Part shown: piece after piece, positions 1-64,000 of the stretch | Position numbering within the stretch: position 1 is the first letter of the stretch | How the letters are laid out: each line of letters begins with the position of its first letter | DNA from: an uncultured Nitrospira sp. | GTDB lineage: Bacteria > Nitrospirota > Nitrospiria > Nitrospirales > Nitrospiraceae | Direction of reading: 5' to 3' | Assembly: GCA_902500825.1 (NCBI GenBank) | Contig: CABVRX010000011.1 | Location: 38,409 to 102,408, forward strand | Length of the DNA stretch: 64,000 bases | Made by a program: the position numbers and the translations under genes | The notes under the pieces: model-generated | The model's input: only the letters and a program-made list of their open reading frames with translations | Database searches by the model: none | Told to the model about the DNA's origin: nothing

Positions 1-2
1 GC

Positions 3-602
3 ATTGAGCGCACAAGGCTCGCGCAGCAAGTCCTCCGCACAGATCCGCCACCGGCATCATTTCTCCTCCAACAACTTCATCGCCTTCCCAAGGGCAAGGT
101 CCTCGACGTGGCCTCCGGGAGGGGGCGTCACGCACTGTTCCTCGCCTCCCATGGCTATGAGGTCGATGCCGTCGATCGCGATGAACAGGCTCTCGCACAC
201 CTTTCTGCCGGCGCTCGAGTACAGCGCCTCACCGGCATCAGTGCACGAGTGCTTGATCTGGAGCAGCCGTCGATTGAACAGCTGAATCTCGGGCATGAGG
301 CGTATGATGCCGTTCTCGTCTTCTTTTATCTAAACCGACCGCTCTTCCCTTATCTTATCGACGCGCTGAAACCCGGCGGGGTCTTGCTCTCTGAAACCTT
401 TACTGTCGATAACCACATCCAGCGTCGGCATCCACGGCGTCGAGAGTTTTGCCTTGCGCACTGTGAACTCTTGAGCCTCACACCCCGCCTCCGCGTTCTC
501 CATTATGACGAAGGGCTTCACGAAGGAGCGGACGGCTCGGAGTCCGTGTACACGGCTCAACTTGCGGCGCAGAAACCTTCAGCTCCAGGACCGTCGGCAT
601 GA
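3..602 (+). CDS. Class I SAM-dependent methyltransferase (TehB-like), 5' end outside window
   Basis: Motif I VLDVASGRGRHALFLA. The frame is open from base 3 up to the track start at 108. Stop overlaps the next ATG. Confidence 0.8.
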   Translation: MERTRLAQQVLRTDPPPASFLLQQLHRLPKGKVLDVASGRGRHALFLASHGYEVDAVDRDEQALAHLSAGARVQRLTGISARVLDLEQPSIEQLNLGHEAYDAVLVFFYLNRPLFPYLIDALKPGGVLLSETFTVDNHIQRRHPRRREFCLAHCELLSLTPRLRVLHYDEGLHEGADGSESVYTAQLAAQKPSAPGPSA

Positions 603-1447
603 GCCGCTTGGACCTTCACCTCCATACCACCCACTCTGACGGGAGTTGCACGCCCACCGAAGTGGTGAACATGGCACACCGAGCAGCGGTGACAGCTTTG
701 GCGATTACCGATCACGACATCACGACGGGTATCGCCGAAGCCATTGCGGTCGGACAAGAGTATGCGATCGAGATCATACCAGGAGTCGAAATCAGCTCGC
801 TTGCCGGCAGCTCGGAGCTACACATTCTCGGGTATTTTCTTGATTGGCAGAACTCCGATTTGCTCGAACGTCTCAAGATCCTGCGAGACGCTCGTCATCG
901 CCGGAATCCACTGATCATTGAACGCTTACAAACCCTGGGAATCGACATTACCTACGACGAAGTCCGCGCACTCGCCTGCACCGATTCGATCGGCAGACCG
1001 CACATCGCCCGAGTCTTAATGGACAAACACGTCGTCGCTTCCGCCAAAGAAGCCTTTGATCGGTTTCTTGCCGAAGGTAAACCGGCTTATGTTCCTCGGG
1101 AGCTCCCGAGCCCTACCGAAGCCATTCACTGGATCAAGGCTGCCGGCGGACTCGCCGTCCTAGCCCATCCGACGTGGGTCAAGGTGACAGAACAGCCGTT
1201 GATTGATCTGGTTCGACGACTCAAAGCCGACGGGCTCGACGGTGTAGAGGTCTACTATAGTACCCATGCTGCGCGACAGACTCGCGAATACCTCAGTCTA
1301 GCCCAACAACTCGGTCTATTGGTCACCGGTGGAAGCGACTTTCATGGCCTCACGAAACCCGACATCGAAGTCGGCATCGGAAAGGGCGCACTCCATATTC
1401 CAACCTCGCTGCTTCCCAAGATGAAGGAAGCCGCCGGGCGGCTCTAG
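599..1447 (+). CDS. PHP domain phosphoesterase (TrpH/YciV-like)
   Basis: DLHLHTTHSDG, AITDHD, GVEIS, HILGY, LAHP and TGGSDFHG motifs. Confidence 0.9.
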   Translation: MSRLDLHLHTTHSDGSCTPTEVVNMAHRAAVTALAITDHDITTGIAEAIAVGQEYAIEIIPGVEISSLAGSSELHILGYFLDWQNSDLLERLKILRDARHRRNPLIIERLQTLGIDITYDEVRALACTDSIGRPHIARVLMDKHVVASAKEAFDRFLAEGKPAYVPRELPSPTEAIHWIKAAGGLAVLAHPTWVKVTEQPLIDLVRRLKADGLDGVEVYYSTHAARQTREYLSLAQQLGLLVTGGSDFHGLTKPDIEVGIGKGALHIPTSLLPKMKEAAGRL

Positions 1448-1536
1448 CCCACATTATTCGTCCGCATAATTCCCTCAATCCATTGACTCCTCTTTGGTAT
1501 CCGCTAGACTCTGATCATCTTCAGACTTCTTCACCT

Positions 1537-2928
1537 ATGGTCAACGCGTCGAGCTGGGCCGTTCAATATGCAGTTGTCGCACTGGTGGCGCTCTTTGCCG
1601 GTCCCGTACTGAGCAAACTGCCGGAAGCCCGATCATTTCCCGTCACACTGTTCGACCTGACCGCCTCTCAAACTATTCACCTCGTCGTTGAGGGAACGGG
1701 AGTGGTCGCTCTCTGTATTCTTTCGCTCCGGGCATTCCGACAGATGCCGGATAATGGACGAGGCTTCTCGTTTCTTCGACAAATGGTCTTTCCCGTTACG
1801 ACCCTATTCCTTGTGATCGTAACGGATAGGACTCTCCGCGTTGCCGGACTTCCGCTTCTCGACCGTGCAGGATCCACCATATATACCCAAACCTACGCTG
1901 CATCATTGACGCTGATCGGAGTCTGGATCACCGCCGCGTGGCTCTTCCATCTCGATGCCCTTCACCGTTTTTTCGTGAAACCTGTGCAATCGACTCGCCG
2001 TCAAGAACCTGAGCCGCAAGACGAGGACGCCGACGAAATCGACCCGGAACAGGAAAACAGCAAGTCTGCAGCACATATCCTCACCGCACAGAACAGCCCA
2101 CCAAGTACGCTGGGTCGGTATAAGGTCTTAAAGGAACTGGGGCGCGGCTCGATGGGGGTGGTGTATCTTGGGAAAGATCCGACGATTCAACGATTCGTGG
2201 CGATCAAAACCATGCGACTCGATGAGATCGATGACCACGATAAGCTTCAGGAGGTAAAGGCTCGGTTCTTTCGGGAGGCCGAATCCACCGGCCGACTGTC
2301 TCATTCCAATATCGTCACGATCTTCGACGCCGGAGAAGAAGACGACCTCGGCTACATCGCCATGGAGCTGCTTCAGGGCACCACGCTCAAACAGTGGTCG
2401 CGAAAACCGAACCTCCTGCCGCTGGAAAAGGTGATCTCCATACTGGCGACCGTCGCCGAAGCGATGGACTATGCCCACCAGCAGGGCGTTGTGCATCGCG
2501 ACATCAAACCGGCAAACATCATGCTGACCACCGATGGGGTCGTCAAGGTCATGGACTTCGGCATCGCCAAAATGGCGACGTCGTCGAAAACTCAGACGAA
2601 TATTGTGCTGGGAACTCCCACGTACATGTCACCCGAACAGATCTCAGGAAAGAAGGTGGATGGGCGATCAGATATTTTTTCGCTCGCCGTCGTGATGTTC
2701 GAACTTTTGACCGGTCGTCCACCCTTTACTGCGGACAACGTCTCGGCATTGCTGTTCGCTATCGCTCACACACCGCATCTCAGCGTAAAAACCATCAGGC
2801 CTGATCTCCCTCCTACTGTAAAGAAAATCTTGGATCAAGCACTGCAGAAAGACCCGGTCCATCGCTATCGCCGCGCCGACGATCTCGCCATGGAACTTCG
2901 GTCCTGCCTCGAAGAGTTAGCCGCATAA
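1537..2928 (+). CDS. Ser/Thr protein kinase with N-terminal multi-TM region
   Basis: ELGRGSMGVVY, VAIK, HRDIKPAN, DFG, GTPTYMSPE. Hydrophobic helices in the N-terminal third. ATG 1537 preferred over TTG 1483. Confidence 0.9.
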   Translation: MVNASSWAVQYAVVALVALFAGPVLSKLPEARSFPVTLFDLTASQTIHLVVEGTGVVALCILSLRAFRQMPDNGRGFSFLRQMVFPVTTLFLVIVTDRTLRVAGLPLLDRAGSTIYTQTYAASLTLIGVWITAAWLFHLDALHRFFVKPVQSTRRQEPEPQDEDADEIDPEQENSKSAAHILTAQNSPPSTLGRYKVLKELGRGSMGVVYLGKDPTIQRFVAIKTMRLDEIDDHDKLQEVKARFFREAESTGRLSHSNIVTIFDAGEEDDLGYIAMELLQGTTLKQWSRKPNLLPLEKVISILATVAEAMDYAHQQGVVHRDIKPANIMLTTDGVVKVMDFGIAKMATSSKTQTNIVLGTPTYMSPEQISGKKVDGRSDIFSLAVVMFELLTGRPPFTADNVSALLFAIAHTPHLSVKTIRPDLPPTVKKILDQALQKDPVHRYRRADDLAMELRSCLEELAA

Positions 2929-3079
2929 ATTCCACGTGCTGATGATTCTCTCGATTCTCCACTGGAGTTTCGATTTCCAGCCGGCTCTTCCCGATCGCCG
3001 TTGATGAATCGCGTCACGTCGACAGTCGAACGCAACTCAAGCTATGCTGCGCGGATACGCGTAGACGATGTACGAATCT

Positions 3080-3748
3080 TTAGTTCCGGAGATGAAGGCG
3101 GCCTTTGGGCAAGCTTTGGTAGCAACCTTCGGAGAGATCCTGTTCGTGTTCCTGCAAACATTGCAGAATTCGGCCATCACCCGGCTGTACTGTAAGACAG
3201 AACCGTTTCATGTCTTCGACACAGGCAAGCTTATATCCTTCAGCTTCCTTCCACCGTACCATCCGTTGCCGGACGATCTGTTGACAAGTAGTACCCAATT
3301 GTTTCATGCGCTGTATGACGCAACGTCGGCGGGCTTCTCCCGAAAGCGAATCCGGACAGTATGACTGCACCTCAGCCTCACATCTCACTTCTGCGATTTC
3401 TCTGGCACGCCTGTCGTGCGGAACGGACAATCCGCCCACAGTGGGGACAGAAGACGAGTCTGCCGTTGCCACCGACCTCTCGGAAGGCCGGTTGACCACG
3501 CCTGGGATCGTCAGGTCGAGTTCCGGTCCGTGCTGCACTTCAACAACCGATGAAGCCGGTTGCGCCGAGAACATCTCTTCCTTCGAGGGGAAATGTGCCC
3601 AGATGATGGTCCAAACTAAGATCAACCCCGCCGCTGAGATGGAGTTCGTGACGGCTTTTCCGGACCGTTCCTGAGTGTCCGTAGTCTTCATCACGGTGAG
3701 GATAGAATAAAGCGGCAGGAAAATCACCGAAACGGGAGTTTTGCGCAA
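3080..3748 (-). CDS. Cysteine-rich repeat protein (Cys_rich_FGFR-like repeats), membrane anchored
   Basis: Two C-x7-C...C...C units (CEAEVQSYC...; CVEDMKRFC...GRILQCLQEH...GC) and one TM. Start may be 3691. Confidence 0.7.
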   Translation of the reverse strand: MRKTPVSVIFLPLYSILTVMKTTDTQERSGKAVTNSISAAGLILVWTIIWAHFPSKEEMFSAQPASSVVEVQHGPELDLTIPGVVNRPSERSVATADSSSVPTVGGLSVPHDRRAREIAEVRCEAEVQSYCPDSLSGEARRRCVIQRMKQLGTTCQQIVRQRMVRWKEAEGYKLACVEDMKRFCLTVQPGDGRILQCLQEHEQDLSEGCYQSLPKGRLHLRN

Positions 3749-3786
3749 GTCGGCGCCGTCGACCGAACAGACAGGAATAGGTGGAA

Positions 3787-4800
3787 CTAATTGTCCGGGG
3801 TTTCGACGATGTGATTCTCGAACCTGGTACAGCCTTCTGCCAATAGCCGATTGGTCAACATCTCACCCGGCCATTCAATCGGCAGATCGGCAGTGAAGAC
3901 CCAGACATCGGGAGAGGTCCAGACAGGGCCGTGTTCGTCCGGAAGTTCCGGATCGAACAGGTCGGTCCATACGGGCATATAGACTCCATTTCCACATTGC
4001 GTATGGAGGTGGACGATAGTACGAGACCTCATCAGCGGATCCAGCTCCCTCCACACAGCGGCAGTCTCATCGGCAAGGTGATGGAGGCGTACCGCATTCT
4101 GCGCGTCGAACATGGCATACGCGGCGTACACCGGCGCCTCAATCGTATCCGGCGCACATGCCAGCTCCGGACATTGTTTCACCAACCCTTCGAGGATTTC
4201 GCGGCGTGGTCGATCCTCCCACGCATCGGGCAAAGCTGGATCCGGAGCGCCGATCAACTCAAACAGGAGGAATGCGGTATTTTCGACCGGAGGGAGCAAC
4301 CGCGCCGCCACGGATTGGGCCCGCCTGGAGTCTGCGACTGTCACAAGGTGGTCATGGAGCAATTGTAGATTCAGCATTTCCAAGGTGGCATCGGTCAAGA
4401 GGCGCGACTCGACGCGAACCACCGTTCCAACAGGAAGCTCGAGATACTTATGCAACAGATCGGCCGTGGCGATCGGATCGATCTTCAGCTTGAGTGGGGC
4501 GGTGAGATTCGCCTGCAGGGGAAGTTCCAGGGCGGCCATTGTGGCATAAGCCGGCTTTTCGTCGTTCGGTCCGTCCACCAGCAACGTGCAGCTCGCCTCG
4601 GCGACGAGATCGAATAACCATTCGGCCATTTCTTCATCGAGCGCCGCAAGCACGGTCAGTAAATCGTGCTCCCGTCCTTGCTCAAGAAACGCCTGCAAGG
4701 TATCGATCGCATCATCGGTGTCGCCATGATCATGGCGACGGGCATTGATGAGATGAATGAGATCCCGTGTGAGTGGATCGGGACGAGACCAGCCTAACAT
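3787..4800 (-). CDS. Hypothetical acidic protein, 337 aa
   Basis: Long ORF with protein-like composition filling the gap between neighbours. No motif recognised. Confidence 0.7.
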   Translation of the reverse strand: MLGWSRPDPLTRDLIHLINARRHDHGDTDDAIDTLQAFLEQGREHDLLTVLAALDEEMAEWLFDLVAEASCTLLVDGPNDEKPAYATMAALELPLQANLTAPLKLKIDPIATADLLHKYLELPVGTVVRVESRLLTDATLEMLNLQLLHDHLVTVADSRRAQSVAARLLPPVENTAFLLFELIGAPDPALPDAWEDRPRREILEGLVKQCPELACAPDTIEAPVYAAYAMFDAQNAVRLHHLADETAAVWRELDPLMRSRTIVHLHTQCGNGVYMPVWTDLFDPELPDEHGPVWTSPDVWVFTADLPIEWPGEMLTNRLLAEGCTRFENHIVETPDN

Positions 4801-4935
4801 CGAGACTCCCTACTGTTGTACGAGCCAACGGTCACGGCTCGACAATTCACAAGGCATGTTGCCAAAATTTTCCTACCCATGCAAGCCTCACGACGATTAC
4901 TCGCGACGCGCCGTGCATATAATCGATACATTTCT

Positions 4936-5349
4936 CTATTCACCGATAATCTTCACAAGAACCCGCTTACGACGACGTCCATCGAACTCGCCGTAAAAAA
5001 TTCGCTCCCAAGGACCGAAGTCGAGTTTTCCCTCTGTGAGTGCGACGACGACTTCCCGCCCCATCACTTGTCGCTTCAGATGAGCATCACCATTGTCCTC
5101 GCCGGTGTCGTTATGCCGATACACCGCCTCCTGAGGAGCAAGCCGTTCCAAGAAGTCATCATAGTCCCGTAGTAGGCCGGACTCATCGTCGTTGATGTAC
5201 ACACTGGCCGTGATGTGCATCGCGTTCACCAGGACAAGACCTTCCCGTATTCCGCTCTTCTTTACCACTGCCTCGACGTGGGGCGTGATATTGAGGTAGG
5301 CCCGTCTGGTCTTTGTCTCGAACCAGAGTTCTTCACGGTAGGACTTCAT
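4936..5349 (-). CDS. yjbQ: YjbQ/UPF0047 family protein
   Basis: [18 protein letters not shown] and [18 protein letters not shown] motifs. Start MKSYREE at 5349. Confidence 0.9.
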
Positions 5350-5580
5350 GATCGTTGACCACAGCATTGTGCCTGCCGCCTTGACGGACATGCAAGAGGG
5401 CAGTGCGATTCTTGGATGTTTCGCCGCCGCAGAAAATACAAGAATGGTAGCCGTCAATTCTGTTGAGCGCCCGCACCGAATACGCCCTGCCGAAAACGCC
5501 TACAAAATTGACAGCCCCCAGCCTTGGTGATAAGTACCTTTTCAGCTTCTACGTTGCTGTCCGCTGGAGGGAGGTGCTCG

Positions 5581-6357
5581 ATGTTTGCTATCGCTGGGGG
5601 TCCGTCGTCCGTCGGCAGTCCTCTGAATTGGAACCTACTTTTTGCTCGTCAACCGGAACCGGATCTGGAATTCACAGAAGAGGAGCTGGAACAGACAACC
5701 ACGATTCGATCACCTTCGCCCATGAAGCCACCCAAGAAATCAAGCGGACGCTCTTTACTGTGGGTACTTGTGTTGGTCTTGATCGGCGCCGGCGCCTATG
5801 TCGCAATGGAGCCGGAGATGATCATGGAGTATGTGGGGCCGCTTCTCGGTGAATCGTCGGCTCCGACGCCACCACCGCCGGTCGCCCAAAAATCGGCGCC
5901 TCCGAAGCCGACACCGCCTGTCCCGGTCGCTCAACCTCAAGCCGCTGCTCCGACTCCGTCACCTGCGACACCGGTTGAAACACCGCAGGCTGTCATGCCA
6001 ACTCCCACGCCCGTTCCCACTCCGCCGGCCAGCCCGTCGATGCCGACGGCCACAGCTCCGATTCAAACCCCGCCGTCACCAGCACCGGCACCCGTTGCAC
6101 CCGTCACCGCTTCTCCGACTCCGCTGTTCAGCGAAGGACAGCGCGTCAGCGTACTCGCGGATCCGACGAATCCCATGGCAAAAGTGGTCCTGGCTCAGAA
6201 TGCAGAAGGGACAAGACCGGGACCAGCCATTCCACCGGGAACCACCCTCACGATTCTGGACGGTGACCTGCAGACCAACGGATGGGTCTATTCCGTCCGC
6301 AGCGACTTCGGCACGAAAGGTTGGTTGACTGAGAAGCAGCTTAAATTGAAACGCTGA
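5581..6357 (+). CDS. Single-TM protein with Pro/Thr/Ala-rich linker and C-terminal SH3-like domain
   Basis: TM LLWVLVLVLIGAGAYVAM, long PTP-rich stretch, C-terminal GWVYSVRSDFGTKGWL. Confidence 0.7.
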   Translation: MFAIAGGPSSVGSPLNWNLLFARQPEPDLEFTEEELEQTTTIRSPSPMKPPKKSSGRSLLWVLVLVLIGAGAYVAMEPEMIMEYVGPLLGESSAPTPPPPVAQKSAPPKPTPPVPVAQPQAAAPTPSPATPVETPQAVMPTPTPVPTPPASPSMPTATAPIQTPPSPAPAPVAPVTASPTPLFSEGQRVSVLADPTNPMAKVVLAQNAEGTRPGPAIPPGTTLTILDGDLQTNGWVYSVRSDFGTKGWLTEKQLKLKR

Positions 6358-6416
6358 TCGTCTTTCGCACCTCACTCATTAGGCACAGCGGGCGGCGATC
6401 GTATCCCCCCCCGCTG

Positions 6417-6425
6417 TGCTATAAT
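6417..6425 (+). promoter_or_regulatory. Extended -10 promoter (TGCTATAAT) for the HAD-BtuF-like-hpnD-hpnE operon
   Basis: Perfect TGnTATAAT 57 nt upstream of the ATG at 6483. Confidence 0.6.
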
Positions 6426-6482
6426 GCCGCCAGTTTGCGCCGCCATCGTAGATGGTGAGACATCACTAACATTCAGGGATCC

Positions 6483-7166
6483 ATGCGCGCCGTGATCTTT
6501 GACTTCGACGGTGTCATTGCCGACACCGAGCCGCTTCACTTTGAAAGTCTGCGCCGGATACTGGCAGACATCGGGATCATATTGACAGAAACAGACTATT
6601 ACGCCGACTATCTCGGCTTCGACGATCGTGGATGCATTCTGGAAGCGCTACGAATCAATACACGCCCGATCTCTTCCTCGCTCGTGGAAGAATTGATGGC
6701 AAAAAAGGCCGCTGCCTATTTGGCCTCGATCAAGGATCACCTGGTGATTTTTCCGGGTGTGCGAGAATTTGTCGAAGATGCGGCAGCCACCTACCCCATT
6801 GCCATCGCCTCGGGTGCCTTGCGCGCTGAGATCGAGTTGGTGTTGGAACAAATCGGGATCCGAAAAGCGTTTGGTCATATTACCAGCGCGGAAGATGTGG
6901 CGTGTGGAAAACCGAATCCGGAACCGTTCCTGCAAGCCCTGGCCGGCTTGAACCGTCGATACACCGCTGCTCCGATTCTGCCGGATTCCTGCTTGGCCAT
7001 CGAAGATTCACGCCCCGGTATCCGAGCCGCGCGATCAGCGGGAATGAAGGTCTTGGCAGTAGCCAATACCCACATCGCGCAAGATCTTCACGAGGCCGAT
7101 GCAATCAGCTATAGTTTGAACGAAACGCATCTCAAGGATTTACGCACCCGCTTGTGGCCGACATAA
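6483..7166 (+). CDS. HAD family phosphatase
   Basis: IFDFDGVIADTE, IASGA, KPNPEP and IEDS motifs. Confidence 0.9.
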   Translation: MRAVIFDFDGVIADTEPLHFESLRRILADIGIILTETDYYADYLGFDDRGCILEALRINTRPISSSLVEELMAKKAAAYLASIKDHLVIFPGVREFVEDAAATYPIAIASGALRAEIELVLEQIGIRKAFGHITSAEDVACGKPNPEPFLQALAGLNRRYTAAPILPDSCLAIEDSRPGIRAARSAGMKVLAVANTHIAQDLHEADAISYSLNETHLKDLRTRLWPT

Positions 7167-7179
7167 ACTCGATCCAACG

Positions 7180-8121
7180 ATGAGAATCTGCTCGCTCATC
7201 CCCGGGGCAACAGAAGTAGTCGCCGCTCTCGATTTGGTTGACCGACTGGTCGGTATCAGCCACGAATGCGACTTCCCTGCCTCGGTTCGACACGTTCCGG
7301 TCATGATCGAACCCATGGTCGGAAAGGATGGCGGATCTGGAGGAGAAATCGACCGACAGGTCAAAGAGCTGGTTGCGTCAGGACAGCGGCTTTACCAACT
7401 CGATGAGGACGCTTTTTGCCGAGCTCGTCCGGACCTTATTCTGACACAAGACCTGTGTCACGTCTGCTCAGTCACACCGGACCAACTCACACGCGCGATC
7501 GATTCACTTCAGCATCGACCCGACATGCTCACACTCAGCCCAACGACGTTAGACGGCATGATCCATGATATCGAGCGCATCGCCGAGGCGGCAGGTGTTC
7601 TCGCAAAGGGGCGAGTACTCGCCCAGGAGCTCCGTCATCGAGTGAACCGCGTGCGTGCAGAGACCAGCAGGACACCGTTGCGCCCGCGCGTGGTGTGCCT
7701 TGAATGGCTGGATCCGCTCTATGTTGCAGGTCACTGGGTTCCGGAAATGGTGGCGTTGGCCGGCGGTCACGATGTCCTTGGATCGCAAGACACCCCATCG
7801 CATGAAACGACGTGGCCTGCAGTGGAGGCCGCTCGACCAGACGTGATCCTTGTGATGCCCTGCGGGTACTCCGTCGAGCGCACGGTCGCAGAACTCCGGC
7901 ACGCCGGACCAACCGCTGACGCGTGGCGGCGAGCTTGTCGACAGAGTCCGGATCTCTACGTCGTCGATGCGGCATCCTTCTTCAGCCGCCCTGGGCCTCG
8001 ACTCGTTGATGGCCTGGAGCTGCTTGCGGCCATTCTGCATCCGGCTACTGACTATCCTCTCGACCCGGCCAAAGCGGTCAAACTTGAGACCGCAACACTC
8101 ACCGCAGGCTGCACGTCATGA
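7180..8121 (+). CDS. Cobalamin/Fe-siderophore substrate-binding fold protein (BtuF-like), no signal peptide
   Basis: RICSLIPGATEVV, VGISHECDFP, PDLILTQDLC, EWLDP, SRPGPRLVDGLE. Confidence 0.8.
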   Translation: MRICSLIPGATEVVAALDLVDRLVGISHECDFPASVRHVPVMIEPMVGKDGGSGGEIDRQVKELVASGQRLYQLDEDAFCRARPDLILTQDLCHVCSVTPDQLTRAIDSLQHRPDMLTLSPTTLDGMIHDIERIAEAAGVLAKGRVLAQELRHRVNRVRAETSRTPLRPRVVCLEWLDPLYVAGHWVPEMVALAGGHDVLGSQDTPSHETTWPAVEAARPDVILVMPCGYSVERTVAELRHAGPTADAWRRACRQSPDLYVVDAASFFSRPGPRLVDGLELLAAILHPATDYPLDPAKAVKLETATLTAGCTS

Positions 8122-8978
8122 CGGTCTCTGAAGCTCAAGCCTATTGCACGGCCTACACGAAGAACAGCGGCAGCAATTTTTACTACTCGTTCCTGTTCCT
8201 TCCCAAAGCCAAACGCGACGCCATGTACACAGTCTATGCCTTCTGCAAGGCCGTCGACAGTGCCGTCGACGAACCGGTCTTCGGGAGCAACCCGAAAGAT
8301 GAACTCAAGCGTTGGCGTGAGGAGCTGGAGGCGGTGTATTCGGGCGCCCCCACCACTCCCATCATGGTGAGCCTCGCCCACCATGTGAAGGTCTTATCTA
8401 TTCCGAAGGCGTACTTCGAGGAATTGATCAAAGGCGTCGAGATGGATCTCTTCAACAATCGCTATGTCACGTTCGATGAGCTGTCACTCTATTGCTATCG
8501 CGTCGCGTCCGTAGTCGGGCTGATCTGTTTGCATATCTTCGGCGTCACATCGGCGCGTGCGCAGGATTATGCCGTGGCACTCGGCATGGCCTTCCAACTG
8601 ACCAACATCCTCCGCGATGTCGGAACAGACGCCGCCGAAAGTCGAATTTATCTGCCGCTGGAGGACTTACGAAAGTGGAATCATTCGGAAAAAGCCATAC
8701 TCAATCGAAGCTATTCTCCGGAGTTCTGTGCGTTGATGGAATATGAAGCCTCCCGAGCGCATCACTATTACAAGCGAGCCGATGCGGCTCTCCTGGGACT
8801 CTCGCCTCAGGAGCGCCGCGCACTGACGGTTGCGGAGATCATGCGCGGCATTTACCGTCGGATTTTGGAACGGATCGAACAGTCGAATTATCAAGTCTTC
8901 GGGTCGCGTATTAGTCTCACCACCACGCAACGCGTGAGTATTGCCCTGCGTATTTGGCTCCGCTCCAGATTCTTGTGA
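8118..8978 (+). CDS. hpnD: Presqualene diphosphate synthase HpnD (squalene/phytoene synthase family)
   Basis: SGSNFYYSF, YAFCKAVD, YCYRVASVVG, QLTNILRDV, RIYLP. ATGA overlap with the upstream gene. Confidence 0.8.
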   Translation: MTVSEAQAYCTAYTKNSGSNFYYSFLFLPKAKRDAMYTVYAFCKAVDSAVDEPVFGSNPKDELKRWREELEAVYSGAPTTPIMVSLAHHVKVLSIPKAYFEELIKGVEMDLFNNRYVTFDELSLYCYRVASVVGLICLHIFGVTSARAQDYAVALGMAFQLTNILRDVGTDAAESRIYLPLEDLRKWNHSEKAILNRSYSPEFCALMEYEASRAHHYYKRADAALLGLSPQERRALTVAEIMRGIYRRILERIEQSNYQVFGSRISLTTTQRVSIALRIWLRSRFL

Positions 8979-10291
8979 CCCCACCATCCTCACACGCCGT
9001 CCTTGTTCTCGGCGCCGGACTGGCCGGTCTGACAACTGCCTACCATCTTCGCCAACGGGGCTACCATACCACTCTGCTCGATCATCCTGACTGGCTCGAT
9101 GGATTCGGGACCGATACATCCCAACCCGCCTCGATTGTGTTGGGATGCTACCATGAGACCAGGCGGGTCCTTCGTGCACTCGATGGAGAAATGCCCTCGA
9201 AAAACGACCGAACGATTCCTCTGGAGTTTCGGATGTTCGACGGACGAATCGCTCCCTACCAGTCAGCCCGCCTCCCCGGAGCCTTTCAGTGGATGATGAG
9301 CCTCTTCAGCTTTCACGGCCTTTCCTGGCAGGATCGGTGGAGACTCTTCTCCCATGTCGAGCAGATTTGGGAACAAGCCCAAACCCTCCCGGCAGATTTG
9401 GAGAATCGGACTGCGGATGAATGGCTGACGACCGCCGGGCAGAGCCCCGAAGCCAGAGAACGGATTTGGGATCCGCTTGCTCAATGGCTGGCCGGCAATC
9501 GCCTGGTGCGTCTCTCCGCAGCAACCTTCGTCCATCTGCTTTCAACCGTGTTTCTTCGTGACGCCTCGAACGCGAGACTTACACATCCGACAGGCTCCGT
9601 CGACCAACGATTCATGGCACCTATGAAGCAGGCGTTGGACAAGAGTGATGTGCGGATTATCCGCCTAACCCATCAACCGACCCTACGATTTGGGCAGACC
9701 GGCGTCAGCGAAGTCCGTCTTCATGACGACATCAGGCTGCGGGCCAACCGGTACGTCATTGCGCTATCCTACCAAAACCTATTGCAGCTACTGCCGGAAC
9801 GGCTGCTGACACGCTACGCCTACTTCGCACAGATCACCGAGCTCAAGAGTCTGAGCGAGGTTGCTATTCAAGTGACCTGCCCGGCGACGAAGCAACACCC
9901 TGGGCTGCTCCTCCTCTCAGGTCGACCGTTTCACCAGCTCATCAGCACATCGTTCGGTTCCGGCGAGATCGGATATCGGCTATCGGCCGTCGGAAACGCG
10001 CTCACCGAGTTGAACAACGATCAGTTGATCGATGCAGCTCAGGCCGAGATGTGCGAGTTGCTCCCAGGAACGGTTAGGGAAGGTGTGACTATTCGATCAA
10101 TCTTTCGTGAGCACCATGCTGCCCTGCTGCTTGCACCAGGTGCCGCGCGGCTGCGGCCGCTTCAACAGAGTCCCATCCAAAATTTGCTCGTCGCTGGGGC
10201 CTGGACCGACACCGGATGGCCGGCCAATCTGGAGAGCGCACTCGTCAGTGCCCATCGCTGTGCGGAACTCGTCGCCGGCCACACATCTTGA
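8954..10291 (+). CDS. hpnE: Hydroxysqualene dehydroxylase HpnE-like flavin oxidoreductase
   Basis: GAGLAGL dinucleotide motif, C-terminal AGAWTDTGWPANLESA, directly after hpnD. Confidence 0.65.
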   Translation: MAPLQILVTPPSSHAVLVLGAGLAGLTTAYHLRQRGYHTTLLDHPDWLDGFGTDTSQPASIVLGCYHETRRVLRALDGEMPSKNDRTIPLEFRMFDGRIAPYQSARLPGAFQWMMSLFSFHGLSWQDRWRLFSHVEQIWEQAQTLPADLENRTADEWLTTAGQSPEARERIWDPLAQWLAGNRLVRLSAATFVHLLSTVFLRDASNARLTHPTGSVDQRFMAPMKQALDKSDVRIIRLTHQPTLRFGQTGVSEVRLHDDIRLRANRYVIALSYQNLLQLLPERLLTRYAYFAQITELKSLSEVAIQVTCPATKQHPGLLLLSGRPFHQLISTSFGSGEIGYRLSAVGNALTELNNDQLIDAAQAEMCELLPGTVREGVTIRSIFREHHAALLLAPGAARLRPLQQSPIQNLLVAGAWTDTGWPANLESALVSAHRCAELVAGHTS

Positions 10292-10322
10292 CGCGGTAAT
10301 ACCTTGATGGTACGAGTAGCCA

Positions 10323-10631
10323 ATGACTTCGTGGACCAAGATTTTCGTGCTTGCGTTTCCGTTGATCGTGGGGAGTTGCGCGCAAGATCCCTACGAGCGC
10401 GGAAGACACCCTGATGGATTCACCCGATATGATGTAGAACGAGATTACAGGGAGTGTGAGTACAAGGCGAGTTTGGCGAACGGCCAGCACTTCTACGCCC
10501 AAGGTTCACCCTTTCCGTTCGGTTCCGGTCCTCAGAGTGCCGCCGACCATGCCCGCGCGCTGCATGGCCTTTCGACCATCAACGCCATGCGGGATACGTG
10601 TCTGGCGGCAAAAGGCTACCGGGTGGAATAA
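10323..10631 (+). CDS. Small lipoprotein
   Basis: Signal peptide with lipobox VGSC. C-terminal CLAAKGY. Confidence 0.65.
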   Translation: MTSWTKIFVLAFPLIVGSCAQDPYERGRHPDGFTRYDVERDYRECEYKASLANGQHFYAQGSPFPFGSGPQSAADHARALHGLSTINAMRDTCLAAKGYRVE

Positions 10632-11258
10632 CTAAAATGTTCCGGCCTGTAGATAACACAGATCCTCAAACCGCTCGCCACCCAAATACTTCGCGATCAC
10701 CATCCACTCACGCTTTGTATCCGTCATACCAATATAAGAGCGGCCATCGAGTAAGAATGGTTGAAGGGAAAATGATGTCGTCAGTATTGGAGGGGCTGTG
10801 GCCCTATCAATCCGGAGCGCTGTCAGCGGATAGGATCCGCCGGTTCGTTCGAACTTATTCTGGGTCGCCAGCAGCGGACTGAGGTCTTGCCAGGTAGCTC
10901 GTTCAAGCACCGTGCTGTCGGCGGGAAACACGTAGAGGCTGTCGCTCGGTACCCTCTTCATACAGAACGTCGCCCTCACTACCAAATCCTCTTGCCCATC
11001 ATTGTCGAGATCCATCCTTGTCCTGTCGAAGCTCGAGCAGCGCCGCGTCGGTGGTCCCTGACCTCTTAACTGGACCGGCTCCCACCGCACCGTCTTCGAG
11101 AGCTCAGCATTGAGGTCCAGCTGTTCTCCGAACAACGCCACCACTTTTTCACAAAAAGGTTTATCCGCGAACGCCGTCAGTTCGACAGAAGCCGCAACAG
11201 TCACCGCCGGGATCATCGCCACCAACAGGCTTCCTATACCCGTGATCTTCATTGCCAT
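10632..11258 (-). CDS. Secreted hypothetical protein
   Basis: GGAGG RBS before ATG 11258, signal peptide, and a DLDNDGQED Ca-binding-like motif. Confidence 0.65.
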   Translation of the reverse strand: MAMKITGIGSLLVAMIPAVTVAASVELTAFADKPFCEKVVALFGEQLDLNAELSKTVRWEPVQLRGQGPPTRRCSSFDRTRMDLDNDGQEDLVVRATFCMKRVPSDSLYVFPADSTVLERATWQDLSPLLATQNKFERTGGSYPLTALRIDRATAPPILTTSFSLQPFLLDGRSYIGMTDTKREWMVIAKYLGGERFEDLCYLQAGTF

Positions 11259-11346
11259 CTTCCGCCTCCAGGCCTCAGAATCTTGATTGACATCACAGCT
11301 CGCCGTTTCTAAGATACCGACACTACTGCGTTCGCCTTCAGGACTC

Positions 11347-12003
11347 ATGACGCTCACTCCTCTTCAAGAGCTTGCTCAATCCCTTGTCAACTGCGAGCGC
11401 TGCAAGCTGGCCAAGTTGGGGCGCAGCCAAGTCGTCTTCGGCGTCGGGAATCCTCATGCCAGTATCATGTTTGTCGGGGAAGCGCCAGGTTTCAACGAAG
11501 ATCAGAAGGGCGAGCCGTTCGTGGGGGCGGCAGGGAAGCTCCTGAACGATCTCCTCGCCTCGGCAGGGCTCGCGCGCGATCACATCTACATTGCGAACGT
11601 CATCAAGTGCCGCCCGCCGAACAATCGTGACCCAGAGCAAGACGAAGTGGAAACCTGCAAGCCGTTCCTAATGCAACAAATTCAGTTGATTAGGCCGAAA
11701 CTAGTCTGCACTTTGGGCAACTGGGCCACTCAGACATTACTGGAACGCAAAGTCGGGATCACCAAAGTAAAAGCCCAAGCTTTCTACATGAAAGATTTTG
11801 TGCTTTTTCCCCTCCTGCACCCAGCAGCCGCGCTCCATCAAGGCAACCTGCTCGTAACCTTGAAAGAGGATTTCAAGAAACTGAAGGAATTTCTCGACCG
11901 GCACTCCAAACCGGCTGAGCCAACCACCACAGCTCCTGCCCCAGCCGCACCAGTCTTGAACATTGAATCACCCCAGCCGGCACAAATGGATCTGTTCGGA
12001 TAG
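11347..12003 (+). CDS. Uracil-DNA glycosylase family 4 (4Fe-4S)
   Basis: CERCKL, VGEAPG, GEPFVGAAG, KCRPPNNR, LHPAA. Confidence 0.9.
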   Translation: MTLTPLQELAQSLVNCERCKLAKLGRSQVVFGVGNPHASIMFVGEAPGFNEDQKGEPFVGAAGKLLNDLLASAGLARDHIYIANVIKCRPPNNRDPEQDEVETCKPFLMQQIQLIRPKLVCTLGNWATQTLLERKVGITKVKAQAFYMKDFVLFPLLHPAAALHQGNLLVTLKEDFKKLKEFLDRHSKPAEPTTTAPAPAAPVLNIESPQPAQMDLFG

Positions 12004-12222
12004 ATTGACCACACTCATATCTAGCCACTCACACAGTTGGAAGTGAATCGATGCCTACCTGTAAAGCAAGGCAATGGTTGGTATGATTCTGGGAGTGGCA
12101 AAGTCGGATTGCAAGTCATCGATCGAACGGCTCGGAAGACGCTCCATTGTTCACTAAGGAGGATCCCGCACTGGATACCGATGGTCTCATTGCGGATGCT
12201 TGGAAAGTATACCGAGGATCAG

Positions 12223-12916
12223 CTAACTAGAGGAGTTATGTTTTCGACACAATTTTATGACCCCATTTCCTTCAGCATAGTTACAATAAAATGTTGTCCC
12301 GCCCGGATGGATGAGCGCACCTAGGAAGTAAAAAACCATTTCTCCATCATCGAGCCGTTTCTTCTGCTCATGCGATACAGCATCCCCTTTCAATGTGAAA
12401 TAATAACTTGGAGGTGATGGTGGGATATCAGTGCTAATTGCGCGAACTTCATTTGTGGCCTGCATGAGGCGATTGAAAAGATAATCTTCGGTGCGCATTT
12501 CCTCTTCTACGCCGACCGGTCGTTCTATAAGGGCTGTCACATCATACGCCTTCATTGTCAATTGGCTTGAAGTGAGATTGTTAATGACGATGTTTATAAG
12601 AATTTGCTGCCCCGGTACTGGAGAATAGAGTTCAATCTTTCGTATGCTTAATTGCAAAGGCTTGCTAGCGAGCCAGTCATACATACTTGGGGTCGATAAC
12701 AAGAATGCGCCAAGCAATAAACTGCTCGTTAGTGCTTTTCGCTTCTTTCCCCATCCGTTATCTTTTCCGCAATACCAAGCTGAAATAGCGAAAGGTTATT
12801 CCGGTCAAAATCCAAAAACATATGGCTATATGGATGGCCCCTTTCAGAGCTGCCAACGCGCTAATAAATCCAAAAAACGCAGCGGTAAAAACTGAAAACC
12901 ACATCGAGGTATGCAT
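12223..12916 (-). pseudogene. Frameshifted membrane-anchored hypothetical protein (about 230 aa if repaired)
   Basis: The ATG 12916 frame (MHTSMWF...LTGIT) joins the 12223..12717 frame (FAISAWYC...) if one T is removed at 12791-12793. AT-rich region. Confidence 0.55.
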
Positions 12917-13384
12917 GTACGTAACCCTCAATTGTCAGAGGAACTGTACCATGATACCCCAATCAAATGCGCAACCGGGAGGCGCTAAATGAAACCGGAT
13001 GCGGAATGCCACTCAGAGCGAACTTCTAAGGAGCTATTGATCGGCTAACCGTCGACGTCGAAGAAGTCTCGTCCATCGCGAAACCCTGAGCCATGCAGTA
13101 AGTTCGGAAGCTATCTGGTGATAGTTGGCGAGTTCGGATCCCTTGTGCGGAGAACCGTTCCTTTGGATATAGTCTAAGCCACGGTCACCGCGTGGATATG
13201 ATCGAGTTGAGCAAAATATTGAGACGACCACGTCGCTGTGCTGCGATGAACGCTAGGCTTTCGACCTGATCGGTGACGAGGAATCTGATTTTTCGGGTTG
13301 GCTGTTTTCTTCTTCAGCAGGTTTCTCTTCTTCCGGCAGGTCGAACCACTGAACCAACATTTCTTCCCACTCAGATACAGCGGA

Positions 13385-13696
13385 CTACGCTGCCGTCTTC
13401 TTCAGCCAGAGTTCGGTGCGATAGCCTGTCGCGGCCAGAACTCGAATCAGTACATCGGTCGAGACACCCTGTGTATTGCCGTTCGCAATGGCGGTGACTC
13501 GGGTTCTTGAGGTTCCGGCGCGCTTGGCGATTTCAGCATGAGTCAGTCGTCCCGTCTGAATGATCTTTGCCAGTGCCATGGTCAATTCCGAGCGAAACTC
13601 CATTTCGGCGGTGTCTGCTACGGACAGCCCCAAAGCCCGTCCAAGTTCTTCGGCTGTACGAACGGTCACGCCCTTGCGAGTTTTAGCAGTCACCAT
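13385..13696 (-). CDS. XRE-family HTH protein (HigA-like antitoxin type)
   Basis: LTHAEIAKRAGTSRTRVTAIANG HTH. The N-terminal AEELGRALGL...AEMEFRSEL is typical of this antitoxin class. Confidence 0.8.
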   Translation of the reverse strand: MVTAKTRKGVTVRTAEELGRALGLSVADTAEMEFRSELTMALAKIIQTGRLTHAEIAKRAGTSRTRVTAIANGNTQGVSTDVLIRVLAATGYRTELWLKKTAA

Positions 13697-13718
13697 GCAG
13701 CACGTTCTTTGGCCTTGG

Positions 13719-14174
13719 CTAGACTTTTGATTTGAGGGTCGCTGAGGAATCTGAATTCTTGGGTTGGTCGCTTTCTTCCTCGGCCGGTTTCTCCTCTTCC
13801 GGCACGTCGAACCACTGGACCAACATCTCTTCCCACCAGGCCTGGGTCACCTCGTCTCCTGGGTCGGTCCCCAGAAAGGCCACATCGTCTTTCGTGATAG
13901 ATGACCCGACGAGCTGCGGCTGGAATTTCGCGCGATTGATGACTTCTTTCGTGGCATAGCCGCCGATGATCCAGGAATCCGGATCGGCTCGGCGGGACTT
14001 GTACGCCTTCAAGCCGTGCTTGAAATACATGAAGATCTGCTGTTGGATCGGATCGGCAACGCCGGACTGGGGCAGACTGAGGGTTTTCTCGATTGGCTTC
14101 CGCCAATGCCGATCCTCGTAGCGCGACGTGATCAGCTGAAGCATTTTCTTTCCTAATTCGGCATCAAGCGGCAT
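13719..14174 (-). CDS. Hypothetical protein
   Basis: 151 aa ORF in operon position after the YbhB/YbcL genes. Confidence 0.75.
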   Translation of the reverse strand: MPLDAELGKKMLQLITSRYEDRHWRKPIEKTLSLPQSGVADPIQQQIFMYFKHGLKAYKSRRADPDSWIIGGYATKEVINRAKFQPQLVGSSITKDDVAFLGTDPGDEVTQAWWEEMLVQWFDVPEEEKPAEEESDQPKNSDSSATLKSKV

Positions 14175-14196
14175 GGTGTGAAGCTCTCACTTGTCG

Positions 14197-14754
14197 TTAC
14201 TTGCGGCCGTACAGGCCGGTGAACGATGCCTTAGCCAAGGCATTCTGATTCAGATAGTACCCGACCATCGCTCCGGATGCCTCTGGTGTCAGAGGCAATT
14301 GATCCACCTTCAAGGCAAACACCGTAAAGATGTAGCGATGCGGCTTGTGGCCCGGAGGAGGACAGGGTCCACCGTACCCAGACCGACCAAAATCCGTCAT
14401 GCTTTGTATGCTGAATTGCGGAGCGTCAGGGCCGTCAGCCTTTCCTGCATCGGCAGCGAGCGCCGTAATATCGGGAGGAATATTGAAGACGATCCAGTGC
14501 CACCAGCCGCTGCCGGTCGGAGCATCGGGGTCATACACCGTCACCGCAAAGCTTTTGGTATCCTTCGGTGCATTCGTCCAGCGCAATTCAGGGGACACAT
14601 TGTCGCCACTGCATCCAAATCCATTGAAGACATGCGCCTTGCCGATGGTGCCCTTGTTCTTGACGGTCGGGCTGGTGAGTTGAAAATCGGCCGCCGCGCT
14701 GATACCGGGAAGGAATGCAATTGCGAACAGCCCGATGCTCCATATCCATCGCAT
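14197..14754 (-). CDS. YbhB/YbcL (PEBP/Raf kinase inhibitor-like) protein, exported
   Basis: Signal peptide, VYDPDAPTGSGWWHW, GYGGPCPP, HRYIFTVFAL. Confidence 0.9.
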   Translation of the reverse strand: MRWIWSIGLFAIAFLPGISAAADFQLTSPTVKNKGTIGKAHVFNGFGCSGDNVSPELRWTNAPKDTKSFAVTVYDPDAPTGSGWWHWIVFNIPPDITALAADAGKADGPDAPQFSIQSMTDFGRSGYGGPCPPPGHKPHRYIFTVFALKVDQLPLTPEASGAMVGYYLNQNALAKASFTGLYGRK

Positions 14755-14809
14755 AGCTCAGCACCTCTCTAGAAATTCACTCTCCGTGATCAGGTCTTGG
14801 CGATGCCCT

Positions 14810-15274
14810 TCATCGAACCTTCTGATACGTCCCCATCAGGTGCGTTTCGCCGAGAACATGGCCCTTCATGGCCTGTTCAACCTGAACTTTGGTCGGCTGC
14901 TTCAGATCCGGCAGTACAACATCGAGCGCGTAGAGCTTATGGAAATACCGATGTCGGCCGATCGGTGGGCAAGGCCCTCCATAGCCTGTCCGTTTCCAAT
15001 CGTTGACGCCTTCTTTGGTTCCTGGAAGGAGAGCCTTCGCGCCTTCGGGCAAACTCTCGGTTGTCGGCGGTAGGTTATAGAGCACCCAATGGACCCACGT
15101 CATTTTCGGTGCCGCTGGATCTGGAGCGTCAGGATCATCGACGATTAACACCAGGCTCTGGGTGCCGGCCGGTAAGCCGGTCCAGGCCAGTGGCGGAGAA
15201 ATGTCTTTGCCTTCGCAGGTGTACAACGTCGGAATGACTCCTTGGTGGCTGAAGGCTGTGGAAGTGATTTGCAA
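14810..15274 (-). CDS. YbhB/YbcL (PEBP) protein, cytoplasmic
   Basis: VDDPDAP, WVHWVLYNLP, GYGGPCPP, HRYFHKLYALD. No signal peptide. Confidence 0.9.
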   Translation of the reverse strand: MQITSTAFSHQGVIPTLYTCEGKDISPPLAWTGLPAGTQSLVLIVDDPDAPDPAAPKMTWVHWVLYNLPPTTESLPEGAKALLPGTKEGVNDWKRTGYGGPCPPIGRHRYFHKLYALDVVLPDLKQPTKVQVEQAMKGHVLGETHLMGTYQKVR

Positions 15275-15300
15275 GCGCCCTCCTTGCGTCCTAGATCACC

Positions 15301-16677
15301 TCAGTTGCCCGCTACCATCATCTCGGAGATCTTCACTGTGGGGCTCGCAATACGTCCTCGAAATACGAGGTCGCTTCCTATTGCTTCGATATCCTTGAAC
15401 ATTTGTTTCAGGTTGCCGGCGATGGTGATTTCTTCGACGGGGTAGGCTAACTCTCCGTTTTCAATCCAGAACCCGCAGGCGCCGCGCGAATAATCGCCGG
15501 TGACCATATTGATTCCAAACCCGATCAATTCGGTGACATAGAGCCCTTCCTTGACTGAACCGATAATCTCCTGCGAGCTTTTCAACCCGGGGACGAGATA
15601 AAAATTTGTCGGGCCGACGGAAGGGCTCTCGCCCACGCTTCGTGACGCGTTGCCGGTCGACGGCAGACCCAGTTTCTTTCCGGAATAGGTATCGAGCAGG
15701 TAACTCTTCAAGACACCGCGCTCGACAATCGTGTTTTTCCGCGTGGCCAATCCTTCGCCGTCAAATGGGCGAGATCCAAGACCTCCGACCATCCGGCCGT
15801 CGTCGTACACGGTCAGCAGATCGCACGCAATCTTCTGGCCCAGTTTGTCGAGAAGAAACGAGGCCCGCTTGTAGAGACCATAGCCGGACACGGCGCTGCA
15901 TAAGTTTGCCAGCAAACTGCCGGCCGTTTCTTGATCGAACACGACCGGCACTCGTTTCGTCGCCACCTTGCGGGCGCCTAGGCGGCGAACGGCTCGCCTG
16001 GCCGCCTCCTGCCCGATCGATTCTGCGGATGCCAACCGTGCAAACTTGCGTTGGACTTCGTACCATGCATCTCGCTGCATGGCCCCGGTGCCGGATTCGA
16101 TCGCAATCGGAGAGACGGACAGTGAAAAATTTGAACTTTTATAGGACCCGACGAATCCGTGGCTGTTCGCCAGCACTACTCGCCCGGACGACGAATCGAA
16201 CTCCGCACCTTCCGAGTTCGTGATGCGTGAGTCCAAGGCAAAGGCCGCCGCTTCTCCGCGCTTGGCCCAATCGATCTGCGTTTCCGTATCGAGCACCGTC
16301 TCATCATAGAGATCGAGATTCGGCTGTTCTTTGGCCATCTGAGCCTCATCCGGTAACCCTGATACGTCATCCTCAACCACAGCCCCGGCCAAGGTGCAGG
16401 TGTCTTCAACAAGACGTTCAAGGGATTCCCGCGAGAAGTCGGATGTGGACGTGGTCGCCGATCGCTTTCCGATGAAGACACGCAGTCCTAACCGCTTCTC
16501 TCTCGCCTTCGTCAATCGATCGACCGTGCCGACCCGCACTTGAACCGAAAGGGTCTCACCATCGGCCACTACGATATCGGCCTCCGTCGCGCCGCAGACT
16601 TTCGCACGGGCCAGGACATCGGCAGCGAGTTGGGCGTACCCATTGGCGCTATCTGGAGTTGTATATTTCTGAAGCAT
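15301..16677 (-). CDS. pmbA: PmbA/TldE metalloprotease subunit
   Basis: FDGEG, YLLDTYS, GDYSRGACGF and EITIAGN motifs. Follows tldD. Confidence 0.9.
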   Translation of the reverse strand: MLQKYTTPDSANGYAQLAADVLARAKVCGATEADIVVADGETLSVQVRVGTVDRLTKAREKRLGLRVFIGKRSATTSTSDFSRESLERLVEDTCTLAGAVVEDDVSGLPDEAQMAKEQPNLDLYDETVLDTETQIDWAKRGEAAAFALDSRITNSEGAEFDSSSGRVVLANSHGFVGSYKSSNFSLSVSPIAIESGTGAMQRDAWYEVQRKFARLASAESIGQEAARRAVRRLGARKVATKRVPVVFDQETAGSLLANLCSAVSGYGLYKRASFLLDKLGQKIACDLLTVYDDGRMVGGLGSRPFDGEGLATRKNTIVERGVLKSYLLDTYSGKKLGLPSTGNASRSVGESPSVGPTNFYLVPGLKSSQEIIGSVKEGLYVTELIGFGINMVTGDYSRGACGFWIENGELAYPVEEITIAGNLKQMFKDIEAIGSDLVFRGRIASPTVKISEMMVAGN

Positions 16678-16754
16678 CGCTGCGCTTTACCGATTGTCAT
16701 GCGTCAACCGTCTCACGATCGATTGACGAACAAACTTGACGGATGCACGCCCTT

Positions 16755-18185
16755 CTATCTCTGCGTGCCGCCGACCGTAATCTCGTCGATTTTGATAGTC
16801 GGCAAGCCGACCCCGACCGGGACCGATTGGCCGTCTTTGCCACATGTGCCGATGCCATTGTCGAGTTTCAGATCATGGCCCACCATCGAGACCTTGGTGA
16901 GAATCTCCGGCCCACTCCCGATCAATGTCGCTCCCTTGACCGGAGTCGTGATCCGCCCATCCTCGATAAGGTAGGCCTCGCTGGCAGAGAACACGAACTT
17001 CCCGTTGGTGATATCAACCTGCCCGCCGCCGAACGAGACGGCATACAACCCTTTTTTCACCGACCGGATAATATCCTGAGGATCCGACTCGCCGGCCAAC
17101 ATGAAGGTATTCGTCATCCGAGGGAGCACCACGCTTTGATAGTTCTCCCGCCGACCGTTGCCCGTCAGGGGAATCCCCATGAGGCGAGCGTTGAGCTTAT
17201 CGGTGATATAGCGGCGGAGGATGCCCTTCTCGATGAGCGTGGTGGAGCTGGTCGGTGTTCCCTCATCATCCATATTCAACGAGCCACGGCGAAACGGAAG
17301 GGTGCCATCATCGACGATCGTACAAGCGTCCGACGCCACGCGTTTCCCGATCAGATTCGAGAAGGCCGATGTTTTTTTCCGGTTGAAGTCGGCTTCCAAT
17401 CCATGTCCGATTGCTTCGTGCAACAGGATACCAGGCCATCCGCCGGCCAGCACAACGGGCATCACCCCGGCCGGAGCATCCACTGCGGACAAGTTAAGAA
17501 TCGCCTCTCTTGCGGCTTCTCGCGCATAGCTCAAGTGTCGATTATCCTCGCGGTAGTACTCGAACCCGACCCGGCCTCCTCCACCGAAGCTCCCGACCTG
17601 TCGATTATCACGGTCCTCGGCAATACACGTGATCTGCAGACGAGACAACGGCTGGATGTCGCCGACCAGGGTTCCATCAGAGGTCGCGACGGCCATCACT
17701 TTGTATTCGGTGTTAAAAGAAGCCATCACGTTCTTGATACGGGGGTCGTACCGCCTGGCTTCGGCATCGATTTCATTCAACAGTGCCACACGATCGGCCG
17801 TCGCCACCTCGGCCTTCGCCCATTCGATCGGATACAGGTCTCTGGTCGGTCGGCGCTGGGTGGGCACTGGAACGGGGGAATCCCCTTTGGGAGAATTGGC
17901 AATATAGCGCGCCGTATCGGCCGCAACCTCCAGATCCTTCTTCGTGAGTTCATCCGAGTAGGCAAACCCGGTTTTTTCGCCGGCGGTCGCACGGACTCCG
18001 ACCCCTTGAGACACACTCTTCGCAGCACGTTTAACGATGCCTTCCTCCATCGAAACCGATTCTGACGTACGGGACTCGAAATACAGATCAGCATAATCGA
18101 CATCCCGCACGTTCAGTCGATCAAGTGCATGCTGGGCTTCGAGTTCAGTGACCCCGAATTTGGCTAGCTGGACCGGCTCAAGCAT
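16755..18185 (-). CDS. tldD: TldD metalloprotease subunit
   Basis: HEAIGHGLEAD, DDEG, PRMTNT, CGKDGQSVPVGVGLPT. Confidence 0.95.
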   Translation of the reverse strand: MLEPVQLAKFGVTELEAQHALDRLNVRDVDYADLYFESRTSESVSMEEGIVKRAAKSVSQGVGVRATAGEKTGFAYSDELTKKDLEVAADTARYIANSPKGDSPVPVPTQRRPTRDLYPIEWAKAEVATADRVALLNEIDAEARRYDPRIKNVMASFNTEYKVMAVATSDGTLVGDIQPLSRLQITCIAEDRDNRQVGSFGGGGRVGFEYYREDNRHLSYAREAAREAILNLSAVDAPAGVMPVVLAGGWPGILLHEAIGHGLEADFNRKKTSAFSNLIGKRVASDACTIVDDGTLPFRRGSLNMDDEGTPTSSTTLIEKGILRRYITDKLNARLMGIPLTGNGRRENYQSVVLPRMTNTFMLAGESDPQDIIRSVKKGLYAVSFGGGQVDITNGKFVFSASEAYLIEDGRITTPVKGATLIGSGPEILTKVSMVGHDLKLDNGIGTCGKDGQSVPVGVGLPTIKIDEITVGGTQR

Positions 18186-18306
18186 AGTGGTGGTTACCCC
18201 CTGATCCCTGTCGGCTGATGCGCGAGTATAGCCCATTCATTTCCGCCGTCGCAATGCGATGATTCCTCATCAATCCAGATTCCTGAAGTCGTTTCCGAGT
18301 TATCGT

Positions 18307-18335
18307 TTGACATTCCATACCCCCAACAGTAGACT
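18307..18335 (+). promoter_or_regulatory. Sigma70 promoter of the uppS operon
   Basis: TTGACA-N17-TAGACT upstream of the ATG at 18391. Confidence 0.65.
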
Positions 18336-18390
18336 TTCTCCACTTTCTCTCCCCCTAACGCTGGACATGAGGAACGCGCTCTAGGTTTGT

Positions 18391-19176
18391 ATGGCACATC
18401 CCCCGACTTCAAGTTTCGATCACCTGTCCGAGATCGAGTTGACCGCCAAGTTGGAACCGGAACTGCTCCCGAAACATATCGCAGTCATCATGGACGGTAA
18501 CGGCCGGTGGGCGGAACTCCGCGGTCTCCCTCGCATCGCAGGCCATCGCGAAGGCATCAATTCCGTCAGAGAGATGATCACCCTCTGCCTGGAACTCGGC
18601 ATTCGTGCCCTCACCATCTATGCGTTTTCACAAGAAAATTGGAACCGCCCGACGCAAGAGATCAGTGCGCTCATGGGACTCTTAGAGCATTACCTTTCTA
18701 CAGAGCGAGCCAGCTTGATTGAGCAAAGCGTTTGTTTCCGCACCATCGGCCGCCACGAACTGCTGCCGCCGTCGGCTCAACACTGGGTTCGCACAACCGA
18801 GAAAGAAACAGCGCACCTTGATAAGCTGATCCTGACCGTGGCTCTCAGCTATGGAGGACGAGCCGAAATCGTCGACGCAGTGAAAACTCTGATAGAGGAC
18901 GTCCGGACAGGAGCTGTGCAACCAAACCTTATCGATGAAACCACGATCCAGCAGTATCTTTATACGCACCCGCTCCAGGATCCTGACTTACTGATTCGGA
19001 CGAGCGGAGAAACCAGGATCAGCAACTTTCTCCTGTGGCAACTGGCCTACACGGAGTTGTGTTTCACGCCGACCTTATGGCCGGATTTTCGGCGGCGAGA
19101 GTTCCTGCTCGCGCTGATTGAGTATCAAAGGCGGGAGCGCCGCTTTGGTCGAGTGCTGAGCACCGTGTCTTCATAG
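18391..19176 (+). CDS. uppS: Undecaprenyl diphosphate synthase
   Basis: HIAVIMDGNGRWA, FSQENWNRP, DPDLLIRTSGETRISNFLLWQ. Confidence 0.95.
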   Translation: MAHPPTSSFDHLSEIELTAKLEPELLPKHIAVIMDGNGRWAELRGLPRIAGHREGINSVREMITLCLELGIRALTIYAFSQENWNRPTQEISALMGLLEHYLSTERASLIEQSVCFRTIGRHELLPPSAQHWVRTTEKETAHLDKLILTVALSYGGRAEIVDAVKTLIEDVRTGAVQPNLIDETTIQQYLYTHPLQDPDLLIRTSGETRISNFLLWQLAYTELCFTPTLWPDFRRREFLLALIEYQRRERRFGRVLSTVSS

Positions 19177-19180
19177 CCCC

Positions 19181-20080
19181 TTGGGACAATCACCCACCAC
19201 TGAAACGATCACTTGCTCGATATCCGTGACCAACCCACCAGCACGCACCCGACGGTTCGATCTCCGGCGTCTCTATACGGCAGCGGCGCTGATCCCGGCG
19301 GTCTATGTCATCATCGTGCACCTCGCTCCATGGGCTTTGACGCTGCTGTTGATCGCCGTCGGGTCCATTGCTTTGCTGGAGTTCTATCAAATCTGTTTTC
19401 CGTCTCGGTTCAACCGTCTCGTGGCGGGAGTGGGGCTTACGGCATTTGTCCTGGTCGTAGCCCGAAATCACTTGTCTCTTGCCTTGCCGTACATTCTGGT
19501 CGCCTTAAGTCTCGTCGTGTCGATCGCTGTTTCCATATCATCATCCGGTCAGACTGATGGCCGGTGGAAAAGTATACTGATCATCCTCTTCGGCGTGCTG
19601 TATATCGGCTTTCCCCTCAGCACCGTGGGCTCGACCCGTTCCTTGCCGTCCGGTGAATTTCTCGTGCTGTTTCTGGCGGTCGTCACATGGGCTTCCGATA
19701 CCGGTGCCTACTACGCCGGGACCCTATGGGGCAAACACCCTCTCTTGCCGTCGGTGAGTCCCAAGAAGACCGTCGAGGGGGTACTCGGAGGGCTCGTCTT
19801 GGCCGTCGCTGCCGCTATAGTGGCTCAGTGGTGGTTTGCCTCACAACTCTCACAGTCGGACTCGTTGATCCTTGGAGTCCTCCTGACGGGAGCGGGCCTG
19901 TTCGGAGATCTGTTCGAATCGATGATCAAACGTCGGACGGGCGTCAAAGATTCCGGTGGAATCCTGCCCGGTCATGGCGGTATGTTGGACCGACTCGATA
20001 GTCTCTTGTTCACCGCCCCCACCTTCTACTACTATGTCGCCTACGTTTGCGGCCTATCGTCGCCTCTACAAGCGAATTGA
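19181..20080 (+). CDS. cdsA: Phosphatidate cytidylyltransferase
   Basis: SDTGAY, SPKKTVEG, GDLFESMIKR, KDSGGILPGHGGMLDRLDS. Start uncertain. Confidence 0.95.
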   Translation: MGQSPTTETITCSISVTNPPARTRRFDLRRLYTAAALIPAVYVIIVHLAPWALTLLLIAVGSIALLEFYQICFPSRFNRLVAGVGLTAFVLVVARNHLSLALPYILVALSLVVSIAVSISSSGQTDGRWKSILIILFGVLYIGFPLSTVGSTRSLPSGEFLVLFLAVVTWASDTGAYYAGTLWGKHPLLPSVSPKKTVEGVLGGLVLAVAAAIVAQWWFASQLSQSDSLILGVLLTGAGLFGDLFESMIKRRTGVKDSGGILPGHGGMLDRLDSLLFTAPTFYYYVAYVCGLSSPLQAN

Positions 20081-20091
20081 GAGGAGAGAAT

Positions 20092-21252
20092 ATGAAGTCG
20101 ATTATTATCCTGGGATCGACCGGTTCGATCGGAACCAATACGCTCGATATCGTTCGGCGGTTCCCCGAGGAATTCTGCGTCGTCGGACTGACGGCCGGCA
20201 ACAATATCGACAAGCTTGAAGCGCAGATCCGTCAGTTCACACCCACCGCGGTGGCGGTCTCTACGGAATCCTCTGCGGCCCTGCTCCGAAACCGGTGCGC
20301 CGATCTTCCGGTTGAAATCATGTCCGGCGAAGAAGGCATCATACAGGTGGCATCTGGACTGGAGGCCGAATTGGTGATTTCAGCCATCGTGGGAGCAGCC
20401 GGACTCGTTCCCACTTTGTCAGCTATCCGCAGCGGGAAGCACATTGCCTTGGCTAATAAGGAACCGATGGTGATGGCCGGCAAGTTGATGCAGGACGAAG
20501 CCCGAAAACATGGGGTCAGGATTTTCCCGGTCGATAGCGAACACAGCGCCATTTTTCAGTCATTGGAAGGACATCGGATCGAAGATGTCCGGCGATTGAT
20601 TCTCACGGCGTCCGGCGGAGCCCTCTGGACACTGACCCAGGAGCAGCTCCTGGATGTGACACCGGAACGAGCCCTGCAGCATCCCAATTGGAAGATGGGG
20701 TCCAAGATCACCATTGACTCGGCCACGTTGATGAATAAAGGATTGGAAGTTGTGGAAGCCCGCTGGCTCTTCAATATTCCCGAGTCCCACATCGACGTGT
20801 TGGTTCATCGAGAAAGCATCATTCATTCTCTGGTAGAGTATAAGGATCGGTCCATGATCGCCCAATTGGGACTTCCGGATATGCGGACCCCTATCTCCTA
20901 CGCAATGCGCCATCCTGCCAGAATGGCCCTTGACCTCCCTTCACTGGATTTAACGGAGATCGGACAGTTGACCTTTTGCAAGCCCGACCATGATCGATTT
21001 CCTTGCCTCAATCTTGGGTATGAATCGCTTCGAATCGGCGGCACCATGCCTGCCGCGATGAACGCGGCGAACGAAATCGCCGTCGAGGCGTTCCTCAACC
21101 ATGGCCTTCGCTTCAGTGAAATCCCTCAGGTCATTCGCAGTACGATGGAAGCTCATGCCCATCAGGACATTACCTGTCTTGATGATGCGCTGGAAGCGGA
21201 TCGATGGGCTCGAGAAAAGGCCGAATCGTTGGTTCATGCGTTACCTCATTGA
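20092..21252 (+). CDS. dxr: 1-deoxy-D-xylulose-5-phosphate reductoisomerase
   Basis: ILGSTGSIG, LANKE, PVDSEH, HPNWKMGSKITIDSAT. Confidence 0.97.
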   Translation: MKSIIILGSTGSIGTNTLDIVRRFPEEFCVVGLTAGNNIDKLEAQIRQFTPTAVAVSTESSAALLRNRCADLPVEIMSGEEGIIQVASGLEAELVISAIVGAAGLVPTLSAIRSGKHIALANKEPMVMAGKLMQDEARKHGVRIFPVDSEHSAIFQSLEGHRIEDVRRLILTASGGALWTLTQEQLLDVTPERALQHPNWKMGSKITIDSATLMNKGLEVVEARWLFNIPESHIDVLVHRESIIHSLVEYKDRSMIAQLGLPDMRTPISYAMRHPARMALDLPSLDLTEIGQLTFCKPDHDRFPCLNLGYESLRIGGTMPAAMNAANEIAVEAFLNHGLRFSEIPQVIRSTMEAHAHQDITCLDDALEADRWAREKAESLVHALPH

Positions 21253-21318
21253 CGATCGTTTGCATTTCACGCCGCGAATGTTAAAGTAGAACATCACACA
21301 CGTGACACGGAGTTCCTG

Positions 21319-22710
21319 ATGACATCCGTACTTGCCTGGTCCCCCGATACGTTGTGGCTGCTCCTCCAGAAAGCCTGGTGGTTTCTTGTGGTCCTTGGCG
21401 TGTTGGTCGCGTTCCATGAGCTCGGCCATTTTCTTGCCGCTCGATGGGTCGGAGTGAAAGTCCTCAAATTCTCTATCGGCTTCGGCCCGAAGTTATTCGG
21501 TCGGCAGGTCGGTGAAACCGAGTACCTTGTTTCTGCCGTACCACTCGGCGGATACGTCAAGTTGTTCGGCGAGGATGAGACGGAGGCGACAACACCCGAC
21601 GACCGCCGGCGATCGTTTTCGCACCAAGGCCTGTGGGGTAAGGTTCTGATCGTGGCGGCAGGTCCCGGGTTCAATTTTATTCTGGCCTATCTGATCTTCG
21701 CCGGATGGTTGTCCACCGGTGCGCCATTGTTTGTCCCGACGTTCCGCGATCTGAGCGCCGACGTCGAAGCCCTGGTTCCCGGTTCTCCCGCGTCACTGGC
21801 GGGAATGGAAGTCGGTGACCGCATCGTCAAGGTCGACGGCAAAGATATCTCGACCAAAACGGAATTGCTGGATATCGTCTCCAAAAGCAAGGGGCAGCCT
21901 GTCTCACTCGAAGTTCGTCGGGCGGATCAGCTGAAAACATTGACGGCGACTCCGATTCCGATTACCGGGGATGGAGCCGGTGGAGAAGAACCGCTGTATA
22001 CGATCGGTGTTGAGGAAACACCTCCGCTCGTCACTTCGGTCATGCATGGATCACCCGCTTCGCTGGCCGGGTTCAAGCCGGGCGATCGGGTCGTCGCAAT
22101 AGAAGGGCAAGCCATTTATACCTGGGCGCAAATGACCACCCAGGTAAGGGAACACCCGCAGAAATCGCTGCAACTCGATGTCCTCCGCGACGGAAAACGT
22201 ACCGCACTGACCGTCACACCCACCAGTGAAAAAGTGACGGTGAACGGGCAGACCTCAGAAGTCGGGAAAATCGGCATCTCGGGACCTGGCCGCTCGTTGA
22301 TGCGCTCCGACAACGCGGCGGAGGCTGTGTATCAAGGACTGGAAGCCACATGGGGATGGACCGAATTGACCGCGATCGGCCTCTATAAAATGATCGTGGG
22401 CGATATTTCGAGCAAGAACATCGGTGGGCCACTGACGATCGCCAATATTTCCGGTGAAGCGGCTTCCCAGGGCGCCTCCAGCGTCGTGTTCCTGATCGCC
22501 ATCCTGAGCATCAATCTTGGTGTCCTCAACTTGCTGCCGATCCCGATCCTCGACGGAGGCCACTTGCTCTTTTTCCTGATTGAGGGCATCCTGCGCAAAC
22601 CACTCGGCGAGCGGCAGCGAGAGGTTGCGCAACAAGTCGGATTGGTCTTATTGGTCGGTGTCATGATCTTCGCCTTCTGGAATGATCTGGACCGCATCTT
22701 CTCCCGCTAA
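21319..22710 (+). CDS. rseP: RIP metalloprotease RseP with two PDZ domains
   Basis: HELGH, LGGYV, NLLPIPILDGGH. Confidence 0.95.
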   Translation: MTSVLAWSPDTLWLLLQKAWWFLVVLGVLVAFHELGHFLAARWVGVKVLKFSIGFGPKLFGRQVGETEYLVSAVPLGGYVKLFGEDETEATTPDDRRRSFSHQGLWGKVLIVAAGPGFNFILAYLIFAGWLSTGAPLFVPTFRDLSADVEALVPGSPASLAGMEVGDRIVKVDGKDISTKTELLDIVSKSKGQPVSLEVRRADQLKTLTATPIPITGDGAGGEEPLYTIGVEETPPLVTSVMHGSPASLAGFKPGDRVVAIEGQAIYTWAQMTTQVREHPQKSLQLDVLRDGKRTALTVTPTSEKVTVNGQTSEVGKIGISGPGRSLMRSDNAAEAVYQGLEATWGWTELTAIGLYKMIVGDISSKNIGGPLTIANISGEAASQGASSVVFLIAILSINLGVLNLLPIPILDGGHLLFFLIEGILRKPLGERQREVAQQVGLVLLVGVMIFAFWNDLDRIFSR

Positions 22711-22717
22711 ACCTTTC

Positions 22718-24436
22718 ATGAAAACTTCTCAGTTGCTTATTCCTACCCTACGGGATGATCCCGGCGAAGCGGAAACCGTCAGTCACCGATTGATGCTGCG
22801 TGCCGGACTGATTCGAAAGGTGGCAGCCGGCATCTATACCTACCTCCCACTGGGTCTCCGTGTGATCCGGAAAGTCGAGCAGATCATCCGGGAGGAAATG
22901 AACCGCGCCGGCGCACAAGAACTGCTCATGCCGATCGCCTCTCCTGCTGAATTATGGAAAGAAACAGCCCGCTGGGACTACTACGGGAAAGAGCTTCTGC
23001 GCTTCAAGGATCGTCACGAGCGTGATTTTTGTTTGGGTCCGACGCATGAAGAAGTCATTACCGATCTGTTCAGACGAGAAGTGCGTTCCTATCGCCAACT
23101 CCCGCTCAATTTTTATCAGATCCAAACCAAATTTCGAGATGAGATCCGCCCACGATTCGGACTCATGCGAGGGCGTGAATTCATCATGAAGGATGCTTAT
23201 AGTTTCGACGTCGATGAGATCGGCGCCAAGGCCAGCTATCAAAAAATGTACGACGCCTATACCCGAGTCTTTACGCGATGTGGGCTGACCTTCCGGGCGG
23301 TTGAAGCCGACACGGGCCTCATCGGCGGGGATACATCGCATGAATTCATGGTCCTGGCTGAGACCGGCGAAGCCACTGTGGCATATAGCGCTCAGGGTTC
23401 GTACGCCGCCAATCTTGAACGGGCGGAAGTGCTCCCTCCTGCTGACGTGGATGCAGCTTCACTTCAGCCACTGACGTTGATCTCAACGCCGCAACAACGA
23501 ACGGTGGAAGACGTGACGGTCTTTTTGAAGATTACGCCTCGCCAGATCGTGAAGACCCTGCTGTACCGTGCAAGGACCGAAACCGTTGCTGTGCTGATCC
23601 GAGGGGATCACGAAGTCAACGAAGTCAAATTAGCGCGGCTCCTCAAGGTCACCGATGTTGCGTTGGCCGATCCTGAGACGGTCCAACAGCTAACTGGGGC
23701 TCCGCCCGGATTTGCCGGACCAGTCGGTCTGCAGCATGTACGAATCCTTGCGGATCACGCCGTTAGAGGAATAAAAAACGTCGTCATCGGGGCCAACAAA
23801 ACCGACATGCATTATCAGAATGCCAATCTTGATCGAGATTTTTCGGTTGAACAATTTGCCGATCTTCGCAATGCACAAGCCGGCGATCCTGCTCCTCGAG
23901 GACCAGGTGTGCTTACACTCGCCAAAGGAATCGAGGTCGGACAAGTGTTCTTACTCGGCACCAAATACAGCACTAAAATGAACGCCACCATCCTCGACGA
24001 TCAGGGTAAGGAGCGTCTTGCCATCATGGGTTGCTACGGCATTGGCGTCGGTCGGACGGCCGCCGCGGCGATCGAGCAAAATCACGATGACAAGGGCATC
24101 ATCTGGCCGTTTCCTATTGCGCCATTCCATGTCCACCTCCTGACAGTCAGCCAATCAGAAAGGACGACTGAGGCTGCAGCCCGTCTCTACACCGATTTGA
24201 TGGCGGCAGGCATCGAAGTCTTGTGGGATGATCGCGCCGATCGCGCCGGTGTCAAATTCAATGACGCCGATCTTATCGGCGCGCCGTTCCAGATCGTCGT
24301 CGGCGACAAAGGGCTTGCGGACGGTGTCGTAGAGATTAAGACTCGCCGAACCGGAACCAAATCCCGTATCGCACCAGGCGATGTTGTCGCCCATCTCAGG
24401 AAACTCTCCACCGAAGCCGATCCATCCGTTACGTGA
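22718..24436 (+). CDS. proS: Proline-tRNA ligase (bacterial type with editing insertion)
   Basis: MLRAGLIR, LGPTHEE, FRDEIRPRFGLMRGREF, GCYGIGVGR. Confidence 0.97.
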   Translation: MKTSQLLIPTLRDDPGEAETVSHRLMLRAGLIRKVAAGIYTYLPLGLRVIRKVEQIIREEMNRAGAQELLMPIASPAELWKETARWDYYGKELLRFKDRHERDFCLGPTHEEVITDLFRREVRSYRQLPLNFYQIQTKFRDEIRPRFGLMRGREFIMKDAYSFDVDEIGAKASYQKMYDAYTRVFTRCGLTFRAVEADTGLIGGDTSHEFMVLAETGEATVAYSAQGSYAANLERAEVLPPADVDAASLQPLTLISTPQQRTVEDVTVFLKITPRQIVKTLLYRARTETVAVLIRGDHEVNEVKLARLLKVTDVALADPETVQQLTGAPPGFAGPVGLQHVRILADHAVRGIKNVVIGANKTDMHYQNANLDRDFSVEQFADLRNAQAGDPAPRGPGVLTLAKGIEVGQVFLLGTKYSTKMNATILDDQGKERLAIMGCYGIGVGRTAAAAIEQNHDDKGIIWPFPIAPFHVHLLTVSQSERTTEAAARLYTDLMAAGIEVLWDDRADRAGVKFNDADLIGAPFQIVVGDKGLADGVVEIKTRRTGTKSRIAPGDVVAHLRKLSTEADPSVT

Positions 24437-24604
24437 TCCACACCAGTTCCGACCAGGGCTAGCGTCACATTTTGGGCAAATCGGGCGACAGAAATTGTCT
24501 TTTCCTTGCCTTCTCAGGTCATTGAGTTAGACTGAAATTCGATTCAGAGCGGTGACCTATCATAGCCTGGCGCCTGCCGATTCGGTGGACGACCTGATTC
24601 ATTC

Positions 24605-26956
24605 ATGTCTCGACCCCAGAGAGAACACAGCCGGATGCACGCCAAGCCGATGACCCAGAATGTCCACGAGTTGCAGCAAAAAGTCGAGCACGCGGAACAC
24701 GTCAAACGCATTACCACTCAGATTCAATCGGCCAGTAATCTCGACCACATTCTCCTCGATTTGCATAAAGACATCTTGAGTCTGTTCGATGCGGAAGATC
24801 TGACGCTGTTTGCTTTCGACTCCGAAAAGAAAGAAATTTTCTCCAAAGTCCCCCATATCGACAGTGTTGAGGAAGTCCGCATTCCCATTACTGAACAGAG
24901 TCTCGCCGGTTTCTGCGCGAAATACCTTCGCCCCGTCAACATCGCCGACGCCTACAGTATCGCCGAACTCCATGCAATCCATCCGTCCCTACTCCACGAC
25001 ACATCTTACGATAAACGCACCGGCTTCAAAACCAAACAGGTCCTGACCTATCCGATCGTCGCCGATAATAAATACTTGATGGGAGTCCTCCAACTGCTCA
25101 ATAAAAAGAGCGGGAGTCGGTTCACCCGAAAGGACGAAGAAGCCGTCGACGAGATCTCCAAAGCGCTGGGGATCGCTTTTTTCAATCTTCGGAAGGTCTC
25201 CAAAAAGAATCCCACGAAATTCGATCTCTTGGTCAGTACCAATCGGATCACCCAAAATGAACTCGATCAGGTCATCGCCGACTCTCGAAAAGGGATGAGC
25301 GACCTGGAAAGCATTCTGATCGAAAAATACAAGGTTCCTAAACTCGATATCGGGAGATCGCTCGCCCAGTTCCATAAGTGTCCGTATATCGAATACAGCG
25401 AACGCACCCTCGTCGATGTGGAACTGCTGAAGAATCTCAATGTCGATTACCTGAAAAAAAATCATTGGATGCCGCTCAAGCGAGACCGCATGGCGATCGA
25501 GATTCTGACCGACGATCCGGGCGATCTTGATCGCGTTCAAGACATCAAACGGACGTTCCCTGGTCTCAACATTCGGTTCGCCGTCAGTCTCCGCCGCGAC
25601 ATCGCCCAATTTCTGAGTTCGGCTACAGGACAGAGTGACGGAGGAGGAGGGCGCAAACTCGACGAAAATGTTTCCGACATTCTCGGTGAACTTGTCACCG
25701 AGGCGCAGGCCGAGGCGATGGAGGACTCCGCCTCCGGAGGAGGATTGGATGAAAACGACAGCGCGATCGTCCGTCTGGCCAACCAAATCATTGCCGATGC
25801 CTATCGCCAAACTGCGTCGGACATTCATATCGAGCCGTACGGAGAAAAACGCGAAACCCTTGTCCGTTTCCGAGTCGACGGTGACTGTTTCGAGTACATG
25901 AAGATCCCGCAGAGCTATCGGCGGGCTATCGTCTCCCGACTTAAGATCATGGCCAGCCTGGATATTGCCGAGCGCCGCAAGCCTCAAGATGGGAAGATCA
26001 AATTCAAGCTCTCGGAAACGAAAGAGATCGAGCTTCGCGTTGCGACTCTCCCCACAGCCGGATACAACGAAGACGTGGTCATGCGTATCCTCGCGGCAAG
26101 TGAGCCGCTGCCTCTCGACAAGATGGGGTTCTCGGAGCGGAACCTCAAAATGCTTAAGGAGATTTCAGAAAAACCCTACGGCATCATTCTGTGTGTTGGG
26201 CCGACGGGTTCCGGCAAAACGACGACGCTGCACTCAGTCCTGGGCAACATCAACACCCCGGACATCAAAATATGGACAGCCGAAGATCCAGTCGAAATTA
26301 CGCAATACGGTCTGCGTCAGGTACAGGTCCAGCCGAAGATCGGACTGACATTCGCCACCGCGATGCGCGCATTTCTTCGGGCCGACCCCGACGTCATCAT
26401 GGTGGGAGAAATGCGGGACAAAGAGACGGCTGACACCGGCATTGAAGCGTCGCTCACCGGCCATCTGGTATTGAGCACATTGCACACCAACAGCGCGGTC
26501 GAAACGATCACCCGCCTGCTCGACATGGGTTGCGATCCGTTCAGTTTTGCCGATGCCATGCTGGGTGTACTCGCACAACGATTGGCTCGTCGCATCTGCA
26601 AGGACTGCAAGGAGCAGTACATCGGAAACAAGGAGGAGTACGAAGAGCTCCGATCGGGGTACGGACCTGACTATTGGGATAAGCTCGGCATCAAACAAGA
26701 CAATACATTTAGGCTCTCTCGAGGGAAAGGGTGCGAAACATGCAATCGGTCAGGTTTCAAAGGCCGGGTCGCGTTACATGAACTTCTCTTGGGCACTGAC
26801 CACATGAAGCGAATGGTTCAGCAAAAAGCACGCACCGAAGAGATGCTGAAAACTGCGCTGGAAGAAGGGATGACGACGCTCGTACAAGACGGCATTCAAA
26901 AAGTCTTGCAAGGCCACACAACCTACAAGGAAGTCAAAGCCGTCGCCATCAAATAG
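24605..26956 (+). CDS. GspE/PilB family secretion/pilus ATPase with N-terminal GAF domain
   Basis: GAF (DKRTGFKTKQVLTYPI...GVLQLLNK), Walker A GPTGSGKT, EDPVE, DPDVIMVGE, STLHTNSA, CKDC/CETC. Confidence 0.9.
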   Translation: MSRPQREHSRMHAKPMTQNVHELQQKVEHAEHVKRITTQIQSASNLDHILLDLHKDILSLFDAEDLTLFAFDSEKKEIFSKVPHIDSVEEVRIPITEQSLAGFCAKYLRPVNIADAYSIAELHAIHPSLLHDTSYDKRTGFKTKQVLTYPIVADNKYLMGVLQLLNKKSGSRFTRKDEEAVDEISKALGIAFFNLRKVSKKNPTKFDLLVSTNRITQNELDQVIADSRKGMSDLESILIEKYKVPKLDIGRSLAQFHKCPYIEYSERTLVDVELLKNLNVDYLKKNHWMPLKRDRMAIEILTDDPGDLDRVQDIKRTFPGLNIRFAVSLRRDIAQFLSSATGQSDGGGGRKLDENVSDILGELVTEAQAEAMEDSASGGGLDENDSAIVRLANQIIADAYRQTASDIHIEPYGEKRETLVRFRVDGDCFEYMKIPQSYRRAIVSRLKIMASLDIAERRKPQDGKIKFKLSETKEIELRVATLPTAGYNEDVVMRILAASEPLPLDKMGFSERNLKMLKEISEKPYGIILCVGPTGSGKTTTLHSVLGNINTPDIKIWTAEDPVEITQYGLRQVQVQPKIGLTFATAMRAFLRADPDVIMVGEMRDKETADTGIEASLTGHLVLSTLHTNSAVETITRLLDMGCDPFSFADAMLGVLAQRLARRICKDCKEQYIGNKEEYEELRSGYGPDYWDKLGIKQDNTFRLSRGKGCETCNRSGFKGRVALHELLLGTDHMKRMVQQKARTEEMLKTALEEGMTTLVQDGIQKVLQGHTTYKEVKAVAIK

Positions 26957-27053
26957 TTTTTTGACTTACCCCGGTACAACCGACTTTTTGGAGTCAGCCC
27001 CTTCACGCCCATCCCATAACCATGTAGAATGCGCCGCCCGCTACGGAGCACTT

Positions 27054-28286
27054 ATGATCCGGACATCGGTTTTCTTAGCCTTACTACTTCTGCTCGCAGG
27101 ATGTGAATCCACGGATCGTGTACTGACGAACGCTGAGCGTGTGCTCGGCAGTCGAACCGGCAGGACCGTACTCGACATCGCCGCCGGCAAAGATCCCAAA
27201 CAAATCCTCAAAGAGCGAGCCGATGCCTATCAACGCGACCCCGAGGCCGTGGTCAGAGATCTGCGGACGATCCAACGGGATTTCAACACTATTATGACCG
27301 CATTGACAGGCCGCGTCCGACAAACCTGGGGCGAGAAGGAAGTAAAAGTCCCGGAGCAAAAGAAGTACGTGAAATACACTCAGAACTACATGAGCCGGAC
27401 CATCGTCGACTTCGATAACGGGTCAATCGTGGTGGAAACATTGGACGACAAATCGCCGAAAGAGAGCCTGAAAAACGCGATCGTCACGACCTTGCTTACT
27501 CCCGACGATCCACGCTCCGTCGATCTTTTTTCCGACAAGCCGGTCACGCTGAGCAGTGATCACCCTCCATATCTACTGGGGCTGGTGCTGGATCAGCAAG
27601 GACAACCGATCCGCAACCCGGCCCAAGCGGAAGCGTTTGCGACATCAACGATCGAGAGCGCGAAGACAAGACCCGTGGACCAAAACGGCGCGACCAAGCA
27701 AGCGTTGATCGTTGAAATCAAGATGGTCGTGAATTTCTCGAACCGACAAGCGGACAAGTATCGCGCGACCGTCGCCAGATTCGCCGAGCAATTCAAGATC
27801 AGCCCAAGCCTCATCCTTGCCGTCATTAGGACTGAGAGTAATTTCAACCCCTTTGCCGTGAGCTCCGCCCCGGCTTATGGCTTGATGCAGCTGGTTCCAA
27901 CCAGCGGAGGCCGGGACGCCTATCGAAGAGCCAAAGGGAAAGATACGATTCCATCGCGCGATTACCTGTTCGACCCGGAGAATAATATCGAGCTCGGCAG
28001 TGCCTACCTCAATGTTCTGTCCTATAATCTGCTTGAACAGATCGACAATGAAGTATCGCGGGAGTATTGCGTGATCTCGGCCTATAACACAGGCCCTCGG
28101 AACGTCTTCAAAACGTTTGCCGGTGACTCCGCAGCCGCCTTCAATCAAATCAACAGCCTCGAACCACCAGCCGTCTATGACCGATTGCGCAGTAATCTGC
28201 CGTATCAGGAAACGAGAGATTATCTCGTGAAGGTCGTCACCTTCCGCAAACAGTTCGTCTCTCTACGAGAGGATACCGAGCGTTGA
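27054..28286 (+). CDS. mltC: Membrane-bound lytic murein transglycosylase C-like lipoprotein
   Basis: Lipobox LAGC, DUF3393-like N-terminus, IRTESNFNPFAVS, GLMQL, AYNTG. Confidence 0.85.
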   Translation: MIRTSVFLALLLLLAGCESTDRVLTNAERVLGSRTGRTVLDIAAGKDPKQILKERADAYQRDPEAVVRDLRTIQRDFNTIMTALTGRVRQTWGEKEVKVPEQKKYVKYTQNYMSRTIVDFDNGSIVVETLDDKSPKESLKNAIVTTLLTPDDPRSVDLFSDKPVTLSSDHPPYLLGLVLDQQGQPIRNPAQAEAFATSTIESAKTRPVDQNGATKQALIVEIKMVVNFSNRQADKYRATVARFAEQFKISPSLILAVIRTESNFNPFAVSSAPAYGLMQLVPTSGGRDAYRRAKGKDTIPSRDYLFDPENNIELGSAYLNVLSYNLLEQIDNEVSREYCVISAYNTGPRNVFKTFAGDSAAAFNQINSLEPPAVYDRLRSNLPYQETRDYLVKVVTFRKQFVSLREDTER

Positions 28287-28316
28287 ACGACCCAGGGTGT
28301 TCGGAATGTCCGGAGG

Positions 28317-28739
28317 TCACCCGGCAAGGGTGGGAGATCGGAAGGCAAGAGACTGGCCAGACCTGGACTGGTGAGTCATGAAGGCCTGAAGATGCTTATT
28401 ATCGTTGGGAGACAGCCGCTCGAACTCTACTCCGTACGTGTGTTCTTTGCCCCACCGAACCGTAGCGGTTTCGATGAGCATCGATGCGGCCTGATTGGGC
28501 AACCGTAAGCGCATGGCGATTCGGTCGCCCGGTGTAATGACCGCTTCCGTCATGACACGCGCCCCTTTCGCGGACACGTCATAGACGATCCCCAAACCTT
28601 GTTCGACCGCCCCTTTTCTCAGGAAACCGACCCGGGCAAATGAACAGGGGAACGGAGCCGACACCCGCACCCGAGGGTGTTTGCGCAGTTGCGGGGTACT
28701 CTGTTCATTGCCGGTCCTGAGATCCAGATCATCCTTCAT
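28317..28739 (-). CDS. PilZ domain protein
   Basis: RKHPR (RxxxR) and DVSAKG (DxSxxG). Confidence 0.85.
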   Translation of the reverse strand: MKDDLDLRTGNEQSTPQLRKHPRVRVSAPFPCSFARVGFLRKGAVEQGLGIVYDVSAKGARVMTEAVITPGDRIAMRLRLPNQAASMLIETATVRWGKEHTYGVEFERLSPNDNKHLQAFMTHQSRSGQSLAFRSPTLAG

Positions 28740-28742
28740 GTT

Positions 28743-29156
28743 TTACTCTTTCGTTATACCCGAGGCATTCATGTACTCATTCAACTGCGTCAACGACGAT
28801 TGCGAGAGCGTTCTGAACACAAGTCCATGAAAGGGATGGCTCGTCCAGCAAACAGTGGCCACGGCCACCTCAGCTGGAGGAGTGCCCTTCGTCAGTCGAA
28901 GGGAGAGAAAAACCTGGTCGCCCGGCTTGATAGCAGCGTCGGTGCTCACACATACGCCGTGCAGCGACAGGTCATAGACCACGCCAACATCATGAACCGG
29001 TTTACGAAACCACCATCTGGTTCCTAGCAATGAAAGAGAACAGCCGAAGGGAATGGGGATGCGCACACGCGGATATTGCCGAACCTTGTTTCGCGCAATC
29101 GCTGGCTGCTGAATCGTCTGCATGAGAACCCACCTCGTGAGGACACTGTATCTCAC
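28743..29156 (-). CDS. PilZ domain protein
   Basis: RQYPR and DLSLHG. Confidence 0.85.
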   Translation of the reverse strand: MRYSVLTRWVLMQTIQQPAIARNKVRQYPRVRIPIPFGCSLSLLGTRWWFRKPVHDVGVVYDLSLHGVCVSTDAAIKPGDQVFLSLRLTKGTPPAEVAVATVCWTSHPFHGLVFRTLSQSSLTQLNEYMNASGITKE

Positions 29157-29186
29157 AAGGTGGATTCTGCGAACTATTTTTGAACT

Positions 29187-30473
29187 TTATGTTTGGATTG
29201 CCGTCGTAACGCTAGGTGCTGATGGTTTGACATAGGGCTTTCTCGCGTTGCGGAAGGAATGCGGTTGGGAACGCTTCATCTGACTCGTCGAGGGATGCCC
29301 ATTCCGACGAACACCGCTTCCTGAGGCAGGCATCGTGAGCGAAGGGGCCTTGCTTCCAGAAGCAACTGGGACTGCACATCCCAAAAGACGCTCGATTTCT
29401 CGGAGTTGATGAGAGTCCTCTCCCGTCACAAAACTTGTGGCGCGACCGGTTGTCTTCATCCGAGCCGTGCGCCCGATACGATGCACATAGTCTTCCGGAC
29501 AGTTGGGAAGGTCGAAATTGATCACGTGGCCGATATTCGCGACATCGATCCCTCGGGCGGCGATATCGGTCGCAACCAACACACGGAAGGCTCCACGCCT
29601 GAAACCTTCCAGCGCGGCCCGCCTCTGCGAGAGACTCCGGTCTCCATGCAACACAGCTACTCGATGGCCCACACGACCGAGCAAGCGCCCCAACCGATCG
29701 GCACGATGCTTCGTCCTGGTGAAGACCAGCGCGGTCGCCTGATCGGCATTCAAAAGCGACAAGAGAAGCTCGGGCTTGTCGTCATGGGACGTGTAATGCA
29801 CCGCTTGCGAGACACCGTCGGCCGTCGTGGCAGACGGTGCGACCATGACACGCACCGGATTGTTCACGCTGGCTTGGACCAACCGCGCCAAGTCCGCCGG
29901 CAAGGTAGCGGAAAACAGCAGCGTCTGTCGCTGCTCCGGCAAGGCATCGAGTATCTGGTTGATTTGCGGGGCAAAACCCATATCCAACATCCGATCCGCT
30001 TCATCCAACACCAGCATCTTAATGGACGACAACAAGACCGTGCCGTTCCACATGTGATCGAGGAGTCGGCCTGGCGTTGCCACTAAAATATCCGGTCGTT
30101 GTCGCAAACCTCGCACTTGGGCTTGCATGTCCGCGCCTCCGACAATCACGGTCGCGGAAACGCGCCGGCTCCGTCCGAGTTTCTCGATCGTAGCCAAGGT
30201 CTGCAATGCGAGCTCGCGAGTGGGAGCCAAGATCAATGCCTGGGGTTGCCCTTTGGGAAGCTGTGCGAGCCGCTCGATGATTGGAATGACGAAGGCAGCA
30301 GTCTTCCCTGTGCCGGTCTGAGCGCATCCGATGACATCTCGCCCCGCAAGCGCGGGCGGGATGGCTCGTTCCTGGATGGGAGTCGGTGAAGCAAAACCAG
30401 CATGAGCCACGTCTTGCAAAAGTGCTTCGGACAAACCGAGAGCGTGAAAACCTACATGAACAGACGTATCCAC
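29187..30473 (-). CDS. DEAD-box RNA helicase (RhlE-like)
   Basis: AQTGTGKT, PTRELA, TPGRL, DEAD, SAT, ARGID, HRIGRTAR. Confidence 0.95.
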   Translation of the reverse strand: MDTSVHVGFHALGLSEALLQDVAHAGFASPTPIQERAIPPALAGRDVIGCAQTGTGKTAAFVIPIIERLAQLPKGQPQALILAPTRELALQTLATIEKLGRSRRVSATVIVGGADMQAQVRGLRQRPDILVATPGRLLDHMWNGTVLLSSIKMLVLDEADRMLDMGFAPQINQILDALPEQRQTLLFSATLPADLARLVQASVNNPVRVMVAPSATTADGVSQAVHYTSHDDKPELLLSLLNADQATALVFTRTKHRADRLGRLLGRVGHRVAVLHGDRSLSQRRAALEGFRRGAFRVLVATDIAARGIDVANIGHVINFDLPNCPEDYVHRIGRTARMKTTGRATSFVTGEDSHQLREIERLLGCAVPVASGSKAPSLTMPASGSGVRRNGHPSTSQMKRSQPHSFRNARKPYVKPSAPSVTTAIQT

Positions 30474-30640
30474 TACAATATCCTTTCAGTTTGATCGCAT
30501 GATGACGGGATCAGAGAACCAAGGGGAGAAACAACCGAGCAGGGTGCCACTCCAAACTGGACCTGGTCGCGATGCGATCGCGAGATCCGTTATAGTTTGA
30601 ACATCTCCTCGCCGGACCAGCGCGAGTGAAATGTAGCGTT

Positions 30641-30669
30641 ACCATACAGCATGGCTCTCCCGAGGTCAA
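30641..30669 (-). promoter_or_regulatory. Sigma70 promoter of the DEAD-box helicase
   Basis: Minus strand TTGACC-N17-TATGGT with a TG before the -10. Implies a leader of about 160 nt. Confidence 0.5.
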
Positions 30670-30971
30670 CCTGTTCTTCAATAGATACGAGAGGGTCATA
30701 CTATCTACACCCCAAATACCTTATTTTGTATCAGCCGATGGGGAGATTTGACTCCTTCACCAAACGCATGCTAGAGTCAATCATCATTTGAGCCGCATCC
30801 TTTCCACTCACTCCCCTTACTCACTCTGATCTCTGCAAGACAGCCTGAACTTTCACTGTCCTGATACTCATTTGGTATGAATGGCGCTCGCTTTCATACA
30901 GATGAGAAAATTCGTGGTCGGTATCGAAGCAGACCCGGTTTCATCCGTCAGTATGCCCTGGCTAGGAGCTC

Positions 30972-31313
30972 ATGTCGGACCAAAAGGAGTTTTGCATGAA
31001 TCTCACATCAGTTTGGAAGAATCACAGAACAGGAAAGAAGAAGTCCGCCCGTAAACCGAAGATCCGATGGCAACTGCTGGGGCTGACTGATCCCAATTCG
31101 GTCGATAACACAGCCTCCATGGAAACTATCAGGCGAGAAGTCACTTCGTTGGCGAGGTATAGCTTTGGACAGGATACTCGCTTGCGTGCCACGGCTCAAG
31201 AAAGCAAGTCGTTAGGCAAGCACCACGAGCCTGTCGAAGCTAGAAACAAGCGCCGTGGCGCCACTGGGAAGATACCGGCGCGTAAACCGCGCCGTCTCTT
31301 AAACGCTGAATAG
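30972..31313 (+). CDS. Basic (Lys/Arg-rich) hypothetical protein
   Basis: AGGAG RBS before both in-frame ATGs (30972 and 30996). Confidence 0.55.
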   Translation: MSDQKEFCMNLTSVWKNHRTGKKKSARKPKIRWQLLGLTDPNSVDNTASMETIRREVTSLARYSFGQDTRLRATAQESKSLGKHHEPVEARNKRRGATGKIPARKPRRLLNAE

Positions 31314-31326
31314 GAACAGCAAACCT

Positions 31327-31455
31327 ATGTCCCTCTTTCAGAACTTCGTCCAATGGTTCGTTCACAATCCTCTAGCTGCGGCAACCTTGCTGTATATTAC
31401 GGGAGTGGTTAGCGTCCTCGTCTATACCTATTTCGAACCACGAGATCAGCAATAA
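31327..31455 (+). CDS. 42-aa single-TM small protein (not in ORF track)
   Basis: MSLFQNFVQWFVHNPLAAATLLYITGVVSVLVYTYFEPRDQQ, with AGGA upstream. Confidence 0.45.
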   Translation: MSLFQNFVQWFVHNPLAAATLLYITGVVSVLVYTYFEPRDQQ

Positions 31456-31500
31456 TTTTGATCGATATGAGTGATCGCTTTGCACAACAAGAAGGATGAT

Positions 31501-31764
31501 GTGAGTAAACGCATCTTGTATATCGGCGGTCTCTCGGACACCACTTCTGATTATCAGCTCCGCAACCTATTCAGAACTTACGGTACCGTAGCTCGCGTTT
31601 ATGTCGTCTGACACAAACGCAGGGGAAAATCAGCCGACTATGGGTTTGTTGAAATATACTCGGGGGAGTTCGCTATGAGTGCGGTCGTCGCCCTGGAAGG
31701 CGCATTGTTTGAAGGCAATTGTTTGCGACCCTACGTCACGCCCTATATATTCAGTCATTCCTAA
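31501..31764 (+). pseudogene. RRM RNA-binding protein pseudogene (in-frame TGA)
   Basis: RNP2 LYIGGL and RNP1-like DYGFVEI are in one frame with TGA at 31609-31611. Confidence 0.8.
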
Positions 31765-31798
31765 GTTATGCCGATCAGGCGAAGGGGGGACTTACCAA

Positions 31799-32092
31799 GT
31801 GAGTCGCATCAACCTGGACCCGCTTCTGACCTTTCCGGACGGATCGCACCTGGTGATCAGCACGCAGTGTTCGGTAGGTGGAGATTTCTCCTGCGCCTTA
31901 TACCGCGCTGTGGTCGAGAAAGACGACCAGGCGGCGTTTCAAGTTATCTCGAACCACTTTGCAGCCTCCACCTGCCTGAGCGCTCAAGAATACGCCTACA
32001 GTTACTCCCTCCGGCTCTATCCCATCTCCGCTGAAACGATAAAGAAACCACCGTACCTCATTTGGCCGGGTCCCCGTTCCCTCCTTCCGTAG
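31799..32092 (+). CDS. Hypothetical protein (97 aa)
   Basis: GTG start after a GGGGGA RBS. This is the 3' part of track ORF 31679..32092. Confidence 0.55.
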   Translation: MSRINLDPLLTFPDGSHLVISTQCSVGGDFSCALYRAVVEKDDQAAFQVISNHFAASTCLSAQEYAYSYSLRLYPISAETIKKPPYLIWPGPRSLLP

Positions 32093-32631
32093 CGGAAATT
32101 CGCCTACCTATGGTCTAAAAGGACATCCACATCACGAGCTCTCATGTTGGCCATTTCAGCCGGAACCGACACACTACTTCTTTTTTCTGCAAATCTCGAC
32201 CGTCGCTTCAACTTGACCAGCTTTTTGACTAACCATCAACAACATCCCCTTATGCTCCAGGGCTCTCTTAAACAACATGCATAATTATCGTATTGGCGTT
32301 CCTCGATCGTGGTATCGCCGCTTTGGCGATTGTATGAACTTTCGAGGATAAATGCATCCACGGCCTGCGTGCCATTTGCCCACGCTTTGCTCGTGACACG
32401 CCAGAAATGATTCTCCGGATCGAGCCTCCTGTTCGAGGTATCCAGGGTGGTATTGGAACACAACTTCGCACCCTTCGACACCTCCACATATTCACCTCTA
32501 TCCACCAACTTGAGCGAGGCCTGACAATTGCGTCTCGATGGTGGTGTGCGTGGTCTGAGGTGACTGGCTGCCTGGCCCCGGCGCGGTTTTCACTGAAAGA
32601 CTCGGCTCCAACGCCCCCTGTATCGACGGCT

Positions 32632-32748
32632 TCAGCTCCTGAAGGCTCTTGCGACATCCTGCTCCGTCGATCCAAACCGGTCTCCTATCACCTTGATCGC
32701 CTGAGCGATCGCTTTCTTCATCCGCGAGACTTGTTCTTCTGTTGTCAT
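32632..32748 (-). CDS. 38-aa ORF, possibly the 5' part of a frameshifted gene
   Basis: GAGAGGGG RBS, then MTTEEQVSRMKKAIAQAIKVIGDRFGSTEQDVARAFRS. Confidence 0.35.
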   Translation of the reverse strand: MTTEEQVSRMKKAIAQAIKVIGDRFGSTEQDVARAFRS

Positions 32749-32791
32749 AACCCCTCTCTCCCTTGTGAATCTCCGCTGTGGATCTGATTGG

Positions 32792-32959
32792 TTAAGACAC
32801 CCGGTCGGTGCGTCCCGCCACCCAGTGGACCATCAATAGCACAATCCCGCTCAAAAGCAGGGTCCAGGAGCCCTGAGTCGCAACCGTGGCTATTCCAGAC
32901 CAATTCAAACCCCCGGCAACCAATCCGAAGAATAAAAACATCGTGGCGTAGTACAACAT
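32792..32959 (-). CDS. DUF1328/UPF0391-like small membrane protein
   Basis: AAGGAG RBS, then MLYYATMFLFFGLVAGGLNWSGIA with a two-helix pattern. Confidence 0.7.
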   Translation of the reverse strand: MLYYATMFLFFGLVAGGLNWSGIATVATQGSWTLLLSGIVLLMVHWVAGRTDRVS

Positions 32960-33120
32960 GTGAACTCCTTTCCAGCGTTGCGGGCGCTTTGTAGAATGTC
33001 CTCTGCACATCCTGGCGTCTGCCCTCACTTCGGGTAACCACATGACGTGACTCTGCCAGGCGCGACCAAGAATCGCGAATCGCGAGAAACGATCGTACTC
33101 TGAAGACACTCTCTGGCGTC

Positions 33121-33151
33121 GAAGCGGCGGAGACTGAGGAATCGTTCGCGC
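33121..33151. repeat. Copy 1 of a dispersed motif with core GCGGAGACTGAGGAATC
   Basis: 17-nt exact match (33127-33143) to 34819-34835. The flanks are also similar. Confidence 0.7.
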
Positions 33152-33179
33152 TGGCCGGGCAACGCCAGGACATCACAAA

Positions 33180-33416
33180 ATGTTCGAGTTCATGGAAAGG
33201 GGACAGGATAAGACCTCAGGGGAAGAGCCGGGGTTTAAGGAATTTCTCCAAGATCCCTTACTGAGCGGGGATGCGACCGAGGAAGAACTCACCTTTCTGC
33301 GCGCATTGACATTTGAGAACAAACGACCAACCCCGCTCTACTATTACCGCGAGCTTCAGAGTCTTAGAGACCCACTGCATTTTCAGACCTCTAACAGAAA
33401 ATCTTCATCAAAGTAA
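33180..33416 (+). CDS. Hypothetical protein (possibly a C-terminal remnant)
   Basis: Protein-like EEPGFKEFL...PTPLYYYRELQSLRDPLHF. Confidence 0.5.
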   Translation: MFEFMERGQDKTSGEEPGFKEFLQDPLLSGDATEEELTFLRALTFENKRPTPLYYYRELQSLRDPLHFQTSNRKSSSK

Positions 33417-33573
33417 CACCGTATAGATACCATGTTATTCAGCAAGCATGTGGGGCAAAAGCAGAGCCGTTACCCAGGCAATCACATATGCGAGCAGGAA
33501 AAGTTCCGTCGTCATCTTGCGCCAAAAATCACGCCACCTGCTCATAATTTCCTCCCGGTGCCGATCTGCAGCC

Positions 33574-33894
33574 TTACGCGCTGAACGAACTGCCGCATCC
33601 GCACGTGGTCTTTGCGGTCGGATTCTTCATCACAAACCCTGAACCCTGCGTCTGGTCCACATAATCCACTTCCGTACCGACCAGCAACGGAGCGCTCTGC
33701 GAATCCATGATGACTTTGATGTCACCCTGTTCGACGAACGTATCATCCTCCTGCATCGAGGACTCCAGCGACATCCCATACTGATAGCCATGGCACCCAC
33801 CGCCTTTGACATACACTCGAAGACCGACGGTCTCCTGATCCTCTTGCATCAGCTCGAGAATCTTCTCTTCAGCTTTCCTTGTGATTGTCATCAT
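33574..33894 (-). CDS. HesB/IscA/ErpA A-type Fe-S carrier
   Basis: GGGCHGYQY and TTCGCGSSF, with an AGGAGG RBS. Confidence 0.92.
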   Translation of the reverse strand: MMTITRKAEEKILELMQEDQETVGLRVYVKGGGCHGYQYGMSLESSMQEDDTFVEQGDIKVIMDSQSAPLLVGTEVDYVDQTQGSGFVMKNPTAKTTCGCGSSFSA

Positions 33895-33956
33895 TGTTCG
33901 ATCCTCCTGTATGCGCACACGTTATCCCAGCTGCTCCTATGAACGGCGATTCTTCG

Positions 33957-33971
33957 GCAACTGTCGCTCCA
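33957..33971 (-). promoter_or_regulatory. Sigma54 (-24/-12) promoter upstream of the A-type carrier
   Basis: TGGAGCGACAGTTGC gives GG-N10-GC with the TTGC -12 element. Confidence 0.5.
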
Positions 33972-34042
33972 TCGACATGCCTATCCCTCTTTCAACAACG
34001 CCACTACATCATCCCTTTCACTCACTCCGACCTCAACGCGGT

Positions 34043-34255
34043 TCACTGCACACGGCCTTTCCCAGACCCTGCTGCAGGCGACCCAGGGGGGCGTGCACGG
34101 CTCCGAATCGGTTGGGTGTGCCTCACTTGATTGGCCTCGATCCCTGGGTCCGTCGTCGCACCACAGAGTAGGCAATGCCATCCAAATACCGGGGGCTGCC
34201 CCATGTCTCTCATTTGGACGGCATTCAAAAGACCTTGGCAACGTAGACAGCGCAT
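34043..34255 (-). CDS. Small CxxC...CxxCG zinc-ribbon-like protein
   Basis: MRCLRCQG...WHCLLCG, with a GGAGG RBS upstream. Confidence 0.7.
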   Translation of the reverse strand: MRCLRCQGLLNAVQMRDMGQPPVFGWHCLLCGATTDPGIEANQVRHTQPIRSRARPPGSPAAGSGKGRVQ

Positions 34256-34455
34256 GACACCCCTCCTATCGTCTCTCTCTACACCACCTTTCGCAACGCC
34301 CCATTTGAGAGGGGCACATACATGGAAGCAGAGGAATTTCGATCAAAGCAACGCATGTTTATCACCTCGCTTTGATAACACTTCGAATTTGCCCGTTTTG
34401 CCTCTGTTCACCCATCACCAGTCTCCATAATGCGAGGGTTTCATAGGATAATTAT

Positions 34456-34776
34456 TCAAAATTTCGGTGCCGACCGGATCGCTTTCCTCGTCTTCTCTTC
34501 TCCCACACAACTTTGTCCAACCAACATGCGTTGCCAGGTGCTGGCCAACTCCGGAATTCTGGCCCGACAGGCCTTGAGTGTATCCTCAGCGGCGCCTGAC
34601 GCCATGACAGCAAGTTCTCCCATCGGAAGACTAAGCTCTTCTATCGGAGTAAAAACCATGGTTCCTTTCACGTGCGAATCTGCTGCCTGAGCAGGCGGAG
34701 TTATATGAAGCGTTACATCACCTACCCTCTGCGCAAGCGCAGAAGACACCACCGCCGTGGAATCCGCTTTTCGCAT
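34456..34776 (-). CDS. Hypothetical protein
   Basis: 106 aa ORF with C-terminal EDTLKACRARIP...QSC Cys pair. Confidence 0.5.
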   Translation of the reverse strand: MRKADSTAVVSSALAQRVGDVTLHITPPAQAADSHVKGTMVFTPIEELSLPMGELAVMASGAAEDTLKACRARIPELASTWQRMLVGQSCVGEEKTRKAIRSAPKF

Positions 34777-34812
34777 ACTGGACCACTTGACTCGATGACC
34801 TCGTTATTCGAA

Positions 34813-34843
34813 GAAGCTGCGGAGACTGAGGAATCAGACGCGC
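34813..34843. repeat. Copy 2 of the dispersed motif GCGGAGACTGAGGAATC
   Basis: Matches 33121-33151. Confidence 0.7.
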
Positions 34844-35242
34844 AGGAGAGGGAGGGAATGCGCGAGAGATAGGACAGTCGAGGTTATTCTGAACCTCATA
34901 AAATTACCCTATCGACCACTCCTGTTATTGTCAATGCTGCGGAATGGAGCAGGTCCTGTAACGCAGTGATTCTATAGAACTATATTTATTTTTCAGACGA
35001 ACATAATCAGTGAGCAAGAAGAGATGCCCGGCACCTTTCGTTTCTATTCCAATACGCACAGTAGCTCTCCGCTTATAGCCGGCTTCATTGTATTTTGTTG
35101 CGATCTTGTCGCGCAGGGTTTTTCTCAACGGGAAACATGGTCACGACCGCTAAAAAGAGAATGCCTCCTACCTGGGACTTTCGACCTATGCCGGGACCAT
35201 CTTAACATTCACCCTCTAAGATGTTTATGAGATAATCCCCCC

Positions 35243-37057
35243 ATGATTCTTAAACGCTGGCTCGTCGGAGACCCTCTCAAGACCGCCCAAGCAAGGCACG
35301 AACGGCTTTCAAAAACGATCGCTCTGGCCATCTTCTCGTCGAACGCCATTTCGTCCGTCGCATACGGAACGGAAGAAATCCTCCTGGTGTTGATTCTAGC
35401 CGGCACGGCGGCGGTCGCCTGGTCGATTCCGGTCAGTTTAGCCATCCTCTTTCTCGTCCTGGTTTTGACGATTTCCTATCGTCAGATCATCTACGAATAT
35501 CCAGAGGGGGGTGGGGCTTACGTCGTCGCACGAACGAACCTCGGCGATCGGCCGGCTCTGGTAGCCGCAGCAGCGCTGATGATCGACTACATCTTGACTG
35601 TGGCCGTCAGTGTTGCAGCCGGCATTGCGGCGCTCACTTCAGCCATCCCAAGTTTGTTCATTCACCGCGAAACCCTGGGACTTGTCGCCATTCTTTTTAT
35701 GATCGTGATGAACCTCCGTGGGGTTCGCGAATCAGGGAAGTTTTTCGCCGTTCCAACTTATTTTGCCATCGGAGCGCTAGGCCTCCTGGTCATAGTAGGA
35801 ACCTTTCGATCTCTTTCCAGCGACGGGACGGTCCTCCCAGCGACCAATTCTGGAGAGACAGAAACACTGACCCTGTTCTTAGTGCTCCGCGCCTTTGCGG
35901 CCGGCTGTTCGGCCGTCACCGGGATGGAGGTTATCTCTAATGGTGTGAAAGCCTTTCGCCCGCCTGAATCAAAGAATGCAGCCACCACCATGGTGTGGAT
36001 GTCCACCATCTTGGCATCGTTGTTCATGGGCATCAGTTGGATGGCTTATCACTACGGCATCCTGGCCAAGATGGATGAAACGGTGATTTCGCAACTGGCT
36101 CGTTTGACGTTCGGCACTGGACCCATCTACTACGCCGTGCAGATCGGCACCATGGCGTTGTTGGTATTGGCGGCCAACAGCGCCTTTGCAGGCTTCCCAC
36201 ATCTGGCGTCGATCCTGGCGCGCGACGGATTCATGCCCCATCAGATGGCGACGTTCGGCGATCGCCTGGTCTTTTCAAACGGCATCATCATCCTGGGGTT
36301 CTTCGCCTGCCTCTTGCTCGTCGTGTTCGAAGGAGATACGCACGCACTGATTCCGTTGTATGCCATCGGCGTGTTCCTATCATTCACGCTCTCTCAGGCC
36401 GGCATGGTGAAACGATGGCTCGTCAAGAAAGGGACGCATTGGCAGACAAAACTGATTGTCAACGGGGTCGGCGCCGTGACCACCGGCATCGCAACGGTTA
36501 TCATCGCCAGCACGAAGTTCATGCAGGGTGCCTGGATTGTTTTCCTGCTCATCACGGTCCTCCTCCTCATGTTTCAGGGGATTCGCTCGCACTATAAGGC
36601 CGTCACCGAACAGATCGCACTGGACCGTCGAGGTGAACGCCCTCCCTTGCCTCGGCGCAATATCGTGATCATTCCGGTCAGCGGTTTGAATCGTGCCGTG
36701 GTTCGTGCGTTGGACTATGCGAGAAGCCGACCCGGAGAAGTTCGCGCCGTTTTCGTCGATGTCGATTCCGCAGAAAGCGCCAAGGTCAAAATCCAGTGGG
36801 CTCAGTGGGGGGGTGGTGTCAACTTGATTGCACTCTCCTCTCCTTACCGCTCAGTTTTGGGATCATTATTGGACTACGTTGAAGAAGTGCTTGAGAAGGA
36901 CCCAAATACCTGGATCACCGTCGTGATCCCTGAGATTCTTCCAGCCAGATGGTGGCAGAACATCCTGCATAACCAACGGGCGCTGATGCTCAAAGCCGCG
37001 CTGCTTTTCAAAGAGCGGGTGATTCTTATCGACGTTCCCTACCATTTGACGCGATGA
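35243..37057 (+). CDS. APC family permease, KimA/YdaO-like
   Basis: LVGDPLKT, SSNAISSVAYGTEE, GGGAYVVA, TGMEVISNG, and a soluble C-terminal domain (SPYRS, WWQNILHNQ). Confidence 0.9.
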   Translation: MILKRWLVGDPLKTAQARHERLSKTIALAIFSSNAISSVAYGTEEILLVLILAGTAAVAWSIPVSLAILFLVLVLTISYRQIIYEYPEGGGAYVVARTNLGDRPALVAAAALMIDYILTVAVSVAAGIAALTSAIPSLFIHRETLGLVAILFMIVMNLRGVRESGKFFAVPTYFAIGALGLLVIVGTFRSLSSDGTVLPATNSGETETLTLFLVLRAFAAGCSAVTGMEVISNGVKAFRPPESKNAATTMVWMSTILASLFMGISWMAYHYGILAKMDETVISQLARLTFGTGPIYYAVQIGTMALLVLAANSAFAGFPHLASILARDGFMPHQMATFGDRLVFSNGIIILGFFACLLLVVFEGDTHALIPLYAIGVFLSFTLSQAGMVKRWLVKKGTHWQTKLIVNGVGAVTTGIATVIIASTKFMQGAWIVFLLITVLLLMFQGIRSHYKAVTEQIALDRRGERPPLPRRNIVIIPVSGLNRAVVRALDYARSRPGEVRAVFVDVDSAESAKVKIQWAQWGGGVNLIALSSPYRSVLGSLLDYVEEVLEKDPNTWITVVIPEILPARWWQNILHNQRALMLKAALLFKERVILIDVPYHLTR

Positions 37058-38097
37058 CGATGGTTCGTGAAGCGCAACTTCGGATCTCTTACCTCATCCT
37101 CTTCACCTCTTGCCTGACCATAGCTTCTCCGGTTCATGCCTTCACGATCACGGAACCTGACACAGGAACTATGTTGATCGCTGGGAGCACCGTGATCGCG
37201 CGTGTGGACCTTGGAAAGGATACTGGCATCGTTAAAGTCCGCTACTACTGGTACGGCGAACAAGACGAGGTCTTGGTCGAACAAGAAGACTCAACGGCCA
37301 CGGGCTCTATCGTGGCGCCGGTAGCGATGGTGAGCTCAGGCGAACAGGAGTACCCATTTGGGGGCCCGCTGAAAGCGCCGCAAAACGGCGTTGGCCCGAT
37401 GCGGCTGTTGGCGGTAGCCGAAGTCTCCCACGGACGATTTGGAACTAGATCTGTCTTCGATGAAGTCATCGTGAACGTGGAACCTTCTGCCGTCCTCACC
37501 ACGATCGACTTTGCAACGGACAAGCCTTTGCAACTCGGCAGAGCAGGACAGTCCTCCGCCTTCGGCCATGTGGACTCGCTGGGCAAGATTTTCGAACTCC
37601 CGGTCGTTGCCGACTTTGCCGACGGCATCACCCGACGCATCAGCACGCCAGCCAGTGGCACAAGTTACACATCTTCCAATGATAAAGTTATTAAGGTCGT
37701 GAGGGATGGTTTGCTTCAAATCGTCGGCAACGGGAAGACCACCATCACCGTAAGCAATCGCGGAAAATACGCTTCTCTCGATATGGCCGTGAACGTAAAC
37801 GACGAGCCGAACGAACCGCCGATCGCTGACGCAGGAACGAACAAAGTAATCAAGGCAGGCTCTCGTGTGAAACTCAGTGGGCTGAAGAGCCGTGACCCGG
37901 AAGGCGAAGCCCTCTATTATAGCTGGAGCCAAGTGCGCGGCAGCAAAATTTCGTTGCTCGATGCCAACAACTCAGAGGCTTCCTTCCTCGCACCAACCGT
38001 CTCAGAGCCTCGGACATATCGTTTTAAATTACGTGTGACGGACAAGAAGGGAGCCGACAGTTTGCCGGCGTTTGTGGATGTGACGGTGGAACCGTAA
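37054..38097 (+). CDS. Secreted Ig-like/PKD domain protein
   Basis: Signal peptide, NEPPIADAG, LSGLKSRDPEG...YSWSQV, FKLRVTD. ATGA overlap with the permease. Confidence 0.8.
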   Translation: MTMVREAQLRISYLILFTSCLTIASPVHAFTITEPDTGTMLIAGSTVIARVDLGKDTGIVKVRYYWYGEQDEVLVEQEDSTATGSIVAPVAMVSSGEQEYPFGGPLKAPQNGVGPMRLLAVAEVSHGRFGTRSVFDEVIVNVEPSAVLTTIDFATDKPLQLGRAGQSSAFGHVDSLGKIFELPVVADFADGITRRISTPASGTSYTSSNDKVIKVVRDGLLQIVGNGKTTITVSNRGKYASLDMAVNVNDEPNEPPIADAGTNKVIKAGSRVKLSGLKSRDPEGEALYYSWSQVRGSKISLLDANNSEASFLAPTVSEPRTYRFKLRVTDKKGADSLPAFVDVTVEP

Positions 38098-38141
38098 ACC
38101 GTAGATTCTTCCCACTCTTCCAGGCAGGACCTCCCGTGTAA

Positions 38142-38834
38142 TCAGCAAAAATTAGAGCGGACATATTCGGTAACTTTCTCTATAGCGATACTCGGAACAG
38201 TAATAACCAATCCATCGAGCAACATGGATGGAAACTTCAGGACATATTTCTCAGATTCAATATCGCTTACATCGATCTCCGCTGTGTACCAGCCAAACGT
38301 TTCCCATAGATCTTGGCCAAGAATCCTGTGAATTGTCTTTTGCTCATAACCAGATCTTCCTCGGAACTCAACAGTCGGAGGAAACGCGTAAGTCGCATTC
38401 ACATACGTCCCAAAACTCCCCTCATTTCTCATCTGATAGGACTTGGTTTCCTCAAGCTTAGCAACTGGCTCATGGCGGCGTATGGAAGCTTGCCGTTCGG
38501 ATTCAAATCGTCGATACTCGTCATATATGAACTGCGCCAATGATTTTCTTCCGACAGTGCCCCCTTGAATGTTGCTGATAAGAACTTCTTGATCTTGAAG
38601 TTGAAGTACGTGGCCTTCTCCAAGATGAACCACAAACGCTATTCTCCCTCCTCCCGTATAGATTTTCATTCCAAGTTCATCATGCAGTTTAAAACCAAGT
38701 ACGTTGTCAGGGCCATGACATGCTGTGTAAAAGTACCCTCCCGGTCCAATCGGCTTGAGATAAGTTTGCTTGGTATAGATACAGGAAGTCAGCAGGATCT
38801 GCATCAATGCAAGACCCAATACTCCTATTCGCAT
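38142..38834 (-). CDS. AT-rich lipoprotein of unknown function
   Basis: Lipobox LTSC. Visibly lower GC than its flanks. Confidence 0.7.
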   Translation of the reverse strand: MRIGVLGLALMQILLTSCIYTKQTYLKPIGPGGYFYTACHGPDNVLGFKLHDELGMKIYTGGGRIAFVVHLGEGHVLQLQDQEVLISNIQGGTVGRKSLAQFIYDEYRRFESERQASIRRHEPVAKLEETKSYQMRNEGSFGTYVNATYAFPPTVEFRGRSGYEQKTIHRILGQDLWETFGWYTAEIDVSDIESEKYVLKFPSMLLDGLVITVPSIAIEKVTEYVRSNFC

Positions 38835-38926
38835 ATTTACATTCCTTCTCTCTCTTAAGCCTTACTTCACCGCACTGAACAGCAAGTGTGGCAAGTGTAG
38901 TGGAATTTCTTGCTGTACTTGTGTGT

Positions 38927-39322
38927 CTACAGCTTCTTGCCGATGTGCTTTCGTAGCCACATGGTCAAAGCATCTTTGCCCAGCTCCCCAGCTGCAACTT
39001 GGAGAGTGACAGCCTCCAGACCTTTGGGGTCTGGAAAGTCCTTAATCCCATTCAGGTAGAGAAATACAAGCGCAGACAGAACCGCTGCCCGCTTGTTTCC
39101 ATCAACAAAGGGATGGTTCTGGGCAATGTGAAACATATAGGCCGCTGCCATTGCAGGAAGGTCTTCATGGAGATAGTCGCCGCCGAATTGTTGTCTAGGC
39201 ATTGCCACAGCGGCATCCAGCAGGCCGTGATCTCTCACGCCATGTGAGCCCCCATCAATATCGATGGTATCGGTGTGGAGCAACAGAACGTCGTCCACGC
39301 TGAGAAAGGTGATGTCTTCCAC
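38927..39322 (-). CDS. doc: Doc/Fic family toxin
   Basis: HGVRDHGLLDAAVAMP and HPFVDGNKRAA. GTG start just after the antitoxin stop. Confidence 0.9.
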   Translation of the reverse strand: MEDITFLSVDDVLLLHTDTIDIDGGSHGVRDHGLLDAAVAMPRQQFGGDYLHEDLPAMAAAYMFHIAQNHPFVDGNKRAAVLSALVFLYLNGIKDFPDPKGLEAVTLQVAAGELGKDALTMWLRKHIGKKL

Positions 39323-39326
39323 TGCA

Positions 39327-39560
39327 TCAGTCCGCAAGCCGCTTTAACATCGGTCCATACTTCTTCCGCAGCTCTTTGATCGTGGCCTTCATGCGGTCTG
39401 GACCAACACCGACGTTCGCCGGCGTAATGACAAGCGCATTACCATTGACTGTGACCTGCAGTGGAGTTTCTTCCGTAATACCAAGTGCCTGCATTACTGG
39501 CTTTTCAATAATCAATGCTGCGCTATTCCCATGCTTTTGCAATCTCTTGATCATGCTCAC
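39327..39560 (-). CDS. AbrB/MazE/SpoVT-like antitoxin
   Basis: KHGNSAALII...LGIT...VTVNGNALVITP. Directly upstream of doc. Confidence 0.85.
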   Translation of the reverse strand: MSMIKRLQKHGNSAALIIEKPVMQALGITEETPLQVTVNGNALVITPANVGVGPDRMKATIKELRKKYGPMLKRLAD

Positions 39561-39569
39561 CTCTTGTCC

Positions 39570-39603
39570 TTACAATGTTACAACGCGCAGCTCGTGATGT
39601 CCA
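39570..39603 (-). promoter_or_regulatory. TA promoter/operator
   Basis: Minus strand TGGACA-N17-TAACAT. A TTACAA direct repeat (39570-75, 39578-83) overlaps the -10. Confidence 0.5.
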
Positions 39604-39844
39604 GTGAGAGAAATGGCTCCCCGGAACAATTCTATACCTTCCTCAGCCGCACTGGCCCGCAGGCTGGAGGGCATCTGAAGTTTTTTGATGGCTTCCGTAA
39701 GACCGGCAAGGAATGGAACAGTATCCCTCGCGCTTGAATCGCTCGCGTGGTCGTTTGCCTTATCGCTAATCAATGTGCTTCACTGCTCTCGGAGGGCGAT
39801 TCTTCTCGCAGGCTGGAGTCAACTCTGCAGTAACAGGCTTCCCG

Positions 39845-40432
39845 CTATGCTCCCTGCTTCCCCTTATTTTTCGCAACCACGGCGATCACCTGAAACAGCT
39901 TTTCGACTCGGGCCTTGTATTGGTTCATGAATTGAGCCGTCCACATCTTGTTATATTCGATGGCGGCACTCTTCTTCATTCCCGCATCCTTTTCACCAAG
40001 CGGCGAAGAATAGTGCGCAATGAGACGGTCAAGCTCGTCTTCACCAAAACTCCTCGAATACGCATGCTTTAAATGGTCATGGAGGGTCTCAACCTGTCCT
40101 ATCGATTTTCTGACGTCCTTCAAGAATGCTTCAATCAGCCGTTCGATTTCCTTCTTTTTTTCACCTACCACGTCTGGATAAGCGCTGCCAATGGATTTTC
40201 TTATTTGTTGTTCGTAATCGCTGATATATTTCTGAGTGAGAGAGTCATATTCCGATTCCAGCTCCGAGACGCGGATCAGAGTCAGCAGTTTCTCGACTTT
40301 GATGGATTTTGAGTTCTCAATCGTTGCCGCTTCCGCGGCAACCAGACCCACGCTCGGCGTTACGCAACAGAACCAACCTAGCAGCGCAGCAACCGTACTC
40401 CTGACATGATGCATCCATTCCAAGTTGTGCAT
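39845..40432 (-). CDS. DUF2059-like exported protein
   Basis: Signal-like N-terminus and FGEDELDRLIAHYSSPLGEK. TTGACG-N16-TAGACT upstream. Confidence 0.7.
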   Translation of the reverse strand: MHNLEWMHHVRSTVAALLGWFCCVTPSVGLVAAEAATIENSKSIKVEKLLTLIRVSELESEYDSLTQKYISDYEQQIRKSIGSAYPDVVGEKKKEIERLIEAFLKDVRKSIGQVETLHDHLKHAYSRSFGEDELDRLIAHYSSPLGEKDAGMKKSAAIEYNKMWTAQFMNQYKARVEKLFQVIAVVAKNKGKQGA

Positions 40433-40571
40433 GGTGCTCACCTCTTGCAAGCGAGTCTACATCGTATGAACTGATCGTCAAGAAATATGAGTCTTTATCG
40501 GCAGGTCTTTGCTCAGAAAGATTGCGTCGTGGGCTTTGGGATGCGTTGACAAGAAGTGCTGAATAAGCGCG

Positions 40572-42203
40572 TTACGTTTTCTCTAACCGTACCGGCCCAT
40601 AGACTTGGCGGGCTTGCTGGAGTTCTTTGACATGCTTCCGCAGGGCCGGGGCAAAAGTGGAACATTCTACATCTCGTGTAAAGCGTTCGCTCTCGCGTTC
40701 AACCAGTTCGATTGCTTCGGTCAGCAGTCCGACCAATCGACGGCCTGAACTGGTGAGCCACCCGAGATGATGATCGGCATAGTGCAGATCTTGCAGCGAG
40801 TAACGGACCGACCCGACTTCTTCCAAGCAACGAAAGCGCGCGCGGTGCAAGTCTCGCTCTATAAGACCAGCCTTCTTCCATCTTGTCGCCCCATCTCGTC
40901 CCAAAGCCCAGGACGAAAGCCGCTGGAATAAGCACGCACCCATAGTAAACGTAAATGTCGCGTGAAGAATGCCTCGCAACGGCCGGAGGCTCCGTCGCCA
41001 CGGTGAGTAGAAGATCTGCTGATTATGGTCCCCCTGATACAGGACATATTTTCGCAGGAGAAGATTCAAGTGGTGATGGCTGTTTTCATGGATGAGGTCG
41101 TCGATCAGGTCAAGGTTGCCGCGATCGAAGCAGTTGATGAATGACAATCCAGGTCGATGCCGGTAGCTGAAACTGACCACCCCCTTCGCCTGCAGCGGGA
41201 CAATACGAGAAGTCAGCAGCTTCAGCACCTCATGACCTTCAGGCCAAGCGAGCTGGATAATTTGCCAAGCACGGGCGATTCGTGCAACCTGTCGCGGTTC
41301 TGTAGGCTTCACGGTTCTCGGCTGGCGATTCTTTCCGTAGACAAGAGTTGAGGCGACCGTCACTGGTTCATTTCCGAGTATCGCAACCGTAGGTGCATGA
41401 TATGCCCACTGCCAGTGTCTCTTTTCTCCCCGCCCCGACCAGATGCGAGAGATAATCTTACCGGCCTTCACCGCTATGCCGGTCGGCTCCACTCGAAATA
41501 CCACACGCCCGGATGCGTGATGCAACGCTCGTCGAATCTCTTTTGGCGCTTGGCACCATGCTCCGGTTGTATCAACCGCAATCGTTCCCCCGAGTTCACT
41601 GCGCTCACAATTGGGAGCCAGCGTCCCAGGCACATCCCAATGCCCGACCTTCCGCTGATGGCACCACCTGGACGTCAATGCCGGATCAAACCAGAGAGAC
41701 TCAAGAGTCAATTCCTGCGCCAATCGTCGACACAGCGCCAACAACCGCTTCTCTAAGCCACGTGCGTGAGGCTGGCCCGTTGGAAAAAGATCGTCAAGGT
41801 AGCCATGTTCAAAAAACTTCTCCTGGCACTCGTGCAACAATTGTTCTGCAAACTCACGCGGAGCCTTGTCACTCATTAGTTGCTCAAGCACATCCAAGAG
41901 ATACACCAGGTCATTCAGCGTCTCGATCCATCCGACAACTTTCCAGTTGGAATAGGCCCCAAGTTCGAGACTTGACCGGAGACTGTCAAAGAAGCCGGTC
42001 GGGAGTCCGAATTCTTTGGTCAGATCGGCGTAGTCGGCATGCATCTCTCGGCACAGGTCGACAAACAGTCGCCGCATCGAGAAACGAAACTCATCTTGTA
42101 GATGCGTAAGCTGCTGCAAATCGAGAAGGAGCATGACTGGGCTACGCGTGAAATGCCGGGAGGACTCTAGCGCAGCGGGAGGATGGGCGCAAGTTTGAAG
42201 CAC
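40572..42203 (-). CDS. HEXXH-motif (aKG-HExxH) putative peptide/protein modification enzyme
   Basis: VSFS...GLSFIN, DDLIHENSHHHL, YSPWRRSLRPLRGILHA. Start may be ATG 42134. Confidence 0.85.
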   Translation of the reverse strand: MLQTCAHPPAALESSRHFTRSPVMLLLDLQQLTHLQDEFRFSMRRLFVDLCREMHADYADLTKEFGLPTGFFDSLRSSLELGAYSNWKVVGWIETLNDLVYLLDVLEQLMSDKAPREFAEQLLHECQEKFFEHGYLDDLFPTGQPHARGLEKRLLALCRRLAQELTLESLWFDPALTSRWCHQRKVGHWDVPGTLAPNCERSELGGTIAVDTTGAWCQAPKEIRRALHHASGRVVFRVEPTGIAVKAGKIISRIWSGRGEKRHWQWAYHAPTVAILGNEPVTVASTLVYGKNRQPRTVKPTEPRQVARIARAWQIIQLAWPEGHEVLKLLTSRIVPLQAKGVVSFSYRHRPGLSFINCFDRGNLDLIDDLIHENSHHHLNLLLRKYVLYQGDHNQQIFYSPWRRSLRPLRGILHATFTFTMGACLFQRLSSWALGRDGATRWKKAGLIERDLHRARFRCLEEVGSVRYSLQDLHYADHHLGWLTSSGRRLVGLLTEAIELVERESERFTRDVECSTFAPALRKHVKELQQARQVYGPVRLEKT

Positions 42204-42332
42204 ACTTGCGGGTTTTCACGACAGATCGTACAGTGCGCAGAAGAAACGTACTAATCAGTGCCGAGATTGTCCACATGAGATCAAGTTGAAGCACAGGTTG
42301 GGCTGTCGGACCGTTCAAGGAATTGCCTTATC

Positions 42333-43772
42333 ATGTTGACCGCATCGGATGTAACAGAGGTACTAAGAGAGATTTCCCCTCTCCTGCGCGACGGTTGGAT
42401 TCAGAAGATTCAGCAGCCTACAGACCGTACTTTGGTGCTGGATGTGCGTGTACCGGGACAGACACATCGACTGCTGATCTGCTGCCAACCGGACCTCACT
42501 CGTTTGCACGTCACCACGCACTCACTGCCCAATCCTCCGACACCTCCACCGTTCTGCCAATTTCTCAGAGCCCATTTCCATGGAGCGAGGATCGACGGTA
42601 TTCGTCAGATCGGAAATGATCGTATCGTTGAATTGCAGATCGCCGGAAGAGAGAGCGCGCACGTAATCGTGTGCGAATTGACCGGCCACAAGGCCAACAT
42701 TCTGGTCCTTGATGCCGAACGTCGAGTGTTGAGAGATCTCACTCGTCAACACCATCTCGTCGGCCAAGCCTATGTCTCACCATCTCAACGCAGCACCGTC
42801 CACGAAGCAATACCTAGCCGTTTCACGAGAACGATCGGAGGCATCCTCCCTGTTTCAGAAGCGATCGATGCCTATTACCGCGAACAAGAGGCCACACAAA
42901 CGACTGATCGAATAAAAGAAGAACGTCTGCGCGTCCTCAAGAAAACGCTCAAAAAAGAGCAGCGATTGACTGAGGCTTGGCGGAACGACCTATCAAGAGT
43001 CACCACCTATCGAGACTATGCTCGGTATGGAGAATTGCTCAAGGCCCGCCTCGGTGCGATCGAGACGGGAACCGACCATATTGAGATAACTGATTATTTC
43101 GATGACAGGCTTCCCACCATCACGATTCCGCTCAATCCTATGAAATCAGCCCAGGGTAATATGGGCGACTACTTTCGAAAATATCGAAAATATCTTGCTG
43201 CCGAACGCACACTCAAACCACGGATCGAGCGAGCCGAGCACGGCATAGAGCAGCTGCGCCAGGAGATCAAGCAAATTGAGCAAGGAACCTGGACTCCACC
43301 TGCCGTATCTCCTGCCCGCCTAAATGCCGCGACCATGGTTCGAGCAATCGCCGGCAAGAATCAAGTCGCCACGGATCAGCGACGTGGCCCATTTCGCCGG
43401 TTTACCTCGACAGATGGACTACCGATCTTTGTTGGACGCAATGCCCAAGAAAATGACGGGCTGACGTTCGGCCTCGCCAAGAGCGACGATCTCTGGTTGC
43501 ACGCTCGCAGCGTACCAGGCTCTCATGTTGTCGTGAGATTGGACAAAGGCGCCGATCCTCCGCCAGAAACCCTGCGTGATGCCGCCATGTTGGCACTCCT
43601 CTATAGTGATCTCAAGAAAAGCGGCAAAGGCGAGGTGATCTATACGCGGCGCAAGTGGGTGAAGAAAGCGAAGGGGCAGGCGTCTGGAGCGGTAATCGTC
43701 ACTCAGGAAAAATCCCTGTACGTCAGTCTTGAGAAAAACCGGCTTGAGGCGCTCAAGAATCGAACGAGCTAG
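42333..43772 (+). CDS. rqcH: RqcH/NFACT (FbpA-like) ribosome quality-control protein
   Basis: IQKIQQP, FCQFLRAH, RIVELQI, GRNAQEND, DDLWLHARSVPGSHVVV. Confidence 0.85.
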   Translation: MLTASDVTEVLREISPLLRDGWIQKIQQPTDRTLVLDVRVPGQTHRLLICCQPDLTRLHVTTHSLPNPPTPPPFCQFLRAHFHGARIDGIRQIGNDRIVELQIAGRESAHVIVCELTGHKANILVLDAERRVLRDLTRQHHLVGQAYVSPSQRSTVHEAIPSRFTRTIGGILPVSEAIDAYYREQEATQTTDRIKEERLRVLKKTLKKEQRLTEAWRNDLSRVTTYRDYARYGELLKARLGAIETGTDHIEITDYFDDRLPTITIPLNPMKSAQGNMGDYFRKYRKYLAAERTLKPRIERAEHGIEQLRQEIKQIEQGTWTPPAVSPARLNAATMVRAIAGKNQVATDQRRGPFRRFTSTDGLPIFVGRNAQENDGLTFGLAKSDDLWLHARSVPGSHVVVRLDKGADPPPETLRDAAMLALLYSDLKKSGKGEVIYTRRKWVKKAKGQASGAVIVTQEKSLYVSLEKNRLEALKNRTS

Positions 43773-43884
43773 GCAACTTCTCTGTGAACCGCTTTTTCAA
43801 GATTCCTAGGTCACTTGTCAAAATGGAAGTTTTCCTCGTCATGGAAAATGTTCAGCACTATGATGGGAGCGGGAGGCCCCACGC

Positions 43885-44391
43885 ATGGAGAGGCAGCGGG
43901 ATAGTCGATCATCAGAGGTTTCGCCGACCATCTTAGTCGTCGACGACGAACTCTCGATCACCAAACTCTGCAAAGCTCTTTTGGAAGGATCAGGACTCAC
44001 CGTCCTCGAGGCTGATAGCAGCTCCGAAGCGCTCAAGATCTGTGCGCAGCATCAAGGACCGATCGATCTACTACTTACAGATCTTGTCTTACCTCCACCG
44101 GGTTTTCAGTTAGCCTCAAACGCCAACCAATTTCCGCACGTCAACGGCCATGAGCTGGCAGTTCGCGCAACGATGATTCGAATCGGCCTCCGCATCATCC
44201 TGATGTCGGGGAATCCTGACAAGGAACTTGTCGGCCATGGGATCAAGCGGGGAACACTCCCATTCTTGGCAAAACCGTTCGAGGGTGACCGCCTGATCGC
44301 CCTCGTACGAAACGTGCTTGCACAGCCGGCGCCGACCCTTGCGGTAGAAGAGCGGGCCCGCGCCGCCAACGACACCGACTGGTTCGGTTGA
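43885..44391 (+). CDS. Single-domain response regulator
   Basis: ILVVDDE, LLLTD, LMSG and LAKPF, with an insertion after the phospho-Asp. Confidence 0.85.
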   Translation: MERQRDSRSSEVSPTILVVDDELSITKLCKALLEGSGLTVLEADSSSEALKICAQHQGPIDLLLTDLVLPPPGFQLASNANQFPHVNGHELAVRATMIRIGLRIILMSGNPDKELVGHGIKRGTLPFLAKPFEGDRLIALVRNVLAQPAPTLAVEERARAANDTDWFG

Positions 44392-44474
44392 GTCCGGTGC
44401 GACAGGCCACGACCAATGTTGGGGTTTAACAAAAAGCACAAGCCCTCTAGCCCTTACCCTCCAACCTTAATGTC

Positions 44475-45137
44475 CTAGAAATGCTCCGTCATGAACCATC
44501 CGGCGATCGATAACCGCCGATGCTGGCCCGCCGTGGGGTCCACGCGGCAGACTCGATGGAAGCGAGGGACGGTAAACATGACAAGCGATCCTGGGTGAGG
44601 TTCGATACAGTGAGTCGGCGTCAGATTGATAGGCCCACCGGCATGGTCTGCTCGTCGCTCATAGATGACCAATTCCCCACCCCAATCAGGCTGCCATTCC
44701 TCATGAAAGTAGGCGACGACGGCGATTCGGCGTTGCAACGCTCGACGGCTCTCTGCGAGACGACCCTGATCCGTGTCGTCATGAGTCAAGAGACAGTCGC
44801 CGGCAGAATAGGAATAGTAATTGAATCCAACATGACGCCCAATAATATTCGGGAAAGATTCGATATGCTCCCGAACGCAGGCGAGCTGTAGCTGCGACAG
44901 AAATCGTTGCCCCGCTTCTGAGTCGATTTCGGCCTTTGCCCAATTGCCGGAATTCGGAAAATCTTGTCGAGCATTCGGTAAATCGGAAAGGCTTTTCCAG
45001 GACGCCTGGTTCATCTTTTCCCGAAAGAACCGTCGCTCTTCCGCAGACCAAAACTTTTCCACAACCAGTACCGGACTTCTCTGGAATGAGAATGAAGATA
45101 AATCGGCCGGTTCTATCGTCGATTGTAAAACATTCAT
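44475..45137 (-). CDS. 2OG-Fe(II) oxygenase (prolyl hydroxylase-like)
   Basis: LLTHDD (HxD), RRIAVVAYF, WGGEL, FHRV, RLSIAGWF. Confidence 0.9.
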   Translation of the reverse strand: MNVLQSTIEPADLSSFSFQRSPVLVVEKFWSAEERRFFREKMNQASWKSLSDLPNARQDFPNSGNWAKAEIDSEAGQRFLSQLQLACVREHIESFPNIIGRHVGFNYYSYSAGDCLLTHDDTDQGRLAESRRALQRRIAVVAYFHEEWQPDWGGELVIYERRADHAGGPINLTPTHCIEPHPGSLVMFTVPRFHRVCRVDPTAGQHRRLSIAGWFMTEHF

Positions 45138-45274
45138 GGTTCTTCACAGTCCTTGCAGTGGATCGTACGTATCATTGCCTCCGGCCTATTATCTCCTGTT
45201 CAATTCTCGAAAAAAAGAAAGGGGTTGCCATTTTCTATGGCAACCCCTGTTCGTTCTTTACGCTGAGCTAATTA

Positions 45275-45610
45275 TTACCAGCGATCGCGCTTTCCACCGC
45301 CTCCGCTCCGACCGCCGCCACCGAATCCACCACGCCCGCCGCCGCCACCGCCTGTGCGAGGTTCTTGAGGACGCGCTTCATTGACTGTTAAAGTCCGACC
45401 ACCCATTTCCGACCCGTTGAGAGCCGTGATTGCAGATTGGGCTTCGGAGTCCGAGGACATTTCCACAAAGCCGAATCCACGGGATTGACCGGTGAACTTA
45501 TCCGTAATGATCCGTGCCGAGGCCACTGCGCCATGGGCTGCGAATAAGTCACTCAATTGCTGCTCGGTCGCCGAATACGGCAACCCACCGACATAAATCT
45601 TCGAACCCAT
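45275..45610 (-). CDS. RRM RNA-binding protein with Gly-rich tail
   Basis: IYVGGL, RGFGFVEM, VNEARP and a GGGG tail. Confidence 0.95.
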   Translation of the reverse strand: MGSKIYVGGLPYSATEQQLSDLFAAHGAVASARIITDKFTGQSRGFGFVEMSSDSEAQSAITALNGSEMGGRTLTVNEARPQEPRTGGGGGGRGGFGGGGRSGGGGKRDRW

Positions 45611-45836
45611 CGGGGTTCCTCCTTTAAGATAATGACATTGTCTTGAGCACGAGGAACGGGGAAGGAGCGGGCCGAAGACGCGATCGATGCAGCGACTTAG
45701 GTCTGACTTCCGACAAAATTCCCGGACAAGGCAACATCGGCATTGCGGGTCTCCTCTGATAGACACTCAGTGTCGCCGAGACCCAGCACGACATGAGTCG
45801 AATATACCCTAGCACAAAGCCCGCTGGATTACAACC

Positions 45837-46628
45837 TCACTCCCCGACTCGAACCAGGAGCCCTTGGTCCTTACAATAGGCAACCGTCCGATAGAACCAT
45901 GCGACGACGCCGACAAGCAAGGCCCCGTTCAGGCAAACCGCCCAGGCAAGGTCCCTAATGGGTGATGCGTCCGTACTCAGAACCGTTCGCATGCCCTCAA
46001 AGATATGTGCCGCCGGATTCACAAATGCAATCATCTGCAGCCATTTAGGCAACACTTCCATTGGATAGAAAACACAGGAGATCGGCTGGAAGAGAAACAC
46101 CATGCTCCAGGCGAGTACTTCGGCCTCTTGTCCGAACCTCATGATCAGTGAGGTCGTAAACACGCCAATAATCCACCCGGTAACGACCAAATTGAGTACA
46201 AACGGCATCAGCCATGCCCCAATGACCATGATGTTATACGAATAAAAAACGAGTGCACAGCCCGCCATGACTATCGAGACAACCGTCACCTTCATCACGC
46301 TCATGGCCATTGTGGCGGTCAGAAACTCGCTCGGTTTCAGCGGGCTGGCGAACAGGTTCATCAAATTACGCGCCCAGAGCTCTTCGAGAAACGAAATGGT
46401 GATTCCCTGTTGCGATCTGAACAGCATGTCCCAGAGGATCAATGCGCCCAAAAAAAAGGTGACGAATCCAGGGACTTGGCTTTGATATCGAGCGAGATAG
46501 AGCGTGATAAACCCCCAGATCACGAGATCCAGAAAAGGCCAGTAAAAGATTTCCATAATGCGGGGCAAACTACGTCGGTAGAGATACAAATGCCTGACGA
46601 TCAATGCCGTGATGCGGTGCAGTTTCAT
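45837..46628 (-). CDS. ABC-2 type transporter permease
   Basis: Six-TM pattern, EELWARNLMNLFASP, YPMEVLPKW, with a GGAGG RBS. Confidence 0.9.
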   Translation of the reverse strand: MKLHRITALIVRHLYLYRRSLPRIMEIFYWPFLDLVIWGFITLYLARYQSQVPGFVTFFLGALILWDMLFRSQQGITISFLEELWARNLMNLFASPLKPSEFLTATMAMSVMKVTVVSIVMAGCALVFYSYNIMVIGAWLMPFVLNLVVTGWIIGVFTTSLIMRFGQEAEVLAWSMVFLFQPISCVFYPMEVLPKWLQMIAFVNPAAHIFEGMRTVLSTDASPIRDLAWAVCLNGALLVGVVAWFYRTVAYCKDQGLLVRVGE

Positions 46629-46650
46629 CGGCACGGCCTCCCCGCATTAT

Positions 46651-46809
46651 TCATGACGGTTCGTCGCGAAATCGCCAAGCCGCGTCGTGAGACCGGCGCG
46701 CGGAGCGCGGAGGATCTGAGGCGTACTCGTGCAGTACGTCGACGGTCCGAGGAGCGAGTCCGCCGGCTCGTCGGAACAGCGGATCGGCGATTGCAGCAGA
46801 AGTGTTCAT
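46651..46809 (-). CDS. Possible 52-aa small ORF (not in track)
   Basis: The ATG overlaps the upstream TGA (ATGA), and the ORF fills the operon gap. Confidence 0.3.
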   Translation of the reverse strand: MNTSAAIADPLFRRAGGLAPRTVDVLHEYASDPPRSARRSHDAAWRFRDEPS

Positions 46810-47219
46810 GAATACTGCGAGGGATGATCATGCCCGTCGTGACAGTCCCCGCATCCCTGATGCATACCGAGAAGGTTCTCCATGAGATGCCGGACACCCG
46901 CGGCCAGGTGCGTCCCCGCCCATTGTCCGTCTGGCATCCGCCGTAACCAAAGGCCCGCCAGCACCGTCGGCATCCCCATGAGTCCCATTGCGAACACGGA
47001 CGTCATGCGCTCAAGGCCACCCATCCACCACACAAGAGCAAGCGCCAAGGCAAGCGGCACACATCCTCCCACCAAGCTCATGAAGACTATACGTCGGCCA
47101 CAAGTCCCTCGACTCAGACCGACCAGACTGATCGCCAGCCAAAAGAAACCCCAGGCTGCACTGAGTGCAAGCCCTCCCGTAAGAAATCCTGCGAAACAAT
47201 CGATCAATACGTCTGTCAC
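46806..47219 (-). CDS. Membrane protein with C-terminal CxxCH/His-rich tail
   Basis: Three TM helices and the tail HQGCGDCHDGHDH. Coupled to the ABC ATPase stop. Confidence 0.7.
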   Translation of the reverse strand: MTDVLIDCFAGFLTGGLALSAAWGFFWLAISLVGLSRGTCGRRIVFMSLVGGCVPLALALALVWWMGGLERMTSVFAMGLMGMPTVLAGLWLRRMPDGQWAGTHLAAGVRHLMENLLGMHQGCGDCHDGHDHPSQYS

Positions 47220-47962
47220 GATGATGATCGCCCCTGTTCCCGCGCAAACTTCAAGAAGACCTCTTCCAGATCGGCCTTCCCGAATCGGTCGATGATTTCC
47301 TGCGCTGTTCCCTCTGTCACGATGCGTCCGCGCTGAAGAAAAATGATGCGATCCGACATTTCTTCCATTTCGCGCATGTTATGGGACGTGTAGAGAATGC
47401 TAAGGCCTGACGATCGCCGCTCTTCTTTCAATAAGGACCTAATCTTGTCGGCGATATCGGGGTCCAAACTCGCCGTCGGTTCGTCAAGAAAGAGGATGCG
47501 CGGTTCGGTCAGAAACGCTTTCGCCAAGGTGAGTCTCGTCATTTGCCCCGATGAGAGTTTGCGGGTGATCTTGCTGCGGAACTCCTCCATCTCCAGCTTT
47601 TTGACGATGTCGTTTATGCGCCGAGTCATATCCGACATTCCGTAGAGACGCGCGACGACCCATAAATTTTCTTCGACCGTGAGCGACTGGGGCATGGAGA
47701 TATAGGTCGACGAAAAGTTGACCTGCTGCAGAATCTCTTCACGATGAGTCGCGAGATTCAGGCCGAACATGTGAATCGAGCCGGACGTCGGAGTCACGAG
47801 TCCCAAGAGCATCTGAATGGTGGTGGTCTTCCCGGCTCCGTTCGGCCCCAAGAGTCCCAGGATTTCTCCCGGTCTGATTTCAAAAGATACCCCATCGACT
47901 GCCGTAAAGTCGCCGAACCGCTTGGTCAGGCTCGACGCTTTCAAGACTGGAGTAGACATCAC
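47216..47962 (-). CDS. ABC transporter ATP-binding protein
   Basis: GPNGAGKTT, LSSGQ, LDEPT, TSH. Confidence 0.95.
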   Translation of the reverse strand: MMSTPVLKASSLTKRFGDFTAVDGVSFEIRPGEILGLLGPNGAGKTTTIQMLLGLVTPTSGSIHMFGLNLATHREEILQQVNFSSTYISMPQSLTVEENLWVVARLYGMSDMTRRINDIVKKLEMEEFRSKITRKLSSGQMTRLTLAKAFLTEPRILFLDEPTASLDPDIADKIRSLLKEERRSSGLSILYTSHNMREMEEMSDRIIFLQRGRIVTEGTAQEIIDRFGKADLEEVFLKFAREQGRSSS

Positions 47963-47987
47963 CCATCACGCTAACGGAGTCGGTCGA

Positions 47988-48698
47988 TTAGTTGAATAAC
48001 AAGGAACCGCTGATCTTCTCCGGAATATGACAGGTCTCGCATTTCCGATCCAACGTTTTCCCGCCATGCTGCACCTTCCCATCATGGCAACGAAAACAGT
48101 CACTGAGTGCCCTTGCGCGAAGGTAGGAGCCTTCCGGATGAGAAGGATACCAGGGTCGGCTGTCTGCCGATACATGTCCGCGTGGAATGACAATGGGATA
48201 ACCCTTGATGGGTTCATCATGCACGACGCCGGAATGACACGTCGTACAACCTTCCTCCTGTCCACGCGCCCTGAAAGCTTCCATATGTTGACGGTGGTTC
48301 ATGATCAACCCGACCTCTTTTACCGGCGACGGAAGATCGCGCGGCGCGGTCTCGGACACGCGAAGGATATGACGATGGCAACTGAGACAGACTCCGGAAT
48401 CCACCTTTGCCTTGAGATTGTGCGCATCGGTCGGCGTTCCAAACACATAGATTGCCGCATCTCTGGCTCCAGCCAAAACCTTGTCGAATAACCAGCCGTG
48501 AATACCGGGCCTCACATGACACGCAACGCAAGTCACCTCTTTATGGGAAGACTTGGTCCAGCTCTCGTACGCAGGAGCGATTGTGTGGCATCCAGCGCAG
48601 AATGTCGGGTGATCTGTAAACGGTATCGCAGTTCCCACCAGAGCCGTAGCTCCGATCACGAGGATCAGCAACAGTGTGGCATTAGATTTCCCGCTCAT
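47988..48698 (-). CDS. Hexaheme c-type cytochrome, NapC/NirT-like N-terminus
   Basis: Six CxxCH motifs (CAGCH, CVACH, CLSCH, CTTCH, CFRCH, CETCH) and an N-terminal TM. Confidence 0.9.
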   Translation of the reverse strand: MSGKSNATLLLILVIGATALVGTAIPFTDHPTFCAGCHTIAPAYESWTKSSHKEVTCVACHVRPGIHGWLFDKVLAGARDAAIYVFGTPTDAHNLKAKVDSGVCLSCHRHILRVSETAPRDLPSPVKEVGLIMNHRQHMEAFRARGQEEGCTTCHSGVVHDEPIKGYPIVIPRGHVSADSRPWYPSHPEGSYLRARALSDCFRCHDGKVQHGGKTLDRKCETCHIPEKISGSLLFN

Positions 48699-49206
48699 GC
48701 TCCCGTCGTCTGAGGGGAAACTGCTTGATCAAGAGGGCGGCGACGCCGGCGACATCGTCCAGGTGGAGCATAGGTACAGGCACAGGAAGATTGATCGGCT
48801 TGTCGGAGACCACCGCCAAAAGACCGTCCGAAGAGTACGCAATTTCACCGAGTTGATCGCGAACGATGATAATCTTCGGGTAACCTTCGCTTTTCCATCC
48901 CTCGGCGATGATGAGGTCGTAGGAGGCATCCAAGAAACGATCACGTACTTCTTCTACCTTCAGCTGTTCGGAGACATCGGCAAACAAGGCGAGGCTCCCC
49001 TTCGAGACCACCACCACACTCCCGGCACCGGCGCGTTTATGGCGCCAACTATCCTTCCCTTCCGTATCAAGATCAAATCCATGGCCGGCATGTTTCACCG
49101 TCGCCACGCGGTATCCCGCCTTGACCAACTCGGGGATGATGCGTTCGATCAAGGTCGTTTTACCGCTGTTCGACCGGCCGATAAACGAAACAATTGGAAT
49201 AGACAT
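48682..49206 (-). CDS. mobB: Molybdopterin-guanine dinucleotide biosynthesis protein B
   Basis: GRSNSGKTT, VATVKH, GKDSWRH, IIAEGWK. Confidence 0.93.
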   Translation of the reverse strand: MSIPIVSFIGRSNSGKTTLIERIIPELVKAGYRVATVKHAGHGFDLDTEGKDSWRHKRAGAGSVVVVSKGSLALFADVSEQLKVEEVRDRFLDASYDLIIAEGWKSEGYPKIIIVRDQLGEIAYSSDGLLAVVSDKPINLPVPVPMLHLDDVAGVAALLIKQFPLRRREHEREI

Positions 49207-49230
49207 GCAATGACCGTTCTGTATGTTGAT

Positions 49231-50529
49231 CTAGCAACAGGAGAGTCGATTGCCCCCGGAATGCCCCTGCTCGGTCGTAGCGAGCCATGCCTCGCCGCTC
49301 AATAATTGAACCGCCACCTCGTCACCGGGATTGAGCCGCTCAACTTCTACCGGCACATCGATGAGACAATTCGCCTTGACCATGGACGTGAGAATACCGG
49401 AGCCCTGGTCTCCGGTCGTTCGAACCCTGAACTCACCGTCTTCCCTCGTGAGAATGCCGCGCAGGAAATGCCGCCGATCGCCCCGCTTGGAAAAGCGTTC
49501 CTGGAAGATGGCCTGAACCACCGGACGTCCGTAGCTCCGGCACCCGCTCATTTTGAGTAATGCAGGCCGCACCAATTGCTCAAAGGTGACCATCGACGAG
49601 ACCGGATTGCCTGGGAGACCGAAGGCGAGCTTGCCCTGGATCTTCCCGAAGGCCAGCGGCTGACCGGGTCGAATGGCGAGTTTCCAAAAATTCATGTCGG
49701 CACCGAGCTCACGGAACACGGCTTTGGTGAAATCATAGTCACCCATCGAGACCCCACCGGACAACACCAATATGTCGGCATTCAACCCCTGCGAGATCTT
49801 CTCTTTGAGAGCCATCGGCGTATCGCGCGCGATGCCGAGCAATAATGGAATGCCTCCCGCTTCTCGCACAGCCGCGGCCATCCCATAGCTGTTCGAATTG
49901 ATGATCTTCTCCTCGCTGAACCGCTCGTCCAAGTCAGCCAACTCGTCACCGGTCGAAAGGATCGCCACCCGTGGCCGCTGATAGACACACACGAACGGCT
50001 TCGCAAGGATCGCCAACATCCCAACCTCGCCGGGACGAATTCTGGTCCCTTTCGCGATGATGCAGTCTCCTTTCTTGACGTCCTCGCCCTGCGGCCTCAC
50101 ATTGGCCCCTTTGGGTTCCGGCTTAAATACTCGGACCGAATCAGGCGTATGTTCCGTATCTTCGACCTTCAGAACGGTATCCGCCCCTTGAGGAATCGGG
50201 GCTCCCGTCATGATCCGGATGGCCTGACCGGAACCGACTGCTTTTGACGGCATCCTACCGGCGGGAACATTCTCAATGACTGAGAGGGTGACCGGCTTCT
50301 GAATGGCTTGCTCCTGTTTGATATCCTCCCATCTGACGGCAAACCCGTCCATGGCGGAGTTATCCCATGGCGGATTATCGCGCTCAGCGACAACGTCTTC
50401 TCTCAGGACACGACCCAAGACATCCAGAATCGAGATTTTTTCAGGACCCAGCACCGGAGCAACCTCGAGTACGACCCGCTGTGCCTCGTGGAGTTGGGTC
50501 AATCCGGTCAGAGCATCCGCAGCTTTCAC
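49231..50529 (-). CDS. moeA: Molybdopterin molybdotransferase
   Basis: SAMDGFA, IMTGAPIP, STGDEL, SGGVSMGDYD, GLPGNPVS. Confidence 0.95.
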   Translation of the reverse strand: MKAADALTGLTQLHEAQRVVLEVAPVLGPEKISILDVLGRVLREDVVAERDNPPWDNSAMDGFAVRWEDIKQEQAIQKPVTLSVIENVPAGRMPSKAVGSGQAIRIMTGAPIPQGADTVLKVEDTEHTPDSVRVFKPEPKGANVRPQGEDVKKGDCIIAKGTRIRPGEVGMLAILAKPFVCVYQRPRVAILSTGDELADLDERFSEEKIINSNSYGMAAAVREAGGIPLLLGIARDTPMALKEKISQGLNADILVLSGGVSMGDYDFTKAVFRELGADMNFWKLAIRPGQPLAFGKIQGKLAFGLPGNPVSSMVTFEQLVRPALLKMSGCRSYGRPVVQAIFQERFSKRGDRRHFLRGILTREDGEFRVRTTGDQGSGILTSMVKANCLIDVPVEVERLNPGDEVAVQLLSGEAWLATTEQGHSGGNRLSCC

Positions 50530-51497
50530 TGGCTGCCCCCCTTCAATAACCCCGCAGTCGTCCGTCCCACTTTCAGCAACGATGGACCTTTTTTACAGAA
50601 GGTTTCCACCTGATTGGCGATACGGTGGTATGCTTCCGCCGTCGGCGTATCTGAGTTGAACAGCGCAAACGGCTCACCGGCATCGGACTGGGTGACCACG
50701 TCCGGGTCGAGCGGAATGCTCCCCAAAAATGGAACTCCCATGTCGAGCGCGGAGGCTTCTCCACCGCCCTTCCGGAATACGTCAATATGAGTATGACAAT
50801 GCGGGCATTCGAGCCCGCTCATATTCTCCACGATCCCAATGATCGGCACCTCGCTGTCCTTACAAAACGTGACGGATTTTCTGGAATCAAGGAGTGCCAC
50901 TTCTTGGGGCGTGGTAATAATCACGGCGCCGCTGACATTGCCGAGCAAGTCAATCGTTGTGACCGACTCGTTCCCGGTCCCCGGCGGGAGATCGATCAGG
51001 AGAAAATTCAAATCCTGCCAATCGACACCCCCGAGGAGTTGATTGATGAATTCGTACTTGTAGGCGTCACGCCAGATAATTGGATCATCCGAGTTCTGCA
51101 GCAAAAACGACATCGAGGCGATCTTCAAATTATAGGCTTGGAAGGGAATAATCCCGCCTGAGGTGCTGATCTTGAGCTTCTGGCCTTCTGCGCCGACCAT
51201 TTTGGGAATGTTGGGGCCGTGAATATCCATGTCACAGATGCCGACATGCCATCCTTTGAGGGCGAGGCTCACCGCAATGTTGGTCGTGCACGTGCTTTTC
51301 CCCACCCCGCCTTTGTTGCTCATAATGAGCACTTTGTGCTCGATACGCTCCATCCGCTTGGCGACCAGCCATCGGCTATGACCTTCCTTATCCTTTTGAC
51401 ACCGTTCGTTTTCGTCGCAGATAGCGCACGCCCACATATAGGTGCAGGCATCTCCGTCTCCGCTTCCGGTATTGATAACGTTAAGTTCACGTGCCAT
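50526..51497 (-). CDS. Mrp/NBP35 Fe-S cluster carrier ATPase
   Basis: KGGVGKST, DMDIHGPN, DLPPGTG, VENMS...CPHC, and an N-terminal Cys4. Confidence 0.93.
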   Translation of the reverse strand: MARELNVINTGSGDGDACTYMWACAICDENERCQKDKEGHSRWLVAKRMERIEHKVLIMSNKGGVGKSTCTTNIAVSLALKGWHVGICDMDIHGPNIPKMVGAEGQKLKISTSGGIIPFQAYNLKIASMSFLLQNSDDPIIWRDAYKYEFINQLLGGVDWQDLNFLLIDLPPGTGNESVTTIDLLGNVSGAVIITTPQEVALLDSRKSVTFCKDSEVPIIGIVENMSGLECPHCHTHIDVFRKGGGEASALDMGVPFLGSIPLDPDVVTQSDAGEPFALFNSDTPTAEAYHRIANQVETFCKKGPSLLKVGRTTAGLLKGGSQ

Positions 51498-51540
51498 GGG
51501 ATTTCTTTTCTGCGACCAGTACTATCGATCGCTCTTGTCG

Positions 51541-52482
51541 TTAGTGGTGCCGTCCCCCGGGAACTCCTACATAGTCATCGCCCGACGATTTCGGCATCGA
51601 CATGCCTGCCGCAGTCCCCCCAGCCCCTACTCCGGCCATAGCCACTGTCGGAATACCCGATTGATGGCTTTCGGCAGGTGCTTTTTTACCGAAACACTTT
51701 GCGCCGAAGATGCCGACCCAATAGAGAAGAAACATGGGTCCGGCCATAAGGATCTGATTAAACGGGTCGGGCGTGGGAGTCAGAATCGCGGCGATGACAA
51801 ACGATCCCAACAACGCCCACTTCCAGTACTGAATCAGGAACGGCGCATCGACCCAGCCCAACTTGGCCATGAGGGTGATGGCCAACGGCACCTCAAAGAT
51901 CAGTCCAAAGACCATCAGGAACCACAGGGCAAACCCGACGTACTGGGCGATCGAGATCTGCGGCACGAATCCGGCGTTGATTCCATACGAAATCAAAAAA
52001 TTCAAGGCGAACGGAAGCACGAAGAAAAATGAGAACCCGGCCCCGGCGTAGAACGCCAGCGCGCTCACGCTGACAAACGGCCCGACAAACCGTCGCTCCT
52101 GTGCGTGAAGTCCCGGAACGACGAACCTCCAGACCTCGAACAAAAGATAGGGCATGGCAAGCACAATGGCGAACAGTCCCGCGACCTTGACGTTCTGCCA
52201 GAGGGCCTCCGCCGGCGCCAGGAATACAAACGGCACCGTCGGCAAATCGGTCGGTTCCCAGGTGAGTTTGCTCGGCACAAACATATTCTGAAGCGGAACC
52301 CGCAGCCACTTAACCAGCGCATCGGCATAAAAAAACGTTCCTGTGAAGACGACCGCTAGGCCGATCACCGCACGGGTGAGCCGCACCTGGAACTCCACGA
52401 GGTGCTCCATCACCGGCATCTTCTTGTCTTCCAGCGGCTTGAAGACAGAATCTTGCAGCCACCGGTTCAGCTTGTTCAGCAC
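51541..52482 (-). CDS. tatC: Twin-arginine translocase TatC
   Basis: MPVMEHLVEFQVRL, APAEA, FVVPGL...ER, FEVP, LTPTPDP. Confidence 0.93.
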   Translation of the reverse strand: MLNKLNRWLQDSVFKPLEDKKMPVMEHLVEFQVRLTRAVIGLAVVFTGTFFYADALVKWLRVPLQNMFVPSKLTWEPTDLPTVPFVFLAPAEALWQNVKVAGLFAIVLAMPYLLFEVWRFVVPGLHAQERRFVGPFVSVSALAFYAGAGFSFFFVLPFALNFLISYGINAGFVPQISIAQYVGFALWFLMVFGLIFEVPLAITLMAKLGWVDAPFLIQYWKWALLGSFVIAAILTPTPDPFNQILMAGPMFLLYWVGIFGAKCFGKKAPAESHQSGIPTVAMAGVGAGGTAAGMSMPKSSGDDYVGVPGGRHH

Positions 52483-52580
52483 ATAGCCTCGTACGTTTCG
52501 GGATCTGTCGATCCGACGATCCGATGACCGGGCTTCCCACAATCAACGGATCGACAGATCACCAGATGCGCCTGTGCTTT

Positions 52581-54086
52581 TTACTTCGGATTAATCGCTA
52601 CAAACAGGCTGTTCCCTTGTCGATTGACCAACAGCACGGCGAGTTCGTCTTTCTTGATCTTTTCGGCGGCCTTTTGATAATCGCTGAGCGTCTTGATCGA
52701 CTCATGATTAACTTCCTGAATCACGTCGCCACGCTGGAGGCCGGCTGCCTCTGCCGGTCCGCCAGACTCCACAGACGTGATGACCACGCCGGACGTCTTC
52801 GCGGAAATATTCAACTGGCTCATCAACGCATTATCCAGCGTCTGGACACGCAAGGACGCAAGCACATTGTCCGGAAGCTTCATCGTTTCGCCTGCGTCCT
52901 TCGGCGGGGCCGGTTCTTTCTTGGCCAGCATTTCATCCGATGGGCGTTCGGCCACTTTCACGACGATCAGCTGCTCCTTGCCTTCGCGCAAGACTTTGAC
53001 CTGCGCGTCTTTCCCAACCACCGTCCTGGCGACGAGATTGCGCAGCTGGCTGACGCTTTGAACGTCCTTGCCGTTAAATGCCACGACGACATCGCCTCGC
53101 TTCACGCCGGCCGCATGGGAAGGGCCGTTTTCATTGACATCGCTGATCAACACGCCCTTCCGCTGTTCCGGGAGCTTGAACGATTTCGCCAAGGCCGGCG
53201 TAATTTCCTGGATGGCGACGCCCATCCATCCGCGCACGACCCTGCCCGTTTTCTGCAGACTGTCCACGATATCGACGGCGATGCTGCTGGGAATCGCGAA
53301 TCCGATCCCTTCCGATCCGCCGGTTCGCGAGAAGATCGCGGTATTGATGCCGATGAGATCTCCATTCATGTTGACAAGCGCGCCGCCAGAGTTTCCAGGA
53401 TTGATCGCCGCATCGGTCTGAATGAAATCTTCATAGTCCGCAATCCCGACATTCCCGCGCCCAAGGGCGCTGATGATGCCGAGCGTGACGGTGGAGCTCA
53501 GGCCGAACGGGCTTCCAACCGCCAGCACAAGATCTCCCACCTGTAAATTTTCGTACTCGGCCCATTTCATCGACGGTAGATCCTTGGCGTCGATCTTGAT
53601 GACCGCCAAATCCGTCTTCGGATCCGTGCCCACCACCTTCGCCGAAAACTCGCGCCGATCGCTGAGGGTCACCGTAATCTGAGTGGCTCCTTCAACGACG
53701 TGATTATTGGTCACGATGAACCCGTTGGCATCCAAGATGACTCCGGAACCCGCGCTCTGATCCGGGCGATGCGGCATGGGTGGACCATGCGGAATCGGTG
53801 GTGGAGTCGGCCCTTCTCCTCCTCCAGGTTCGTCTCCAGGGGGCGGGGTCCCGAATGGACTCGGAGGAGCCCCTCCTCGCCTCCGGCTCCCTTCTCCTCC
53901 ACCCGTCACCGCGATATTCACAACGGCCGGAGTGGTCATTTTCACAATGTCCGAAAAGCCTTGAGCCCATGCTGGAGGGACCCCTGCGGCTGACACAGAT
54001 GACACGCACCCACTGCCGGCTAACGCCCACACAATCAGTGCGCTGCCGAGAAACACCTTGGTCGCTTGCTGACTCCACTTTGCCAT
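52581..54086 (-). CDS. DegP/HtrA (Do family) serine protease with two PDZ domains
   Basis: [26 protein letters not shown], with a GGAGG RBS. Confidence 0.95.
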
Positions 54087-54227
54087 AACTGAATTCCTCC
54101 AGGATGTGACTCTCATCGAGAGTACTATTGGAAATGAGCATCTCCACGGATCGAACACATCATATTACACCACTCTTTCGACAAGCTTCAAAGAGGAAAA
54201 GTCCTCAACGATCACGCTGTCGGACGG

Positions 54228-56132
54228 TTGCTTTCACCTCAACGTTTCCAGTACGGTGGCGGACGCTCCGGTGTTGTGACGATAGGCGAGGCATTGATCC
54301 ATAGAAAACAGGTCAATTGTAGGGGACTTTCGGTAGGGGCATGGATCGGATGTGCGCTCCTCTTTCTTGCCGCTTGCGTCAAACCTCTGGAATTTCCTCC
54401 GCTGGGAGATCCGTTACCCGCCAGTGCCAAGCTTGAAATTCCCCCATCGATCAAAGAACTGACGATTCGCTACAGCGATTCCTGTGGCCGACTCCAGGAA
54501 ATTCCGCTGGGAGATCGAGTCCAGGAGGCCGTACGGGAAGGCATTCACCGAACGTTCAAGACGACGTTTGACGAAAGCGCCAGCGAGGCCTCCGCGCCTG
54601 ACTATATCGTGCAGGTGGATCTTGTCGATTCGTCGTTCACCATCAATAAGGAGGCCTTATACGACCGGGCCCCTGCCGTCTTACACCTCAACGCCATCGC
54701 TCGTATCCACGACCGAAGGGGAGCGTTGCTCCGTCAGACAGACATCAAGATTGCCCGCCAGGAACGGTTGCGGCTCGAACAGCTCTCAAAGAACTGCGAC
54801 TATATGATCGAACCCTTTATCCGCGACACCGTCATCGATTTTGCGACACGTGTCTCCCTGAATGCCAGACTCGCTGCCGGTGGACAGGAGGAACTGACTG
54901 CTTCGCTGGAGCAGAACCAGACGCCGGTCGGAAATGTGGGAACGTCTTCGGCTTCAACCTCGTCGGTTCTTCGATTCAAAGCGATGCTCCTCGACGAGAA
55001 CAGTAATCTGATTTTTGAAGGCGGCGAACATGTGCGGATTCGTGTGGATGTGGTCAATGCGGGAACGCGCTCCGTTGAGAATGTGTCAGCTTCTCTCACC
55101 GGAACCCAGTCGATTATCGAGCAATTTCCTGCAGCGGCGCTGCCGATCCAGTCACTCCAAGCGGGCCAGACGAAATCCCTTGAATTCATCGCCACCCTCC
55201 CCCCGACCAAACAGACCCAACAAGCTACGATCCATGTCACAGTCTCCGAATCAGGAAGAGTCGCGTCGCCGCCACAAACCCTTTCGTTGACCATTCAGCC
55301 GGCCGGTGCCGGCACGGACGACGTGAACCAAATTCCCGCGCCGGCATTGGGCTTTCACCGGCCGCAGACCTACCTTGTCTCGATCGGGGTCGGCGCCTAT
55401 CGCGATCCCAAACTTGCACCACGCCGCCACGCCGCAACGGATGCGGAGACCGTCGCCGCCTATTTTCAATCGCTCGGCGGCATCCCCTCGTCGAATATCC
55501 GGCTGTTGCAAAACCAGAAAGCGCTCCGTGCTGATCTCAACGAGACATTGTTCGGCTGGCTCCCATTGCATGCGGTTAAGGATACCGTCATGGTCGTCTA
55601 TTTTTCAGGACAGGCAATGGTGACGCCGACCGGCGATATCTTGCTAACTCTTTATGACGGGAGTGCGGCAGACTCGACCCGACTCTATCCGCTCGCTGAT
55701 CTTGAGTCAGCCTTCGCCAGGCTCAAAGCCAAACAGATCATCTTCTTGTTCGACGGCATGGTGTCCAGACTTCACGGCGATACCAAGGTGAAGACCGCTT
55801 CACCCCGCTGGGAATTCGGGAGAGGAAATACGCTCGGACTGATCGGAGGCGAAGACTTGACGAAGGGACTGGAAGACGACCAGCACCGCCACGGCCTGTT
55901 TACCTACTATCTGTTGAAAGGACTCCGAGGAGAGGCCGATACCAATCGGAACGGAATGGTCACATTCGGAGAACTCGCCGGCTATGTGCGCCAAAAAGTC
56001 GCCTGGGCAGCGAAGACTCAGTTCAACCAGGAACAACGGCCCTTGCTGATTCCGCCACTCAAGCCGGACGACACAGCCGCCTCACTCGTTCTGACCGTGC
56101 TTCCTTCACTCACTTCTTCCCAAACGCCTTAA
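54228..56132 (+). CDS. Lipoprotein with Ig-like domain and C-terminal caspase-like (C14) domain lacking the catalytic dyad
   Basis: Lipobox LAAC, LVSIGVGAY, YFSGQA, FDGM, HGLFTYYLLKGLRGEAD, FGEL..YV, EQRP. Start uncertain. Confidence 0.8.
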   Translation: MLSPQRFQYGGGRSGVVTIGEALIHRKQVNCRGLSVGAWIGCALLFLAACVKPLEFPPLGDPLPASAKLEIPPSIKELTIRYSDSCGRLQEIPLGDRVQEAVREGIHRTFKTTFDESASEASAPDYIVQVDLVDSSFTINKEALYDRAPAVLHLNAIARIHDRRGALLRQTDIKIARQERLRLEQLSKNCDYMIEPFIRDTVIDFATRVSLNARLAAGGQEELTASLEQNQTPVGNVGTSSASTSSVLRFKAMLLDENSNLIFEGGEHVRIRVDVVNAGTRSVENVSASLTGTQSIIEQFPAAALPIQSLQAGQTKSLEFIATLPPTKQTQQATIHVTVSESGRVASPPQTLSLTIQPAGAGTDDVNQIPAPALGFHRPQTYLVSIGVGAYRDPKLAPRRHAATDAETVAAYFQSLGGIPSSNIRLLQNQKALRADLNETLFGWLPLHAVKDTVMVVYFSGQAMVTPTGDILLTLYDGSAADSTRLYPLADLESAFARLKAKQIIFLFDGMVSRLHGDTKVKTASPRWEFGRGNTLGLIGGEDLTKGLEDDQHRHGLFTYYLLKGLRGEADTNRNGMVTFGELAGYVRQKVAWAAKTQFNQEQRPLLIPPLKPDDTAASLVLTVLPSLTSSQTP

Positions 56133-56353
56133 TCCTCTTTCCAATAAGGCTATACGCAGACCCGTGGGATCATGTTTACAGTGGACTACCGCCATGCTCC
56201 GCCGTCTATCCAGACTTGCGACACCTTGACAAAAGCTGACAAGAAACAGATATTGCGCACATTTTTAACAGGGAAGCTCGGAAATGGAATGAGATATACC
56301 GCGAACTAATCAGGTATCCCTCAGCAGTTCACTAATAGCTCTGCGCCAACGCC

Positions 56354-56680
56354 ATGCGCCGAGGAAGAAACAGGACGGTGACATATCGGCTTAGGTTTCC
56401 GTTCCGTTCAACACACGAGAGTACCAACTCCGCTTATCCCATCGCCCTTCAGTCTTCAGGAATTCAGGCATCCCTGCAGCCACACTTGCCATACGTGGTC
56501 CTGAACCTAGAGGGTTTCGAGTCTACATCAGCCGCTGCGGAAGCACTCCCATTCGCGTGGAGCTCTGTAATGCTCGCATCAGTCCTTTCGAGCTGGGGCT
56601 TCCAAACCGAGACTACTTTAGACAAGGTGACATACGCGGAGGACCCGGATCTTGAATCGTGCATGGCGCAGGAATACTGA
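56354..56680 (+). pseudogene. Probable N-terminal fragment of a longer unknown protein
   Basis: Protein-like sequence up to DKVTYAEDP, then an abrupt end in a junction-like region. Confidence 0.35.
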
Positions 56681-56798
56681 TTCAGTTTTGCCAGCTGACA
56701 CTCAGCAGACACCAGGTCCTTCAGCTCCGCGTCCTTAGCACCCCTCCTTCCATCTTTTCCCGTTGGCGGATACCACATGACTTTGGGACGATGGCCTC

Positions 56799-57029
56799 GT
56801 GCGTTTCGAGTTGCTCGGCCCGATCACGCAGATTGAACCGTTCGCGGTTGGGTCTCGAATCCGTGAGCTCCCCAGGCTGCGAAAGTTCTATGGCAGTGGA
56901 CGTTGGCGCAAGCGGAAAGGCATTGCCAAGGTTCGCCTTTCCGATGGCTCCATCCATCTCACAGAAATTCCCTGGTATGAGGCCACGGGGATAGGCCGGA
57001 AGGAATACAAGATCAAGCGACTACTCTGA
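56799..57029 (+). CDS. Small basic protein, putative toxin of a two-gene module
   Basis: IRELPRLRKFYGSGRWRKRKG...WYEATGIG. Recalled as a widespread family that pairs with the downstream gene. Confidence 0.7.
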   Translation: MRFELLGPITQIEPFAVGSRIRELPRLRKFYGSGRWRKRKGIAKVRLSDGSIHLTEIPWYEATGIGRKEYKIKRLL

Positions 57030-57039
57030 GGACGCCATT

Positions 57040-57276
57040 ATGCCAAAGACCAAGCTTGTTATTTCACGGTTGTTGATTTGCGTCGAGAATAAGGGATACA
57101 AGGCCTCTCTTGAAAAACGCAAGGTCTATGTCTCCATTCCGTAGGCTGGAGCCCTCAAGCACGGCCACGTTCGCGCAGTCGATGAGTCTGGAGAAGACTA
57201 CCTCTATCCCAAGAGCATTTTCTTACCCATCACAGTTTCCGCTTCGCTTCGGAAGGCGATCTTAAAAGCTACGTAA
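57040..57276 (+). pseudogene. Partner (putative antitoxin) with in-frame TAG
   Basis: ICVENKGYKASLEKRKVY-SIP*-AGALKHG..VDESGEDYLYP, with TAG at 57142-57144. Confidence 0.75.
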
Positions 57277-57403
57277 GAATTGAGGAACAGGCGTCGCTTC
57301 CCCAGCAGCCACCCTGGCTCAAGTGACTCCTCCTACAGTGTCCGTGCGGCCCACCGTGCTGAAACCTAGACTCCTTCATTCGTACCCTGTCGTCGCTCGC
57401 GAC

Positions 57404-57440
57404 AAAAAAAGAGGGTGGGAAGTTGTCTCCCCACCCTCTT
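57404..57440 (-). terminator. Rho-independent terminator
   Basis: 11-bp stem AAGAGGGTGGG/CCCACCCTCTT followed by T7 on the minus strand. Confidence 0.75.
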
Positions 57441-57454
57441 GACCTGTAACAGTC

Positions 57455-57484
57455 TCAGCAGAGGCGATAATTCGCCTCTGCTGA
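57455..57484. other. Perfect 13-bp hairpin just downstream of the repeat-protein stop
   Basis: TCAGCAGAGGCGA-TAAT-TCGCCTCTGCTGA. Confidence 0.75.
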
Positions 57485-57494
57485 AGCTTCACTC

Positions 57495-59333
57495 CTACGG
57501 GTTGGTTACTTGTAGTTGAACACTCCCCGTATCCGTCATCGCAGGATTGATGGTAATCGTGTACGTATCTGTTGACGTCAGTGTGACGGGGTTGAGGTTA
57601 AAGCTCGACGCTGAACTCGTCAACCCGGCCAGCAGGATGCCATTCGGGCTATAGAGATTCACCGTCACGCTGCCAAGCTTATTGTTGGTGACCTTGACCG
57701 TGGCCTGTTGATTCGCGGTGCCGGTCAGCGTATAGCGCCCGTTCTGACCGGCGCGGCTGATCATGATCGGCCTGGGGGTCGCATTCACCTTCAGCGAATC
57801 CGATACTTCCGTTGAGAGTGTCAGCGTGATGTTGCCTGTGTACGTGCCCCCAGAGGTGACGAGGATGGTATAGGTACCGGTTGTGGGCAAGGGGCTGGGT
57901 ACATCAAGCGCCCCACCCGCCGTACCCACGGCAGTCGAGGCGAGGGGAGTCCCTTCCGGATCAACGAGCGTGATGGTGCTCGATGTGAGCCCCACGGACG
58001 TGAGTCCCAGACTAACCCATTGTCCCGCATTGCCGTTGAAGGTATAGCGCGCCGTCTTGCCCGCCTTGTTGAGACTGACCGGCACCAGGGCTCCGTCGAT
58101 TGCGATCGTGCCGGTGGCCGGAGAAGAAAGGGCCAGCGTCATGCTGCCGGTATGGTTGCCGACAGGATCCACGGCAATGGAGTATGTCCCCGTGGCAGGC
58201 AATGCCGTGATCGGATTGAGGTTGCCGCCGCTTGGACCAATCGTGGTCGACGCTAATTTGGTGCCGTCCGGGTTCAGCATCGACAGCGTACTCGACGCGA
58301 TCGAGACCCCTGTGACACCAAGATTAACCCATTGCCCCGCCGTTCCATTGAAGGTATAACGCGCTCGCTGGCCCGGTATTGACAGCGTCGGAGTGACCGC
58401 CACTTGGTCGATCATGATCGTGCCGGTTAAATCCGGAGCGTTGTAGAGCGCAAGCTTCACCCTGCCGGTGTAGCTCAGCTCCGGATCGATCAAAACCGCA
58501 TAGGTCCCGGAAGTCGGAAGGACTTGCCCGGTAATCATGGCACCGGCTTGACCGAACGAGGTCGGCTTGCCTAACAAACTTCCATCCGGATTAAGAATGG
58601 AAACGTACCCGCTGCGGACCGTTACATCACTCACTTGTAAACTGACCGCTTGGCCGCCGGTGCCAGAGAAGGTATAGCGAGCGTTCTGCCCACTGCGGCT
58701 GATGGCAATCGGCATCACCGAGCCTTGAGGGACGATTTCTCCACTCAGCTCGCTTGAAACTGTGATGGTGAAGCTCCCGGTATACGTACTGAGCGGGTCG
58801 ATGAAAATCGTATAGGTCCCGGTCACCGGCAATTCCACGAGATCAACGCTACTGCCGTTCATCTCGCTGGAAGAGATCGTTGCCCCTGAATCGGCAGTAA
58901 ACTGGTACGCTGTCGAGGATGTGTGAACTTTCGTCTGTGAGGAGAGTGGCCGCTCGCCCATAGTCGCATAATAGTTCCTCACTGCGGAGGGCTCTCTGGC
59001 CATCAGCCCGCCATCGGGCCGATAGACCGACACCTGGAACTGTGTGAGCGTGACACCGCTAAAGCCGATATTGATCCGCTGGCCGGCCGTGCCGTCGAAA
59101 GCAATCACGCCGTTCTTATTCTGAGTGGTAATCGTCGCCGTGACCGACGGGCCATTGACGGCAATGTGACCATTGTATTCGATGTCTGCTGCCACGACGC
59201 CTGGCGGTGGGACAGTATCTCCGGCGTAACTCCTGTCAGTGGCAGTACTGGAAATGATTCCCGCTGATCCAAGCACAAGCGTTACCGTTGCCACTCCTAC
59301 TCGGCACTTCACCCACGGCCATAGGCTGTACAT
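57495..59333 (-). CDS. Secreted protein with five tandem ~100-aa beta-sandwich (PPC-like) repeats
   Basis: Repeated RYTFxGTxGQ...NPDG...LPxTGTYxIxxDP...TG units after a signal-like N-terminus. Confidence 0.85.
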   Translation of the reverse strand: MYSLWPWVKCRVGVATVTLVLGSAGIISSTATDRSYAGDTVPPPGVVAADIEYNGHIAVNGPSVTATITTQNKNGVIAFDGTAGQRINIGFSGVTLTQFQVSVYRPDGGLMAREPSAVRNYYATMGERPLSSQTKVHTSSTAYQFTADSGATISSSEMNGSSVDLVELPVTGTYTIFIDPLSTYTGSFTITVSSELSGEIVPQGSVMPIAISRSGQNARYTFSGTGGQAVSLQVSDVTVRSGYVSILNPDGSLLGKPTSFGQAGAMITGQVLPTSGTYAVLIDPELSYTGRVKLALYNAPDLTGTIMIDQVAVTPTLSIPGQRARYTFNGTAGQWVNLGVTGVSIASSTLSMLNPDGTKLASTTIGPSGGNLNPITALPATGTYSIAVDPVGNHTGSMTLALSSPATGTIAIDGALVPVSLNKAGKTARYTFNGNAGQWVSLGLTSVGLTSSTITLVDPEGTPLASTAVGTAGGALDVPSPLPTTGTYTILVTSGGTYTGNITLTLSTEVSDSLKVNATPRPIMISRAGQNGRYTLTGTANQQATVKVTNNKLGSVTVNLYSPNGILLAGLTSSASSFNLNPVTLTSTDTYTITINPAMTDTGSVQLQVTNP

Positions 59334-59445
59334 GTAGTCGCCCTCCTATTTATAAAAATCGACAGCTCTTAGTGGTTATCACCTCGTTTGAGTTTGTCTT
59401 GCGACGCTGGGCTGACGCGCGGACTCTACCCTTTTTTGTGTCTGT

Positions 59446-59510
59446 GACGCAATCCCCTAGACACCCTTTAATACGGCTATCTGCGCAATCCCCCCAAACT
59501 GGGGGGATTG
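59446..59510. promoter_or_regulatory. Repeated CAATCCCC half-sites and hairpin upstream of the repeat protein
   Basis: CGCAATCCCC at 59448 and 59484, plus an inverted copy forming a 10-bp stem at 59486-59510. Confidence 0.4.
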
Positions 59511-59604
59511 ATGACGCGAAGCCTAATCCACCCGATGTGAGGACAATATTTGTGATTAGCTAAGCAAACAAACCCGTATTCGGATGGGCAGACGTGCGGA
59601 CAGC

Positions 59605-59644
59605 AAAAAAAGAGGGTGGAGAGTTTCCTCCCCACCCTGTCTTG
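59605..59644 (-). terminator. Rho-independent terminator of the cytochrome c gene, homologous to 57404-57440
   Basis: AGGGTGG/CCACCCT stem plus T7 on the minus strand. Confidence 0.7.
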
Positions 59645-59667
59645 CCACTCGCGAAAAGCTTCCAGAA

Positions 59668-60117
59668 CTACTCGGCCTTACAGAAGCTCCGTTCATAGTT
59701 AATGATCGCCCAGGCTTCTTCTTCCGTGATCGCGGCTGGGATCAAGGAAACCATCCCCGTTCCGGCGCTGCCGTTCTTAATGACCCAGAAGAGTTCGCCG
59801 TCTTTCCGTTTCTTGTGGAACTTGCAGTTGGTGAAATCCCGTGGGCTTGGGTTCAAGATCTTCCCGGCTTCACCCTGACCGTCCCCGGATTTGCCATGGC
59901 AATTGAAGCAGGTACCCTTCCCCTCGTAAAGCGCCTTGCCTTTAGCGATGCTCTCCGGACTGGAAGCGACCGGGTTTTTCAGAGCTTTTGCGTCCGCGGC
60001 TTGATCGGGCGGAACGCGAGGTTTCAAAGGATCTTTCTCCTCAGCCCCGACGACCGAGACCGAGAGAAACACAACTGCGGCAGTGACTCCTAAAAACTTG
60101 GACAAATACCCCATCAC
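59668..60117 (-). CDS. Monoheme periplasmic cytochrome c
   Basis: Signal peptide, CFNCH, PSPRDFT, GTGM, with an AAGGAGG RBS. Confidence 0.92.
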   Translation of the reverse strand: MMGYLSKFLGVTAAVVFLSVSVVGAEEKDPLKPRVPPDQAADAKALKNPVASSPESIAKGKALYEGKGTCFNCHGKSGDGQGEAGKILNPSPRDFTNCKFHKKRKDGELFWVIKNGSAGTGMVSLIPAAITEEEAWAIINYERSFCKAE

Positions 60118-60425
60118 ACGTCCTCCTTTATGTTGAACCTACTGAGCCTGAATGACACTCCAGGCCGCCGACGCATTTTCATGATTTTCACAAGCCGGGT
60201 AAAACCGCCGGAGTATACCAATGCCCTTAAATTTCTGTCAAGAAAACATCCCGTTCTCCATGTTCATCCTATCTTCTTGTTACCTACAAGGAAGATCAAA
60301 CCTCATGCCAACATCACTTAAAAAAGAGTCGAGAAAATGTCGGTATTTATGCGTTTCACGGCAAGCCCATTCCACATGTTCATCGTTTTCGTGACACCTT
60401 TGCGCCTCACCTCCGCCGCCACGCC

Positions 60426-60914
60426 TCATTGATATCGCACAACACCAGGATGGCTCAACATGACGGCAGCCACTTGGAAAACCGCGAGGATAAACGTCAA
60501 ACTATTCCCCATGCTCGGATTGATCCGTTCATCGAACGCGATCATCGGCTTGAAGTTTAACGGCACCTGCTTATTCGTCGGCGGATCGGGTTGAAACGTG
60601 AACGAGCTGGGGCTCGGCCGCACGACCGAGGGTCGCACATTGTCGATCGCTGATTGGGTTTGGAAACTGCTCGTGAACGGCAGCACCATCGTATTGCCGA
60701 CCACGTCCGCCACCGTGCTGATCGAGACGTTCACCGTCGCGACCGGCGGCAACGGATTGTCGGGAATAAAAGTAATCGTTTGATTGAGATTCGAGAACAG
60801 ATAGACCCCGGCGATCGGCGTCCCGCCGCTGGTCACCCGGAAGCTGGTCGGGGTAATCGTGTTGGGATTCACCGATTCACTGAACATCGCAATGATCGTC
60901 GTGCGCGGACTGAT
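60426..60914 (-). pseudogene. Internal fragment of a large Ig-like (Big_5) repeat protein, cut by IS3
   Basis: FSESVNPNTIT..SF.V, TITFIPDNPL, DVVGN, FDERINP. No native start. Confidence 0.7.
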
Positions 60915-60980
60915 TATCCTGCTCCCCTTGAAATTGAGACCACCTTCACGACATGGTCCCGTGTGGACCGGGAGGTGGAC

Positions 60981-61307
60981 ATGGCATCAGAATCGGCAGA
61001 TCCAATTGAACGATGGATCGCCAAACGACGGGTGGCGTTGGTGGTGAGCATCCTGAAGGGCGAGACGTCGGTGGCGGAAGCGGCTCGAACGCACGGACTG
61101 ACCGTCGCCGAGGTCGAGGACTGGCGGGAGAAGTTTCTGCTGGGTGCCGAGAATGCCCTGCGGACGAGACCGAAGGACGAAGACGTCCTCAAGGACGAGC
61201 AGATCAAGAAGCTGAAACAGAAGATCGGGGATCTTGTTCTGGACAACGATATTTTACGGGAGGCGTTGAAGCCGTACCCTTTAGACCGGAAGACATCCGA
61301 CGCGTAA
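60981..61307 (+). CDS. IS3 transposase OrfA (HTH)
   Basis: GGAGGT RBS, SVAEAARTHGL...W, and a leucine-zipper-like IKKLKQKIGDLVLDNDIL. Confidence 0.85.
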   Translation: MASESADPIERWIAKRRVALVVSILKGETSVAEAARTHGLTVAEVEDWREKFLLGAENALRTRPKDEDVLKDEQIKKLKQKIGDLVLDNDILREALKPYPLDRKTSDA

Positions 61308-62030
61308 GGGCCGCGCTGTGGGGTGTCTCAGAACGGCGGAGTTGTCGGGTCTTGGCCGTGGGTCGTGCGAAGTTGCACCGTGTGGCGAGGGCTGGACGTC
61401 GCCGAGCGGTCCTGGACCCTCCCTGGGTCGAGCGACTCCGTCAGTTGATTCAGCAGTATCCGACCTTCGGCTATCGACATCTCTGGGCACTCTTGCGTGG
61501 CCAGACGGCGCACATCGTGAACAAGAAAGCGGTGTATCGGGTGCTGAAGCAGAAGCGGTGGTTGGTCCATCAGCGGTCACGGACACCCCGACCACGCGTG
61601 CGCGGCTGGGTGAGCCGAGCCAGGCGGAGCAATGAACGGTGGACGATGGATGTGACGCATGTTCCTTGCGGTCAGGACGGCTGGGCCCATCTCGCTGCCG
61701 TCATTGATTGTCATGATCGAGAAATCGTGGGCTATGAGTTTGCGTTACGGAGTCGGGCGAAGGAAGTCGAACGCGCAGTCGAAGCGGCCTGTCTGGAGCG
61801 CTTCGGGACACTCCGACCTATGACCGCGCCGGTGTTACGCAGCGATAACGGTCTAATTTTCCAGAGTCGACGATTTCGGCAGGCCTGTCGGGACTACCGT
61901 CTGCAGCAGGAGTTCATCACGCCGTATACGCCGGAGCAGAACGGCATGATTGAGCGGTTCTTTCGGAGTTTCAAAGAAGAGTGTGTCTGGCAACACACGT
62001 TCCAGACATTTGAAGAGGCCCGCCGGATCA
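61277..62030 (+). pseudogene. IS3 transposase OrfB (DDE), -1 frame, C-terminus missing
   Basis: FGYR, WTMDVT, RSDNG, EQNGMIERFFRSFKEE. Breaks off after EEARRI. Confidence 0.85.
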
Positions 62031-62853
62031 CAATCGGGATGCGGCCTGGCAAGACCAGATCAGTCTGTTGCACGTTCAACATGCCGGTCTGCAGCAAGAT
62101 CGGATCGCCGCCGCTCTTCTCATCGAATCCAAACAGCGCCGCGAGTTGCTGCATGATGACGAAGAAGATGCCGCAACAGAACTTGGGCTGCCCGACGCCG
62201 GGATCGGGAATCACCTGCCGCCCGTCGGCGCTGATGGTGCCCTCCCCGTATTTCTTCCACTGATTGGAATTCGGATCAGGCGTGGGAGACTCGTCGAAGT
62301 ACCAGAAATCCGCCCGCTGGCCCGGCAGGCCTCCGAGATCATTCGGCACGAGCACGGGAATCGGTCGACTCGGATACCCACCGCCCGGTTTGCCGAAATT
62401 GAACATGTAGGTTTGCTTCACGTGTAGATTGGCCGGCGGTGGAATCACCGGAATGCGATCCACCGGCACCGGGGTAATGGAGACTTTTGTATTGGGCTGG
62501 CCATCCCACCCCATGATGGTCGTCCCAGCGGGGATGATCATGGTCAAGTCAGGAATCTCCGGCGGCGAAATAACGGTCTGTGCCCCGGGTGTGATCGGGA
62601 AATAGTTTTGACTCACCTCGTGGAGATACACCTGATAGGGCACCACGTTCGCCACGCCCGGCTGGATCGTCATCTGAACCGGCATGTCTCCGGGGTAGAG
62701 GGCCGACGGGCCGTCGATCAGTAAGACTTGTGATCCGGTGGGGGGATTGGTGAACAAGAAGTTCCCACTGGCGTCCGTGGTGGTGAACATGGGAATAAGC
62801 GCAACGTCGATTTGTCCCATGCAATCTGCTTCTTGTGCGGTTGCAGCACTCAT
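62030..62853 (-). pseudogene. Fragment of the pre-core region of a giant Rhs/YD protein
   Basis: TTTDASGNF carboxypeptidase-regulatory-like domain, then GGDPILLQTG...QTDLVLPGRIPIVIRR. The YD core is absent. Confidence 0.7.
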
Positions 62854-62937
62854 CAGAATTCAGCTTTCCTCTATTTTCCTTCTCTAACTTATAAAAAGAC
62901 TGTGCTGTCTCTATTTTTCGCCTTAAGTGCTCTCAAC

Positions 62938-63204
62938 CTATTGGCTGTCAGTTTCGGAACGCGATTGTCTCTCTCTTTCCAACGCTGTTAGTAACTCTTC
63001 TTTGGTCGGACTCTTATCATGATTTTGGTTTTGCCGCCGATAACCTCGATACATCTCACCAAAAAAGTAAATCGACCATGCAAGTATTAAAATTAGGTTG
63101 AGCCAAAAGCGGAACGAATGATCGTTAATGAAAACATTCGCTCCTATCAACAGAATCCCCAATACCAAGGCCGTGAGCAACTTTGTCGTCCTTCCTTGCA
63201 TCAC
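62938..63204 (-). CDS. Putative Rhs immunity protein (2 TM)
   Basis: Immediately after the toxin-tip stop, GAGGTG RBS, AT-rich. Confidence 0.65.
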   Translation of the reverse strand: MMQGRTTKLLTALVLGILLIGANVFINDHSFRFWLNLILILAWSIYFFGEMYRGYRRQNQNHDKSPTKEELLTALERERQSRSETDSQ

Positions 63205-63212
63205 CTCACCTA

Positions 63213-64000
63213 CTACGGGTACTCATAGCATTGATCTGCGGAGCACTGATAAACACAGTAGCCTACCGTCCCGATTGCAAATCCCGAAGCACCGGCACCA
63301 GCTATGGCAACAGCAGTTGTTGCATTCCTCCCAATGATATAGCCCGCTCTGACTAGCGTTCCTGTTACAGACCTTCCAGCACCAAGTCCGACCCCTGCTA
63401 GGAAGCCTGCTCTGGCACCGAGTGCTGCGCCGGTTGTCATTCTTATAGGCCCAATAGAGGCGGGGGTACCAAGCTGGCCATTGAGGCCACCAAGTATTGA
63501 AAGACCAATGAGGTACTGGACTAGTAACACATGCCTCTACACAACTTGACATTGTTTTGGTACGGCCCGAGGGACAGCAGGGAGTAAGGCCTAGTGGATC
63601 AATCCGGTTCACCGGATTGTTTTCAACATACCGATAAAAATTGTCTCCTCCCAAGAATCCAATAGTGTCCTCACTAACAAATCGATTGAAAAGTGAGCTG
63701 TAGTACCTTGTCCTATAGTAATAGAGATCAGAGCTGTCGTTCTCGCGGCCCGTGAACTGGAAAGAATTGCCGAAGGAAGGGGTGGAGGACTGAGTCTTAC
63801 CGAAGGGTTCGTACGAATACTGAACGGCGGAAGTGCCCGACTGGTTGATCAGCGCCAGCGTACTGCCTATGCCATCATAGATAGAGAAGTAGGCTCCGTC
63901 CTGCCGGAGCAGGGAAAAGGTGTCAGGAACCATTGTTGTTTCCCCTACGCTTTCTTTGGTCGTCCTCGGACGCGCAGCGTGGACCCGAGGGACCAGCGCC
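63213..64000 (-). pseudogene. Rhs repeat-associated core plus C-terminal toxin tip, frameshifted
   Basis: YSYEPFG, FQFTGREND, YYYRTRYY, NPVNRIDPLGL. One extra base near 63528. The frame is open to the window edge. Confidence 0.8.

Follow-up and report, generated by a model that had tools for sequence, protein, structure and literature searches.

The closest described relative of the protein considered here is KimA (YdaO) of Bacillus subtilis, a K+/H+ symporter. K+ is coordinated in KimA by Tyr43, by the carbonyl and the carboxylate of Asp36, by Thr230 and by Tyr377; Asp36 and Tyr377 together make up the thin gate on the intracellular side, and a second, trans-inhibitory K+ is also in contact with Asp36 (PMC6994465; PMC10284832). 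Variants with D36A, D36N or Y43A no longer complement a defect in K+ uptake, and K+/Rb+ exchange is lost as well with D36A; E233A/Q variants lose coupled uptake and keep exchange, D117 is dispensable, and Gln324 contributes to the lining of the cytoplasmic tunnel (PMC6994465). A structure-based alignment indicates that D23, E116 and E229 of Escherichia coli Kup occupy the same three functional acidic positions (PMC6994465). Asp36 is presented as central and indispensable in KimA, and its equivalents (Kup D23 and the corresponding Asp of plant HAK5) are treated as a hallmark of the KUP/HAK/KT transporters. A neutral K+ site located at the TM1 and TM6 breaks, composed of backbone carbonyls and a Tyr hydroxyl, has been described in KCC4 (PMC7200160). 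The literature searched contained nothing relevant on natural Asn variants of KimA/KUP or on KimA in Nitrospira or Francisella.

The window, a 64,000-nucleotide stretch of a contig of an uncultured Nitrospira sp., contains an open reading frame encoding a KimA-like product of 604 aa. A phmmer search of all PDB chains matched this protein to a single family, B. subtilis KimA (6s3k/8b70/8b71), over its whole length (E 4.1e-156 for 6s3k, query residues 3–602 on KimA residues 5–605), with an identity of about 42%. The Pfam scan assigned residues 29–436 to AA_permease_2 of the APC superfamily, above the gathering threshold (84.6 bits, cut-off 27), and gave no match to K_trans (PF02705), the family of canonical Kup proteins, at E<=0.001; the protein belongs to the same superfamily as the canonical Kup/HAK/KT transporters but differs from them in this respect. 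No NCBIfam model matched it. AlphaFold2 modelling based on 60 homologues (pLDDT 88, pTM 0.82) predicted a TM1 break at residue 38, a TM6 break at 226–228, a TM5 helix at 161–192 and a C-terminal alpha/beta domain at 472–601. The Foldseek search with this model yielded TM-scores of 0.81–0.91 to 8b70, 8b71 and 6s3k, with the cation-chloride cotransporters (CCCs) ranking next; the 12-TM LeuT fold and the swapped cytoplasmic domain are common to the window protein and KimA. The gene is the KimA orthologue of Nitrospira by descent and by fold, an APC-fold member of the KUP family, and the first-pass annotation, which had called it a KimA-like transporter, is borne out by both the full-length match and the modelled fold.

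Residues 32–41 of the protein read SSNAISSVAY, and the phmmer alignment places Asn34 under Asp36 of KimA, as had been noticed in the first reading of the sequence. The acidic TM1 ligand of K+ (Asp36; Kup Asp23) is therefore missing, and the natural Asn34 is the same change that inactivates B. subtilis KimA (D36N). The remainder of the site is retained, including the two elements that the same annotation had listed as kept: Tyr41 lies under Tyr43, and the segment TGMEVISN aligns with TGVEAISN of KimA, bringing Glu229 under the proton-coupling Glu233. The counterparts of Asp117, Tyr118, Thr121, Ser125, Thr230, Asn237 and Tyr377 (D115, Y116, T119, S123, T226, N233 and Y373) are conserved as well. 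Besides Asp36, the window protein differs from KimA at Phe177 (Ala), Leu229 (Val), Val232 (Met) and Arg337 (His); V225 and M228, at the TM6 break, are clade-specific changes flanking T226 and E229. The positions of these features are listed in Table 1.

Table 1. Positions, in the window, of the KimA-like gene, its K+-site and clade-linked residues, and the adjoining elements.
Feature	Position	Strand	Remarks
KimA-like transporter CDS	35243..37057	+	12-TM APC/LeuT-fold domain and cytoplasmic C-terminal domain
Conserved block of about 80 nt before ATG	35163..35242	+	Alignment of 8 genomes
Promoter-like element TTCACC-17-(TG)GATAAT	35208..35236	+	Promoter scan; its end lies 6 nt from the ATG
Asn34 codon AAC	35342..35344	+	Aligns with KimA Asp36 (K+ ligand, intracellular thin gate)
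Ile36 (KimA Leu38), TM1	35348..35350	+	Clade-linked L->I: 34/40 Asn-clade sequences have Ile vs Leu in 26/26 Asp forms
Tyr41 (KimA Tyr43, extracellular gate and K+ ligand)	35363..35365	+	Retained
TM3 D115-Y116-x-x-T119-x-x-x-S123 (KimA D117, Y118, T121, S125)	35585..35611	+	Retained
Ala175, mid-TM5 (KimA Phe177)	35765..35767	+	Aromatic elsewhere in the family
TM6 break V225-T226-G227-M228-E229	35915..35929	+	T226 = ligand T230; E229 = proton-coupling E233
Lys236	35948..35950	+	New in the Asn-clade crown: Lys 33/40 vs Ser 20/26 Asp forms
His320 (KimA Gln324, cytoplasmic tunnel lining)	36200..36202	+	Replaces Arg conserved in Asp-type Nitrospiraceae
His333	36239..36241	+	Position of KimA Arg337, sole TM-domain c-di-AMP contact
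Tyr373 (KimA Tyr377, K+ ligand and thin gate)	36359..36361	+	Retained
Secreted 347-aa protein, C-terminal PKD domain	37054..38097	+	Overlaps the KimA stop by ATGA; adjoins both forms

The rarity of the substitution was apparent when 1.84 billion cluster representatives (50% identity) were searched with HMMER and the best 150 relatives aligned: the site column contained Asp in 143 sequences, Asn in one and Ala in one, with gaps in five truncated sequences, i.e., Asp in 143/145 informative representatives. By contrast, all 120 of the 120 closest homologues (85–95% identity), named Nitrospira sp. or Ca. Nitrospira nitrosa, read SSNAISSVAY. The KimA-like gene was found in 142/151 Nitrospiraceae genomes, a set that, for this tally and those of Kup and KdpA given below, includes the unpublished genomes G006, G053 and G076, none of them typed or used as an example. 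The 71 Nitrospiraceae genes read included both Asn forms (SSNAISS, SSNNISS, SSNSISS, SSNALSS or CPNPLSS) and Asp forms (SSDALSS or ASDPLSS), and the 66 full-length homologues comprised 40 Asn and 26 Asp forms; the cultured Nitrospira tepida has the Asn form, under the annotation potassium transporter KimA. Elsewhere in the phylum, Asp was present in 13/13 readable homologues from other families.

The phylogeny of the two variants, proposed earlier as a check, placed the 40 Asn forms in one clade nested in the Asp forms (maximum-likelihood tree of 79 sequences, SH-aLRT 99). After removal of 46 columns around the site, a quick free tree search split the Asn group in two, but the tree constrained to one Asn group had a likelihood higher by 6.9 log units than that free search and was not rejected (p-AU 0.57); a single origin of the Nitrospiraceae Asn clade is the best reading of these trees, though not a proven one. 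Both forms are present in four genera (codes g1, g2, g5 and g18), and such a patchy distribution requires lateral exchange or repeated change. A recent allele swap was considered for the Asp-type genome G009 of the window's genus and found no support, its flanking genes being as diverged as KimA itself. Pairwise dN/dS values in the Asn clade are 0.04–0.10, the same as for Asp-type pairs. The Asn codons are AAC (27 times) and AAT (14 times), and the Asp forms use GAC or GAT. A sequencing error or a strain-specific change, which the first-pass annotation had named as grounds for discarding the observation, is ruled out, given Asn in all 120 closest homologues and in 40/40 clade members and the use of both Asn codons; the residue is characteristic of a clade that is old and evolves under purifying selection.

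The one further representative with Asn, P0263, comes from a group within the Francisellaceae that comprises Francisella, Allofrancisella and Pseudofrancisella. In this group (P0263, P0272–P0292), Asn is found in 21/21 sequences covering the site (motif SSNALSS; 63–94% mutual identity), whereas the nearest relatives of the group, at 49% identity, have Asp. Asn thus arose at least twice, persisting each time. The Francisellaceae permeases resemble the window protein in having Asn at the same position and in keeping the other site residues, but they are only about 35% identical to it, have an independent origin and retain Phe175. Their accompanying changes also differ (A174M, M225L, A230S, V231Y, A316T and L320T). 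Convergent co-substitutions were sought and none were found at identical positions; only the same segments are involved (174, 225–231 and 316/320), and this overlap is not significant, given 76 clade-specific positions. The two old Asn lineages, in which strong purifying selection has preserved the rest of the site, constitute a natural experiment in carboxylate-free K+ binding by a LeuT-fold transporter.

In Nitrospiraceae, the loss of the carboxylate is accompanied by further substitutions. The Asp-type orthologues (e.g., L033, L034 and L041) are 64–72% identical to the window protein and share its length, its locus and the other site residues; they differ in having SSDALSS/ASDPLSS, Phe175, Leu225, Arg320, Ser219/Ser220 and Ser236. 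Common to essentially the whole Asn clade are D34N, F175A, L225V, the loss of Ser220 and S355A, and the crown of the clade (35 sequences, including the window protein) adds L36I, V228M, I306L, R320H/Q and S236K. Position 175 contains 39 Ala and one Ser in the Asn clade (n=40) versus Phe in 26/26 Asp forms, and it is aromatic in 149/149 informative representatives (Phe in 139, Tyr in 10). Position 320, which is Arg in 26/26 Asp-type Nitrospiraceae and in 109/150 representatives, is His in 28, Gln in 4 and Arg in 5 of the 40 Asn-clade sequences. At the same time, Y41, Y116, T119, S123, T226, E229, N233 and Y373 are invariant (40/40) and D115 is kept in 36/40. A search for charge relocation showed that the Asn clade has acquired no new acidic residue in its TM domain. 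The observation holds and is out of the ordinary: this KimA orthologue lacks the residue found essential by mutagenesis, and its site is remodelled.

The substitutions F175A, L225V, V228M and R320H/Q around the site support the idea of a remodelled ion handling, and residues 34, 175, 225, 228 and 320 may be physically coupled. The loss of Arg320 after that of Asp34 would be expected if the path must stay acceptable to a cation; the gain of Lys236 weakens a simple charge-balance argument. The same four substitutions also provide a cheap set of mutants for suppression of the D36N defect.

The Asn and Asp forms share a locus: in most genomes examined, genes of repeat proteins are located upstream and the PKD-protein gene downstream, and a gene of about 520 aa on the opposite strand is found there as well; the downstream PKD-protein gene is mostly the same next to the Asp-type orthologues. 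The Asn form is thus not a paralogue with a context of its own, the only copies found elsewhere being extra Asp copies (G145 and G093). A PHROG search with two neighbouring unassigned ORFs gave no matches. The block of about 80 nt preceding the start codon is kept in eight genomes whose sequences farther upstream differ. No Shine–Dalgarno sequence is visible before the ATG and, with the promoter-like element lying only 6 nt from it, the mRNA is probably leaderless, which would leave no room for a riboswitch. Consistent with the first-pass annotation, which had seen no ydaO riboswitch upstream, the Rfam search (including the ydaO/c-di-AMP riboswitch) found no match in the window at the gathering score, and within 1 kb around the KimA start it found, at E<=10, nothing but one irrelevant snoRNA match (E=1). 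A diadenylate cyclase domain (DAC, PF02457) was not found in the window's genome, which is 99.8% complete. The equivalent of Arg337 is His in most Nitrospiraceae, in Asn and Asp forms alike. Unlike B. subtilis KimA, the gene thus has none of the features of Firmicutes-type c-di-AMP regulation looked for (riboswitch, Arg337, DAC domain); c-di-AMP control is probably absent, and the regulation of the Asn form may differ from that of KimA.

Of the K+ importers in Nitrospiraceae, the KimA-like gene has the widest distribution, and it exists as two site variants. Across the 151 genomes, a full Kup match was found in about 40 (44 genomes exceeded the Pfam cut-off, a few of these through the KimA-like gene itself), KdpA in 59 and TrkH/KtrB in 8. 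The window's own genome has both Kup, encoded separately on another contig (608 bits), and Kdp, so K+ supply there does not depend on the KimA-like gene. Other genomes lack such systems: Kup, Kdp and Trk/Ktr are all absent from 12/28 Asn-only and 6/15 Asp-only genomes (typed, >=95% complete). Five Asn-only genomes (G114, G126, G091, G134 and G108; 99% complete) revealed no K+-channel pore at E<=0.1, and each contained one strong RCK (TrkA_N) match, in a frame of about 680–700 aa; the one from G126, the only one read, is a CPA2 cation/proton antiporter. Searches for the known families, i.e., four Pfam families and the channel pore, in these 99%-complete draft genomes suggest that they have no recognisable system or channel for K+ uptake other than the Asn form; unrecognised or non-specific K+ paths are possible.

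Taken together, these data point, with moderate confidence, to continued K+ import by the Asn form, through a site that has been remodelled and carries no charge. Since cells need K+ and no other importer was recognised in such genomes, the Asn form is most simply read as doing the job of the Asp form, and the locus shared by the two forms, the invariance of the rest of the site, the low dN/dS values and the independent persistence of Asn in Francisellaceae would also favour retained K+ import. The neutral site of KCC4 may serve as a precedent, the CCCs being structurally next after KimA: these transporters, including KCC4, KCC1/3 and NKCC1, have the APC/LeuT fold and use only uncharged K+ ligands at the TM1/TM6 breaks (PMC7200160), but they are eukaryotic, Cl−-coupled and only 11–13% identical to the window protein, whose sequence has no sign of an anion site. 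Against retained import stand the loss of K+ uptake in the D36N and D36A variants of B. subtilis KimA and the lack of any compensating acidic residue in the TM domain.

The proposed course of events would begin with one G->A change converting the K+-binding carboxylate of TM1 (Asp36) to Asn. In the stem of the clade, F175A would have altered the middle of TM5, and L225V would have shrunk the last residue of TM6a; later steps would have added L36I and V228M, removed the tunnel Arg (R320H/Q) and introduced a Lys at 236. In the resulting site, K+ would be held by uncharged oxygens, namely those of the Asn34 side chain, backbone carbonyls, Tyr41, Thr226 and Tyr373, and Glu229 would still carry the proton. 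Probably the affinity, the pH dependence or the trans-inhibition has changed, rather than the substrate.

A further-reaching interpretation, which extends to both Asn clades (Nitrospiraceae and Francisellaceae), is that they have switched their ion chemistry, either through a neutral site with altered coupling (uniport or anion-linked) or through altered selectivity, e.g., for NH4+. This is doubtful; if true, the Asn forms would represent a functionally new KUP subfamily and not K+/H+ symporters with a tolerated substitution. A change of energetics, in which K+ is still the substrate but the coupling or stoichiometry is altered (potential-driven uniport, anion co-transport as in CCCs, or lost trans-inhibition), seems unlikely. 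Asp36 does contribute to the thin gate and to the trans-inhibitory K+ sites besides binding (PMC6994465), the loss of a buried charge beside Glu233 should shift the pKa of that residue, and in CCC transporters a neutral site for K+ goes together with Cl− (PMC7200160). However, Glu229, Asn233 and Asp115 are retained, the sequence shows nothing like an anion site, and an Arg in the tunnel disappeared instead of being added.

The first-pass annotation had suggested a different substrate or ion coupling. A changed substrate, namely NH4+, Na+ or an uncharged molecule accommodated in an enlarged, less polar pocket (F175A, S219A/S220A), is improbable and is not favoured here. In its favour are the abolition of K+ uptake by D36N in B. 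subtilis KimA (PMC6994465), the replacement of an otherwise always-aromatic residue by Ala and the loss of several hydroxyls near TM6a; K+ can be supplied by Kup and Kdp in the window's genome, and NH4+ is an attractive substrate in a nitrifier. Yet the remaining K+ ligands and the gates are all invariant in the Asn clade, the Asn forms occupy the locus of the Asp forms, and other K+ importers are missing about equally often from Asn-only and Asp-only genomes, five of the Asn-only genomes having none at all. In addition, the Francisellaceae, with the second Asn clade, are not nitrifiers, and losing the tunnel Arg suits a cation better than a neutral or anionic substrate. Very improbable is a non-transporting derivative acting as a K+ sensor, a regulatory partner (transceptor) or through another role of the cytoplasmic domain: the Asn change inactivates B. 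subtilis KimA (PMC6994465) and the gene is always paired with that of the secreted PKD-domain protein, but this partner accompanies the Asp forms too, strong purifying selection acts over the whole TM domain, including the gates and the coupling Glu, and some genomes have no other K+ importer.

Public annotation names both site variants alike, as APC family permease or KimA.

Three Nitrospiraceae genomes carry an Asn-type together with an Asp-type KimA homologue (loci L080 in G145, L081 in G093 and L064 in G137), and the gene context of these copies was examined for G145 and G093. The Asn copy of G145 lies at the usual locus, the syntenic position common to both forms, and its Asp counterpart has unrelated surroundings; the Asp copy of G093 likewise stands in an unrelated context, the Asn copy being assumed to occupy the usual locus. 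The co-occurrence of the two forms, with the Asp copy placed elsewhere, suggests that they are not fully redundant. A further genome contains a tandem pair of Asn-type genes separated by 192 nt (G130:C111:23328-27152, loci L012 and L072), where the copy with the SSNAISS motif shares 90% identity with the window protein, against 77% for the copy with SSNNISS; residue 35 differs between subgroups of the Asn clade (A, N, S or P).

KimA-like permeases of the Francisellaceae (P0263 and P0272-P0292; Francisella, Allofrancisella and Pseudofrancisella) form an independent clade in which Asn for Asp is conserved, with co-changes of its own both beside the proton-coupling Glu229 (A230S, V231Y) and in TM8 (A316T, L320T). 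A single truncated sequence, the family representative P0236 (502 aa), has Ala at the Asp36 position (motif ASATLSS), which may be an error, or the protein may be a fragment.

The gene of a PKD-domain protein, whose start overlaps the kimA-like stop codon (ATGA), stands directly downstream of the KimA homologue at 13 of the 19 syntenic loci examined, including the window, and accompanies Asp and Asn forms alike. Residues 1-250 of its product matched no Pfam family; the protein may serve the transporter as an accessory partner or be co-regulated with it. Repeat-protein genes precede the KimA homologue in most genomes examined, but the window departs from this layout (34873-35242 region): none occurs within 5 kb upstream, and short ORFs without assignment, an Fe-S cluster biosynthesis gene and a DEAD-box helicase gene stand in their place.

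Features neighbouring the kimA-like gene in the window
Feature	Position	Strand	Remarks
DEAD-box helicase	29187-30473	-	upstream neighbourhood
Fe-S cluster biosynthesis protein	33574-33918	-	upstream neighbourhood
Secreted-type protein, 347 aa	37054-38097	+	signal peptide; C-terminal PKD domain
230-aa ORF	38142-38834	-	adjoins Fic/DOC-family gene; no match in Pfam, NCBIfam or PHROG
Fic/DOC-family protein, 136 aa	38927-39337	-	two genes downstream of transporter

Approximately 80 nt preceding the kimA-like ATG (35163-35242) are kept in eight genomes, among which the DNA farther upstream is unrelated. Since an extended -10 element (TG-n-GATAAT) ends 6 nt from the ATG and no Shine-Dalgarno sequence is visible, the transcript is probably leaderless. 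Two more conserved blocks, TCTTTCGACCTAT and CATCTTAACATTCACC, precede the gene and could be operator sites.
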